64,000 nucleotides of DNA from Selaginella moellendorffii (GCF_000143415.4 NW_003314265.1:572405-636404), one strand, 5' to 3'. Shown: positions 1-64,000, counted from the stretch's first letter. The notes: generated from the letters alone by a model not told the origin. Program-made: numbers and translations.

Positions 1-156
1 TGCAAAATCTTACATTGCTGGAATTTCAAATATATAGTAGGGATAGTGATTGAAATGTATGCTCGACCACCTAAAACATTAGTTTAATTTCTGCTAGGTT
101 ATATCACTCCTTGTTTTGCACCGAGTTTGGGTAAGCCCAAGCAAAGAACACAATAC

Positions 157-579
157 CTTCACAAGTAAATCGAAGTGACCACAAACGTCTGGATCACTTA
201 TGGGCGTATATCTGTCAGCACGAAGCACGAGTTACAGTGATTCCAAGCATAAGACAATTTTACATACGGTTTGATGATCACATTTGGCTTCCCATCCTTT
301 TTTGTATCTATGGCAGCCCTGCAAAGCAAAGAAAAATTCACGTATCTTCATCATGAAGTTTGGTAGCTCCGTTACTTTGTCAAGAGGCATGAAGCAACAT
401 TAAGACCCAGTTGCGCATCGTCATCCAAGGCAAACCTGGATGACAAAATTATACAAATAACGTTAGTGCATCGTCTTGTTTTCCATTTTTTCTTTCCTTT
501 TGCCTGTAACATCTCATGTTGTGAGTCACAGGATTTGCTTCTAAGAGTCGAAACTTCCGCCATTCGTTCGAATCCAATG
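157..579 (-). CDS. NADH-cytochrome b5 reductase (CBR2-like), partial; exons 579-504, 435-376, 318-268, 211-157; may continue past the window start or be a fragment
   Basis: Spliced translation ALDSNEWRKFRLLEANPVTHNMRCYR-FALDDDAQLGLNVASCLLT-AAIDTKKDGKPNVIIKP-YTPISDPDVCGHFDLLVK matches the FAD-binding domain pattern of CBRs (xPYTPISDP...FDLLVK). AG acceptors; one GC donor at 503. Confidence 0.75.
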
Positions 580-854
580 CTAGACGGACAATGTGAGCAA
601 ACCATGACCAAAACTTAGAACTTTCGAGCAAAAAGTAAAGCACGAACCAAAATCCCCAGCATCGCACCAGCACTCTAGTCGATGGGGTACCCTCTTCCTT
701 GCGTTAAGCCACTGATATACTAAAATTGTGCCAAACACCATTTAATACCATTTAGTGTGCAAATACGAGATATAGGGAGCTAATGCTCATAGGATTTTAT
801 TGGACCCTTGTTTTGGAGTATAACGGGGTTGGAGTTTAGCTTTAAATTCATGTG

Positions 855-1673
855 AGTTATACGCACGAAGCAAGAAGCTTCGAAAATGAATGTCAAATTG
901 CATCATTAGCTCTGATGGCCTTTGATGAAGATAATGCAATTGTTGAGAGGCATCATCAAAATCGTCAACATGTTTGAATGCACATTTGAAGACATTCAGA
1001 AGAATATTCTAATCCCCACGAGTTGCTGCCCTCAAACCATTGTACCACTTCAGTGTTATCCCTTAGAGACACATGGGAAATTCATGCAAACATCAAGTAT
1101 CATCTTAAAAATGATATATGGCAATCACCATGAAGTGATCGAACCAATAGTACACATTATCCTCAGGATTCCTACGAAATAACTCTAGCCGAACATGAGG
1201 ATTAGCACCAAAAGTAGGAAAAGCTGTACCATATGTCATGAATGTTGCTATCAATTGAGTTTGGTTATTCAATTGCAATCACATAACATCAAGCAATTGC
1301 ACCAATTATTGCTTCAAAGTTAAAAGAGGAAGAGACAATTACTTTGCCATGAAGATGAATGAAAAAGAAAGAGAAAAAGAAAAGAAATGAAAAAAGTTAG
1401 AAAGAAAGAGAGATTTAGATAGTGTAAAAGTTAGATCTAAACTAAAATCCCAAATCCAAGCACTCCTGAAGGATAATTAAAGGTGCCCCTCACTTCCACC
1501 AATGTGAGTGCATGGAATTTGGAAAGGAAATATAAAAAATGTGTATATCAATTAGCCCAAAAACCATAACTTATATACAAAATCGAGTGGTCCGAATTGA
1601 AACTAATTTGACGGCTATCAAAATCCCACTATGCTAATATTAATATACGACATCGTAGCTATATATGTCCACA
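855..1673 (-). mobile_element. Truncated family B Ty3/gypsy remnant: 5' LTR (1503-1673), PBS (~1488-1502), decayed gag
   Basis: 1503-1673 aligns with LTRs 51801-51975 and 53501-53674. CACTTCCACCAA abuts the LTR. 900-1260 aligns with gag sequence at 52800-53200. Confidence 0.85.
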
Positions 1674-1861
1674 TGTTATATGCTTTATTGATGCTTTATT
1701 GTTTATACCTAGGTAAGCTGAAGTATAAGCAAGTGGCTCATCTTAGTTTCTTTACAAAGTTTATATTAATTATAAATATTATTTATTTAAATTTAAATTT
1801 AATTTGGCTATATAATATATATGAATTAAGTTTTTTTAAAAATGAATCTTATCTAAATGAA

Positions 1862-2716
1862 ATGAAGTTAGTATCTTTAATATTTGTACTTGTATTATTA
1901 ATTCAAAGTGCTATTGCACCACCAAAAGCAAAGTACTCTCCAAAATTTGGAAAATTTAACGTATTAAATCCACAGGATATGGATAAAGTAATTCGTATCA
2001 TCAATAGACTAATAGGAAAAATAGATTATAAAAAAAAAGATTATTCTAAGTTATTTTCAAGTGGAAAATCTATTCGTGTTTCGTGTGGAATTGTTAAAAT
2101 TATTATGAAATCAAAAGATGATTGCTCTACATCTGACACACAAGGCACTACAAAGGGTACAAATTTAATTCAAGGCTTTGAAAGACTTATAAATCCATTT
2201 ATCAGTACACTTAAAATTAATCTTTGTGAATCCTTTGAAAATGAAAATCCTAATTACTTTATACAATATAAATTAGAACCAAAAGAAGAGTTGTTTGAGA
2301 AAACTAAAATTTCATACTATACTTATTTATGCCAACTTAAATCTAGTACAGTAATTAGTCCATCAATAATTTATATTGGTGATTTTCTAACTTCTTCAAA
2401 CGGTAAAGTTATTTTGATTTTAGAATCAAATTGTGTTTTAGTTCTTTATTATCTTAAGGATAAAATTTGGAATTCAGAAACATCACAAAGTAATATTATA
2501 TATTGTAAATTGAAATTACAAAATGATGGTAATCTAGTTCTATACAACAATTACAAAGCTATTTGGGATTCTAATAAGTATTGTTTTCCAGAATTGAAAT
2601 GTTTAGAGTTAGATATATTTTATCTTACTGTTCAAAATAGCTGTAATGTAAAAATATATTCTGCAATGTTTGAAGGTAAAGAGTTTTGGAAACTAAACCC
2701 TCCATATTTATGTTAA
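1862..2716 (+). CDS. Intronless AT-rich secreted protein (284 aa): signal peptide, unknown N-terminal domain, C-terminal bulb-type (GNA-like) lectin domain
   Basis: MKLVSLIFVLVLLIQSAIA signal peptide. C-terminus has LILESNCVLVLY...IW, LKLQNDGNLVLY...AIWDS and LTVQNSCNVKIY (three B-lectin subdomains). The ORF-track start at 1631 lies inside the LTR, so 1862 is preferred. Confidence 0.7.
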   Translation: MKLVSLIFVLVLLIQSAIAPPKAKYSPKFGKFNVLNPQDMDKVIRIINRLIGKIDYKKKDYSKLFSSGKSIRVSCGIVKIIMKSKDDCSTSDTQGTTKGTNLIQGFERLINPFISTLKINLCESFENENPNYFIQYKLEPKEELFEKTKISYYTYLCQLKSSTVISPSIIYIGDFLTSSNGKVILILESNCVLVLYYLKDKIWNSETSQSNIIYCKLKLQNDGNLVLYNNYKAIWDSNKYCFPELKCLELDIFYLTVQNSCNVKIYSAMFEGKEFWKLNPPYLC

Positions 2717-3530
2717 ATGTTAAAGGTATTTGTATCACATATAAAGCATTTAATTTATATTGATATCACCAAAAGACTAAAAAAATATAATATATAATAT
2801 ATAATAAAAATTCTAAAGATCTGTAAATTGTTCTTCTATAAAAAATCAAATAAAATAAATCTTTAAACCTTTTATATTGTATATGTTTGAAATATTTAAT
2901 AAAAACTTGCTATGCTGCTTGAATATTTTATCTATAGATAAATTATGTCAAGATAAATAGAAGCAATTGTTACAAGGTTTTTAACCCATGATTAAGAACC
3001 TGATTTAGACCAGGAAAAGTCATAGATAAGGTTTTAAATATTAGAACATCTGAGACCATATTAAACAGAGGGTAGTGAGCTTCTTTATATCCAGACTCTT
3101 CTTTGGTTGCTTTAACAGCTTCATGCTCGGGATGGAGAAATTGCCACAGTTTTTAGTGAGTTGGGCTGGGAATCTTTGATATTAACTGTATAGTGGTCCT
3201 AGAATCACAATCCAAAGTAAATTCCTCACAAAGAACACTCTCTTCTTTTTAAAGAAGGTGGAAATAAAAAAAAGTCTAGCCTAACCTCCCATCCCTCTTG
3301 TTATCCTCCAAGCTCAATAATGATACCTTGTGCCATGTTTCTGGCACACTTTCTATCCAAATTTTAATTTCCCATTTAACTTTTGCTGTCTCCTTGATTT
3401 TGAAGATTCCTGGAATCTGCCACGTGGCTGATTTTTGTCCACCTCAGCTACCACGTCGATCAAGGCTGTTTCCACCACGTGCGTTAGACTTGGATCATAA
3501 GGGTCTGTCTTTGCAGGGTTTCTGGCGCGG

Positions 3531-4982
3531 ATGGGAAATCTGGGGGAGGATTTGGTAACCAAGCTGAGAAGGGTTCTCCAGCAACACGAGGTAAAGCTCG
3601 AGCCAGCGGCTAGTTTCTACACGGAGCAGCAATGGTCGCCTGATTCCAACGATCCAACGCTCTCCTATCTGTCCAGAATGCTCATGGACGAAGACGACGA
3701 GGTTGAATCTCTTCCTCCGCAGAGATCTTACCAAGGTCTGCTGGACGAGCTCACGGCAATCGTTTCCCCTTCTTCCTCGAGCAGGGAGAGTTCCAGGGAG
3801 AGCGACTCACCAGGCTCACCCAGCGACGCAGGTTTCGTCAGTGGCGTGATCGACGAGTCCCCAAATTCTCCGACTGTAGATATACAGTGGTGCTTGATGG
3901 AGTGTGCTCGAGCCGTAGCAGCCAAGGACTTCGCGGCTTTCTACGCCCTGGCAAGCGATCTCAGGCAAGTGGTCTCGTCACAGTCGACTCCGCTAGAGAG
4001 GCTTGCGATGTTCTTCATCGAAGCGCTGGTAGCCCGGGTGACAGGAACAGGGCCGCAGACATACAGGGCTCTGGCGGCTGGAATGACCACCAGGAGGATT
4101 CTCTCGGGCAGCCGGATCGCGTGCCTCCCTTCCTCGAGGATCCACACCTTCGCCAACGATGTGATTCTCCGAGCTTGCGCTGGAGCGAGGAGAGTCCACA
4201 TCGTCGACTATGGGCTCTTCTGCGGCCAGCAGTGGCCGTCGTTAATCAAGGCTTTGAGCGTCCGTCCGGAAGGTCCTCCACATCTCAAGATCACCGGGAT
4301 CGATCTGCCAATGGTTCCCGAGGTGACACAAGCGGGGCAGCACCTGACCGAGTACGCGAGATCACACGGTGTCCAGCTCGAGTTCTGCTCGATCCAGTCC
4401 AACTCCTGGGAGACGGTCCAGCCGGTGACGCACTCGAACGAGTTCCTGGTCGTCAACTCCAACGGCAGGCTGCAAAACATGAAGGACGAGTGGGTCGCCA
4501 TTAACAATCCTCGCAAGCTTCTGCTCGAGAGGATCAGCAAGATGAGCCCCAAGCTGGTGGTGATGACCGTGGGGAACTCGTCCATGAGCTCGCCGTTCTT
4601 CCTCCCAAAGTTCGAGGCGGCGCTCGAGTATTACACGGCGAAGATGGAGTACACGGACGCGTGGTTGAGCGACGATCTGGAGCAGCGGAGCTTGATGGAG
4701 AAGACGTTCCAGAAGGTGATCATGAACGTGGTGGCGTGCGATGGATTGGATCAAGTGGAGCGGCCGGAGAAGTACAAGACCTGGGACGTGAGGGCCAAGC
4801 GCGCTGGATTCAAGCCATTCCCGGTCGAGGACGAGGATTACGAGAGGATGAAGACTACGTGGGGAGGATACAAGTATAGCGAGCACTTTCGGTGTGGAAG
4901 GGATGAGAATTGGGTCCTGCTGGGGTGGAAGGACGTGATCATGTGTGCAATGTCGGCCTGGCAAACCAAAGCTCGCTTCTAA
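3531..4982 (+). CDS. GRAS family transcription factor, SCL14/LISCL-like, intronless
   Basis: 483-aa ORF with LSYLSRMLMDED N-terminal motif, VHIVDYG..QWPSL, LKITGID, NVVACDG..RPE..W and terminal SAW. Confidence 0.92.
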   Translation: MGNLGEDLVTKLRRVLQQHEVKLEPAASFYTEQQWSPDSNDPTLSYLSRMLMDEDDEVESLPPQRSYQGLLDELTAIVSPSSSSRESSRESDSPGSPSDAGFVSGVIDESPNSPTVDIQWCLMECARAVAAKDFAAFYALASDLRQVVSSQSTPLERLAMFFIEALVARVTGTGPQTYRALAAGMTTRRILSGSRIACLPSSRIHTFANDVILRACAGARRVHIVDYGLFCGQQWPSLIKALSVRPEGPPHLKITGIDLPMVPEVTQAGQHLTEYARSHGVQLEFCSIQSNSWETVQPVTHSNEFLVVNSNGRLQNMKDEWVAINNPRKLLLERISKMSPKLVVMTVGNSSMSSPFFLPKFEAALEYYTAKMEYTDAWLSDDLEQRSLMEKTFQKVIMNVVACDGLDQVERPEKYKTWDVRAKRAGFKPFPVEDEDYERMKTTWGGYKYSEHFRCGRDENWVLLGWKDVIMCAMSAWQTKARF

Positions 4983-5412
4983 TCGCAGGATGAACATGGA
5001 GAAATCTCTCTTCCTCTTTTCTTTGAAGTTTTTGGTTTACTTAAGCAAATCTCAAATATATTTGAATATTCTAAAATATTCTACCATCTAATGGTTGTTA
5101 TTCATTTAAATCAATCTTGTATTTATAATTTATAAACTTTCTTAAACCCTTTCTAGTATATTCTTTTTTATTTTATCATTTAATAGTTGATATAATCTTG
5201 TGTTTATAAACTACAAACATGCTTATAATTATAAATTTTATTTGATCAGTTGGATTAATAAATAAGAATAACTTAAGCAAACCAAGCGTTTTAAAGAAAT
5301 GCTAAAAGCCCTAATGTTTGCCGCCAAGCGAGCGCTCTAGGGTTAGAGGATGCCGCGGGAGCGAGGATTCCATCAGCTGATCGCATGAACGCGCCCGGAT
5401 CGGCTCGGTGGA

Positions 5413-8400
5413 ATGCCCTTGCCTGGGAATGCGGCAGGTTTTGATGATGATGTGAGTGTGTTCTTCCTCTTGTTTATCGCTTGAGACCCTGGTTGGATCG
5501 GCCAGGGTATCGACTGGGCGGCGGCCGTGACGGAGGTGGAGAATGTGGAGGCCGGGTATTTGCAGAGCAAGCAAAATGTTGAGGCGCAGCATCGAGCTGG
5601 GCGACAGCAAACACTCGATTCTTTCTTTAGAGGACGGGCGAATAGTGGTGAGCAAAATCAAGCTAGAGATGGAGATGTGGAAGGGATACAAGTGCCCATT
5701 GATCCTGTTGCTGCGACTACTTGGGTGTATCCAGGTTTGTTTCATACATTCTCTTCAATTCGATTTCTTTTTTAGTTCCGAGTTATTTCCTTCACCAACA
5801 ATTACTTGAAATCCTTTCTGATTCGTCTTCTTGCGCGTTTTCTTTGTGTTGTTTACCTGTTTTATCTCTGATCTTTGCGCAGAAAATGTTCCATGTCGGG
5901 AGTATCAGTTCTCTATTGCAAAGACGGCGCTCTTTACGAACACCTTGGTTTCACTGCCAACCGGACTTGGAAAGACATTGATTGCCGCCGTAGTGATGTA
6001 CAACTTTTACCGATGGTTTCCGGAAGGTATGCTTTCGGATGGTTTCTTCCTTTGATTCTCAAGGTGATGTCTCTCTCGTAGGAAAGGTTGTGTTTACAGC
6101 TCCTTCGAAGCCACTGGTTGTTCAGCAAATTGAAGCCTGTCACAACGTTGTGGGCATTCCTCAGGTACGTTTGCTAGTTGTGATGGCCTTTACAGTGGAA
6201 ATTGTCTGCAGGCGTTGACGATAGATATGACAGGACAGATTAATCCCTCGCAACGAGCAGCTTTTTGGAAAAGCAAGCGGGTCTTTTTTGTTACACCACA
6301 AGTTCTTGAAAAAGACATAAAGTCTGGTAAAGTATCCTTTCTCGCTTTTCTTTTCGTCTTGATCGATTGCCGAATACAGGTAGTTGCCCACTACAACAAC
6401 TTGTCTGCCTTGTTGTGGATGAGGCTCATCGCGCTCTTGGAAATTACGCGTATTGTGTGGCTGTCCGAGAGGTTATATTGTAAAAAAAATTGTTCTTGTT
6501 TTCGGTGCTAACGTACCACAGACAGATAATGGCTGCGAAAATAGTGTTGCGAATACTGGCTTTGACAGCAACACCTGGATGTAAGTTATAGAAACATCCG
6601 CCTTTACTTCCTGAAATGTTTTGGCTGCAGCTAAACATGCAACAATACAATCTGTCGTTGATAATCTAAATATATCTTGCCTGGAGTACCGTGACGAGTA
6701 TGATCACGACGTGAGCCAGTACACGCACGACAGGAAGCTCGAAGTTATTACGGTATGATTTTGCTACTTGGAAATTAGAGAAGCTGACGCGATGCTAGTT
6801 CACGATTTTATTTGTAGGTTCCGTTGAATGCAGAATCGAAGAAGCTCAGAGACATGCTTTCAGATATCCTCCAGCCAGTAGTTTTAAAACTCTGTAACTA
6901 TGGAGTGTTTTACAACAGGGATATTGCAAGGGTACAGTTTTCATTCGTCATGATCTTGTTCTGATGGTTTTTGGTGCCAGCTCACTCCCTATGAATTTCT
7001 CACTGCGAGAGAGAAATTTCGACAAGTTCCTCCAGTATCTCTTGCTCAAGGGCAAACTGGTGAACTGGAAGGGTGTTTTGGAGTAGGTATAACGTTATGC
7101 CACATACTCAAGCTACTTTCTAGTCACGGTATAAAACCAGCCTTTGAAATGCTTCAACAAAAATTGCAGCAAGGGTACGACAGTTTCCCATATTTCTAAC
7201 TACTGATAATTTCTTTGTCACAGGTTACTTGCACGGATGATGGGTCGAAATGAAAAGCTGCTTCATGTTAAACAGTTAATGCAGCAGACTATAAATCACG
7301 GTGCTCCAAGTCCTAAGCTTGATAAGATGGAAGAAATTATCTTGGCTCACTTCGGTAAGAAGATCGCTTTTTTATTAACATGTTAACTCCCTCTCCACCG
7401 TCAGGTGCTGACAATTCAGGGAATACAAGGGCAATTATCTTCACGAATTTCAGGGAGAGCGTAAAGTATGAACTTCAGAACTTTTCTTTTTGTTCCTGAT
7501 ATGCTTGCCTTAGGGACATAATGGAGTGCTTAGGCAAGATTAACGGTCCCGTGAAAGCTATGGAGTTTGTTGGGCAAAGCTCTGGTTAGTTTCATATCTA
7601 CCTATAAGATGCTCAACTTCTTTGCAGGGAAAACTTCTAAAGGACAATCTCAAAAGATTCAGCAGCAAGTGCTTCAGGTCTGCTTCTTTTTTGGAAACAT
7701 GAAAATTGTGTGACATGTTGCATTTCAGAAGTTTCGAGCTGGTGGTTACAACACTATCGTCGCTACCTGTATTGGTGAAGAAGGGCTCGACATTATGGAA
7801 GTGGATCTGGTTATCTGTTTTGATGCCAATATCTCTCCTTTGAGGATGATTCAACGCATGGGACGAACTGGCCGAAAACGTGATGGCCGAGTGGATATCC
7901 TTTTTCTAGCTTTTGTATGATATACTGGTTTCCTTGACAGACGGCACTTGTTTTGGCTAGTGAGGGAACAGAAATTCAAGGTTATCTGAACAAACAAGCT
8001 AAAGGCAAAGCTATCGGCAAGCACATGATGAATGGTGGGCTACGAAGCTTCAACTTTCATGCCAGCTCTAGAATGGTAAATGTTTCCTAATTGCTATATG
8101 TTATAACATTTCTTTATCATGCAGGTTCCTCATGCCTTTACACCACAGGTACAAATGACAAAGCTTACAATTGAGAAATTTGTGCCTCGCTTTCGTAAAG
8201 CGAAACAAGACAAAACTCAAACGACATTTAATCCGATTGCCGAGCTTACAGCAGACGAGAGCGCGATGCTGTCAAAGTACTTTAAGTCACCGGAGGAGGA
8301 AATCTGGAGTCCATCACTTATTGCATTTCCGAATAACCAGCTTATTGCTACTGCTATTCACAGTGTTAAACATTCCTCAAGGACCACCTCAATGCTTATT

Positions 8401-10045
8401 GATGTATTGCAAGAGCTGCGTGAGCTGCGTGAGCTGCCACCTCGGAACGCTATTGATACACTCCCGCCTTCAAATGCCGTTGATAACAGTCACCGTGAAC
8501 TGCCGCTTTCAAAAAGTGATAAGGTACATATATGTTGAGTATATGGCTGGAGTAAGTTTTGTTTTGCAGGTAGCCAAAAATGACGAAGACGCGGTCTTTG
8601 ACCATGCTGGTGATCAGGGCTGGCAAGACTATCCATTTCATCCAGATCCATATGAATCACTTGTAGACGCAAGTGCTGAAAATGCTCCAGCAGAAACTTT
8701 ACATCCTGCTCCAGAACAAAGCTCTCCGCCAAACCATCAATTTTACTTCACCAATGGTGCCATTTCCATCACAAATGAGGGGTACGTGATGGTATCTTCA
8801 CCACCTGATTTATTCGGAAGAGCACCCGATAGCAAGCAGCTAGAAAGCACACATAACGCGTCTCCGGTGCCAATAAGTGAAAGTCCGAAACTGGTGGAAT
8901 TCGTGCCAGAAACACCTGACATCGCAAAGGCGGAAGTAATCTTTGAAAGTCCCATTTTTACAAGACTGCCTTCGGAGGCTCGTGTCCAGAGAAGTGGCGG
9001 AAACAGCAGTAACGAAGACTGGAAGTGTCCTAGTAGTGAACTTCCCTCCGCAGTTAGGAAGCCTCGTCCTTTGAAACGGCTTAAAAGGGGACGAGAACTT
9101 CTGCCACTGTTGGCAACTTTCAAAGATGAAAATCGGGCGACTGATACAGGTAATATACATATCGTGATCCGCCGATTGAATCTCAACTTGCTTCATCTTT
9201 CAGAAAAGGAACAGATAAAGGAAGCCGTTCGGCATTTTATTGATGACGAGGCCGAGTATGTTTTCCTTATATTGTTTGCTGTCTAATTGTTTTTCGCTGT
9301 AGAGTTTCTTCGGATGCGGAAGTTTCTCCTGACACTGATCATGAAAATTGTACGTGTAGCGATAGTTTCATTGACGACAATGTCCATACCAGCGGTCCCG
9401 GTAGCGGTGCTCCTGTGGATATGATGGCGATTTACAGGTCTGATGAAAGGGTGATGTTCCACTCTTTTATTGAACTTTCATTTTTACAGACGATCCCTGC
9501 TCTCACAGTCCCCGGCTGAAGCCTTGGCTTACATGCGGTCCCTTCATTCCGGCAGCACTCCTACTTCTAGCAGCCTATGCAAGTCATCCCAAAAATCCTC
9601 TCATCAACCATCGGTTCCTGCATCCGACAGTGGTAAAAAGTCCGTCACGTTTAATTTACTACCGCCACGGCCCGAGTTGCACACACGTAACGAGCAAGAA
9701 GAAGTCGAGTGCAGCACGAAGGAATTTAGAAAGAGGAAGCTGAGCTTTCATACGGGAGCAGGCCCGTCAAATAACGCGATAGACGCAGCAGTGAAGACTG
9801 ATGTGGAGGTATCAAATGGCATTAGTTGCAGGACAGGCATGGAAAACAGGGATCCTTGGAAAGCTAGTACAGGTGCTGGGCCGAGCCACGAGCCAATCGC
9901 GGACGACTTCTTTGATGATCTAGATCTTGACGCACTGGAGGCTGAAGCTACTAAACAATCTCGGTTACGCGGTACCCAAGCAGGTATAGAACAACAGATG
10001 GACGAAGATTTTGAGTGTATACCTTCATTCGACCTCGGTATATAG
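5413..10045 (+). CDS. FANCM: FANCM/Mph1 DEAH helicase, multi-exon
   Basis: [12 protein letters not shown]-terminus, [16 protein letters not shown] (Walker A), [45 protein letters not shown]-terminal PSFDLGI. Confidence 0.93.
7895..7947 (+). other. U12-type AT-AC intron in FANCM (53 nt)
   Basis: 5' ATATCCTTT, branch site TCCTTGAC (7931-7938), 3' AC. Removal restores the frame GRV-V-VLASEG. Confidence 0.85.
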
Positions 10046-10136
10046 AGGAGCAGTACAGGTGGGTTACGATTTTAATCTTGTCATTTACTGGAAAGAGGCG
10101 AGCTCTCGTGTGGCTAGAAATGGAGGAAGGAATTCA

Positions 10137-12074
10137 ATGACCACGGCATTGTTTCAAGGGGTTTACAGCAGCACTAGTGGAATGGCCGGGATGGTAGGAA
10201 ATTCGGCGTTTCTGATGGGAAATTATGAGCAGCACAGGCATCTTACAGCAGGCATCCACTTCTGTAGAAGGAGAGCTTCGAGTCTTCGCTCTTCACTATC
10301 ATACTCAAGTCCCTCCTGCTCGTCGTCGTCACCCAGGGAAAATGAACCGGTGCAGGAGAGGCTGGGGCCTTCATCATGGACTGCCAAGGATTCTGTAGGC
10401 GAAGATTATCTCTACAGGCTTGGAAAAGAGGCCGATAATATGAACATCACCGTCGGAGCACGTCAAGGGATGATCGATAACGTTTTTGTTGGTGATTTTC
10501 TTGGAAAGGAAGGTAAGCTTTTGACGCTCGTTTGTTTCTTCGTCCTCTGAAGTGTTGTTTTCCCCAGCCGATATTGTGTTCGCTTACAGGCAGAAAGTCA
10601 CACGTTCGTTCGAGCATTTGCAAGGAGACTACTATATAGCCCCGGCATTTCTGGTATGTCACTTGTGTCGTTTGACTATAACCATTGTTCTGACAAGGAC
10701 TTACAGGATGCTGTAGGTGAGTGTATAAATTCTTGTGACCGAAATCGGAGCTAATGGATATGACCTTCTAGTGACGCACATTGTCAAAAATTATGTTGCC
10801 GAGCAGCTAGACACTAGTGTCCCTCTCATCCTCGGTATGCATTTTCCCAGTACGTTATTTCTTTCACTCACAAATGATACAGGTGTATGGGGTGGTAAAG
10901 GGCAAGGAAAGACTTTCCAGACCGAGCTAATATTTAAGGCCATGGGAGTGGAGCCTGTCATCATGTCTGCGGGAGAAATGGAGTCGGAAAGAGCTGGTGA
11001 GTTCATGCGTTTTGTATGGGAAGCTAAGCTTTTCTCGTTCTTCATCCAGGTGAACCCGGACGCTTGATCAGGGATCGTTACAGAACAGCTGCACAAGTTG
11101 TAAAAAATCAGGTACGTGCTGCGACTTACTGGACAAAAGCACTCTTTAACGTCTCTGTACCAGGGAAAACTGAGCTGCCTGATGATCAACGATATTGATG
11201 CTGGCATTGGGCGATTTGGTAGGCAAGTGCAAATTGTTGTCAGGGGAAGTTTATTTTTGTTTGACTCACGGTGCAGAAAACACCCAGATGACAGTGAACA
11301 ATCAAATTGTGGTGGGTACGCTGATGAACCTGGCCGACAATCCAACACAAGTTAGCGTTGGTCAAGATTGGCGGGAAGGAGACGTTATCAAGCGGGTTCC
11401 AATTATCGTAACGGGGAACGATTTCTCGACTCTTTGGGCGCCGCTTATTCGCGACGGTCGAATGGACAAGTTTTACTGGTATGTGTACTGCGCTCGGCTT
11501 GTGTACCACTGCTTGGTTCTGATCTACTTCGCAGGCAACCAAGTAGAGAGGATCTGATCAATATTGTCTACCGTATGTACTCCAAAGACGGTCTTTCACG
11601 CGTGGACGTCGAAACTATTGTTGACAAATTTCCTAATCAAGGTAAGGGTCGCTCTCGTGGAAATTGACGACGTGATTTGGACCATCTTTGATTAGCTCTA
11701 GACTTCTACGGTGCTCTAAAGTCCAGAGCATGTGACGAAGAATTGTGGAAGGTAGTCTTGACTTCATTTTCCTTACGGCTCTTATGCTGCTGAGTGCTGC
11801 CTGCAGTGGCTGGAATCTAATGGTGGTCCCGAGAAACTCAACGAAATATTTCGCCAGAGCAAAAAGAAAACCATTGATTTCAATCCGCCTGAGGTACTTA
11901 TATCTATTTGAGGTAACGGATTTTGATTGCTAGCCTTTGTAGCAAACACTCACGAGTCTACTGAAAGCCGGGACCTCTCTAGTCGAGGAACAGAAAATGG
12001 TGACAAAGATGCGACTGTCTGATGAGTACATGAAGAAACAAACCGGTGAAGGTGGTCTGATCGGACTTTCTTAG
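10137..12074 (+). CDS. Rubisco activase-like chloroplast AAA+ ATPase, multi-exon
   Basis: Ser-rich transit peptide; GVWGGKGQGKTFQTEL, MSAGEMES, LMINDIDAG, RVPIIVTGNDFSTLWAPLIRDGRMDKFYW, LDFYGAL. Confidence 0.9.
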
Positions 12075-12251
12075 AATTCAGTGTGATGCCTTCGAGGAGG
12101 AGGCTTTTGATTCATGAACAAAAAACTTATGTTTCTCCGGGTAAGTTCTAAGTAGTGACGTCACGGGGTCATACAACTCCTGGACTATTAGTTGTATAAG
12201 CATTCACACATTTCCCGAGGAAAAAAAAGAGGACAGGAAAGAAACTCAGAG

Positions 12252-14426
12252 ATGGAGGAAGCGAAGGATCGCAGCTTAGAAGTGACACCGACATGGGCTG
12301 TGGCCATCGTCTGCTCCATCTTCGTTCTTGCGTCCTTCGGTTTGGAGCGATCCATTCACTTCACTGGCAAGGTAATACTTGATCGTTCTTTCGCTGATCT
12401 GTTTTTCTCTTGCTCTGATGCTGCAATTGAATTTTGCAGTGGCTGCAGCAGCGGGAAGAGAGATCGAGAAGCAAACCGTTGTACCAAGCACTCGAAAAAA
12501 TCAAAGAAGGTTTGTTTCTAGTCACCGATTTGTACAAGAAATGCTGTTCATTTCCATGCAGAGCTTATGCTTCTTGGCTTTGTGTCTCTCCTGCTCGCAT
12601 CTTTCGGAGATGGAGTGACTCGCATTTGCAGATCGCCGACACGGCGTATGATCCCGTGCGAGGAAACGGAGGCCGAAGTTGACGAGATCAGCAGGTTCAA
12701 TTGCCCCGAGGTGAGCTGAATTTTAAGTGATAGCCTCTTGGATTGATGGTGGTCATGTTCAGGGTAAAGTTCCTTTCATTTCCAAGTCCAGTTTGCATAA
12801 GCTCCACATTTTCATTTTCCTGTTGGCGATTGTTCATGTGGTTTATAGTTGCTTTACACTGTTACTTGGAAGATACAAGGTGTGCAAGTCTGGATTGGGT
12901 TTTCGCTTACTCGTTTTAGTCAGGTCCATTGCTGGGGAGTGTGGGAGATTGAAGCGCAGAGGTCTGAAGAAGAAACAGGTAAATTCCGCTGCGCACTTTG
13001 CGCTAGTTTTTAATAATATTTGTTGCATGGAATCGCGGAGCATGGCCCAGCATTACCAAGACTGAATAGACAGCGGACGTTTTTGCACAAGCATGCAAAG
13101 CCGAGATACATGTCGTCGCCGTTTTTGAGCTGGATCGTGAGTCCGTTTTCTGTGCTTGAGTTTATCTCGAACACTAACCTTTGTTTTGGCAGGTCTGCTT
13201 TGCTCGACAGTTTGGCAGCTCTGTGACGCAAACTGAATACACAGCTCTTCGTGTTGGGTTTCTGCAGGTGCGTGAAGAAGTTTAGAAATTGTTTTCTGAA
13301 GGCTTGTATTCACAGAAGCACCGGCTGAGGCCAACGTTCGACTTCCATCGCTACATTCTTCGTGTTTTGCACGATGATTACAGAGATGTTGTCGGGATCA
13401 GGTACTTCCTCTCTTCTCTTTCACATTTTGGGGTGAAAGAGAAGTGTTTCATTCTTTAGTGGTCCACTGTGGCTTTTCGTGGTCACGTTTCTACTGCTTG
13501 ATATCAAAGGTATGTGATACAGAAAACCGCTTCTCAATTGACAAGTTAGCGTACAGGCTGGAACACTTACTTTTGGATCTCTTTCCTTCCTTTGGGTGTA
13601 AGAATTTACATACGATTTGTTTGATCATATTTTCGGTTTGTACTTGCAGCTTCTACTTGTTATTGGAGCAAAGCTACAGTATGTGATCATGTCGCTAGCA
13701 GGAGAAGTTGTGAGGCAGCAGCATGATGAAGAAGCCACTGCTAATCTCCGAGACGATCTTTTCTGGTTCAAAAGGCCACAGCTCGTATTGCATCTTCTCC
13801 ACTTTATTCTCTTCCAGGTAACTGAATCTCTTAGTGTTCTATGGATTTCTCATATTCGTTCGTTTTAATTCCAGAACGCTTTTGAGCTTGCGTTCTTCCT
13901 GTGGATTTGGGTAAAGCGAGTCATACATGGCTTATATAATCTTCTCCTGACTCGTCTTCCACGCAGAGAACACTTGGCTTTACGTCTTGTCTGATGGAGA
14001 GGCTTGGATTCGTGATCACTCGATTGGTCATTGGGTAAGAGGGACCTCTTTTCTTTTCTTTTATTTTCCAGCTAACTTTGCATCACGTCATTCACGACTG
14101 CAGGACTATCGTCCAGGTCCTATGCAGCTACAGTACGCTCCCGCTTTATGCACTGGTGACACAGGTGTGTTTCACGATTCTCATTTCATTTCCAGGAGCA
14201 AAAGCACAGGCACTCACTTTCTTGTCTCGTGTAGATGGGGAGTCACTACAAGGCTGCCATTTTCAATGAACACGTACAGCATGCTTTGAGCAGCTGGCAC
14301 GCCCAAGCCAGGCACAGAGCCAAGCACCATCTTTCCATCCAAAACTCCGACGCGAGCCAGCCTCACTCTCATGACCAGGCGGAGGAAGTCGAGCTCAATC
14401 CAAGCAACACCACTTCTTCTGAGTGA
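12252..14426 (+). CDS. MLO: MLO family 7-TM protein (copy 1), multi-exon
   Basis: SLEVTPTWAVA, ELMLLGF, LHKLHIFIF, FWFKRP, FQNAFE, LCSYSTLPLYALVTQMG; CaM-binding segment IFNEHVQHALSSWH. Confidence 0.92.
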
Positions 14427-14852
14427 TCATACGACTGGTGAACATGATTCGGCTATAGCAACTAGACTGGATTTATAACTATTCAAGCGATGCAGGAAGT
14501 CTAGCAAACGGAGAGAAAGAAAAAAAAGGGAAGAAAACGAGCAAGCATTCGTAAGTGGTTTCCTGCTTTACCTTGCTTGGAATATATCTCGAAGAGACGA
14601 CCCCAGCAAGAATCTAAGCACTTAAAAGAGGAAATAATGTAAACAATCACCAAACTTCCACCTGGACCGCAGAACTTAGCGAGAAACTTACGAGCGAAGG
14701 GAGAAATAGTACCATGGACAAAGCAGGCTTAGGTAGCTAGCCGCGCTGGGACACGGCTTTCCTTCTTGTTCACATCCATAGCTAAAGATCGCTAATATCT
14801 CTTGTCGCTCTCCCTCGTTTTTTTCCTCTCGCTCCTTGTTCTTCCGGTGGCC

Positions 14853-17465
14853 ATGGCCGAGGAGGAGAAACATGTCGAGGGTGGCTCCCTGGAAGTCACT
14901 CCGACATGGGCGGTCGCCTTGGTTTGCTCGATCTTCGTCCTCGCGTCTTTCGGCCTGGTGCGAGCGATCCACCACTTGGGCAGGGTAATGTTAAGCCGAT
15001 CGATCGGCCGAGCGATCGGGCCACTTGGGCTTACGAATCTACATGCGTGTCAGTGCAGTACCTCCGCAGGCGCAAGGAGAAATCGCTCTACCAGGCGCTG
15101 GACAAGATCAAAGAAGGTATGGCTGTTTTTTTTCCGGAGCCTTCGAGCTCTCAAAAAATGTGGCTTTTGCTCGTGTTTTGTGTGTGTTTGTAGAACTCAT
15201 GCTTCTGGGATTCATATCGCTGCTCCTGACGGTGTTCCAGCCCGTGATCGCCAGCATATGCATGCCACACAACTTCATCGAGCATATGCTACCGTGTAAA
15301 TTCGATACCAAGACACTGACATTGGCGGGAGAGGCTCCACACGGCGCCCCCAACGGGACCTCCGAAACTCCATCGGGTCACGCACGGAGGCTCCTCGCTC
15401 TCAATCGGCGTATGCTCGCATCCGAATCCTCAAAAGAGGCCGCGGAGACGTCAAAGTGCTTCGCCAAGGTCTAGTCTAGTCTAGTCTTTGCTTTTTTTTT
15501 TTCCTCTCTTCCTTCTTTTTCTTATCACTCACGGCCTAGAACTTCGAGAAACCATGAGCTTTGTATCGTTTTTCTTGCAGAATAAGGTCCCTTTTGTTTC
15601 CAGAGAAGGCCTTCACAAGCTACACATTTTCATCTTCGTGCTGGCCGTAGTTCACGTAGTCTACAGCTGCCTAACGCTGATATTAGGAAGATACAAGGTA
15701 CGTTTTTTTTCTCAGAACAAACAAAGAAAGAAAAAACAAGAAACACTAAAGAAAAAATAAATCCAGGTACACGGATGGAGTGCCTGGGAAAGAAGGGCGC
15801 AAGCCGAACCGCAGACCGAGACACCAAGTACGTCAAATTTCCTTGTTTCGGACTGTCCTCCAGACAAGCCGTGTTTCACCTTTCTGTTTTCTTTGTTTCT
15901 TCTAGGCATAAAGAAGCGCGGCAAGCTTGTCAGACAGAGCACATTTCTAAAGAAGCATGCCAATCCAAAATGGATATCATCAGACTTTCTCAGCTGGATC
16001 GTAAGTAACTCGAGCTTTGCAAAAATCTGTAGCAAAACGAGGATGTTTTCTTTCCAGGTTTGCTTCTTCCGACAGTTCGGGCGTTCCGTGACATATACCG
16101 AGTACCAGACACTCCGCCTGGGATTCATTCGAGTAAGCAAGCAGTCGTCGTCGTCGTCGTGTCATGCGGTAGAGCTTGAGTGTTGTGTTTTTATCTCTTT
16201 GCAGAACCACAACTTGACACCCTCGTTTGACTTCCATAGGTACCTTCTTCGGGTACTGGAAGATGACTTTAAGAAGGTTGTAGGCATCAGGTAACCTCTT
16301 CTTCTTGTTTTCGTTCCAAGGAACAACTAATGATTTATATTGCAGTTTCTACCTTTGGTTTTTTGTGGTGCTCTTCCTATTGCTCAACGTCAGCGGTATA
16401 GCTTGGATTTCTTTCGAATTTTCTTCAAACGCATTTGTGAAAAACTTGCAGGATGGCACACTTATTTCTGGATTGCCTTTCTTCCGCTGGGGGTTTGTAA
16501 ATTTTCTCCTTTGTTTCCATTTTTTGATTCATGGGCTTGCAGATCCTTTTGGTTGTTGGAGCCAAGCTACAGAATATCATAATGGCGCTCGCGGTCGAGA
16601 TTGCGGAAGAGCAAAAGAACCAGTCGACCGTGGTGGTCAATCTTCGAGACGAGCTCTTCTGGTTTAATCGGCCGAAACTCATCCTCTATCTTATTCACTT
16701 TGTCCTCTTCCAGGTTTTCTTCTTCTTTTTCTTTTTTTTTTACCTTAGCTTTCAGACTCCTCTTATGGTTTCTTTGCTTCACAGAATGCGTTCGAGCTCG
16801 CCTTCTTCGTGTGGATATGGGTAAAACTAATCTTATTCAGTGTTGCTGACTAGCAACTGCATGTTTGCTTTGCTTGCCTTGCAGGCAGCGTTTGGTTTCG
16901 ATTCTTGCTTCATGGAAAATCTTGGTTTTGTCATCACGCGTCTTGTCATTGGGTAAGGCACTCCCAAAAGCCTGTTTTTTTGAATCTGTTTCATCGCGCT
17001 CTTTTGGCCTTTTTAACCGCAGCACTTGTTCTGTAGAGTCATCGTGCAAGTCCTGTGCAGTTACAGCACTTTACCACTCTATGCGCTAGTGACACAGGTA
17101 TTTCATTGAGGCTATACACAGATAATCGCCTTTGCTGAGTAATCCCTTTCCTGTAGATGGGAAAACACTTCAAGTTTGGAGAAGATATACAGAGCGTACT
17201 GACGAACCTGCATGCCAAAGCCAAGAAGAAGTCCGTGCACGGTGGCTCCGGAAGTGGCGGCGGTGGTGAGACAGCGGCCACAACAGCAGGAGCAGCAGCT
17301 CCGGCCAAGCCCAATCTTCGGATGGCTGCCGCTGCCGCTGCTGCTGCTGCTGCTGCGAAGAAATCTTCTCAAGATCCAGAAGATCACGCGCCCCAGAAAA
17401 CTTCCGAGCTAGAAATGCAGCAACAAAAGCAACATCTTGATGGCGAGCACGAGGTAAATTCTTGA
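14853..17465 (+). CDS. MLO: MLO family 7-TM protein (copy 2, tandem paralog), multi-exon
   Basis: Same motif series and intron pattern as copy 1, longer first extracellular loop, poly-Ala C-terminal tail. Confidence 0.92.
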
Positions 17466-17695
17466 GCAGGAAGAATCAAACAATGTATATTACCACCCCC
17501 GCTATAAGCTTCTGTGGAGAGAGATATGCCAATCACCTGAGTGTGAGAAATTTTGCTAACCTTCGAAGAAACGCCCACTCGACAAATTCAAAAATCGGTT
17601 GCTTTTCAGCTGAATCCCGAGGCTCGCGGGATTCGAGACCGCGATCTCTTTTGTCCAGCTAGGGTTTTAGCTCTGCTTGCTAGTAGTGGAAGGAA

Positions 17696-18224
17696 ATGGT
17701 GGAGCAAGAGGCTGTGGAGGCGCTGGTGATGAAGAGGCGGGAGCGCGTCCAGAAGAAGGTTGAAGAAGGTGAGTCCGCATTCCTTTGCCTCCTGCGATCC
17801 AATCAACGCTCAATACTGTCAAGTATTTTTTACAGTCTTCGATTTTGCTTGCATTGGCCCTTTTCTTTTGCATTTTGGTGTTTCTTCCTCTTGGTCTTTT
17901 CGGTTTTTTCTTTCGTTAAGTTTGGTATTCTTTTTGCTGGTGTAGAACTTCGCAGCAAAATGAAGGCCCAAGCGTTCCGGAAATGCGACCCTGTTGTGGC
18001 CAAGTACGCCGAGTGTGCCAAAGGGAGGACGTTTTCCATGGCCTGGGCTTGCCGAGCACAGGCCAAGGAGATGAACGAGTGCCTTCACCTCTAGTAAGTG
18101 TTGTGCTTCTCCTTCTCTCTTTAAAATCTTGGGCTTATAGAGTAACTGGTTTCCTCTCAGTACTACAGATGCTGTGCTTGAGGAGTACAAACAAGACTAC
18201 TTGAAGCAGCACACGCTCAGATAA
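17696..18224 (+). CDS. Cmc1-like twin-CX9C cytochrome c oxidase assembly protein (3 exons)
   Basis: KCDPVVAKYAECAKGRTFSMAWACRAQAKEMNECL contains two CX9C motifs; last exon TTDAVLEEYKQDYL. Confidence 0.85.
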
Positions 18225-18715
18225 CAGTTTAGGAGTTTGAATAATGTTTTGATAGTAACTGTGGGAGCTGGATTTTAGTGACAACAAGTATGCAGCTTTC
18301 GTTATAGTTCAGTGCGTTGCAGCAATCCTTGATTCTCTTTGTCCATCACAAAACGTACAAATTTGGCAAAAATAAAAAATTACAGCAGCATCCACTCTTC
18401 TCGATTATTATACTAAATTAGTGTGGTAAACAAAACAAATATTCATTAGTTTTGTTTTAGCTAGAAGATGAATATATAAGTTATTTATTAGTAGCTTAAA
18501 ATCAGAGTGTCTGATTAACTGTAATCACTAATAGCAATGGTTGAGTATATAAAAGTACTTATATTTAAAATATAAACAGCATAAATCATTTTCACTTTAT
18601 ACAATATAAAAGGGTTCTCCAATTATATAATAAAAATAAATTAGTGGTAATGCAATTTAGAATCTTCTATTGCTCCTTATTCCCATTAGTTTTTCAGCTA
18701 TTTGACATAGAACAA

Positions 18716-19526
18716 GTAAAATTTTATATATTGTTTCTTTTATCTATAATATTAATACTAACTCAAATTTTTAGTGCATCACCAAATTCACCACCATCAC
18801 TTAGTAAATATGAACCAAAATTTGATAATTTTTAAGTGCTAAATTCACATGATATGGCAAGGGTGGTTGGTGCAATCAAGGCACTAATTGATAAAATTAA
18901 TTATAAAAAAAGGATTATTCTTATACTTATTCAGATGGAGATTCAGTTAGTGTTTCTTGTGGTATTGTTAAAATATTTATGGAAGCTAAACCTCAATGCT
19001 CTACATCTAAAACACCAACAACTTCATCAGGTTCAAATTTAATTATGGGGTTTGATAAGCTTCTAACTCCATATATTAATGCTCTCTATATTCATCTTTG
19101 TGATTCTTTTGTAAATAAAATCCTCATTACTTCTTGCAGTTTGAATTAGAAAAGAAAAGAGAATATTTATATGAAAAAGCTACAACTTTATCTAATTTCT
19201 TTTTATGCTATCTTAAGTCTAATACATTAATAAGTCCATCAACAATTTTAATAGGACATTTCTTAATTTCTCCAAATGGTAAAGTATTTGAATCAAATTG
19301 TAATTTAGTTCTTTATTATGAAAATTTTAAAATATGGGAATCAAAAACATCATTAACTGACGGTTATTTAGTTTTATATAAAAATAAGAGAGCGATTTTG
19401 GATACTCCAAAGTATTATTTTAAATGCTCAAAATTATTTTATCTTACTACTCAAAATATTTGTAACATATTTATTTATTCAATAAGATTTAAAAGTGGGA
19501 AATTATATACTAAAGGTTTATGTTAA
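18716..19526 (+). pseudogene. Decayed paralog of the 1862-2716 secreted lectin gene
   Basis: Collinear translation (KYEPKF, LNSHDM, VSCGIVKIFM, GSNLIMGF, LISPS..IGHFLISPNGKV, ESNCNLVLYY). No ATG at the homologous start, in-frame TAA at 18833, frameshifts at A-runs ~18910 and ~19118, small deletions. Confidence 0.8.
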
Positions 19527-20854
19527 GAATTAAAATAATTTATATATTTAATTAAAGTTTCTGTTGTTACCTAAAAAAGGAAATATGTGATCTAAATTAA
19601 ACTAGTTTAATAACACAAGATTAAAGGAATTTAATGTTTTTTCTTTATTGTTTTCTCCTTTGCCTTAATAAAAAACTGTAATTAGAACAGCTATTGCATT
19701 TGTTTGAGTTAAAATCCAACTGTCAACACTACTAGCATGAACAAGGACCTCAGCTTGTCCTCTTTTGTGTAGCACCATATGTTCCTTGAAACCCCAAACA
19801 TAAAAGACCAACACAAAAAATAGGTTAATTTATGAGCATATGCTCAATTGATATATGAAATAAACGTTATCAGCAACAACTGGTGCATAAACGTCTGCAA
19901 TTGTTCCTGCAAGACAAGTCACGCAACCGCACATGAACATGAGAGATAAACAACCACAAACCCTGGTGAATTCTTTTGTTCGAAAGATCTCGATCGTGGC
20001 TGTACTTTTGTATTCTTCCCTCTAGTGCATAGCCTTAGGTGAGACGCCAAAAACAACCTTGTAGCCGCTAATAACATCCATCAACGACTCCCTGTTCTTC
20101 CTGCTTGTTAGCGAGCCCAAAGTCTCAACGCCATCCACAATGATCTCGGCTGCTCCGCAAACGAAACTTGAGCGCATCAACAGACCACGTAACGAGGCAA
20201 GTTCTAGCTCGTTTCATGTTCCATATGCATACCACTGTGGTCTCCACTGGAGCCATGGAGCAGAGTAGAGAGGGGAATGCCCTCAGCCTCCGCTGCTCCG
20301 TCACCATTTGAGCTCTAATTTTGAGCCCTAAACTAGTCAATGGTCAGTCTTTAAAGACCTTTTTTGACCTCTCAGCTTTTGCTAGACTCATGATTTGAAA
20401 TTTACTTTTGTTTGGTCGGAGACGTGCCCTCTCTATTTCTCCGATCGCCTTTGTCTAGCACGGAACGCATCGATAAGGGGATCAACATCTACACAAAACA
20501 AAAGATCAGGAAAAGAGAATTTTCCCCTTGATTTTCTAGTACAGATATGGATGGAGCATTGACTGAAATCCCAACTGTCAACACTGCTGATCTCTCGCCT
20601 CCAAGAGAAAGCTTTCCAGTCAAGGACAGAGACCTCCGCTCGTCCTCATCTGTGACACCATGTGTTTCTCTCTTTTGCTCTTCTTCTTCGCACTGGCAGC
20701 CCCACCAAATCCACATAACTCCACATTGCCACGGGGTTGCTTGACTTGCGCTGTAAGCTGCAAGAGCTCTAACAAAATGAAAACACCAGCACCAAAAAAA
20801 AAAGAAAAAAAAACTCTTCTCCAACTTCCACGCTTATTTCTCCCCGATCCTCCT

Positions 20855-22910
20855 CTACACCTCGTACTTCTTCCAGTTTTGCTTGTAGATGGCGTGCTTG
20901 TCACCGCCATTCACTTCGTTCTCCTTGCCATCGGCCCTTCTGGACAGTGGCGCTGGTTTTGTGGGTGCCTGGTGATGGTGGGGAGAATTTCCAAACGTCG
21001 ATCGCTTCTCGCTTTGGGCTTTCTCCTGGAACAAAAGGAGAAAAAGCAAAACATCGTAACAAGTTCATCGGGTAAGTTGTGAGAACTGTGAGCGAACTTA
21101 CTTGGCGGTATGGAAGCTCGTCTGCCTCGAGCATGTGAACGACATGTCCCATCTTGGGCCTCCTCAGCGAGTCAGGATCCACGCAGCGGATTGCGACCAG
21201 CAACGCCTTTTTTAAAATCCGTGGAGTGGGCTTTACGTGCAACCTCGGATCGGCAACATCTTCCGAGTGCCTGTTTGCCACCATGACTTTGAGCCAGTCC
21301 ACCAAATTCACCTGAATGATAAGACCAAAGATTCCACAGTGAATACAAATGCCAAGCCGAGCGACACGTACCTCTCCGGGTGGCCTGCTGTAATCGACAG
21401 GGTCCCTTCCGGTTATGAGTTCCATGAGCAGGACTCCGAAACTATAGACGTCGCTCCTCTCGTTGAGCAAGCCCGTGCTTGCGTACTCGGGAGCAACGTA
21501 TCTGTGACGAGAAAAAAGGGAAAAACAAAGAATGTAAGCATCTGGAGTTTCGATTTGCGTGCTTACCCAAACGTTCCCATCACTCGGGTTGTGACATGAC
21601 TTTTCTCCGATCCCAGAAGCTTTGCGAGGCCAAAGTCAGATATCTTCGCGTTCCAGTCCCCCTCCACAAGAATGTTGCTTGCTTTGATATCCCGATGAAC
21701 CACCTTGGGCTCCAAAGCTTCATGCAAGTATGTCAGCCTGTAAAGAAGACGCAAGGTAAAAAGAAAACAAAAGAGTTTGATGGTTTCTTTCGTCCACACC
21801 AAGGAAACTTACGCTTTTGCAGTGCCAAGAGCAATCTTCATTCGTGCCTCCCACGGGAAAGCTTGAGTCTGTGATGAAAAGCCATGGAGCCAGTCCTCTA
21901 GGTTTCCATTGTCCACGTATTCGTAGACGAGCATCCTTGTACAATCGCGAAGAACAAGATTAAAATCGGGCTGGACCTTTAAAGATCCTCACCTATAGCA
22001 GCTCTCGGCGCAGTAGCCAAGCAACCTGACCAGATTCTTGTGACGCACCTTTCCAATCGCTTCCACTTCCACCCTAAACTCTTTCTCGGCCTGGCCGCTG
22101 CGAGCAAAAAAGATGGAAAGATCGTTTTACAAAAGATCAAGGACTTGGCATAGATCGCAAGAATGCCATGGATCACAGGAATGCCATGGATCACAAGAAC
22201 GCCATAGATCGCGAGAATGCCAGAGCGCAAGCAAATCCAATCCGAGCGAGAGAGAAGGAGAGAGAGACTTACGTGTTGTTGAGCAGGTTCTTGACCGCGA
22301 CGACGCTGCCATCGGGGAGAAATCCCTTAAACACGACGCCATAGCCGCCCTCGCCGATCTTGGAGTCCTCGCAGAAGCCATTGGTGGCCAGATCGAGCTC
22401 CTTGAGGCTGTACCATCGCCCCCATCCCAGCTGGACCATCTCCTTGGGCTGGGGCTGGGGCTGGGGCGGCGGCGGCTGCTCGCCATAGAATGCGCTCCTA
22501 TTGCTACTACTCCCGCTAGAGCTGCGCGTAGGGGTGCTCTTTGGGGGGGCGTCGTCCCCGGGAATCGACCTCGCGACCTTGTCCAGCGGGGCCCCTTTGT
22601 GATACGGGCTATGGTGGAGCGCGTAGTGTGGGACGATCACCACTTCCTGGATCTCTTTCGTGACGATGGGGATGCCCGACGATTTCCGCTGCTGCTGGAT
22701 CGTGGTGGGCAGCGATTGCGACGAGGAGCAGCAGCTGAATTTCTCGTAGGAGTTGTGGCTGCCGGACGAGGATCGAGAGGTGAGCCAGATGATGAGCGCC
22801 AGGAGGATGAGGAGGATGATGGCGCCCACGCCAATGCAGATGAGAACCCAGAGGTGGAGGCCGAATACAAATGTCCCTCGCGAGAGCTCGCTGCTTAGCG
22901 TTCCTTCCAT
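20855..22910 (-). CDS. Membrane-anchored receptor-like Ser/Thr kinase (RLCK-V type), multi-exon
   Basis: N-terminal [10 protein letters not shown] segment, [56 protein letters not shown]. Confidence 0.92.
22147..22222. repeat. Intronic 18-bp tandem repeat, ~4 copies (GCCATRGATCRCRRGAAY)
   Basis: Directly visible in intron 1 of the kinase. Confidence 0.75.
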
Positions 22911-23903
22911 AGCTTAGCTTCGCCTATGTCACCCCCCTGCTTACGACCGATTTGGGCGCTCCAAATTCTCCGGATCCATGCGCCAAAGTCCTGCCTTGCG
23001 CGGCAATTCGGCGACCCAATGCCGAGGACTCACGGATCTGCCCTGCTCGCTACGAGCTACAAGGCGATCGATCCACCAGGGAATGCGCACGGCGCGCGCT
23101 CGTGATCGCGAATTCCGCGATCCAGATCGGTGCCGCCGCAGGATCCAGGGGCGGCTGGGCGGGATCCATCAGCCAGGCCCGGATCAAAGGGACGCGCGGC
23201 GCCAGAGATGAAAGAGGGCGAAAGGAGGGGGAGGATCAAAGAGCGAGGAAAGGGGCAGTAAAGCAGCAAGAAGAGGGGAGAAAAGCAAAAGCCTGTGGAA
23301 GCCTGCCTTTGCTGGTGGCTGCTTGTTGTCGCACACTACTACTCGAGGGCGGGATTGGAATCATGGCCGCCGCTACTCTCTTGCGCAAAAGAAAGACGAA
23401 AAATTAAAGGTAGGAAAAAAGGCCGAGATTTTCGGGGGGGTGGGGTTTTGGCGCAAGAAAATCGCGCACACACTTGGCTTTGGCTCATCCAACCAAGATT
23501 CCGCGCAAACGAATGAAAGAAACAGTGGTGGAATTTTTACATTGCGCGTGTGCCAAGATTCCGCCGGATGTTCCTCTGTTGGGACATGATTTGTCCAAAC
23601 CAAACAGTTAGAAACATTAGGTCAAAATATCCGTAAGGAATATTCTTTGTGTGGCCATGAATGTCAATGGTGGCGAGCGGATCATTTACACCCCCCTGGT
23701 GTCTATGGTACGATTCATACAGCGCAGCGACAGACTAGAACTATAACCTTGTAATATACAATGGCGAAGGAAAAATAAATTTCGATCGCGACATTGGTTA
23801 CATCTCCATGCCTCGTACATGGATGGAGAAATTAGGGTTCTTGGTTAGTTTTGACCTTTAGCGCCAATTATTCTGAGTGGTGGAACGGTCGATCGGTCCA
23901 GCG

Positions 23904-25812
23904 ATGGCGGACGATCTAAGCTTCGATCTGGAGTTCTCGCCGGCGGCGGCGAGGGTGTGCGTCGTCGGGGCCGGGGTGTCGGGGCTGTGCGCTTGCCGGC
24001 ATTTGCTCAAGCGAGGAATTCGGCCCACTGTGCTGGAGGGCTCGTCCCACATTGGCGGGGTGTGGCGGAGCAACAGCGTTGCCATCACGCGGCTCCAGAC
24101 GCCCAGCGTCGCGTACCAGTTCTCGGATTTCCCGTGGCCGCCGGGCACGCCCGCGTTCGCGACAGGGGGCCAGGTGCTCGACTACCTCCACGGCTATGCC
24201 GCCAAATTTGGGGTTTTGGAGTGTGTCCGGTTCGATTCTAGGGTTGTGGGTATCCGGCGCGATGGCGATCGCGGGCCATGGCAGCTTCTTGTGGTGCGCG
24301 GCGATGGCGACGGCGCGGCGCGCGAGGTAAGGGAGCTAAATCTCTGCTGCATTTTGTGAGATTTTCCTGCTAGATCTTTGCTACGTGAGATTGTTTCCAA
24401 TTGCCCGTGTGAGCTTGGATGGAGGTTTTGCTCTTTGCTAGCGCTATCTCGTGCTTGGTTTTGCTGCTCGAAAGATTTATTGCTTGGATCAGATACTTTG
24501 TTCTGGTGTGAGAGGCCAAAGTTTTGATCGCTTTTCTCTTCGTTCGCAGACGCTGGAATTTGATTTCGTGATATTGTGCATTGGTCGTTTTGGAGATGTT
24601 CCAAGGCTCCCATCTTTCTCGCCTGGCCAAGGTGCCGACGTCTTCAAGGGAAGAGTGCTGCATTCGACTGAATTCTCGGCCCTCGACTATGAGAATGCCT
24701 CCAAACTTCTCCGCGGAAATAGTGTCGTCGTCGTCGGCTTCTCAAAGTCCGCTTTGGACGTTGCCGCGGAAGCGGTTGAAGCGAATCAAGGTACGTCTCG
24801 ATTTGTTTCTTTCCTTGTCTTTTCTAATTGTGATCGGCCATGCAGGGAAACCATGCACGCTCTTGTTTCGCAGAGCGCATTGGATTGTCCAGCATTGGGA
24901 CGTTTTTGGAGTGAACATTGCCTATTTGTTCGGAACAAGGCTATCTGAGATGTACTACCACAAGCCAGGCCAAGGTTTCTTTTCCAGCCTGTTAACCTCG
25001 CTCCTCTGGCCATTGGTAAGATTTGTGCTTCTAGAAATCATTTTAGTTCTCTTACGATGTCTAATAATTGAGCAGAAGTGGGCTACATCTAAAGTGGTGG
25101 AAGTTTATCTCCGGTGGACGCTTTCGTTATCAAAGTATGGGATACTGCCCAGCATACCATTTTATAAACAACTTTCTTCGTGCAAGATATCGGTAATACC
25201 TGACAACTTCATGGACTACGTGAAAGAGGGCCGTCTCAAGCTTTGCAAGTCGCCAAAGTGGCACTTTACAGCGACCGGAGTCATGCTCGATAACAAGCGC
25301 GAGTTGAAAGCAGATGTTGTTCTGCTTTGCACAGGCTTTGAGGGCGAAGTCAAGCTCAAGGCTATTCTTCCCGAAAGATATGCAGAGGTTTTGCAAGGAC
25401 CGGACGGTGTAGTTCCATTGTACAGGTGCGTTCTTGTTTCCCCGGCTCCAGTTTCTAATAGTCTTTTATTTGCAGAGGGATGATACACCCACGAATTCCT
25501 GGGCTGGCAATACTGGGTTACCAGGAGGATGTCTCAAATGTGAGAGCTTCAGAGATGGGAGCTCGCTGGCTGTCGTACTATCTAACTGGAAAGGTGAAAC
25601 TTCCCGACTCTCAAACAATGAGCAAGAGTGCCAACGAGTGGGTGCGCTACATGAAGTGGTCGACCCCGTACTTCGACAGGGCGTGCATAGCGTTGGCCAG
25701 GACGTGGCACAGCGACGAGCTGTGCAGGGACATTGGCTGGAATCCGAGAAGAAAGAAGAACTGGCTGCAAGAACTTCTCTCGCCGTACTCCAACATGGAC
25801 TACATTGATTGA
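23904..25812 (+). CDS. Flavin-containing monooxygenase, FMO1-like clade, multi-exon
   Basis: FAD motif VVGAGVSGL, IGGVW, YQFSDFPWP, FMO motif FKGRVLHSTEF, variant NADPH motif VVGFSKSALD, PLYRGMIHPRIP. Confidence 0.9.
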
Positions 25813-26229
25813 AGAACATGCCCGAGGTTTGCAAAGGTTTGTTTGTTTTTCCTTCTGCCTGAGCACTTGATTACACAATGTGAGCTCATCATCTGGTCTG
25901 TTGTGGTCAGGAGGAGAGGATAAGAAAGAATTCCCTGTCCCACTCATTAGGGGCACAGGAAATGTGAAGCTTTGTTTTCGAATAAGGCCGGCTTCTAAAG
26001 TAAGTACCGTCTTTGTCTATTCACATGCAGGGGAGACCATTCACTCAACCAACACTGTTTTTGATACGTCCACCCGTGTGCCACCACCAGACGGTACAGG
26101 GAAAGCAACGTTTTACTGCTAGATCGATCTACTGCGAGAAAGAAAACAGAAAGCAAAGTAAAAGGACGCAGTTATAAGGACGAACATGATGAGCTTCCTT
26201 GTGTGGCCAGAGACTTGGTCTCGGAAGAC

Positions 26230-27529
26230 ATGTCTGCCGCAAGCTTCTTCGCAACACTGTCACTTATCGCCAGCCTTCTCTCCTCGCGGTCAAGAGCTTC
26301 TCAGCTCGTTCCCGCCCTTTACGTATTCGGAGACTCGTCGGTGGATGCTGGTAACAATGACTACATTGGAACGGTTGTGAGGGCCGACTTCCCTCCTTAT
26401 GGGAGAGACTTCGACTCCCACAAGGCGACCGGACGATTTTCCAATGGTCGCGTTTCGAGTGACTACCTGGGTATGAAAAGAAATTTTGATTGTTGTCGCT
26501 CCCAGCCACTAACTTCTGAGGTTTTTCCCTTGGTGCAGCTAGCCTGCTTGGTTTGCCACTTCCTCCGCCGTACTTGGATCCCTCGGCCAAGGGAAGCAAA
26601 ATCATCCAAGGTGTTAACTTTGCAACAGCTGGTTCTGGTCTGTACGAGAAGACGGCGGCACTGCTCGTAAGTCAACTTGAGAACTTGAGTTGGCAATCAT
26701 GCTCATTTTTTTCACTTTGTTGTGATAGAACATACCAAACCTGCCTAGGCAAATTTCGTGGTTCCGGACTTACAAGCAGAAGCTGGTACAACTTGTTGGC
26801 CAAAACAAAACAGCGTTTATCCTTTCCAAGGCGTTTATTGTTCTTAGTTCCGGAAGCAATGACTACATCAACAACTATTACTTCGATCCAGCGCTGCGGG
26901 TAAAGTATACCAAGGATGCATTTCGTCAAGTTCTCATATTTTCTGTCGAGAACTTTGTCAAGGTATGACCCTGAAACTTCTCTTTCTTCTCGTGTATGAG
27001 CCCCATGCTACTTTCCAGGAAATGTACCAACTGGGCGCTCGAAGAATATCGATTGCAGGCCTTATACCACTGGGATGCATCCCGTCACAAGTCACGCTCT
27101 ACGGGAAGGGCCAACTCAAGTGTTCCGAGTTTGAGAACCAGGACGCTCGTCTTCACAACCAAGCGTTAAAATCATCCGTACAACGTCTACGAGGAAGTAT
27201 GACTGACTTGAGAGTTGCTTACATTGACGTCTACACGATCTTCTCCAAAGTGATCCAGCAGCCTGAAAGTTATGGTGAGTGAGAGCAGCATTGGAATAGC
27301 TTCTAACGGAGACTACTTGTGTTGCTAAGCAGGTTTTGAGCACACTTTAACGTCTTGCTGTGGAGTTGGACGGCTTGCGGTGTCTCTTCTCTGTAACAAG
27401 CTCACTCCTGGTACCTGTCGTGATGCTTCCAAGTATGTTTTCTGGGACAGCTTCCATCCAAGTGATGCCATGAACAAAATCCTTGCAAAGGTTGCGCTGG
27501 ATCAAGCTAATGCACAGCTCTTCCATTGA
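26230..27529 (+). CDS. GDSL esterase/lipase, secreted, 5 exons
   Basis: Signal peptide, [40 protein letters not shown]. Confidence 0.93.
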
Positions 27530-27618
27530 AAGCTCTCTTCTCTGGTGGTGACACAGAGAGAAAAAGAAAATGGTAGACATATCCTTTATAAAATGTAAGC
27601 TCACATGTACTTCCAAGA

Positions 27619-30355
27619 TCAATGGAAATTGTCGGACAACACTCGAGCTGCATTTGTGATGGCTCTCGCTACTTTCCAGATCTCGTGTTGCAGCACACTG
27701 GAGGTGCTCTTGTCCATCTTGGCCAAGGCATTTGCCAGTGCCAGGCTGATACCTGGAAAAGACTGCGAGCCGTAGAGGTCACTTGTTGTTTGTCCATAAA
27801 TCTGTTCCAGCCAGCCGAATCACTAGACGGTTCAAAGCGTGATCTTGCAAGGACTTACCAAGTGCTTACTAGAAGGATCCTGTGCCAACCCCATTGGGTC
27901 TAAGAATGAGCGCTCAGCTAGCATAAGCCGGTCGTTTAAGGATCTGCGCTTTAGAGACGACTGTGTGCTTGTGCTCGTGCTTGTTGCAAGCATCTGGCAA
28001 AAACGCTGGTCATAGCATCACCCGGATTCTTAAAGCCTGTTCCTTACACTGGCTTCCGCATTGATTTGCCTAGCAGCTGACTGCAGCTCAGAAATCGCCC
28101 GGAGTAATGGTGTAACGTCGATATCTTCTGGCAGGAGGCCTTTCAAGGCCCTTACATCGGCCTAGAACTGCATTGGCTTAACTTCTCTTCGAATAATAGC
28201 TCGACTGCGTACCTCCAACACACTTGCGTAAGAGCTGTAGTCAAATGGAATAATATCGTCATTTATAAAATGTATTGAAAGCAGTCCCCATATCGCAGAC
28301 ACTGCCAGAATTACACTAGATGTGGTCACTCTCGAGAGATAAGGAACGGACTTACCTGCAACGTGACGCTGAAACAGAGGATCGCCAAAACCTTTCATCC
28401 AATTGTAATCATCGTATAACGAGTGATACACAGGAAAACCTGCAAACAACCTAAGCCAAAAAATTTACGAATTGCACACCTTACTTGTCTGATATCTCAA
28501 GTCGTAAGAAGGAATACCGGCACGGTGAAGAAAAGAGGAAAAATCAGACCTACTGCCTCCAAGCCTGCCAATCTGTTCAGACATGGAAAAGCATTTGCAT
28601 CGCTTACGAAACATTTGCTATGCTTACCACAGGTGTAGCATTTCTGTTCAAAGCACACCACGAATCATACACGCTCTTGAACACTGAATTGGGATCTTTA
28701 ACCTGAAGAAAACACGAGAAAAGTAAAAATTAGCATCGATCTGTCGACCAGACCTTCTTAGTGACTTGCATGAGTAGATTATCGAGCTGAGGTGTTCCAC
28801 AACCATCAAAGTTTGGACCACCCACGGATCTATCTACATTGATGTAAGCGATTGCTCTAGCAGTGAGCATGTCCAGATTCTGCTCAACCCACTCCGTTGA
28901 TCCGATCTGTCAACCAAGAGGCCACTTTCAGCACAAGAAGATCAAGGGCGAACAAGTTACGAACCAAGCCGTATTCTTCCGCGTCCCAGCTACAAAACAC
29001 GATTGTTCGTTTCGGCTGCCAACCTTGCTTGAGAAACTTTCCAAACCCTCGTGCAATCTAAGAGTGTCCAGAGCGTAAAGTGAATTAAAGTAGAAGAACG
29101 TCAAAGTTACCTCAAGTAGGCAAGCAGTCCCACTACTCGGATCTGCTCCTCCAAACGTCCATGCATCTCGATGGTTTCCAACCAGTAGGTACCTGGTAAA
29201 AGCTCCACACAAGCAATGTCAAAAAGAACGTTCCAAGCTGAGTAAACCTGTCTGGTTCTTCGGAGCCTTTGATCATCCCGATCACATTTCTAATCGGCGT
29301 CACTGTGAGATTTCCCTGCACACACCTCGGCTTTCTTGTTTGCGCTCTTTCTTTTTACTTTAACAGCCTACTTCATAGCTGAAGTTGAGTTTTGCCGGAC
29401 CCCGACCAAGCCGGTACTCTGGCAGCCGCAAACCACCTTGCCAGTCCGGTGGAGCAACTTCTCCACCCAAAGCCGCGAGAATTGGCAAAGCATCCTGTGC
29501 GGAGATCGGCAGTGCTAGAATTTTTGGAAGCTTCGTCTCGGACAAGTCCACCCTCTCGGCATTCGGAGTGCTCGGCCATCCAGGAGTAAGAATATCCCCG
29601 GAGGTTAGAAGCACCGATCCTCGCTGAACACCACTGGGTGGCAACCACTGCGAAGATGGATAAAACCCCTCGGTTCCATTCTTTGCGTAGTCGAAAGGAT
29701 CCGAGAACACCAGCGCAGCCACTGCCCCTGCTGCTGCCGCATTCGCGACGATATCCCCTCGAAAGATCTTTCCAATCCTCGCAAGGACCACCGCACCACG
29801 GACATCCACCCCTCGTTGCCTGAGAGTTTCGAAGTCCTGCGCACGGCCATAGTTTGCATAGACGGCCTCTCCACACACTGTCCCAGATGGAACATAGGGG
29901 AAAAACGTTGGAATCACGTCTGGATTGCTCGTGCTAGGATCGCCCTCCACGGCCTCCTCTTTCAGGCCCAGCGATAGCGTCGACCCGTTCGGGAGGAGCA
30001 GCGACAGCGATCGCTGGAGTGGATACGAGAGTAGCACCTCGAAATCCGCGTAGTGCGTTTGAATCCCTGCCGCCTGGAAACTCTCATAGACAAACCTCGC
30101 GGTGTGGAAATTCTGGGGCGTCCCGGCGACATGGGGCTCCCGCGTGAGCTCCAGGAGGAAGCCGCTGATGGAATCGTTGGAGAGGCCGGCCACAAAATCC
30201 TCCTCGAGCCGCTGGATGCTCCACCGCGAGGAGTCGAGGCGGCGGAATTGGATGCTGAGGGCAGAGGAGGCGATCAAGAGCACGGCCGCGAAGAGAATCC
30301 AGGAATGCGCCCTGGACAGCGCCTCCTCCACCGCCAAAGCCCTCCACTTCTCCAT
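27619..30355 (-). CDS. AMP1: Glutamate carboxypeptidase II-like (AMP1/LAMP1), multi-exon
   Basis: N-terminal [11 protein letters not shown] domain ([21 protein letters not shown]), [50 protein letters not shown]1 versus LAMP1 not resolved. Confidence 0.88.
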
Positions 30356-30479
30356 TTTGGTAAACCCCAAGTTCCAGGAAATTTTAAAGGTTAAGGCAAC
30401 AAATATTTAAATTGTTACCTTTTAACGTTCAATAGAGTACTTTATTATTTTTCTTATAATGATTTCTCTAATTTAGATG

Positions 30480-30612
30480 CGTGAGGTCTAAGTGATGCCG
30501 TATACTAATATTAGCGTAATGAGATTTTGATAACGTTTCAATCCAGACTATTTACTCTTGTATATAAACTAGAGTTTTGGGCTTATATCTATATTTCATT
30601 TTCATATTTCAT
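30480..30612 (+). mobile_element. Decayed family B LTR fragment
   Basis: GTGAGGTCTAAGTG..TATACTAATATTAGCG..TTTCAATCCAGAC..TATATAAACTAG aligns with the family B LTR, with deletions. Confidence 0.7.
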
Positions 30613-33470
30613 ATATTGACAGATGAAAAAACTTTAAAAGTGTTAACAATTACAATTTACATTTGATCTTTTTACTCAGTTTGGTATTTATATATGTTCT
30701 TAATGCTATTATGGGTATATTGTCTCTATTTTTTAATTATTTATAGTATTGTTACTGAAAAAATTAATAGCACTTTATAGTCCTATTGATGATATGTTTG
30801 CAAGATATGATTATTAAATAAAATTATATATTTTTTAATGTTCCATTCTCAATAATAGAAATAAATTGATAGAAATATAACATAAATTATATAAAGATTA
30901 AGAGTATATCCATCCCCCATATGTAAGATTACTAATTTTGTAATAATAATTAATAAAAATATAAGGGTACTTAGTTTTGGAACAAAAAAGCTACAATGAT
31001 TAATAAAATTTTGGATTTTGATATACGTTAGACAATTTCTTTCAAAAGAACTATGCTATAGATTAAATATAATTAAAACTAATTTTCAGTCTACATTTTT
31101 ATACTTCCATTATAGAGTAAAATTTAACTTAGTCATTTTTATTATCAAAATTAAGCTATGCATTTTATGAGTAAAGAATTTTTTTCTTTACATATTTAGA
31201 TTATAGTTTCTTTACTTTTTGATAATATATTATAGGGAGAATAATTAGCCACTAGACTGAAATGAGATATATAAATATATTTTATATTTTATTATATTTT
31301 AATTATTACTTAATAAGTTGTATTAATAAAATGATTACATCTTCTATTTACATAATTATATATTATTATTAATAAAAATATTTTTATATTTTACTTTTTT
31401 AAAATAGTATGTTAGGAGACTGAATAGTTAACATATGCTTACAAACATTTTTAGAGAATAGAAATGTATATGTAGAAATTTCACTTACAGATTTTTTTGG
31501 AGATAAAGTTCTTACACCTTTTGATTTTTATAACATCAAGTTGTACTAATTTTTTAAAATTAAATTAGTAACTGTTATATGTTCATGTCCTTATATTGAA
31601 CTTGAAGGATTATTTAAATAATATTTTTTTATATTGTTTTAAAATACATTAAAAGTACTATTACTAAAGATGAGATTGATTATTTTAATTTTAATTTTTC
31701 TTTTACTATGTTATATTTGTACAAAAAATTATCACCAATAAACATGATATTGGTTTCTCTAATAACTAAGAAATTGTAATTAAGGACAAACTTTTATTAA
31801 TAATCAAGGATTATATAATGTATTTATTTATTTTTAAAGATATGACTTTTTATAGATTAATTACACAAATTATATAAAATTGTCAATGTATACTAATATT
31901 AATGGTGATACACTAATATTAACTATCAAATTGATTTCAATCACTCACTTTTATATATAATTTAGGGTTTTTGAGATAATTAATATGGACATTTTTGTAT
32001 TCCCTTTCCATATATTATGTTTTATAAAAAGAAAAAAAAAGATTTGTGACTTCTTTTTAATAAATTTTTTTTAATAATCAAAATTTAAACTCTATAAACT
32101 ATGAGGTCTAAGTGTACAACTATGATGCTATATACTAATATTAGTATAGTGGGATTTTAGTAACTGTCGAATTGATTTCAATCTAGACCACTCACTTCTG
32201 TATATAAACTAGGGTTTTTGGGTTAATTGATATGTAGATTTTCTATATTCTCTTTCCATATTCTATACACTTATATTGGTGGAAATGAGGAGTAGTTTTG
32301 ATTGTGCTTAAGGAGTGTTTGGATTTTGGATTTTAGTTTAGATTTAGGTTTTGCATTGTCTAAATCTAGCTTTTTCTATTTCCTTTCTTTTGTTCTTTCC
32401 TTTTAAGATTTTGTTTTCCCTTTCCTCCTAACTTATTTCATTTTTCTTCTTTTGCTCTTTCCTTTTTATTCATCTTTATGGTAGATTAACAATTTCCTCC
32501 TCCTTTGACTCTGGAGCAACAGTTGGTACAATTGTTTGATGCTATGTGATTGCAATTGAACAACTAAACTTAATTGATAGTGGCATTCAAGGCAAGTGGT
32601 ACAACTCCTCTTGCTCTTGGTGCCCATCCTTGTGTTCAGGCAGAGTTCTTTTGCGGGAATTTTGGGGATGATATGTATTATTGGTTCGATCACTTCATGG
32701 TAATTGCCACATATCATTCTTGGGATGATGTTCGACGTTTGCATGAGTTTCCCACGTGACTCCAAAGGATAGCTATAAGCAACTAAATTTTTCATTCTAC
32801 TTTAGTCACTTAACCACACCTCCGACCACTTGGAGGAGTCTCACTCACAACCTCCGTAAATCTTATTTTGGAATTAGGGACTTGCTAGCCCCAAGAATGG
32901 CATCCATGCCACTCAACCATTGCACTTGGTCCAAGTGCTCCATGTGTCCAATCCCATAACTGACACCAACATATCAGCCCGTTACACTAAGGCCATACCC
33001 ATTCACCTTGGTCACACCGGTGGTCTGACACCACTTACATCACAATCCTGTCTTTCAAAAACTGGGCCATCCATCCATGAGTGATCATCCCAAATCCACT
33101 CCTTAGCATCCTTAGGATGCTCGTAGACATGGGGAATAGCCTTCCCCAATATCCTTTTTCCGGTCCCCACCAAGTCCCTTTCTACCCATGGTTGTATTCG
33201 CTAACACTGCCACTGGATCGGGGCCCACAGGCCTGATGTGAGACACAAAATCCCTAGGCCCCAAAGTGGAGCCGGAAAGGGTGCCACGTGGTAGTGGCTG
33301 AAGCGAGAGCCAAACGAGCGTAACACGTTTGGACCAAAAGCTCCGACTTGAAAAGTCAAGAGCGGGAGTGGAACTCCCAACGAAGTGTTCGAGGAACGAG
33401 CACGAAGCGAGCAAAAAGCGAGGCTCCAAAAAGGGACCCAAAAGGACCAACACATGACACGTGGAAGTGT

Positions 33471-33723
33471 CCGAGATGGACTCGAGTTGGAGTCCGAAGT
33501 GGAGTCCGAGATGGACTCGAGTTGGAGTCCGAGGTGGACCCGAGATGGACCCGAGATGGAGTCCGAGATGGAGTCCGAGGTGAACCCGAGATGGACCCGA
33601 AATGGAGTCCGAGATGGAGTCCGAGATGGACCCGAGATGGAGTCCGAGATGGACCCGAAATGGAGTCCGAGATGGACCCGAGATGGAGTCCGAGATGGAG
33701 TCTGAAGTCGAGACCGAGACCGG

Positions 33724-33767
<44 letters not shown>

Positions 33768-33873
33768 TCGGGACCGAGAACGAGACCGAGGCCGAGGCCG
33801 AGACAGAGCCCGAGCCCGAGTCCGAGTCCGAGTCCGAGTCCGAGTCCGAGTCCGAGTCCGAGTCTGAGTCTGA
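33471..33873 (+). repeat. LTR-internal minisatellite: 11-12 bp CCGAGATGGA(GT/C) units followed by 6-bp CCGAG(A/T) units
   Basis: Directly visible. Also at 39260-39409, 45159-45508, inverted at ~47050-47205 and decayed at ~63550-63730. Confidence 0.9.
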
Positions 33874-34872
33874 GAGGGTGAAAGCCCAAAGCGTTCGTCT
33901 CCCAGACCCTGGGGGGTTTGGTGAGCTCCAAAAGTATAGTAGGGGGAGGACTGCAGTGGAGCCAGTTTGGCCAGGAAAGGCCAGTTTGGCCCAGGAAGGC
34001 CGGACCCAGTGTTGGGTGATGAGCTGCCCACTGGGAAGTCCAAGACTAGAGTGAACACAGACCGACAAGCGGGGTAGCTTGGTGAAGTGTTCAAGAGCCG
34101 GCTCTAGTTCCCCCGGGAGATCGACTGGCCGATGCTCCCAGTCCAAGTGTGGGTGGCACTACCTACTTGGATACCAGGCGTGGCTCAACGGAACCTCGCT
34201 CTAAGCCCATGGCTAGAGCACCTAAAGGCGAAAGGTGGGGAGAGTACCCAGGTAGCTCGCGTAAGGCCACGGTGTTCCGAAATGGTGTCCCAAAGTCCCA
34301 GACTGTGGAAAGGAAGAGGGGTAGCCCTCTGGTGGGGTGACCAAGGACACAGTCACACAGTGAGGAAGTCCTCGAGGATAGTGGGACTTAGTGGTAGGGC
34401 CGGTGGGCCTTGATCCAGTGGCAGTGTTGGCGAACACAGCCAAGGACAGAAAGGGACTTGGTGGGGACCGGAACCGAGATATTGGGGAAGGCTATTCCCC
34501 ATGTCTGTAGGCATCCTAAGGATGTTAAGGAGTGGATCTGGGATGATCCCTCATGGACGGATGACCCAGTCTTTGAGAGACGGGATTGGAATGCAGGTGG
34601 TGTTGGACCACCAGTGTGACCAAGGTAATTGGGCATGGCCTTAGCGTAACGGGCCGATATGTTGGTGGTACCTTGGGGTGTCGATCATGGGATCGGACAC
34701 GTGGAGCACTTGGACCAAGTGCTAAGGTTGAGTGGCATGGATGCCATTCTCGGGGCTAGCAAGCCCCAAGTCCTAAGTTGGACTTATGGAGGTTGTGAAT
34801 GAGACTCCTCCAAGTGGTCAGAGGTGTGGTTAAGTGACTAAAGTAGAATGGAAAAATTAGTCGCTTACAATT

Positions 34873-34884
34873 TGGTATCGGAGC
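34873..34884 (+). other. Primer binding site, tRNA-iMet type (TGGTATCGGAGC); second copy 40772-40783
   Basis: 3 nt after the LTR end; one change from canonical TGGTATCAGAGC. Confidence 0.85.
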
Positions 34885-37355
34885 TGTTCCTTAGTCCGAC
34901 TTTTATTGGTGCTCAAGTATATCACCACTAGTGTTGGCATCAGAAGGTCCGAGGAGTGGGCCTATCCTTGAGGAGTAGCAAGTCGGGAAGACATGGCTCT
35001 CCATTACGGTTCATGTGTGAACTTGTAGACGAGGTGGTGGATAGAAAAGGGCCAATAATGGAACGACTTTGGGATCTTGGGAACAGTGCAAGGTTTTCCT
35101 CATTGAGTTGAGGATGTGATCCGGATGAGCATTTGTCTCAGCAAATTGGCTAAGGTTGTTGTGGTAAACAACTAAAGTTGGGATCACGGGAAAAATAGAG
35201 ACTCCAAAACAATAAAGGAGTCACAAGATTATCCTCATATAGTTGAGGTTGGTGCTCATGAATGTGAGACCAGAGGTAATGACCGTGGGAGGTCAAATAC
35301 GGAAGAGGACTCAAGTCCTTGAAATGGTAGCCGGGGCTACCTTTAATAAATGCTGGAACAACCCAAGGAGTTGGGGGGTGTATTTAGAGATGAGTGGTAT
35401 TCTCATCGCATGGACAAGTAGTCTTAAGGGGCAAAAGTTGCCCCCAGAGAACAAAATCAAGTGTCGGAGTAACACTTGTGAAAATAGTCCTTTTGAGTAG
35501 GACAGGAATGCCAGAAGTGTATTCCAGTGAGCTAGTGCCTCACAAGTAGGACCTTAAGGGTCTGTGGATTAACCAAGTCCAAAACTGCTGATGACTCAAG
35601 TAGAGTCAAGGGATGGCCCTAAAATGACTGATGGAAGCATTTGGACTGAGGTGTGTTGTACCCCACAAAGGATGGGGGGGGGATCATAGGATCCAAGGAT
35701 GAGAACAGAGGGTATCTCATCGATGGCAAAATGTGCCATGCTAAAGTTATGGGAAAGGTGTTCTCAGAAGAAAACAACTTTGACACAAAGTTGTGTGTGA
35801 TCTCTATAGTGCAGTGCTAACGGATGGTTGGCATGAGAAAGAGCGGTGTTTGTCTTGGCAAAGACATAAACACGAAGGGGAAGTGTCATAGAGGTAGGCT
35901 TGTGGAGCCGATGGTGTGGAGACACCAAATGTGCCAAGGTGTGATACCTTGAGGCTATGTTGGTGGGTTCATGAGAACCCCTTGCCAAAGGAATCCCAAT
36001 GGAAATGGGAATGGCATAACCTAAGCTGCAGAGCATGCAGTTGGAGTGTGGTGACCCAGATAATGATGGAGGTGTGAAAGCACCAAACAATGAGTTGTAG
36101 GACTTGACAACTATGAGGCAACTAAGCAAGAGGTGCAAAATAACTAGTTGAACGGGTAGAAGGTAGCTACCTAAGACTTCTTAATAGCATAGGGAAGTCG
36201 GATACACCCTTACGGGGGATAAGTTGCTTGTGTTGCGATATAGTAAGTCAATGTCATAAAAGGAAATACTCATTGTCAAGAAAGCCATCATTGGGACACT
36301 CGAACACTCTAGAACACCAGAAGGTGGTGTTTGATGTCGCGAGGGCAATGGATAAAGCCCAAGGGGCTAAGTCCCTAGCGAATGATGGATAGAAGGTGCT
36401 ATCCAAATGTCCAAGGTTGCGGAGACAGGAGAGGACTGTCTACCCGAGTTGGACAAAGCCAAGAATGGAATTTTGGCAAGGCTAGTGATGGGCATGTAAA
36501 GGCCCATAAGCAACAATGTAATCCCAGTGTGTGGGATTATAAGGTGAGCATACCCGGATTGAGGAACCACTCCTTGGGCTATTGGGTAGGTTCATCCCTA
36601 AGAATACTTGCTAAGGCATGATAGAAAGTGCAAAAGCTATCCTCCTGGTCTGGAGGAGAATAACCAAAGGAAACATATGGGGCCAAAAGGCAAGTAGTAT
36701 TGGGATGGAACTGAACCATAGAAATCGAAGGGCATAACCAAGGTTGGTTATGCCAGCTGGGAGTGGAGAATCAAGTGGGGGCTCGAGGGTGTTGCCGCTA
36801 GCAACCGTGATGCCATGGAGAGTCTAAAATATGGAATTGTCCATGTTAGACTATGTGGCATTTGGAAGGCTTGCAAAAAGGGAGGCCTTAGCAAGCTGAG
36901 GGACAGAGTTCCTTCAAGGTTCCCAAAGACGATTCTAGGTAGCTTAGTACCTAGAAAGGCCAAGTGTAAATGGTTCATGGAACGCGCGAAATCAGAGTGG
37001 CGCAGCAGAAGCGTGGTCTTGAAGCTTGCCATGAGGCAAGGCTATCAAGGTTAGGGAAGTAGTTCCCGAGTGTTCAAAGAGAGGGCTTTGAACGAAAGTC
37101 GATGGTCAAGGACTTTCACGCTTATGCAGGAACCATGTTACAATGGTCGGAGGACTTGCCAAGTGAGATTGGCACGTCGGGGGAACAAAGACCCTAGTTG
37201 AAGGTGATAACTTCAAAAAGGGTGGGCCATGGGGCCGAGCATGGAGGAGTCCATGCATGATCACAGACATGTCAAGTGAGAGGACTTGGCAGTGTGGAGG
37301 AACTAGGTTCCTAAGCTGTGATCTGTAGCGCGCTTTAAAAATAGGTTGGTGCACC

Positions 37356-37760
37356 GGCGTGGGGAGTCACGCCAGGCATCTTGTGTGATGCCGTCCGTAG
37401 ATGCATATACGGAGGTTGGGTTCGAGTCCTGACCCTCTAGTGCTTGGGTTCGAGTCCCAAATCACTAGGGCGTGGTGATGGTTTGGAATATGAGGACACT
37501 CATATTTCGGTGGTCATGGACTCTCAGTGGAGAGACTGGTTTGGGCACACCGCCAAGCGAGGGATGCCTCGGAGTCGTGATGCACGGTTAGATTGCTTAG
37601 TGTGAAAGCTCGGCATATCTAACTTGAACGCTTTGGTGCGAGTGGCACCAAGGACGTGGTGAGTGAGATGGGGACACCTAATCTCAGTTGCTATGGACCC
37701 TTGGCCGGAAGGGCTGGCTTGGGCGCACCGCCAAGTGTGGGGGATGCCCCCGGGGTCGTA
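37356..37760 (+). other. Candidate structured-RNA cassette in the family A internal region (second copy 43255-43659)
   Basis: Five abutting hairpins, two with TTCGAGT loops, then two diverged ~110-nt repeats with compensatory stem changes. Confidence 0.6.
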
Positions 37761-38786
37761 GTTAACAAATTAAAGGTCTGGAAGACCTAGTACCTATTGG
37801 CAAACCTGTTAAGGTGCCGAGGTGAGATCACTAGGTGATCTTGTGGCTAAATAAGGACAAGGTCCTTGTTTGGGTTAAGGAATAAGGTTCCTAGTTCAAA
37901 GTGTTGATTTGAACTATTGATGATGGTGTGGCTTGGTCAAGGTGACCAAGTGGGAAAAGCACCTTAGGGAAATGAGCTATGTCATTGCGATGGCATAGTG
38001 TGTCCAAGGAAAGTAGTCTCTAAAGAGACCCATGGGAGGGTCACAAAGTTGGGCCGTGGATAGAGCCCACAGCAGAAGATGCTAAAGAGACTTACTAGGG
38101 GCGAACACCCTAGTCTTGGCAAAGCAGAGCCTTTGCTATGGAATCACAAGAATACCTCAAGGAGGGAGGTAGAGATTCGATGTTGCTTGGTGCAACAATC
38201 AACGGATAGGAGCAAAAGATGAGTGGCCAAGATAGGGCCGTGGAATCCCTTGGAAGGAATCCAAGTGACAAAGTTATGCGGGGAACACTAATGTGTTGGA
38301 CGCTAACAAATTCCGGAAAAGGAAGTGTGTTTCCAAGGATGAATTCCGAATTGCTCTGATTTGGCGAAAGTGGAAGCTCCAAGGGAGGGAGCGGTAAGGT
38401 AGCCAAATGATAGGGCCATGGACAGCCCTAGCACAAAGTATGATAAATGGAACTTAGTGCCCAAGGTGGCATGAAATAGAAGAGAGGATGATGGTGCCCT
38501 CAAGTAATGAGCTTCCTAGGATGGGGAAGTGGAGTTGCACAATCTGTGCAATGCAAGGTGTTGGAGACACCTAGGAAATTGACTTCCAAAAGTCAAAAGA
38601 GTAAAAGTTCCAAGGTGCAAATCAATAGATGGAAATTGAGACTACTCGAGAAGGAGTAGCGGGATTGACTTAGAGAAGGGTCTCTAAGAAGTTTAGCGAG
38701 AACTAAACCAATAAAAAGAGAGAACCACTATATGTGGTCCAATCAGTCTCTAAGTTGGAGAGACTACCCTCCTTAGAGGATAGGCA

Positions 38787-38921
38787 AGGCATGGTGAGCC
38801 TTTGGTGTCAAACCATTGAGGCATATGCAAAAGGCATGGTGAGCCTTCAATGTCAAACCATTGACGAATATGGAGAAGGCATGGTGAGCCTTCAATGTCA
38901 AACCATTGACAAATATTGGCT
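38787..38921 (+). repeat. 3 x 45-bp tandem repeat near the 3' end of the internal region (second copy 44686-44820)
   Basis: AGGCATGGTGAGCCTT..TGTCAAACCATTGA units start at 38787, 38832 and 38877. Confidence 0.9.
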
Positions 38922-39409
38922 AGGTGCCAAGGATGGAAATGGTAACACATGCAAGTGTTACTTTAAAAAAAAAAATGGTTTACCGTTCGATGAAGACATC
39001 GAACTTCGTCTATGGGTGGTGGAGTTGTGAGACACAAAATCCCTAGGCCCCAAAGTGGAGCCAGAAGGGCGCCACATGGTAGTGGCTGAAGCGAGAGCCA
39101 AACGAGCGTAACACGTTTGGACCAAAAGCTCCGACTTGAAAAGTCAAGAGCGGGAGTGGAACTCCCAACGAAGTGTTCGAGGAACGAGCACGAAGCGAGC
39201 AAAAAGCGAGGCTCCAAAAAGGGACCCAAAAGGACCAACACATGACACGTGGAAGTGTCTGAGATGGACTCGAGTTGGAGTCCGAAGTGGAGTCCGAGAT
39301 GGACTCGAGTTGGAGTCCGAGGTGGACCCGAGATGGACCCGAGATGGAGTCCGAGATGGAGTCCGAGATGGACCCGAGATGGAGTCCGAGATGGAGTCCG
39401 AAGTGGAGT

Positions 39410-40194
39410 NNNNNNNNNNNNNNNNNNNNNNNNNNNNNNNNNNNNNNNNNNNNNNNNNNNNNNNNNNNNNNNNNNNNNNNNNNNNNNNNNNNNNNNNNNN
39501 NNNNNNNNNNNNNNNNNNNNNNNNNNNNNNNNNNNNNNNNNNNNNNNNNNNNNNNNNNNNNNNNNNNNNNNNNNNNNNNNNNNNNNNNNNNNNNNNNNNN
39601 NNNNNNNNNNNNNNNNNNNNNNNNNNNNNNNNNNNNNNNNNNNNNNNNNNNNNNNNNNNNNNNNNNNNNNNNNNNNNNNNNNNNNNNNNNNNNNNNNNNN
39701 NNNNNNNNNNNNNNNNNNNNNNNNNNNNNNNNNNNNNNNNNNNNNNNNNNNNNNNNNNNNNNNNNNNNNNNNNNNNNNNNNNNNNNNNNNNNNNNNNNNN
39801 NNNNNNNNNNNNNNNNNNNNNNNNNNNNNNNNNNNNNNNNNNNNNNNNNNNNNNNNNNNNNNNNNNNNNNNNNNNNNNNNNNNNNNNNNNNNNNNNNNNN
39901 NNNNNNNNNNNNNNNNNNNNNNNNNNNNNNNNNNNNNNNNNNNNNNNNNNNNNNNNNNNNNNNNNNNNNNNNNNNNNNNNNNNNNNNNNNNNNNNNNNNN
40001 NNNNNNNNNNNNNNNNNNNNNNNNNNNNNNNNNNNNNNNNNNNNNNNNNNNNNNNNNNNNNNNNNNNNNNNNNNNNNNNNNNNNNNNNNNNNNNNNNNNN
40101 NNNNNNNNNNNNNNNNNNNNNNNNNNNNNNNNNNNNNNNNNNNNNNNNNNNNNNNNNNNNNNNNNNNNNNNNNNNNNNNNNNNNNNNNNNNNNN
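39410..40194. other. Assembly gap (N run); second gap 40360-40539
   Basis: N characters. Confidence 1.
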
Positions 40195-43100
40195 GGCCCA
40201 GACTGTGGAAAGGAAGAGGAGCAGTCCTCTGGGGTAGTGACCAAGGACACAGTCATGTGGTGAGGAAGTCCTAGAGGACCGTGGGACTTAGGGGTCAGGC
40301 CGGTGGGCCTCGATCCAGTGGCAGTGTTGGCAAACACGGCCAGGGGCAGAAAGGGACTTNNNNNNNNNNNNNNNNNNNNNNNNNNNNNNNNNNNNNNNNN
40401 NNNNNNNNNNNNNNNNNNNNNNNNNNNNNNNNNNNNNNNNNNNNNNNNNNNNNNNNNNNNNNNNNNNNNNNNNNNNNNNNNNNNNNNNNNNNNNNNNNNN
40501 NNNNNNNNNNNNNNNNNNNNNNNNNNNNNNNNNNNNNNNTTAGCGTAACGGGCTGATATGTTGGTGGTACCTTGGGGTGTCGATCATGGGATCGGACACG
40601 TGGAGCACTTGGACCAAGTGCTAAGGTTGAGTGGCATGGATGCCATTCTCGGGGCTAGCAAGCCCCAAGTCCTAAGTTGGACTTATGGAGGTTGTGAATG
40701 AGACTCCTCCAAGTGGTCAGAGGTGTGGTTAAGTGACTAAAGTAGAATGGAAAAATTAGTCGCTTACAATTTGGTATCGGAGCTGTTCCTTAGTCCGACT
40801 TTTATTGGTGCTCAAGTATATCACCACTAGTGTTGGCATCAGAAGGTCCGAGGAGTGGGCCTATCCTTGAGGAGTAGCAAGTCGGGAAGACATGGCTCTC
40901 CATTACGGTTCATGTGTGAACTTGTAGACGAGGTGGTGGATAGAAAAGGGCCAATAATGGAACGACTTTGGGATCTTGGGAACAGTGCAAGGTTTTCCTC
41001 ATTGAGTTGAGGATGTGATCCGGATGAGCATTTGTCTCAGCAAATTGGCTAAGGTTGTTGTGGTAAACAACTAAAGTTGGGATCACGGGAAAAATAGAGA
41101 CTCCAAAACAATAAAGGAGTCACAAGATTATCCTCATATAGTTGAGGTTGGTGCTCATGAATGTGAGACCAGAGGTAATGACCGTGGGAGGTCAAATACG
41201 GAAGAGGACTCAAGTCCTTGAAATGGTAGCCGGGGCTACCTTTAATAAATGCTGGAACAACCCAAGGAGTTGGGGGGTGTATTTAGAGATGAGTGGTATT
41301 CTCATCGCATGGACAAGTAGTCTTAAGGGGCAAAAGTTGCCCCCAGAGAACAAAATCAAGTGTCGGAGTAACACTTGTGAAAATAGTCCTTTTGAGTAGG
41401 ACAGGAATGCCAGAAGTGTATTCCAGTGAGCTAGTGCCTCACAAGTAGGACCTTAAGGGTCTGTGGATTAACCAAGTCCAAAACTGCTGATGACTCAAGT
41501 AGAGTCAAGGGATGGCCCTAAAATGACTGATGGAAGCATTTGGACTGAGGTGTGTTGTACCCCACAAAGGATGGGGGGGGGATCATAGGATCCAAGGATG
41601 AGAACAGAGGGTATCTCATCGATGGCAAAATGTGCCATGCTAAAGTTATGGGAAAGGTGTTCTCAGAAGAAAACAACTTTGACACAAAGTTGTGTGTGAT
41701 CTCTATAGTGCAGTGCTAACGGATGGTTGGCATGAGAAAGAGCGGTGTTTGTCTTGGCAAAGACATAAACACGAAGGGGAAGTGTCATAGAGGTAGGCTT
41801 GTGGAGCCGATGGTGTGGAGACACCAAATGTGCCAAGGTGTGATACCTTGAGGCTATGTTGGTGGGTTCATGAGAACCCCTTGCCAAAGGAATCCCAATG
41901 GAAATGGGAATGGCATAACCTAAGCTGCAGAGCATGCAGTTGGAGTGTGGTGACCCAGATAATGATGGAGGTGTGAAAGCACCAAACAATGAGTTGTAGG
42001 ACTTGACAACTATGAGGCAACTAAGCAAGAGGTGCAAAATAACTAGTTGAACGGGTAGAAGGTAGCTACCTAAGACTTCTTAATAGCATAGGGAAGTCGG
42101 ATACACCCTTACGGGGGATAAGTTGCTTGTGTTGCGATATAGTAAGTCAATGTCATAAAAGGAAATACTCATTGTCAAGAAAGCCATCATTGGGACACTC
42201 GAACACTCTAGAACACCAGAAGGTGGTGTTTGATGTCGCGAGGGCAATGGATAAAGCCCAAGGGGCTAAGTCCCTAGCGAATGATGGATAGAAGGTGCTA
42301 TCCAAATGTCCAAGGTTGCGGAGACAGGAGAGGACTGTCTACCCGAGTTGGACAAAGCCAAGAATGGAATTTTGGCAAGGCTAGTGATGGGCATGTAAAG
42401 GCCCATAAGCAACAATGTAATCCCAGTGTGTGGGATTATAAGGTGAGCATACCCGGATTGAGGAACCACTCCTTGGGCTATTGGGTAGGTTCATCCCTAA
42501 GAATACTTGCTAAGGCATGATAGAAAGTGCAAAAGCTATCCTCCTGGTCTGGAGGAGAATAACCAAAGGAAACATATGGGGCCAAAAGGCAAGTAGTATT
42601 GGGATGGAACTGAACCATAGAAATCGAAGGGCATAACCAAGGTTGGTTATGCCAGCTGGGAGTGGAGAATCAAGTGGGGGCTCGAGGGTGTTGCCGCTAG
42701 CAACCGTGATGCCATGGAGAGTCTAAAATATGGAATTGTCCATGTTAGACTATGTGGCATTTGGAAGGCTTGCAAAAAGGGAGGCCTTAGCAAGCTGAGG
42801 GACAGAGTTCCTTCAAGGTTCCCAAAGACGATTCTAGGTAGCTTAGTACCTAGAAAGGCCAAGTGTAAATGGTTCATGGAACGCGCGAAATCAGAGTGGC
42901 GCAGCAGAAGCGTGGTCTTGAAGCTTGCCATGAGGCAAGGCTATCAAGGTTAGGGAAGTAGTTCCCGAGTGTTCAAAGAGAGGGCTTTGAACGAAAGTCG
43001 ATGGTCAAGGACTTTCACGCTTATGCAGGAACCATGTTACAATGGTCGGAGGACTTGCCAAGTGAGATTGGCACGTCGGGGGAACAAAGACCCTAGTTGA

Positions 43101-46100
43101 AGGTGATAACTTCAAAAAGGGTGGGCCATGGGGCCGAGCATGGAGGAGTCCATGCATGATCACAGACATGTCAAGTGAGAGGACTTGGCAGTGTGGAGGA
43201 ACTAGGTTCCTAAGCTGTGATCTGTAGCGCGCTTTAAAAATAGGTTGGTGCACCGGCGTGGGGAGTCACGCCAGGCATCTTGTGTGATGCCGTCCGTAGA
43301 TGCATATACGGAGGTTGGGTTCGAGTCCCGACCCTCTAGTGCTTGGGTTCGAGTCCCAAATCACTAGGGCGTGGTGATGGTTTGGAATATGAGGACACTC
43401 ATATTTCGGTGGTCATGGACTCTCAGTGGGGAGACTGGTTTGGGCACACCGCCAAGCGAGGGATGCCTCGGAGTCGTGATGCACGGTTAGATTGCTTAGT
43501 GTGAAAGCTCGGCATATCTAACTTGAACGCTTTGGTGCGAGTGGCACCAAGGACGTGGTGAGTGAGATGGGGACACCTAATCTCAGTTGCTATGGACCCT
43601 TGGCCGGAAGGGCTGGCTTGGGCGCACCGCCAAGTGTGGGGGATGCCCCCGGGGTCGTAGTTAACAAATTAAAGGTCTGGAAGACCTAGTACCTATTGGC
43701 AAACCTGTTAAGGTGCCAAGGTGAGATCACTAGGTGATCTTGTGGCTAAATAAGGACAAGGTCCTTGTTTGGGTTAAGGAATAAGGTTCCTAGTTCAAAG
43801 TGTTGATTTGAACTATTGATGATGGTGTGGCTTGGTCAAGGTGACCAAGTGGGAAAAGCACCTTAGGGAAATGAGCTATGTCATTGCGATGGCATACTGT
43901 GTCCAAGGAAAGTAGTTTCTAAAGAGACTCATGGGAGGGTCACAAAGTTGGGCCGTGGATAGAGCCCACAGCAGAAGATGCTAAAGAGACTTACTAGGGG
44001 CGAACACCCTAGTCTTGGCAAAGCAGAGCCTTTGCTATGGAATCACAAGAATACCTCAAGGAGGGAGGTAGAGATTCGATGTTGCTTGGTGCAACAATCA
44101 ACGGATAGGAGCAAAAGATGAGTGGCCAAGATAGGGCCGTGGAATCCCTTGGAAGGAATCCAAGTGACAAAGTTATGCGGGGAACACTAATGTGTTGGAC
44201 GCTAACAAATTCCGGAAAAGGAAGTGTGTTTCCAAGGATGAATTCCGAATTGCTCTGATTTGGCGAAAGTGGAAGCTCCAAGGGAGGGAGCGGTAAGGTA
44301 GCCAAATGATAGGGCCATGGACAGCCCTAGCACAAAGTATGATAAATGGAACTTAGTGCCCAAGGTGGCATGAAATAGAAGAGAGGATGATGGTGCCCTC
44401 AAGTAATGAGCTTCCTAAGATGGGGAAGTGGAGTTGCACAATCTGTGCAATGCAAGGTGTTGGAGACACCTAGGAAATTGACTTCCAAAAGTCAAAAGAG
44501 TAAAAGTTCCAAGGTGCAAATCAATAGATGGAAATTGAGACTACTCGAGAAGGAGTAGCGGGATTGACTTAGAGAAGGGTCTCTAAGAAGTTTAGCGAGA
44601 ACTAAACCAATAAAAAGAGAGAACCACTATATGTGGTCCAATCAGTCTCTAAGTTGGAGAGACTACCCTCCTTAGAGGATAGGCAAGGCATGGTGAGCCT
44701 TTGGTGTCAAACCATTGAGGCATATGCAAAAGGCATGGTGAGCCTTCAATGTCAAACCATTGACGAATATGGAGAAGGCATGGTGAGCCTTCAATGTCAA
44801 ACCATTGACAAATATTGGCTAGGTGCCAAGGATGGAAATGGTAACACATGCAAGTGTTACTTTAAAAAAAAAAATGGTTTACCGTTCGATGAGGACATCG
44901 AACTTCGTCTATGGGTGGTGGAGTTGTGAGACACAAAATCCCTAGGCCCCAAAGTGGAGCCGGAAAGGGTGCCACGTGGTAGTGGCTGAAGCGAGAGCCA
45001 AACGAGCGTAACACGTTTGGACCAAAAGCTCCGACTTGAAAAGTCAAGAGCGGGAGTGGAACTCCCAACGAAGTGTTCGAGGAACGAGCACGAAGCGAGC
45101 AAAAAGCGAGGCTCCAAAAAGGGACCCAAAAGGACCAACACATGACACGTGGAAGTGTCTGAGATGGACTCGAGTTGGAGTCCGAGGTGGACCCGAGATG
45201 GACCCGAGATGGAGTCCGAGATGGAGTCCGGGGTGAACCTGAGATGGACCCGAAATGGAGTCCGAGATGGAATCCGAGATGGACCCGAGATGGAGTCCGA
45301 GATGGACCCGAAATGGAGTCCGAGATGGACCCGAGATGGATCCCGAGATGGAGTCCGAGATGGACCCGAGATGGAGTCCGAGATGGAGTCTGAAGTCGAG
45401 ACCGAGACCGGGACCGAGAACGAGACCGAGGCCGAGGCCGAGACAGAGCCCGAGCCCGAGTCCGAGTCCGAGTCCGAGTCCGAGTCCGAGTCCGAGTCTG
45501 AGTCTGAGAGGGTGAAAGCCCAAAGCGTTCGTCTCCCAGACCCTGGGGGGTTTGGTGAGCTCCAAAAGTATAGTAGGGGGAGGACTGCAGTGGAGCCAGT
45601 TTGGCCAGGAAAGGCCAGTTTGGCCCAGGAAGGCCGGACCCAGTGTTGGGTGATGAGCTGCCCACTGGGAAGTCCAAGACTAGAGTGAACACAGACCGAC
45701 AAGCGGGGTAGCTTGGTGAAGTGTTCAAGAGCCGGCTCTAGTTCCCCCGGGAGATCGACTGGCCGATGCTCCCAGTCCAAGTGTGGGTGGCACTACCTAC
45801 TTGGATACCAGGCGTGGCTCAACGGAACCTCGCTCTAAGCCCATGGCTAGAGCACCTAAAGGCGAAAGGTGGGGAGAGTACCCAGGTAGCTCGCGTAAGG
45901 CCACGGTGTTCCGAAATGGTGTCCCAAAGTCCCAGACTGTGGAAAGGAAGAGGGGTAGCCCTCTGGTGGGGTGACCAAGGACACAGTCACACAGTGAGGA
46001 AGTCCTCGAGGATAGTGGGACTTAGTGGTAGGGCCGGTGGGCCTTGATCCAGTGGCAGTGTTGGCGAACACAGCCAAGGACAGAAAGGGACTTGGTGGGG

Positions 46101-48159
46101 ACCGGAACCGAGATATTGGGGAAGGCTATTCCCCATGTCTGTAGGCATCCTAAGGATGTTAAGGAGTGGATCTGGGATGATCCCTCATGGACGGATGACC
46201 CAGTCTTTGAGAGACGGGATTGGAATGCAGGTGGTGTTGGACCACCAGTGTGACCAAGGTAATTGGGCATGGCCTTAGCGTAACGGGCCGATACGTTGGT
46301 GGTACCTTGGGGTGTCGATCATGGGATCGGACACATGGAGCACTTGGACCAAGTGCTAAGGTTGAGTGGCATGGATGCCATTCTCGGGGCTAGCAAGCCC
46401 CAAGTCCTAAGTTGGACTTATGGAGGTTGTGAATGAGACTCCTCCAAGTGGTCAGAGGTGTGGTTAAGTGACTTAAGTAGAATGGAAAAATTAGTCGCTT
46501 ACACCTAACCACTAAGTCCCATGGTCCTCTGGGACTTCCTTACCACACGACTGTATCCTTGGTCACTACGCCAGAGGATTACTCCTCTTCCTTTCCACAG
46601 TTTAGGCTTTTGGGACAACATTTCGGAACAGCATAGCCCTATGTAAGCTTCATGGGTACTCTCCCCACCTTCCACCTTTGGGTGCTCTAGCCATGGGCTT
46701 AGAGCGAGGTTTGGTTGAGCCACGCCAAGTATCCAAGTAGGTAGTGCCACTCACACTTGGATTGGGAGCATCGACCATTCGATCGCCCAGGGGAACTAAA
46801 GCCGACTCTTGAACACTTCACCAAGCTACGCTGCTTGTCAGTCCATATTCACTCTAATCTTGGACTTTCCAGTGGTCAGCTCATCACCCAACACTGGGTA
46901 TGGCCTTCCTGGGCCAAACTGGCTCCATTGGGCTCCAACCCCCACACTCTCCCTACTATACTTTTGGAACCCCCTGCTACCCCCCCCCCCGCTCCCCCCT
47001 CCTGGGGGACGATTGCTTTGGGCTTTCACCTAACAGTCTGTATTAGTATTCGGACTCGAACTCGAACTCTTTCTTAGTCTTGGTTTCGGACTCGGACTCG
47101 GTCTCAGTCTCGGTCTTGGTCTCGGTCTCGATTCTATCTCGGACTCCATCTCGGGTCCATCTCAGACTCCATCTCGGACTCTATCTCGGGTCCATCTCGG
47201 GTCCACTTGTGTCCCTTTTCTAGAGACTCACTTATCGCTTGCTTCGTGCTTGTTCCTTGAGCACTTCGTTGGGAGTTCCACTCCCACTCTCGACCTTTCA
47301 AGTCGGAGCTTTTGGTCCAAACATGTTACGTTCGTTTGGCTTTTGCTTAGGCCACTACCACGTGGTACCCTTTTGGCTCCACTTTGGAGCCTAGGGATTT
47401 TGTATCTCACAACGGCATTGCAGTGGTACAATGGTTTGAACACAGGCACTCGTAGGGATTGGAGTGTTCTTCTAGACATCTTCAAACCCACATTCAGACA
47501 TGCTAATGATTGTGATAATGCTTTCCAACAATTGTATCATCTTTGTCAAGGGCCATCTGAGTCAGTGATGCAATTTGGCGTTCATTTCCGAAGCCTCTTA
47601 CTTCGTGCAGAGTTAAATATGTCGGAGCAGATCAAACTAGGAATGTTGTGGCCAGCACTTCATTAAAATCTTGTTGAACTTATACATGCACTTACTCCCG
47701 CCACCCTTGATGATGCTCTTCGCTTGGCATAATGTTATGAGACATTGTCTCTTCCACTTTTCACTGCATGTCCTTCAGCTCCACTTCCTGTGGGTGATGG
47801 CTTATTCCAATGGAGGTTGATGCTACTGCTACTTGAGTCCAAGGATAAGGGTGAGGCCGTGGTTGTGGCCGTGATGTTCATTGTTGGACGTGTGATGAAG
47901 TTGGTCATATTTATCAGTATTGTTGGTGTTTTCCAGATTGGCAGCCGCCATTTCTTGGGTGGAGACCCTGGTGTCAACATGTCCTGTTGGTGCTAGGTCT
48001 GGACACTAAAATGCATCTAGAAAACGAGGAGTCATGTAAGTAATGGAGGGACCTTGTGCGAATAAGTTAATGACCCTTGCATCTTTCTTTCAAGAGTATC
48101 ATCAAGAAGTTCACTCGGCACTAATTCATCTAGTGTTTACTTTCCAAGCTTATATTTAT

Positions 48160-51100
48160 AATAAGTAGCCTTCTATTATTCTCTCTATGTTGGTTAATAC
48201 AGATTCAAGTTTATCTTCTATTACTCAACCTGTTGCCATACGTTATTGTTTACACTTGCGTCGTGTAGTGGAGTTAGTTTTCATTCTTTATAGCAACAGC
48301 TGTACACATGCATGTGCAAGGGATGAGGCAGACCTATTTGTGTGTGTGGGCAATCTGCTCGGGTTGCAATTGTTACGGGTGGTGCCGAGTCAAGCTTTTG
48401 ACCTTATTTTTAGTATAGATTAGGTGCAACACAATCACGCCAAATATGACTTTGAGGCTTCTTCCCCTTGTCTCATACTTCCTTATATTACATTCATTCC
48501 TCTCACTTCTGTACCTCTTTGTCCCTCTGCTTCCATTACTTTTGTCCCTTGATTACTTCCTCCTATGTTTCTGTCTTGTTTTGCTCTTCCCTTTTTCGAT
48601 CCCTCCAACAATCTTTGTGTTGTAGCAGTTGACTAGCTTATGAAGGAGTATTCTGATCTAGCGCACAAAATGTATGATACATACACTTTGGAGAGATACT
48701 GGCTCGAACTCTCACCGTCTAGATCCCCAGATCGGCGCCTCACTGTCACGCTAGATATGATTAGCCAAACCACACCGTAGTGATTTTTTAATAGTCTATT
48801 GTCTGGGGCAAGGATTGCCACATGTCATCTGATTCCAATTGGGGATGCTCATCCAATTAAGGTTCCTATTCATTGTCGGTCACCCAAAGAGATCAAGATT
48901 TAATGTGCAAACATCAAGGAGATGTTGGAGAAGGGTGTTATTCGGAAGTCGCGGAGTTCTTGGGCATATGAACCTCATCTTGTGATAAAGCCTGATGAGA
49001 GTATTCATTTCTGTATCAACTCATTCGTTAGACGAAGTGACAATCCCAGATGTGTACCCTCTTCCTCACATTGTTGATCTCTTGGTTCGTCTGGGGTGAA
49101 GTTGTTGGTTCACTAAGCTAGATTTTGCTTCTAGGTATTGACAAGTACCGATGGCCAAAAGAGATATTTCTAAGACTACTTTTCATACATTGTTTAGTTT
49201 GTATGAGTTCTTAGTGATGCAGTTTCATTTGAACAATGCTCCAGCAACTTTCTAGCAGATGATGGACAAGATTTTTTGTGATATGCCAAAAGTGACTACT
49301 GACTTCATTGATGATGTCTTGATCCATTCGGAGGGGACGTGGGAGGAGCACATGTTTATAAAGTGTTGGATCGGTTACGGGACGTTGGTTAAAGTTGAAG
49401 CGGTCAAAGTATGTGTTTGGGTCCAAGGACATGACTTGTCTTGGGTATCATATTTCTCGTGAGGGTTTGCAAATTGATCTTGATAAACTTGTGGCTGTTA
49501 TAAAGTTCCTTATTTTAAAGTGTGTAAATGATGTGCAGCACTTCTTGGGCAAGGTGCAGTGTCTCAGTCATTTTCTAGATCATTTTTTTTATGACACTAC
49601 ACTGTTGTGAGCATTGCTAAAGTCATCAGTGTCATCTTTCATTTGGTTTGTAGATTGTGAGTGGGCGTTTATAGACCTCAAAGAGCTATTAACGACTCCT
49701 CTAGTTTTGGTGTATCCTCACTATACTCGACCTTTTATTTTGCGTATGGATGCTTCTGATATTAATTTGGGAGGTGTGTTGATGCAAGAGAACCCAAGTG
49801 TGCCTGGTCAGCACCATCCTATTGCGTATATAAGCAGTACATTACAACTAGCGAAGGTGAATTAATTCACGATAAATAAGGAGTGTTTAGCAGTAGTCTG
49901 GGGTTTTGAGAAACTTCATGCATGTCTACATAATTCTCAGACGTTACTTGAAGGTGATTATGTTGCTGTTACTTTATTATTGAAGCAAAAGAACTTGGTT
50001 GGTTGTATTGTTTAGTGGGCTTTGAAGCTTCGAATATATGATTTTGATGTTGTTTATTGCCCAGGGAGTTCTATAGCCAATGCTGATGCCCTTTCTCGAA
50101 CTCCTCTTCCTTCTCCACTCTCTTCTCATGTTTTTTACGACCCTATTGTTCTAGCATTTGTGGATTTTCTAGACGAGGATTTTATGCCGTCGGCAGGTGC
50201 TATACTTAACGTTTAGTGTCCACAAGGTGCAAAGCAAGACCTACCTTCTTTTGATGAAGTTTGCGAGGCTCAAAAGATTGAGCCATGGATTTGAAGGCTT
50301 TGAGATGGGTTTGAGAATGTTGCATCACTTGCTGATGACTTGCCATTCCGACATTTATATTTTCAATATTGCCTTGAAGACGGCCTTCTTTATTTTGTGG
50401 GGACTGATCCTAATGATCATTTACGGCTAGTGGTGCCTTCAATCTTTATTCCACGGTTTCTTCATGCCTACCATGATTCTCCTATTCTAGGTGGGCATAT
50501 AAGACATTGTCGTGTGACCGAAAAGTTGCACAGATCTTTCTATTAGCTAGAGATGCGATGCAATGTTATCTAGTATATGTGTAACTGTGTTTGGTGTTAA
50601 GCTCATAATACTCCCTCTTGTGCTACGGAAAGACGGTTGGAGTCAAGTGCAATTTCCCATCTATTTGAGTTGGTGGCATTTGATCTTATGGGACATTTTC
50701 TACGATTGAATGTTGGTAATAAGTATGTTATTATTGCTTCTGACTACTTGACTTGTTGGGTGGAAGTTAGTGCTCTTGCTAGTGCATCTGCAATTGCTGT
50801 TGGATACTTTCTTCTCAATTGAGTGGTGTTTCAGCATTCTTGTCCGAAGTGGATTCTTTCGGATAATGGTCTTGCATTTATGGCTGAGGCATTTTACGTT
50901 TTAACATCTTGGTTGAGGATACACCACACTTTTACGAGTGCTTATCATCCACAGTTAGACGGTTTGGTGGAATGGCTTGTTCGGACATTCAAAGGAATGA
51001 TCACGAAGTACGTGAACTTTCAGCATTCAAATTGGGATGGTTATTTGCTATCTCTTCAGTATGCATATATCACAGAGGTGTAGAATTATGTTGATGCTTC

Positions 51101-51560
51101 ACCATATAAACTTCTATATAGTCATGATCCAATATTACTAATAGAGTTAAGTTTACCTTTGCGATTACCATGAGCTGCCGATGGTAGGTCATGGGATCAG
51201 TATTTGACGAGCATTCTTCCACTTATCCGAGTAGAGTTTATTGAACACTAGGCCGCATACAAGTGAGACAACAATAGCACTACAACTCCCATCATCGTTC
51301 ACCTACGGAGTATAAAATGAATGACTTGGTGTTAGTCTGTTTTCCCCATTTTATAGTATGTGGTTTATCTAAAGGGTTTTTTATTCAGTGGAAAGAACTA
51401 TATTGGGTGTTATGGACCACAAGCTTATAATGTTTGGCATGACATCCAAAAAGCCAATACTCCAAAAATTATATATATGTAGCGGTTGAAATATTTTATA
51501 CAAAGGGATTAGGAATAGTTATAGATCTACTAATGCCTCCTCTTAATGTTCTTCCAGATT
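48160..51560 (+). pseudogene. Decayed gypsy pol (protease, RT, RNase H, integrase) of family B
   Basis: LVNTDSS (protease remnant), FIDDVLIHS, MDASDINLGGVLMQ, NADALSR, GGH, SDNG, AYHPQLDGLVE; many stops and frameshifts. Confidence 0.9.
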
Positions 51561-51800
51561 TCAGCTCATCTACAAAAGAACCCTAATAGTCTTCCATTGG
51601 GATAATGTGAGTGTATAGCTATAATGCTGTATATTAATATTAACATAGTGGGATTTTAGTAGTTATCAGATTAATTTTAATTTAGACCACTCATTTTTGT
51701 ATATAAGCTAAGGTTTTTGGGCTAATTGATATGCATATTCCTTTTCCATATTCCATGCACTCACAAAACTTATTTTGCAAATTAAATTTCAATTACATTC

Positions 51801-53674
51801 TGTGAGTGCATGGAATATGGAAAGGGAATACAGAAATGTGCATATCAATTAGCCCAAAAACCCTAGCTTATATACAAGAGCAAGTGGTCTGGATTGAAAC
51901 CAATCCGACAGCTACCAAAATCCCACTACGCTAATATTAGTATATGGCATCGTAGCTGTACACTTGGCCCTCACATCATCCCCTCCTCTCGGAATAATGG
52001 AAGGCCATCAGGGTTCTCTTGTAGATGGGCCGGGATCTGGAGGAACGTCAAGAGGAGGCATCAGCGGATCTGTAGACGGTATTAACTGCTCCTGATCCCT
52101 TTGTATGAAGCGTTTCAACCGCTGCACATACACAATCTCCGGAGGATCAGCCTGCTGGACGTCATGCTGAACCTTATAAACTTGCAGTCCAACTTGCCGC
52201 AACACCCAATATAGTCCTTTCCACTGTGCAAGGAGCCCCTTAAATAAACCACGTACCGTAAGATGGGGAAAACAGACTAACACCAAATCATCCACTTTGT
52301 ACTCTACAAGTGGACGATGATGGGAGTTGTAACGCCGTTGTTGTCCCACGTGTATACGGCCTAAGTGTTCGGCAGACTCTGCTCGGACAAATGGAAGAAT
52401 GCTCGTCAAATATTGATCCCATAACCTAGCATCAGGAGCTCGTGGTAATCACGAAGGTAAACCCAGCTCCGTTGGTAATATTGGATCATGACCATATAGA
52501 AGTTTATATGGTGAAGCACCAACAGAATTCTGCACCCCTATGACATAGGCATACCGAAGAGACGGCAAATAACCATCTCAATCCGAATGCTGAAAGTTCA
52601 CATACTTCGCAATCATCCCTTTGAATGTCCGAACGAGCCGTTCCACCAGACCGTCTGATTGTGGATGATAAGCACTCGTAAAAGTGTGGCGTATCCCCAA
52701 CCGAGACGTCAAAACATGAAATACCTTAGCCATAAACGTAGGACCATTATCCGAAAGAATCCGTTCCGACATATTTGGCTCCGCACGAAGCAAAAGACTT
52801 TGGAAATGAACGCCAAATTGCATCACCGATTCAGATGGCCCTTGGCGAAGACAATGCAATTGTTGGAAGGCATCGTCACAATCGTCGACATGTCCGAAAG
52901 CGTGTTTGAAGACATCCGAAAGAACACTCCAATCCCCATGAGTGGCCGCACTCAATCCATTGTACCATAGCAACACCGTCCCTTGGAGACACGTGGGAAA
53001 ATCACGCAAACGTCGAGCATCATCCCAAGAATGATACGTGGCAATCACCTTGAAGTGATCGAACCAATGGTACACATCATCCCCAGGATTCTTATGAAAG
53101 AACTCCGGCCGAACGCGAGGATTGGACCAAGAGCAGAAGGAGTTGGACCACGTGCCATGAATGCCACCATCAATTGAGTTTGGTTGTTTAATTGCAAGCA
53201 CATAGCATCAAGCAATTGAACCAATTACTGCTCTAGAGTCAAAGGAGGAAATTGTTGATTGGCCATGAAAATGAACGAAAAAGAAAGAGCAAAAGAAGAG
53301 AAATGACAAAAAAACTGGAAAGAAATGGTAAATCTAGACAATGCAAAAAGCTAGATCTAAACCAAAATTCTAAAAGGAAATAACAAAAGAAAGGAAATGG
53401 AAAAAGCTAGATCTAGACGATGCAAAAACTATATCTAAACCAAAATCCTAAATCCAAGCACTCCCCGGGGACAATCAAAGATGTCCCTCACCTCCACCAA
53501 TGTGAGTGCATGGAATATAGAAAGGGAATACAAAAATGTGTATATCAATTAGCCCAAAAACTCTAGCTTATATACAAGAGTGAGTGGTCCGAATTGAAAC
53601 CAATCCGACAGCTACCAAAATCCCACTATGCTAATATTAGTATATGGCATCATAACCGTACATTTGCCCTCACA
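51801..53674 (-). mobile_element. Family B miniature non-autonomous LTR element (1.87 kb, internal deletion derivative)
   Basis: LTRs 53501-53674 (5') and 51801-51975 (3'), 4-bp TSD ATTC (51797-800 / 53675-78), PBS TGGTGGAGGTGAGGG, PPT GAGAGGAGGGGATGA; gag N-terminus joined to integrase core. Confidence 0.92.
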
Positions 53675-54045
53675 ATTCTAAATTACTTAAAAACATTTCT
53701 ATGTTTTTTGAGTTTTAATAACACCTCTATAGAGTTTAAACATAACTATACAAAAAAAACTAGATAAGTAGAAACCTTCATACCTTTCCATGGTAGATCT
53801 TTTTGATGTTGCAAAAGAATTTACTTGTGATCTGTTATAAGCCTAATGCTTCCCTTCGAAGCCACTTTTCTGCAAGGACGCATGGTTGGCGGAATATTTT
53901 GTCATAAAGCATTTGATAACTGCACCACACACCAAACCGATAATGGTTAGAGCCCAAGCACTAGCGAGAAACAATCACCTCAACCATGAACTACAAGCAG
54001 AGAAAAATCCTATCGCTTTGTTCTTGTGCTTGTCACAGCTCTAAG

Positions 54046-55815
54046 TCAGTACAATTGATCTGGAAACAAGGACGTTAGAGCATTAAAAACCAAGAGCAAA
54101 ATCTCGTTACTCTGATCGTCGCCAAGCGGCTGGAAAGGAGCGGCATTTGCGCTCGCAAACTTTGCAGTGAGCTCCGTGTAGACGAGCTTGCTGAGCAGCA
54201 GCGCAGCGATGAGCACCGAGGTGATGAGCATCCCAAACACTGCGTCCCATCCTTTCTCCGACACGAATCCCGTTAGCAGCGGCCCAATAGCAGCACCGAC
54301 GGAGCCCGTGCCATCGATGATAGCGGTCACGGTTGCCAGAGCCTTGGAGCTTCCACTGAGCGAGCTGTGAGTGCCAAGGTCCGCGGACACGGCTGTGGTG
54401 ATGAGAGCATACGGCCCGTTGATGAAAGCTCCCAGGAAGACCATGAGCACGACGTTGCCAGCTAGAGACGAGCTGCCATAGACGCGATACAGAACCAGCG
54501 CTGGGACTGCAACGTACAGAAAAGTTGCCGCCGTGGTTGCTTTCGCGTTGAGTTGATCCGAGATGTAGCCAGCAGCAACGCCTCCAAACATACCTCCCAC
54601 GTCGAAAAGTGTGGACAATCGACCCGACATTCCATCGGAGAGATAGTTGCCAGCGATCTCTGCCCAAACAAACATAAAAAAACGCTTAGAACTATATATA
54701 ACACAAAAACTCGAAGAACACTTACTAGTATGCCTTATGTAGAACGGAAGCCAGTAGAGGAACGTATAAGCCACCAGCTTGGAGAAGAACAGGCACAGTG
54801 CGAACTGTGCAACGCCTGGAATCATCCAGGCATCAAAAAACCCCACAGCCGAGTCGTTCCTCGTCCCTGGCGCGAGAGAAACCTCCCTAAACTCCTCACC
54901 GTCGCTATTTATATCCAGGCCCTGGAACTCGCTCCCGTCGATCATGACCGAAAGGAACTTCCCGCCCATGCTTGTGCGGTTGCCTCAGCATGATCAGCTC
55001 AGGCGCCGCTGCTTGCCTTACGTACTCGCACCACCACCACCACCAACACTCGCCATCGAAGACGACATATCAACCTCTTCCGGATCCACTGCCAGGAAGA
55101 AGAAAACCACCAAAGCCGCCATAGCCATGAGAAAACCGGGAGCTACAAACGACCACCCCCAGCCATACTGCAGCATCTCCGCCGCGAGCAGCGAGCCGAC
55201 GATGTTTCCAGCCGAGGTGTGACAGTTCCAGATCCCCATGATCAATCCCCGCTTGCTCTTGTCAAACCACTTCGCGACAATGGTCACCACCGACGGCCAC
55301 CCTGTGGATTGAAAGACCCCCGCTACCATCTGGACGAGTATGAAGTAGCCTAGAGAATGGACCTTCCACCAGTAAGCCATCCCAAACAGGCACGAGAATG
55401 CCCCGCTGCCCGCCATGCCAGCCGAAAGAAAAAACCGGAGGTTGAGACGATCACCCAGATGACCCGCGAAGTACATTCCTATAGCGTAAGAAGCTAGAAA
55501 AGCTACATCTATAATCCCGAGCCTGGCTTTACCTCGACTCCCTACGAAGGGACTCCACCCCTCCCGGGCATTTCCTGGATCGATGCTGCTGGACGGGGAG
55601 AGATTGGAGCTCGGGCTCACCGCGAAGCCTGGATCCGAGTACTCCGGATGGAGCACGGCCTTGACGATGCTGATCGGCTTGCGCGCGGCGTGATAGCCGG
55701 CGTAGGCGAGGAATGTGATCCCTAGAACCGATGCCTTGTAGAATCCGAGGCTGAAATTGGAGGCGCGGCGCGCCCGGAGGAGCTGGATGCCCGGTGCCAC
55801 GGCCCGCGCCTCCAT
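54046..55815 (-). CDS. Glycerol-3-phosphate transporter/permease (MFS, G3Pp/SLC37-like), multi-exon
   Basis: [88 protein letters not shown]. Confidence 0.93.
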
Positions 55816-55881
55816 TCTCGGCGCTGGGCGCTAGGCGCGCCCTAATTAGGGCATTTTGAAAAAAAGAAGAAGATCCTACTA

Positions 55882-55889
55882 GCATATTC
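55882..55889. promoter_or_regulatory. P1BS (GNATATNC) ~67 nt upstream of the G3P permease ATG
   Basis: GCATATTC. This gene family is known to be Pi-starvation induced, but a single 8-mer is weak alone. Confidence 0.45.
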
Positions 55890-56552
55890 TACTGGGTCCT
55901 AAGGTTTGATTTTTCCGTCAAACTTATCATGCGCAAGGCTTTTGACTATTACTTTTGCTTGCTAAGGCAGCTGGATTCTTGAATGCTTGAGAGCTCGATC
56001 ATGGAGAGGAACAAAATCGTGGAATCAAAAAAACTTATTTCCTAGACTCGTGGCGAGCGAGCAGCTCTTCGAAAAAGTCTTGCTTGATTGATTGATGTTG
56101 TCTCGCTGCTGCTTGCTCGATCGATCGACATTTTTTTGCTTCGCTGCACCATCACGAAGGAGTCCCACGCACGCAAGAAACCAAAGAACTTTCGAAGGAG
56201 AGGAGAAAGAAAAGCGAAAGAAAGTTTACTTGCGTACAAACGCCATGGATTCCAGCTCACGATCCATTATAGCAACAGGATCATCGGACGTCGCAACGCT
56301 GATGGGCGAACTGGTGGTGGTGTGTGGTCACCTAACTTTGAGCCTGCAAAACGGAGATAGTTACCTAACAAAGGCATCTATCACCAGTGAAGTAAGCTTA
56401 GCTCTCCAGTAACCGCAACCTTTGATTTATAGCTACTTCTCGCTTTCACCAATCACATACACATTACACGGCAGCAGCGGCAGTCCTGAGATGCGAAAAA
56501 CAGCAAAACTTTCGGTCAAGAACCAATCCAAAAACTTTCACGTACACGAACC

Positions 56553-57951
56553 TCAAAGTTGCGACGGCATCTCCTCCACCAAGTTCCTCGACCGGGACCT
56601 CGATCTCTCCCGCTCGCTCTCGCTCCGGTGTAGCATCGCCTTGATGTGGAGAAAGACGTCCATCCTCTTCTCTTGCGGCGTCGGTGCCGGAGCCGGAACC
56701 ACGGCCTGTGGCGGCGGAGGCGCGTAGAATTCCTCCTCGGTGGTCATCATCTGTGGCTGCTTATTCGCGACGAGCCGGAACACGACCCCAAAAATGGTTC
56801 CAGCGATGAACGGACCGGCCCAGAACACCCAGTGGCAATCCCAGAGCGTGCTTCCCTGGACGATGGCCGGTCCCAGGCACCTCGCGGGATTCATCCCAGC
56901 GCCCGAGTAGTATGGAGACTTGAGCTGCGACGAGATGAAAGTAAACAGTCCTGCCGCGCCACCGATGCTGAGAGCAGCGAGAATTGGACCAGTCTGGCGA
57001 AAGTTCCCGGGCTCGAGGAGAGTCGAGTAGGCCACGAAAATGAGAAGAAACGTGAAGAAGATCTCCGAGATGAGCCCCGCTCGCGGTGTGAGTCCCTCCG
57101 GCCACTCGAGCCCCCGAGAGGTTCTCACAACTTCTCCGAGCAGGCACCCGGCGAGGGAGTTTTTCTCGACGAAGTCCCGCGCCACCACCTGTTTTGCTGC
57201 CAGAGTCCCGATCAAAGCTCCCAAGCTCTGCGCTGCCATGTAGAGCATTGCTCGCACCGCGGTCGTGTGGCCCGTGAGCATGGTCGTGTATGTGAAGATC
57301 GGGTTGAGGTGCCCGGCGCCCACCCACACGGACAGTGCCGCGAGAATGCACGCCGCCCAGACGAGGAAGTAGACGAGAGCGATGGCGATTCCTCGCTGCT
57401 TGAAATCCACGCACGCGGCAATGCCGGTTATAAGCGCGAATTGGAAAGCCGAGAAGCCGACGAGCTCGACCAGAGTTCCACGCCACACCTGAAATGAAAG
57501 GATTTTTTTTTTTCTTTCGAGAGACCGAAGAATTCATAGCTTACCTCACAGTTTGTGAAATCCATCAGACCCAAGAAGCGCTCCATTCGGCCGCTCCACG
57601 TCAGGGGCGGCGCGGGCAGCCCTTTGTCCTTGAATGCTTCCTCATCCATCGCCATTCCAGGTCGCGGAGGCTGCCCATATACTGGCGGGGATTGGTACCC
57701 CGACCCGGTGGGAATGTAGTAGCTCGTGCTGGGATCGTGATTCGACCTGGAACAAGGAAAATTCCCATCAATCCGGCATCCAAAACCCCAAATCCGAGAT
57801 CGAAGCACAAGAATCCCCCGGAAGAGAAAGAGAGAAGGAGAGAGAGGACGCTGCCATACCTGTATCGTCCAGAATGTGTCACTGGCTGGAGCTCGCCGCT
57901 GCGATAGCTGGTGCCGGCGCCTCCACTCTCAATCTGGAAAGACGAAGACAT
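56553..57951 (-). CDS. XIP: Aquaporin, X intrinsic protein (XIP) subfamily, 3 exons
   Basis: Six TM helices; variant first motif GHLNPI and second motif GMNPARCLGP (NPARC is the XIP signature). Confidence 0.85.
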
Positions 57952-58282
57952 GGCGATCCCCTATCGGATCGATCCACAGCCTCTCTGTGTTAATGCGGAA
58001 GAATCCAGGCGAGCCCTAGCGGGATCGTGGGCCGCGCATTGCGTGGGAGTGGAGGAATGCGCTGATGAGCTCGACCGCCGCCGCGCCGCAATAAATGCTC
58101 CTCTCTCGCACTGCCGGGGACCGAGGCGGCGGATCAGGCGACCTAAAGACACAGGACAAGAGGAACGTGTGCCAGTGTAGCGGCGGCGGCGGCGACGTCT
58201 CCTCCCTCCACCTCACCTCCGCCGCCACTCCTCCGGGAATTTGAATTGTAGGCACCCGTTAATTAAAATAAAAATCCCCCCA

Positions 58283-58572
58283 GAATATCCCTTCACAGCA
58301 GAGCAGAATATTCTCCCCGCGGAGCCACGGGCAGAATATACCCCTACGAACTGACAGAATGTGCCCCGAGATGTGAATTTCTGGCAGAATATGCCTCGCT
58401 TGCTGGTGCGTTGCGGGTCCCTTGGCCCTTTCTCTTCAATCCCAAGGTATAAGCACGGAAGCTCGCTGACTGACAGGTTCGACCAGAAGAGAGTCCACTC
58501 GCTCCACTCCCGCCCGCAAATTCTAACGCCAACCCGGGGGAATATTCGTCTGGGAATATTCTCGGCATATCC
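58283..58572. promoter_or_regulatory. Cluster of seven P1BS (PHR1-binding, GNATATNC) motifs upstream of XIP
   Basis: GAATATCC 58283, GAATATTC 58306, GAATATAC 58334, GAATATGC 58387, GAATATTC 58540, GAATATTC 58554, GCATATCC 58565. Confidence 0.75.
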
Positions 58573-58677
58573 AGGGTTTAGCGCGTCGTGGTTTTTTTGT
58601 TTTGTGGTGTCGGTTTGGAGGTTTCTCTCGTTTCATAGTCTCACTGTGCGTGTGCGTGCGCGTGTGTTTTTTTAAGC

Positions 58678-61600
58678 TTACGGGGGAACAGGGAAGTCTC
58701 TCTCGTTGGCTCGCCGGTACAACACCGTGGACGCCTCTACCCTGATAAACAAAAAAAATACGTTAGTCCCGAGTGGCTTTGGAACTGCTTATAAGAAGAA
58801 AAAAAATGCTGGGTCTTTTTTCTTCTTGTCTCGGTACCAAGCAGGACGAACGAGAAATCTCCCAGTTGCCAGAGCCCAGTTCGACTATAACACAACACAA
58901 AAAAAGAAAAAAAGAAACGAGTTTGAGCAACTTTTGATCGAGTTTTTGATCGGTTTCTTACTTTGTCTGTTCCCATGGAGATCGCAACGACGTGCGTGAC
59001 ATCCTCCTCCATCCTCGTCGTGCAAACCGCTCCGAATTGCTCGGCCATCCTCCACAGCGGGTGGAGCTGCGGCTGCGTCTCCTCGACGGGGAAAACCCGG
59101 CTAAAGATGATCTTGCAGCCACCGAGTATGCGTCTCTGGACAACGGAGAGAACCTCCCGGATATCGACTTCCTTTGGAAGCGGCCGGGAGTAAAACTCCT
59201 CGTGAACTCGCTCGACCACCTGGCTCGTAAAAAGTAAGCTTCGCTCGATAGAAACGAAAAAGAAAAACGAAAGAAAGGAAAGAAAAGAGTTTGTTTTGTT
59301 GGCTTACTCCTAGTATGGATGCTAGCATTCCATCGGCTTCTCTCTCGTCGTGTCCCACCTCTAAAAGCGAGGGGCCGGGCAGTCCAAATTGTTTCCTGCT
59401 GCACGGAAAATACATATATCTGCAAAGTCTCTAATCGTCAGCAAGGCAACGAAGAACACAAAGATCAAGAGGAACAGAAAAAAGAGAAAACAACGAAGAT
59501 CACAAAGACCAAGAGGAACAGAAAAAAGAGAGAAAAAAAGAACTTGGAACTTTAAAAGAGGGACCCGGGAGATGGTATACCTTTCCACCACGATTAAGTT
59601 ATCTTTGTGGTGTGGCCAGACGCGTGCAGAGTCATCGATGATAAGCACTGCCGACTCCATTCCAAGCACTCCATCCAAATCTTTGCTCCTCGGGGTCTTC
59701 TCGTCACCGTAGAGCGCATCACCGTCATCGCCTTTAGAAATCACGCGGCCAGCAAAGAGGACTCCAGTTGGATCCAGAAGCTTGGCCATCTCGGTTGCGT
59801 ATGCTTTGTTGCCCATTGTGTAGAGGTGAAGCTCGTAAAGTTGGCTTGCCTGGAAACAAGAAAAAACACGTTTTTAAGAAAGACCTTTCAACAATCGAAA
59901 AAAGAAAACGAAGAAAGATAATCACCCGTGCGAGAAATCTCCAAATGCCAGGCCTAAGCTTTGTCCACATTGACATGTAAGGAAACCGGTAAAGTTCCCT
60001 CCGAGTTCCTTCTTTCGCGTCTTTGTTCCGCTCGATGGTCTCGGTGGCACGCAAAAATCGATCCCATTCTTGCTCGATCTCCATAAACTGGAAGAAAAGA
60101 AGAATAAAAAACCATAAGCAAAAACAACAAAATAAGATGCAACAAGAGTAATCACCTTTGCAGAATTCAAGAGTGTGTGATCAAGGTCCAGCACAAGGCA
60201 CAGCTTCTTTTCACTCAGCATCTTGTCCTGCTCGTCCATCCTCCGTTGTCTCTCCTTGATAAAAGCAATGCGCTCCGCCTCGTCGAGATCAATCAAAAAC
60301 TCTTGCAGTTCCGGATGGATGTCTAACTCGGTTCCATTCTGTAAAACGGGAGGAGAGCCCGCTTCTAGTCCCGGAATGCTGGGAAACAATCCTGGAATGT
60401 TGGAAGGAGGAAGAACTTCAACCGTGTCCTTCACTTGATTCCTCAACTCTGGTGGCTTTGGTGGTCGCACAGTACCATTTTCCAGACTTGTGATATGCTG
60501 CTCCTCCTGATTCGTGGTCTCGGAGAGTGCACGCCTTGGATCGCGAGGTTTCATCTGATCAAAAAAGGAAAACAAAGAAGAATGAAGCAAGGAAAACATG
60601 AAAGGATGTAAACAGACCAGTATGGATTTGCCATCCTTAGCTTCGGGCTCCAGCCATCCTCCACTGCGGGGAGCCGCCTCGCTCTGAAGCTTCTGACGCT
60701 TAGAAGTTTGTGAGTCGGGCTTTAACGCTTCTCGTTTTCTGGAGGGGTTTCCTTCCAAGGCACCACGTCGGGGATCTCGGGGTTTTAAAACTGGTTGAGA
60801 ACCGGTCTCGGTTTTGTCAGTTAAAGTTTTCCCGTATCTCGCTGCTTCGTCCTCTTTCGAGGGAGTCGGGCTGGGAGGAAGATCATCCATCGGGAACGAC
60901 GCAGACATATAGTGTGTGTACGACGTCAGTGAGGACGAGGTTGGGTGCTCAGCGCTCGTCCCTCCATCCCATGGTATATAAGCGTGCTCCTTACCATCGC
61001 TGCTAGTCTCAAGTTTTGGGTTGACGGCTTCATACAGAGCCTTGAGCTGCGAGTTTTTTCCGCGTGTTATCCTCAATCAAGAAAAAAAATGACCAAAAGT
61101 CTCCTCACTTCTTCCACTTGTTTCGCCGTGAACAGTTTATCCGTGTAGAACTTCGCCAGCTTAGCCAGACTGGAGAAAGAAAAAAATGTGAGCGATTGCC
61201 TTGTACAAAAATAACAAACCTTTGCAGGACTCCGGGTTTTTGCTCGTCTCCTATCGCGTTATAAACCTGATGGATCCCATCAGCAAAGTGAGAAACAAGC
61301 ACAGGAAATCCAGCACACTTACGCAGTAAACGATCCGAATCTTGTCTAAAATCTTCAACACGAGCGATTGAACCAACTCGCAGTTGGGCGATTTCTTAGA
61401 TGGTTGATCCAGCTCCTCCAAAATCTGCAAAGCATCGTGGAGCTGGGCGCATGCGTCGTTGGGAGACCTGCAAAAGCACCAATAGCTCCATCAAACATTC
61501 CATATCCATCCCCGGAAGGAAAAAAGAAGGAGAGAAGAGGGACGAAAATATAACAGAGAATAAACTTACTTGCATGCATTCCCCACGCTAACGTTGTTAA

Positions 61601-61877
61601 CTAGTTTAACCACCGTTTGTATCGAGTTATCGTGTTTGCTCTCCGAGTCTCTTCTCCCAGAGTTTACGTGGTGCTGGGTTTTGGGCGATCGAATCGATCC
61701 ATTCCCGGACGTGGAAACGGCCGCAGACGACTCGATGCGCTCGGCGGCGGCGGTGGCGACGAAAACATCGTCATCGTCGTCCGAGATCTCGCCTTCCTCG
61801 TGATCGTCATCAAAATCGCCTTGAGGGTCGACGGGATTCTCCAGCGCCGCGAGACCAATCGCGAATTGGGTCGCCAT
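58678..61877 (-). CDS. CPL3: RNA polymerase II CTD phosphatase-like 3 (FCP1 + BRCT), multi-exon
   Basis: N-terminal EEGEISD, repeated KPRDPRR, LCLVLDLDHTLLNSA, WTKLRPG, TMGNKAYA, IIDDS..VW, BRCT (HPLWRMAEQFGA...WVEAS). Confidence 0.9.
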
Positions 61878-62679
61878 GGAAGCGAGCGAGCGAGAGAGCG
61901 AGTGCGTGTGCCCAATTCCCTTTCAAGACCTAATTTTTCGTTCGTACCTACGAGACACCCCACTGATCTGACCGATCTCGCGGCCCGGCCGCGGGAGAGG
62001 GGAAGAGATCGCGAGACGAGATCTTAAGGGGGAGGGACAAAGAAGGTTTCCCTCGTCAAAACTCGCTGGTCATGGATGTTTGCTTTGCAGCCGCAAAAAC
62101 CCTAAAATCCACCTCGCTTGCTCTCAACGGCCGCGATTAATGGGCACGATTGGCGAATATTCTCCTAAGAATCTTTTCGGTTGAATTTCCTATTGCACAC
62201 GGACAATTTTATCAAGTTCACTAGACATTGCCTAGCATAAGCTGCCGTTGGCAAAGTTTTTTTGATCCACATATTATCAATAAAAGATGGACACTTTCTG
62301 TGGATCATTCACTATTTGCAAATAGTAAATAAATTATTTTTGCTGGAGCTAGCAATCTTGTTTATTATCTCACTACCAAGCAATGTCTAATACTAATCTT
62401 AAGTACTTATGGAAATTAACAGAGCCAACCCCTCAATGAGTATTTGTATTTGATATTAAGATTTCAATTCATGAATTTGCTTGCAATGCATTGAGCACCA
62501 TCAAATTTGCATGGATCCCAATGCCTAATTCAAAAGCTTTAACTTTCACTCCATAAGAGGGATAAAGTTGAGGGAATGGCCCCAGTGGGATTGAGATTAA
62601 GGGAATGAATAGTAATTTCCCCATTTAATTCTTGCCCATGTATGCATATGTCAAATTTCCTTCTTCTCTCACAATAGGT

Positions 62680-63299
62680 AATGCTATTATAGCCAATGCT
62701 ATTTATATAATAGCATAAAAATGGATATGTGTATTGCTATAATAATATATATTATTATTAACATAGTGCTAGTTGTCCCTAAAAAGTGTTTGGATTTTTA
62801 AATTTAAATTTCTCTTATTCTTGTAATTTTTATTTTTGTATTTTTCCTTTTTGTTTTGTTCATTTTCATGATAAAGTAACATACTCCTACTTTGCACTAG
62901 CCTCTTCCTCCTCAAGCAATAATTGGTATAATTTCTTAATGCTATGTTGTTGTAGTTAGATAATCAAATTAATATTAGAGATGATGTGTACAATTGATTC
63001 AATTACTTTATGGTGATTATTATATATAATTTTTGGGATGTTTGCATAAGTTTTTTATATGTCTTCAAGGGACATGTTGATAACTATAATAATGTCTTTC
63101 AACAATTGCATCATCTTTATTAGGGGATGTTTGACTCAATTATGCAATTTGTTCTATTTTGTGCAAGTTAAATATGTCAAAATGAACCAACTTTAGACAT
63201 GTTATGGCCAAAATTTGTCAAGATCTATATATACACTTGCCCTTACCCTTGACAATTAGGATAATGATATAAAATACCATCTTTCTCATTTATAACTAC
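62680..63299 (+). mobile_element. Highly decayed family B remnant (LTR/leader/gag)
   Basis: AAGTGTTTGGATTTT, CAATAATTGGTA and TTTCAACAATTGCATCATCTT align with 32310-32760 and 47520-47700. Confidence 0.6.
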
Positions 63300-64000
63300 A
63301 GTGAGACACAAACCCCAAAGTGGAGCCGAAATGGTGCCACATGGTAATGGCCGAGGTAGAAGCCAAACGAACGTAACATATTTAGACTAAAAAGCTCCGA
63401 CTTGAAAAGTCAAGAGCAAAAGTGGACCTCTCAACGAAGCGCTTGAGGACCGAGTATGAAATGAGAAATAAGTGAATCTCTAGAAAAGGGGACACAAGAA
63501 GGCCCATATATGACATATGGAAGTGTCTGAGATAGGCTTGAGACAGCATCTAAGACAGAGTCCAAGATAGACCCAAGATGGAGTTTAACATGGAGTCCGA
63601 GATCAATCCGAGATGGAGTTCAAGATAGAGTTCGAGATGCACCCGAGATGGAGTATGAAATGGAGTCTGAAATGGACCCAAGATGGAGTCTAAAATGGAA
63701 TTAAGACTGAGTTTGAAATTGAGTTTATGTCTGAATACTAATACAGACTGTTGGGTGAAACCCCAAAGCAATCATCCCCTAAAGGGGGGATTGCAGAGGT
63801 TCCAAAAGTATAATAGGAAGAGTGTGGGGGTTAGACCCTAGTGGAGCCAATTTGGCTAGGAAAAGCCAATGTAACCTAGGAAGGCTATGCCTAAGTATTG
63901 GGTGATGATACGTCTATTAAGGAGTTCAAGGCTAGAGTGAATATGGACTGACAAGTGGGGTAGCTTGGTAAAGTGTTTAAGAGCTAACTCTAGTTCCCCC
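63300..64000 (+). mobile_element. Older family A LTR, runs off the window
   Basis: GTGAGACACAAA..CCCCAAAGTGGAGCC..AAGCTCCGACTTGAAAAGTCAAGAGC and a decayed minisatellite align with 33237-34112. Confidence 0.88.

What the first reader, a model, noticed from the sequence alone, without database searches (positions are those of the whole stretch)
54046..58572. Candidate phosphate-starvation glycerol/G3P module: XIP aquaporin with seven P1BS sites, in tandem with a G3P permease
Seen: seven perfect GNATATNC motifs within 290 bp (58283-58572), 330-620 nt upstream of the XIP ATG; about 0.07 would be expected at equal base frequencies. The first four share a CA prefix, and the spacers are not tandem repeats. 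The next gene on the same strand is a G3P permease with its own proximal P1BS. Known: P1BS is bound by PHR1-type MYB-CC factors controlling Pi-starvation and mycorrhizal genes; G3Pp genes are Pi-starvation induced; characterised XIPs conduct glycerol and other small solutes. Inference: a PHR-controlled gene pair handling glycerol and G3P released by phospholipid remodelling or symbiosis.
Basis: partly seen in the sequence, partly recalled or inferred. Interest (0 to 1): 0.78.

Follow-up and report, generated by a model that had tools for sequence, protein, structure and literature searches.

The report
P1BS array before spikemoss XIP aquaporin
In the spikemoss Selaginella moellendorffii, seven copies of the DNA motif that plants use to switch on phosphate-starvation genes fill the short promoter of the aquaporin gene SmXIP1;3. 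The array is real, but this motif is common in the species' promoters, and neither a phosphate response nor a working link to the neighbouring transporter gene is shown.

Summary
Observation confirmed. Seven perfect GNATATNC sites lie at 58283-58572, where 0.05-0.08 are expected, plus one degenerate eighth site. They are not a tandem or dispersed repeat, and all seven are kept in the second haplotype.

The window is S. moellendorffii scaffold_4 (GL377569.1). All three genes are on the minus strand: a CPL3-like phosphatase, SmXIP1;3 (already annotated by Anderberg 2012), and a PS3/G3Pp-type SLC37-like MFS transporter.

Spliced RNA contigs fix the gene models. The array sits just upstream of a TATA-like box and the probable XIP transcript start. 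It also lies 106-395 nt past the CPL3 stop codon, so it is partly inside that gene's 3' UTR.

Interpretation only partly supported:
- No phosphate-starvation or binding data exist.
- GNATATNC is a general promoter-proximal motif here: 10 of 24 other genes have 1-2 sites, so the transporter's single site carries little weight.
- "G3P permease" is a name only. The closest characterised relatives exchange glucose-6-phosphate for phosphate.
- XIP-G3Pp adjacency and the array are absent from the other lycophyte and moss loci checked.
- The window's G3Pp copy carries a compensated frameshift.

The scan had already noted similar arrays elsewhere in this genome, but not at this locus. Verdict: a new member of a known kind, of moderate interest.

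The parts
58283..58394 (.). Proximal sub-array. It holds four perfect GNATATNC sites (58283, 58306, 58334, 58387) and a degenerate fifth (GAATGTGC, 58357-58364). All have the flank CAGAAT on the + strand, and the spacings are 23, 28, 23 and 30 bp.
58540..58572 (.). Distal sub-array of three perfect sites: GAATATTC at 58540 and 58554, and GCATATCC at 58565. Spacings are 14 and 11 bp. It lies 106-138 nt downstream of the CPL3-like stop codon.
58262..58277 (-). AT-rich, TATA-like element (TTTTTATTTTAATTAA on the minus strand), between the array and the start of XIP exon 1.
   Evidence: Its function is inferred; a strict TATA[AT]A pattern is not matched.
57858..58251 (-). SmXIP1;3 exon 1. It carries the 5' UTR, a 7-codon uORF (58039-58016), and the RefSeq ATG at 57951 with the first 31 codons. 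The 5' limit is approximate: contigs end at 58240-58251, and 58252 is a heterozygous SNP.
57543..57744 (-). SmXIP1;3 exon 2. It includes the internal ATG at 57655 that Anderberg 2012 used as the start.
56552..57486 (-). SmXIP1;3 exon 3, holding the MIP domain: NPI at 57297-57305, loop-C LAGC at 57144-57155, NPARC at 56877-56891, and the stop codon at 56553-56555.
55891..56484 (-). SmXIP1;3 exon 4, the 3' UTR downstream of a 66-nt intron that starts right after the stop codon. The 3' limit is not fixed, because contigs break at polymorphisms.
55882..55889 (.). Single GNATATNC (GCATATTC on +, GAATATGC on -), 67-74 nt upstream of the G3Pp ATG and within or next to the end of the XIP 3' UTR. It is kept in the other haplotype.
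53979..55873 (-). PS3/G3Pp-type (SLC37-like) MFS gene. ATG at 55815; exons 55873..54726, 54659..54111 and 54059..53979; stop codon at 54046-54048. A further 3'-UTR intron lies at 53920-53978.
54974..55020 (-). Frame-shifted stretch in the central loop of the window's G3Pp copy. Two compensating 1-nt indels enclose 3 in-frame stop codons. The other haplotype and all RNA contigs carry the intact frame.
58678..58741 (-). Last coding exon of the upstream CPL3-like (NIF + BRCT) phosphatase gene; stop codon TAA at 58680-58678. Its 3' UTR or read-through runs into the array.

Best explanation
The 427-bp gap between the CPL3-like stop codon and the SmXIP1;3 transcript start is almost entirely a homotypic array of GARP/MYB-CC-type binding sites. 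It holds seven perfect GNATATNC (P1BS) sites and one degenerate site.

The most likely working is as follows. Dimers of MYB-CC factors of the PHR/PHL group dock at many closely spaced sites next to a TATA-like box and drive SmXIP1;3 transcription cooperatively. If the factor is the SPX/InsP8-gated PHR, expression should rise steeply when phosphate falls. The three palindromic GAATATTC sites could also take NIGT1/HHO repressors.

Shown: the motif array and its statistics, its allelic retention, its position relative to the spliced transcripts, and the XIP identity.

Inferred: which factor binds, and that phosphate is the signal.

The PS3/G3Pp-type neighbour is best read as a separate, tightly packed transcription unit, not as part of a demonstrated glycerol/G3P module.
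For: - Motif and statistics: seven sites where 0.05-0.08 are expected; the largest cluster in 300 shuffles is 3.
- All seven ATAT tetranucleotides have the G-N...N-C flanks.
- There is an extended shared consensus, but the spacers are unrelated, and there is no tandem or dispersed repeat.
- All seven sites are retained in the 98.2%-identical second haplotype. It has 9 SNPs in the 290 bp; eight fall between sites and one at a free N position.
- Spliced contigs from four studies put XIP exon 1 at 57858 to about 58240-58251. Depth falls 2- to 10-fold upstream of 58252 in three of the four runs. The array is therefore about -30 to -320 from the probable start, behind an AT-rich box.
- None of 24 other S. 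moellendorffii promoters sampled has more than 2 sites.
- PHR1- and NIGT1-subfamily factors exist in S. moellendorffii. PHR1 dimers bind GNATATNC and NIGT1 dimers bind GAATATTC (PMC11082045).
- No competing motifs are present: no HSE trimer, evening element, GAATC, W-box or G-box.
Against: - There are no binding data, and no phosphate-starvation transcriptome of Selaginella was found.
- XIP1;3 contigs are present, at depths at or above those of the neighbouring CPL3 gene, in all four runs laid. The conditions of those runs are not known to me, so the gene is not silent without deliberate starvation (contig depth is a poor measure).
- GNATATNC is a general promoter-proximal motif in this genome. 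There are 13 sites in the upstream 400 bp of 24 other genes against 2.6 expected, and several of those genes look like housekeeping genes. The binding factor may therefore have a broader role than the starvation response.
- The exact transcript start is not mapped. The contig ends at 58251/58253 and 58498/58499 coincide with heterozygous SNPs.
- The array is also transcribed at low depth as CPL3 3' UTR or read-through.
- It is not conserved in other XIP promoters.
Confidence: 0.5

Rival explanations
1. The array is an unusually dense instance of a general S. moellendorffii promoter element. A GARP/MYB-CC factor that is not gated by phosphate, such as an APL/PHL-like or other clade member, reads it. 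It would then set constitutive or tissue-specific XIP1;3 expression rather than a starvation response.
For: - Ten of 24 other genes have 1-2 GNATATNC sites within 400 bp upstream: 13 sites against 2.6 expected, P about 3e-6. They include MRP-L47, an Fe-S protein, MinE, a DEAD helicase and an annexin.
- XIP1;3 was assembled in all four RNA runs laid.
- Earlier unchecked scan notes list arrays before diverse genes, and one note says clusters mark many housekeeping promoters.
Against: - PHR targets are numerous in other plants too, so frequent single sites do not exclude PHR.
- Several array-bearing genes in the scan notes belong to classes that those notes link to phosphate signalling in other plants (a PHR-like gene, a DIPP-type Nudix).
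- Both G3Pp paralogues carry sites.
Confidence: 0.3
2. The main reader of the array is a NIGT1/HHO-type repressor, linking nitrate and phosphate status, acting at the palindromic GAATATTC sites.
For: - Three of the seven sites are GAATATTC, the NIGT1 dimer site (PMC11082045).
- The rice PS3/G3Pp orthologue Os08g0156600 is a DAP-seq target of OsNIGT2/3 (PMC12263960).
Against: - Four sites are not GAATATTC.
- One GAATATTC becomes GAATATGC in the other haplotype.
- The second NIGT1 motif, GAATC, is absent from the whole intergenic region.
Confidence: 0.1
3. The repeated units act at the RNA level or in termination. They would belong to the 3' UTR or terminator of the upstream CPL3-like gene, not to the XIP promoter.
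For: - The array lies 106-395 nt after the CPL3 stop codon.
- It is covered by contigs at about CPL3 depth.
- One contig (run X9) runs unbroken from the CPL3 last exon into XIP exon 1.
- The five proximal units all have the same orientation.
Against: - The conserved core is a DNA palindrome.
- The distal units carry the extended flank in the opposite orientation.
- There is no Rfam match.
- Similar sites lie upstream of many genes with no 3' UTR nearby.
Confidence: 0.05
4. The XIP and G3Pp genes form a phosphate-starvation glycerol/G3P module. They would be co-regulated by PHR and functionally coupled through products of phospholipid breakdown or through symbiosis.
For: - The two genes are adjacent on the same strand with almost no spacer, in both haplotypes.
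- The PS3/G3Pp family is starvation-induced in Arabidopsis and rice.
- Dicot XIPs conduct glycerol, and LjXIP1 is induced by mycorrhiza (PMC6549384).
Against: - The substrate of plant PS3/G3Pp proteins is unproven, and their nearest characterised relatives carry G6P (PMC3176764).
- SmXIP1;3 has its own ar/R filter, L-T-A-R, and has not been assayed (PMC3355642).
- The contig depth ratio XIP:G3Pp varies from 0.9 to 4.3 between runs.
- There is no synteny in Diphasiastrum.
- No MYCS/CTTC or AW-box elements are present.
- The single G3Pp site matches the base rate.
- The window's G3Pp copy is frame-shifted.
Confidence: 0.1

Closest known systems
P1BS-containing phosphate-starvation promoters controlled by PHR1/PHL MYB-CC factors
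   Same: The 8-bp motif GNATATNC is identical, the position is promoter-proximal, and PHR1- and NIGT1-type factors are present in the species (PMC11082045).
   Different: There are seven perfect sites plus one degenerate site in 290 bp, filling the whole intergenic space. From my own knowledge, natural starvation promoters usually carry one or two sites, and multimerised P1BS is otherwise a synthetic-reporter design. Inducibility is untested here, and the motif is also common in promoters of unrelated genes in this genome.
Other dense P1BS arrays noted by this scan in S. moellendorffii (PHR-like gene, GFT1/CBS pair, MYND F-box, RSH1/ribokinase, GASA pair, DIPP-type Nudix)
   Same: Same genome, same motif, similar density and short promoters. 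Those reports likewise describe the arrays as lineage-specific and untested for phosphate response.
   Different: The downstream gene differs: this is the first at an aquaporin. I did not re-check those loci.
XIP aquaporins (NtXIP1;1, HbXIP2;1, LjXIP1; SmXIP1;1-1;3)
   Same: MIP fold, a first NPA box with Ala replaced (NPI), the NPARC motif, and a loop-C cysteine. The gene is the published SmXIP1;3 (PMC3355642, PMC2386804).
   Different: The ar/R filter is L-T-A-R. The RefSeq model has a roughly 100-residue N-terminal extension and a long Pro-rich C-terminus. No transport data exist, and no XIP has yet been tied to phosphate nutrition.
Plant PS3/G3Pp proteins and animal SLC37A1/A2
   Same: Strong full-length similarity: rice Os08g0156600 at E 2.6e-157 and human SLC37A2 at E 1.8e-128. 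The family is starvation-induced in Arabidopsis and rice.
   Different: G3P transport is not shown for the plant proteins, and SLC37A1/A2 are G6P:Pi antiporters (PMC3176764). The window copy has an interrupted frame.

Membership tests
P1BS / PHR-regulated starvation promoter | Sequence GNATATNC | tested here: met
   Seven perfect sites, all kept in the second haplotype.
P1BS / PHR-regulated starvation promoter | Sites lie upstream of the transcription start of the regulated gene | tested here: inconclusive
   Exon-1 contigs end at 58240-58251 and depth drops upstream. However, 58252 is a heterozygous SNP that breaks contigs, and the array is transcribed at low depth.
P1BS / PHR-regulated starvation promoter | A PHR1-type MYB-CC factor is present in the organism | not tested
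   Taken from the literature only: PHR1 and NIGT1 subfamily proteins of S. moellendorffii appear in PMC11082045.
P1BS / PHR-regulated starvation promoter | Binding by PHR, and induction of the gene on phosphate starvation | not testable with these tools
   No phosphate-withdrawal RNA data or binding data for Selaginella were found, and the reads tool was capped at one call.
P1BS / PHR-regulated starvation promoter | The motif discriminates starvation genes from other genes in this genome | tested here: not met
   Ten of 24 unrelated genes carry 1-2 sites within 400 bp upstream. Only the number of sites is exceptional.
XIP subfamily of MIPs | MIP domain | tested here: met
   PF00230, E 2.4e-30; TIGR00861.
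XIP subfamily of MIPs | First NPA box with Ala replaced, NPARC after the second box, and a conserved loop-C cysteine (LGGC) | tested here: met
   NPI, NPARC and LAGC are found. The criteria come from PMC2386804. The gene coordinates equal those of the published SmXIP1;3.
XIP subfamily of MIPs | Glycerol or other solute permeability | not testable with these tools
   No assay exists for SmXIP1;3. Its ar/R filter, L-T-A-R, differs from that of its paralogues.
Plant PS3/G3Pp (SLC37-like organophosphate:Pi MFS) | Full-length similarity to PS3/G3Pp and SLC37 proteins | tested here: met
   Rice Os08g0156600 at E 2.6e-157; SLC37A2 at 1.8e-128; GlpT at 1e-10. Sources name it 'putative glycerol-3-phosphate transporter 1'.
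Plant PS3/G3Pp (SLC37-like organophosphate:Pi MFS) | Intact reading frame | tested here: not met
   The window copy has two compensating 1-nt indels enclosing 3 stop codons at 55020-54974. The frame is intact in haplotype L001 and in the RNA contigs. The RefSeq model P0077 steps around the defect.
Plant PS3/G3Pp (SLC37-like organophosphate:Pi MFS) | Transports glycerol-3-phosphate | not testable with these tools
   The nearest characterised relatives carry G6P (PMC3176764).
Conserved co-regulated gene pair (module) | The adjacency is conserved in related species | tested here: not met
   Diphasiastrum XIP loci L002 and L007 have no G3Pp gene within 5-6 kb, and its G3Pp locus L004 has no XIP within 10 kb. 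The Ceratodon XIP locus L006 has no G3Pp.

The most novel reading that the evidence does not exclude
S. moellendorffii has evolved lineage-specific, very dense P1BS arrays (5-13 sites) as high-gain phosphate-starvation enhancers. SmXIP1;3 would then be the first XIP aquaporin under direct PHR control. That would give this aquaporin subfamily, which so far has no known physiological role, a job in phosphate-starvation metabolism, for example moving glycerol or another small solute during membrane-lipid remodelling.
Probability: 0.3. Interest if true: 0.6.

Novelty: new member of a known kind. Interest (0 to 1): 0.4.

Why it matters
No XIP aquaporin has a demonstrated role in the plant (PMC6549384). 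A promoter made almost wholly of PHR-type sites gives a sharp and cheap hypothesis to test in a lycophyte: does phosphate control SmXIP1;3?

More broadly, this genome carries many such arrays, and I found roughly 5-fold promoter enrichment of the motif. Together these suggest that GARP/MYB-CC sites play a larger part in Selaginella promoter architecture than in the angiosperm models. Anyone inferring a phosphate regulon from motif counts alone should take that into account.

Tried and rejected
- **Chance or composition.** Rejected by shuffles and by the local expectation.
- **Tandem or dispersed repeat.** Rejected: TRF finds nothing in the array, and BLAST against about 180 kb of held sequence finds only the allele.
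- **Other motifs.** Heat-shock element, evening element, NIGT1 GAATC, W-box, G-box/PHO element, mycorrhizal MYCS/CTTC and AW-box are all absent from 58240-58680.
- **Structured RNA.** No Rfam family in 53800-59200.
- **Exact transcript ends from contigs.** Abandoned, because the contig breaks at 58252, 58499, about 55874 and about 55892 coincide with polymorphisms between the haplotypes.
- **Purifying selection on the sites from allelic SNPs.** Nine SNPs, none at a fixed motif position, but the chance probability is about 0.24, so this is not significant.
- **Conservation of the array.**
  - The S. moellendorffii XIP paralogue has only 2 sites, shared with MinE.
  - Ceratodon has none within 4 kb, and one Diphasiastrum XIP none within 2 kb.
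  - The other Diphasiastrum XIP has 3 sites at -962 to -662.
  - The Ceratopteris locus gave no DNA.
  - P0077 and P0079 were not on record for locus retrieval.
- **Literature.** Searches for a Selaginella phosphate-starvation transcriptome, or for any XIP linked to phosphate starvation, found nothing relevant.
- **Joined protein search.** Exons, unspliced in-frame references or database proteins were used instead.
Full report
**What is there**

The window is Selaginella moellendorffii, scaffold GL377569.1 (JGI scaffold_4), at about 572405-636404. Two results fix this. A window GRAS gene maps there exactly. The published start of SmXIP1;3 ("sc 4, minus, 630059", PMC3355642) equals window position 57655.

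Three genes lie head-to-tail on the minus strand:
- a CPL3-like phosphatase (NIF + BRCT);
- an XIP aquaporin;
- a PS3/G3Pp-type MFS transporter.

A second copy of the whole block, locus L001 on GL377574.1, is 98.2% identical over 8.5 kb. It is the other haplotype.

**The observation**

GNATATNC occurs at 58283, 58306, 58334, 58387, 58540, 58554 and 58565.
- The expected number in 290 bp is 0.05-0.08 by every composition model I tried.
- The largest cluster in 300 block-shuffles of the window was 3.
- Every ATAT in the stretch lies inside a site.
- A degenerate eighth unit (CAGAATGTGC) sits at 58355-58364.
- The five proximal units share gCAGAATATnCCc, but their spacers are unrelated.
- TRF finds no tandem repeat in the array.
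- The segment matches nothing else in about 180 kb of held sequence except its allele.

**Gene models from RNA**

Contigs of four runs from four studies are spliced with GT..AG introns on the minus strand, so they are RNA. For the XIP they give:

| Part | Coordinates |
|---|---|
| Exon 1 | 58251..57858 |
| Exon 2 | 57744..57543 |
| Exon 3 | 57486..56552 |
| Exon 4 (3' UTR) | 56484..~55891 |

This agrees with the 409-aa RefSeq protein P0001, which has one residue different from the window in the main coding exon (exon 3). The ATG at 57951 is in frame through both introns. A 7-codon uORF precedes it. Anderberg et al. started the protein at the internal ATG, 57655.

The protein has the XIP hallmarks set out in PMC2386804: NPI in the first box, NPARC after the second, and a loop-C cysteine in LAGC. 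This gene was already known as SmXIP1;3, with ar/R filter L-T-A-R.

**Where the array sits**

Reading the CPL3-like gene through its last two introns gives ...NWALATGRFLVRPAWVEASTVLYRRANERDFPVPP*, with the stop codon at 58680-58678. Only 427 bp then separate that stop from the start of XIP exon 1, and the array fills most of it.

An AT-rich TATA-like element (58277-58262) lies between the last site and exon 1.

One caution applies. The contig ends at 58251/58253 and 58498/58499 coincide with heterozygous SNPs, so they are assembly breaks and not transcript ends. Even so:
- contig depth falls across 58252 from 92 to 9, from 106 to 48 and from 54 to 9 in three runs;
- one exon-1 contig ends at 58240, away from any SNP.

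I therefore place the main XIP start at about 58240-58250, which puts the array at about -30 to -320. The array is also covered at roughly the depth of the CPL3 gene, and in run X9 one contig joins the CPL3 last exon to XIP exon 1. It thus doubles as CPL3 3' UTR or read-through.

**Allelic comparison**

All seven sites survive in L001. Nine SNPs fall in the 290 bp: eight between sites, and one at a free N position (GAATATTC to GAATATGC). This fits constraint, but it is not significant. The probability that none hits a fixed position by chance is about 0.24.

**What reads the array**

GNATATNC is the P1BS of PHR1-type MYB-CC dimers. GAATATTC, which accounts for three of the seven sites, is also bound by NIGT1/HHO dimers. 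Both subfamilies occur in S. moellendorffii (PMC11082045).

Competing motifs are absent. I found no three-unit heat-shock element, evening element, GAATC, W-box or G-box, and no mycorrhizal MYCS/CTTC or AW-box elements. No Rfam family matches. A GARP/MYB-CC reader is the best-supported inference.

**How specific is the motif here?**

This is the main qualification. I took the 24 other S. moellendorffii genes with annotated starts in loci L001, L003, L005 and L008.
- Ten have one or two GNATATNC sites within 400 bp upstream.
- That is 13 sites against 2.6 expected from composition (P about 3e-6).
- None has more than two.
- The ten include a mitochondrial ribosomal protein, an Fe-S protein, MinE, a DEAD-box helicase and an annexin, as well as both G3Pp paralogues and the CPL3-like gene.

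The motif is therefore a general promoter-proximal element in this genome. This agrees with an earlier unchecked scan note (s1-388241) and with notes of dense arrays before quite diverse genes.

Two things follow. The XIP1;3 array stands out by its number of sites, not by the presence of the motif. And the single site before G3Pp (55882-55889, kept in both haplotypes) matches the base rate and says little.

**The transporter**

The MFS protein matches three solved structures:

| Match | E-value |
|---|---|
| Rice Os08g0156600 | 2.6e-157 |
| Human SLC37A2 | 1.8e-128 |
| E. coli GlpT | 1e-10 |

Os08g0156600 is the rice counterpart of Arabidopsis PS3/G3Pp1. It is listed among rice phosphate-starvation genes and is a DAP-seq target of OsNIGT2/3 (PMC5253468, PMC12263960). 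Family membership and its link with starvation are sound.

The substrate is not. SLC37A1, once called G3PP, and SLC37A2 are glucose-6-phosphate:phosphate antiporters (PMC3176764). A "glycerol plus G3P" pairing therefore rests on names.

In the window copy, two compensating 1-nt indels (near 55019 and 54974) put 15 codons out of frame and create three stop codons. L001 is intact, and all RNA contigs carry the intact version. The RefSeq model P0077 steps around the defect. It is either a poorly expressed allele or an error in the scaffold.

**Synteny and conservation**

- Neither Diphasiastrum XIP locus has a G3Pp gene nearby, and its G3Pp locus has no XIP within 10 kb and no P1BS within 5 kb upstream.
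- The S. moellendorffii XIP paralogue has two sites, shared with MinE.
- The moss Ceratodon XIP has none within 4 kb.
- One Diphasiastrum XIP has none within 2 kb; the other has three at -962 to -662.

The array is specific to this lineage, and the gene pair is not a conserved unit.

**Verdict**

The best reading, at about 0.5, is a multi-site docking platform for MYB-CC factors that drives SmXIP1;3. Phosphate gating is plausible but unproven.

A general, non-starvation use of the same element is a serious rival, at about 0.3.

The proposed glycerol/G3P module has little support, at about 0.1.

I found no paper linking any XIP to phosphate starvation, and XIPs still lack a known physiological role (PMC6549384). 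The hypothesis is therefore worth a simple experiment with and without phosphate. As it stands, this is one more member of a class of P1BS arrays that the scan has already seen elsewhere in this genome.

Exons, in-frame unspliced references and database proteins were used.

Noticed in passing
window 54974-55020 (minus strand): The window's copy of the PS3/G3Pp gene has two compensating 1-nt indels, with three in-frame stop codons between them. The stretch also has unusually many substitutions: about 11 in 100 bp, against 1.6% overall. The other haplotype and the RNA contigs of three studies carry the intact frame, and the RefSeq model P0077 hops around the defect.
   Followed up: partly
S. moellendorffii loci L001, L003, L005, L008: GNATATNC is about 5-fold enriched in the 400 bp upstream of annotated gene starts. 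There are 13 sites against 2.6 expected, and 10 of 24 genes have 1-2 sites, several of them housekeeping-type genes. The sites often fit a longer palindrome-like consensus, CAGAATATTCTG.
   Followed up: partly
L003:8749-10001: The second S. moellendorffii G3Pp paralogue lies head-to-head with an inositol-phosphate kinase gene that has the Ins134_P3_kin domain (ITPK-type). Two GNATATNC sites (9657, 9679) lie in the shared 1.25-kb spacer. From my own knowledge, ITPK-type kinases feed the inositol-pyrophosphate pathway that plants use to sense phosphate.
   Followed up: no
window 56485-56551 and 53920-53978: Both the XIP and the G3Pp genes have a small intron in the 3' UTR. The XIP intron begins one to two bases after the stop codon. 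The XIP 3' UTR (about 600 nt) ends within a few tens of bases of the G3Pp 5' end, so the two transcription units nearly touch or overlap.
   Followed up: partly
window 58016-58039 (minus strand): A 7-codon upstream ORF (MRGPRSR*) lies in the SmXIP1;3 5' UTR, ahead of the RefSeq start codon.
   Followed up: no
window ~50000-53675: Ty3/gypsy-type retrotransposon fragments (integrase and gag-like ORFs) lie directly downstream of G3Pp on this haplotype. Similarity to haplotype L001 stops at window 53675, so the insertion looks haplotype-specific.
   Followed up: partly
P0001 residues ~370-385 and P0002 C-terminus: SmXIP1;3 and a 41%-identical transcript-derived XIP (P0002, EukProt, species not given) share a C-terminal motif, KRMDVFLHIKAM(L/M)H, after a proline-rich stretch. 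The other XIPs I looked at do not have it.
   Followed up: no
L003:19560-20200: An AT-rich, hairpin-like element with long inverted arms, resembling a MITE, carries four GNATATNC sites. Small clusters of the motif can therefore also come from transposable elements.
   Followed up: no
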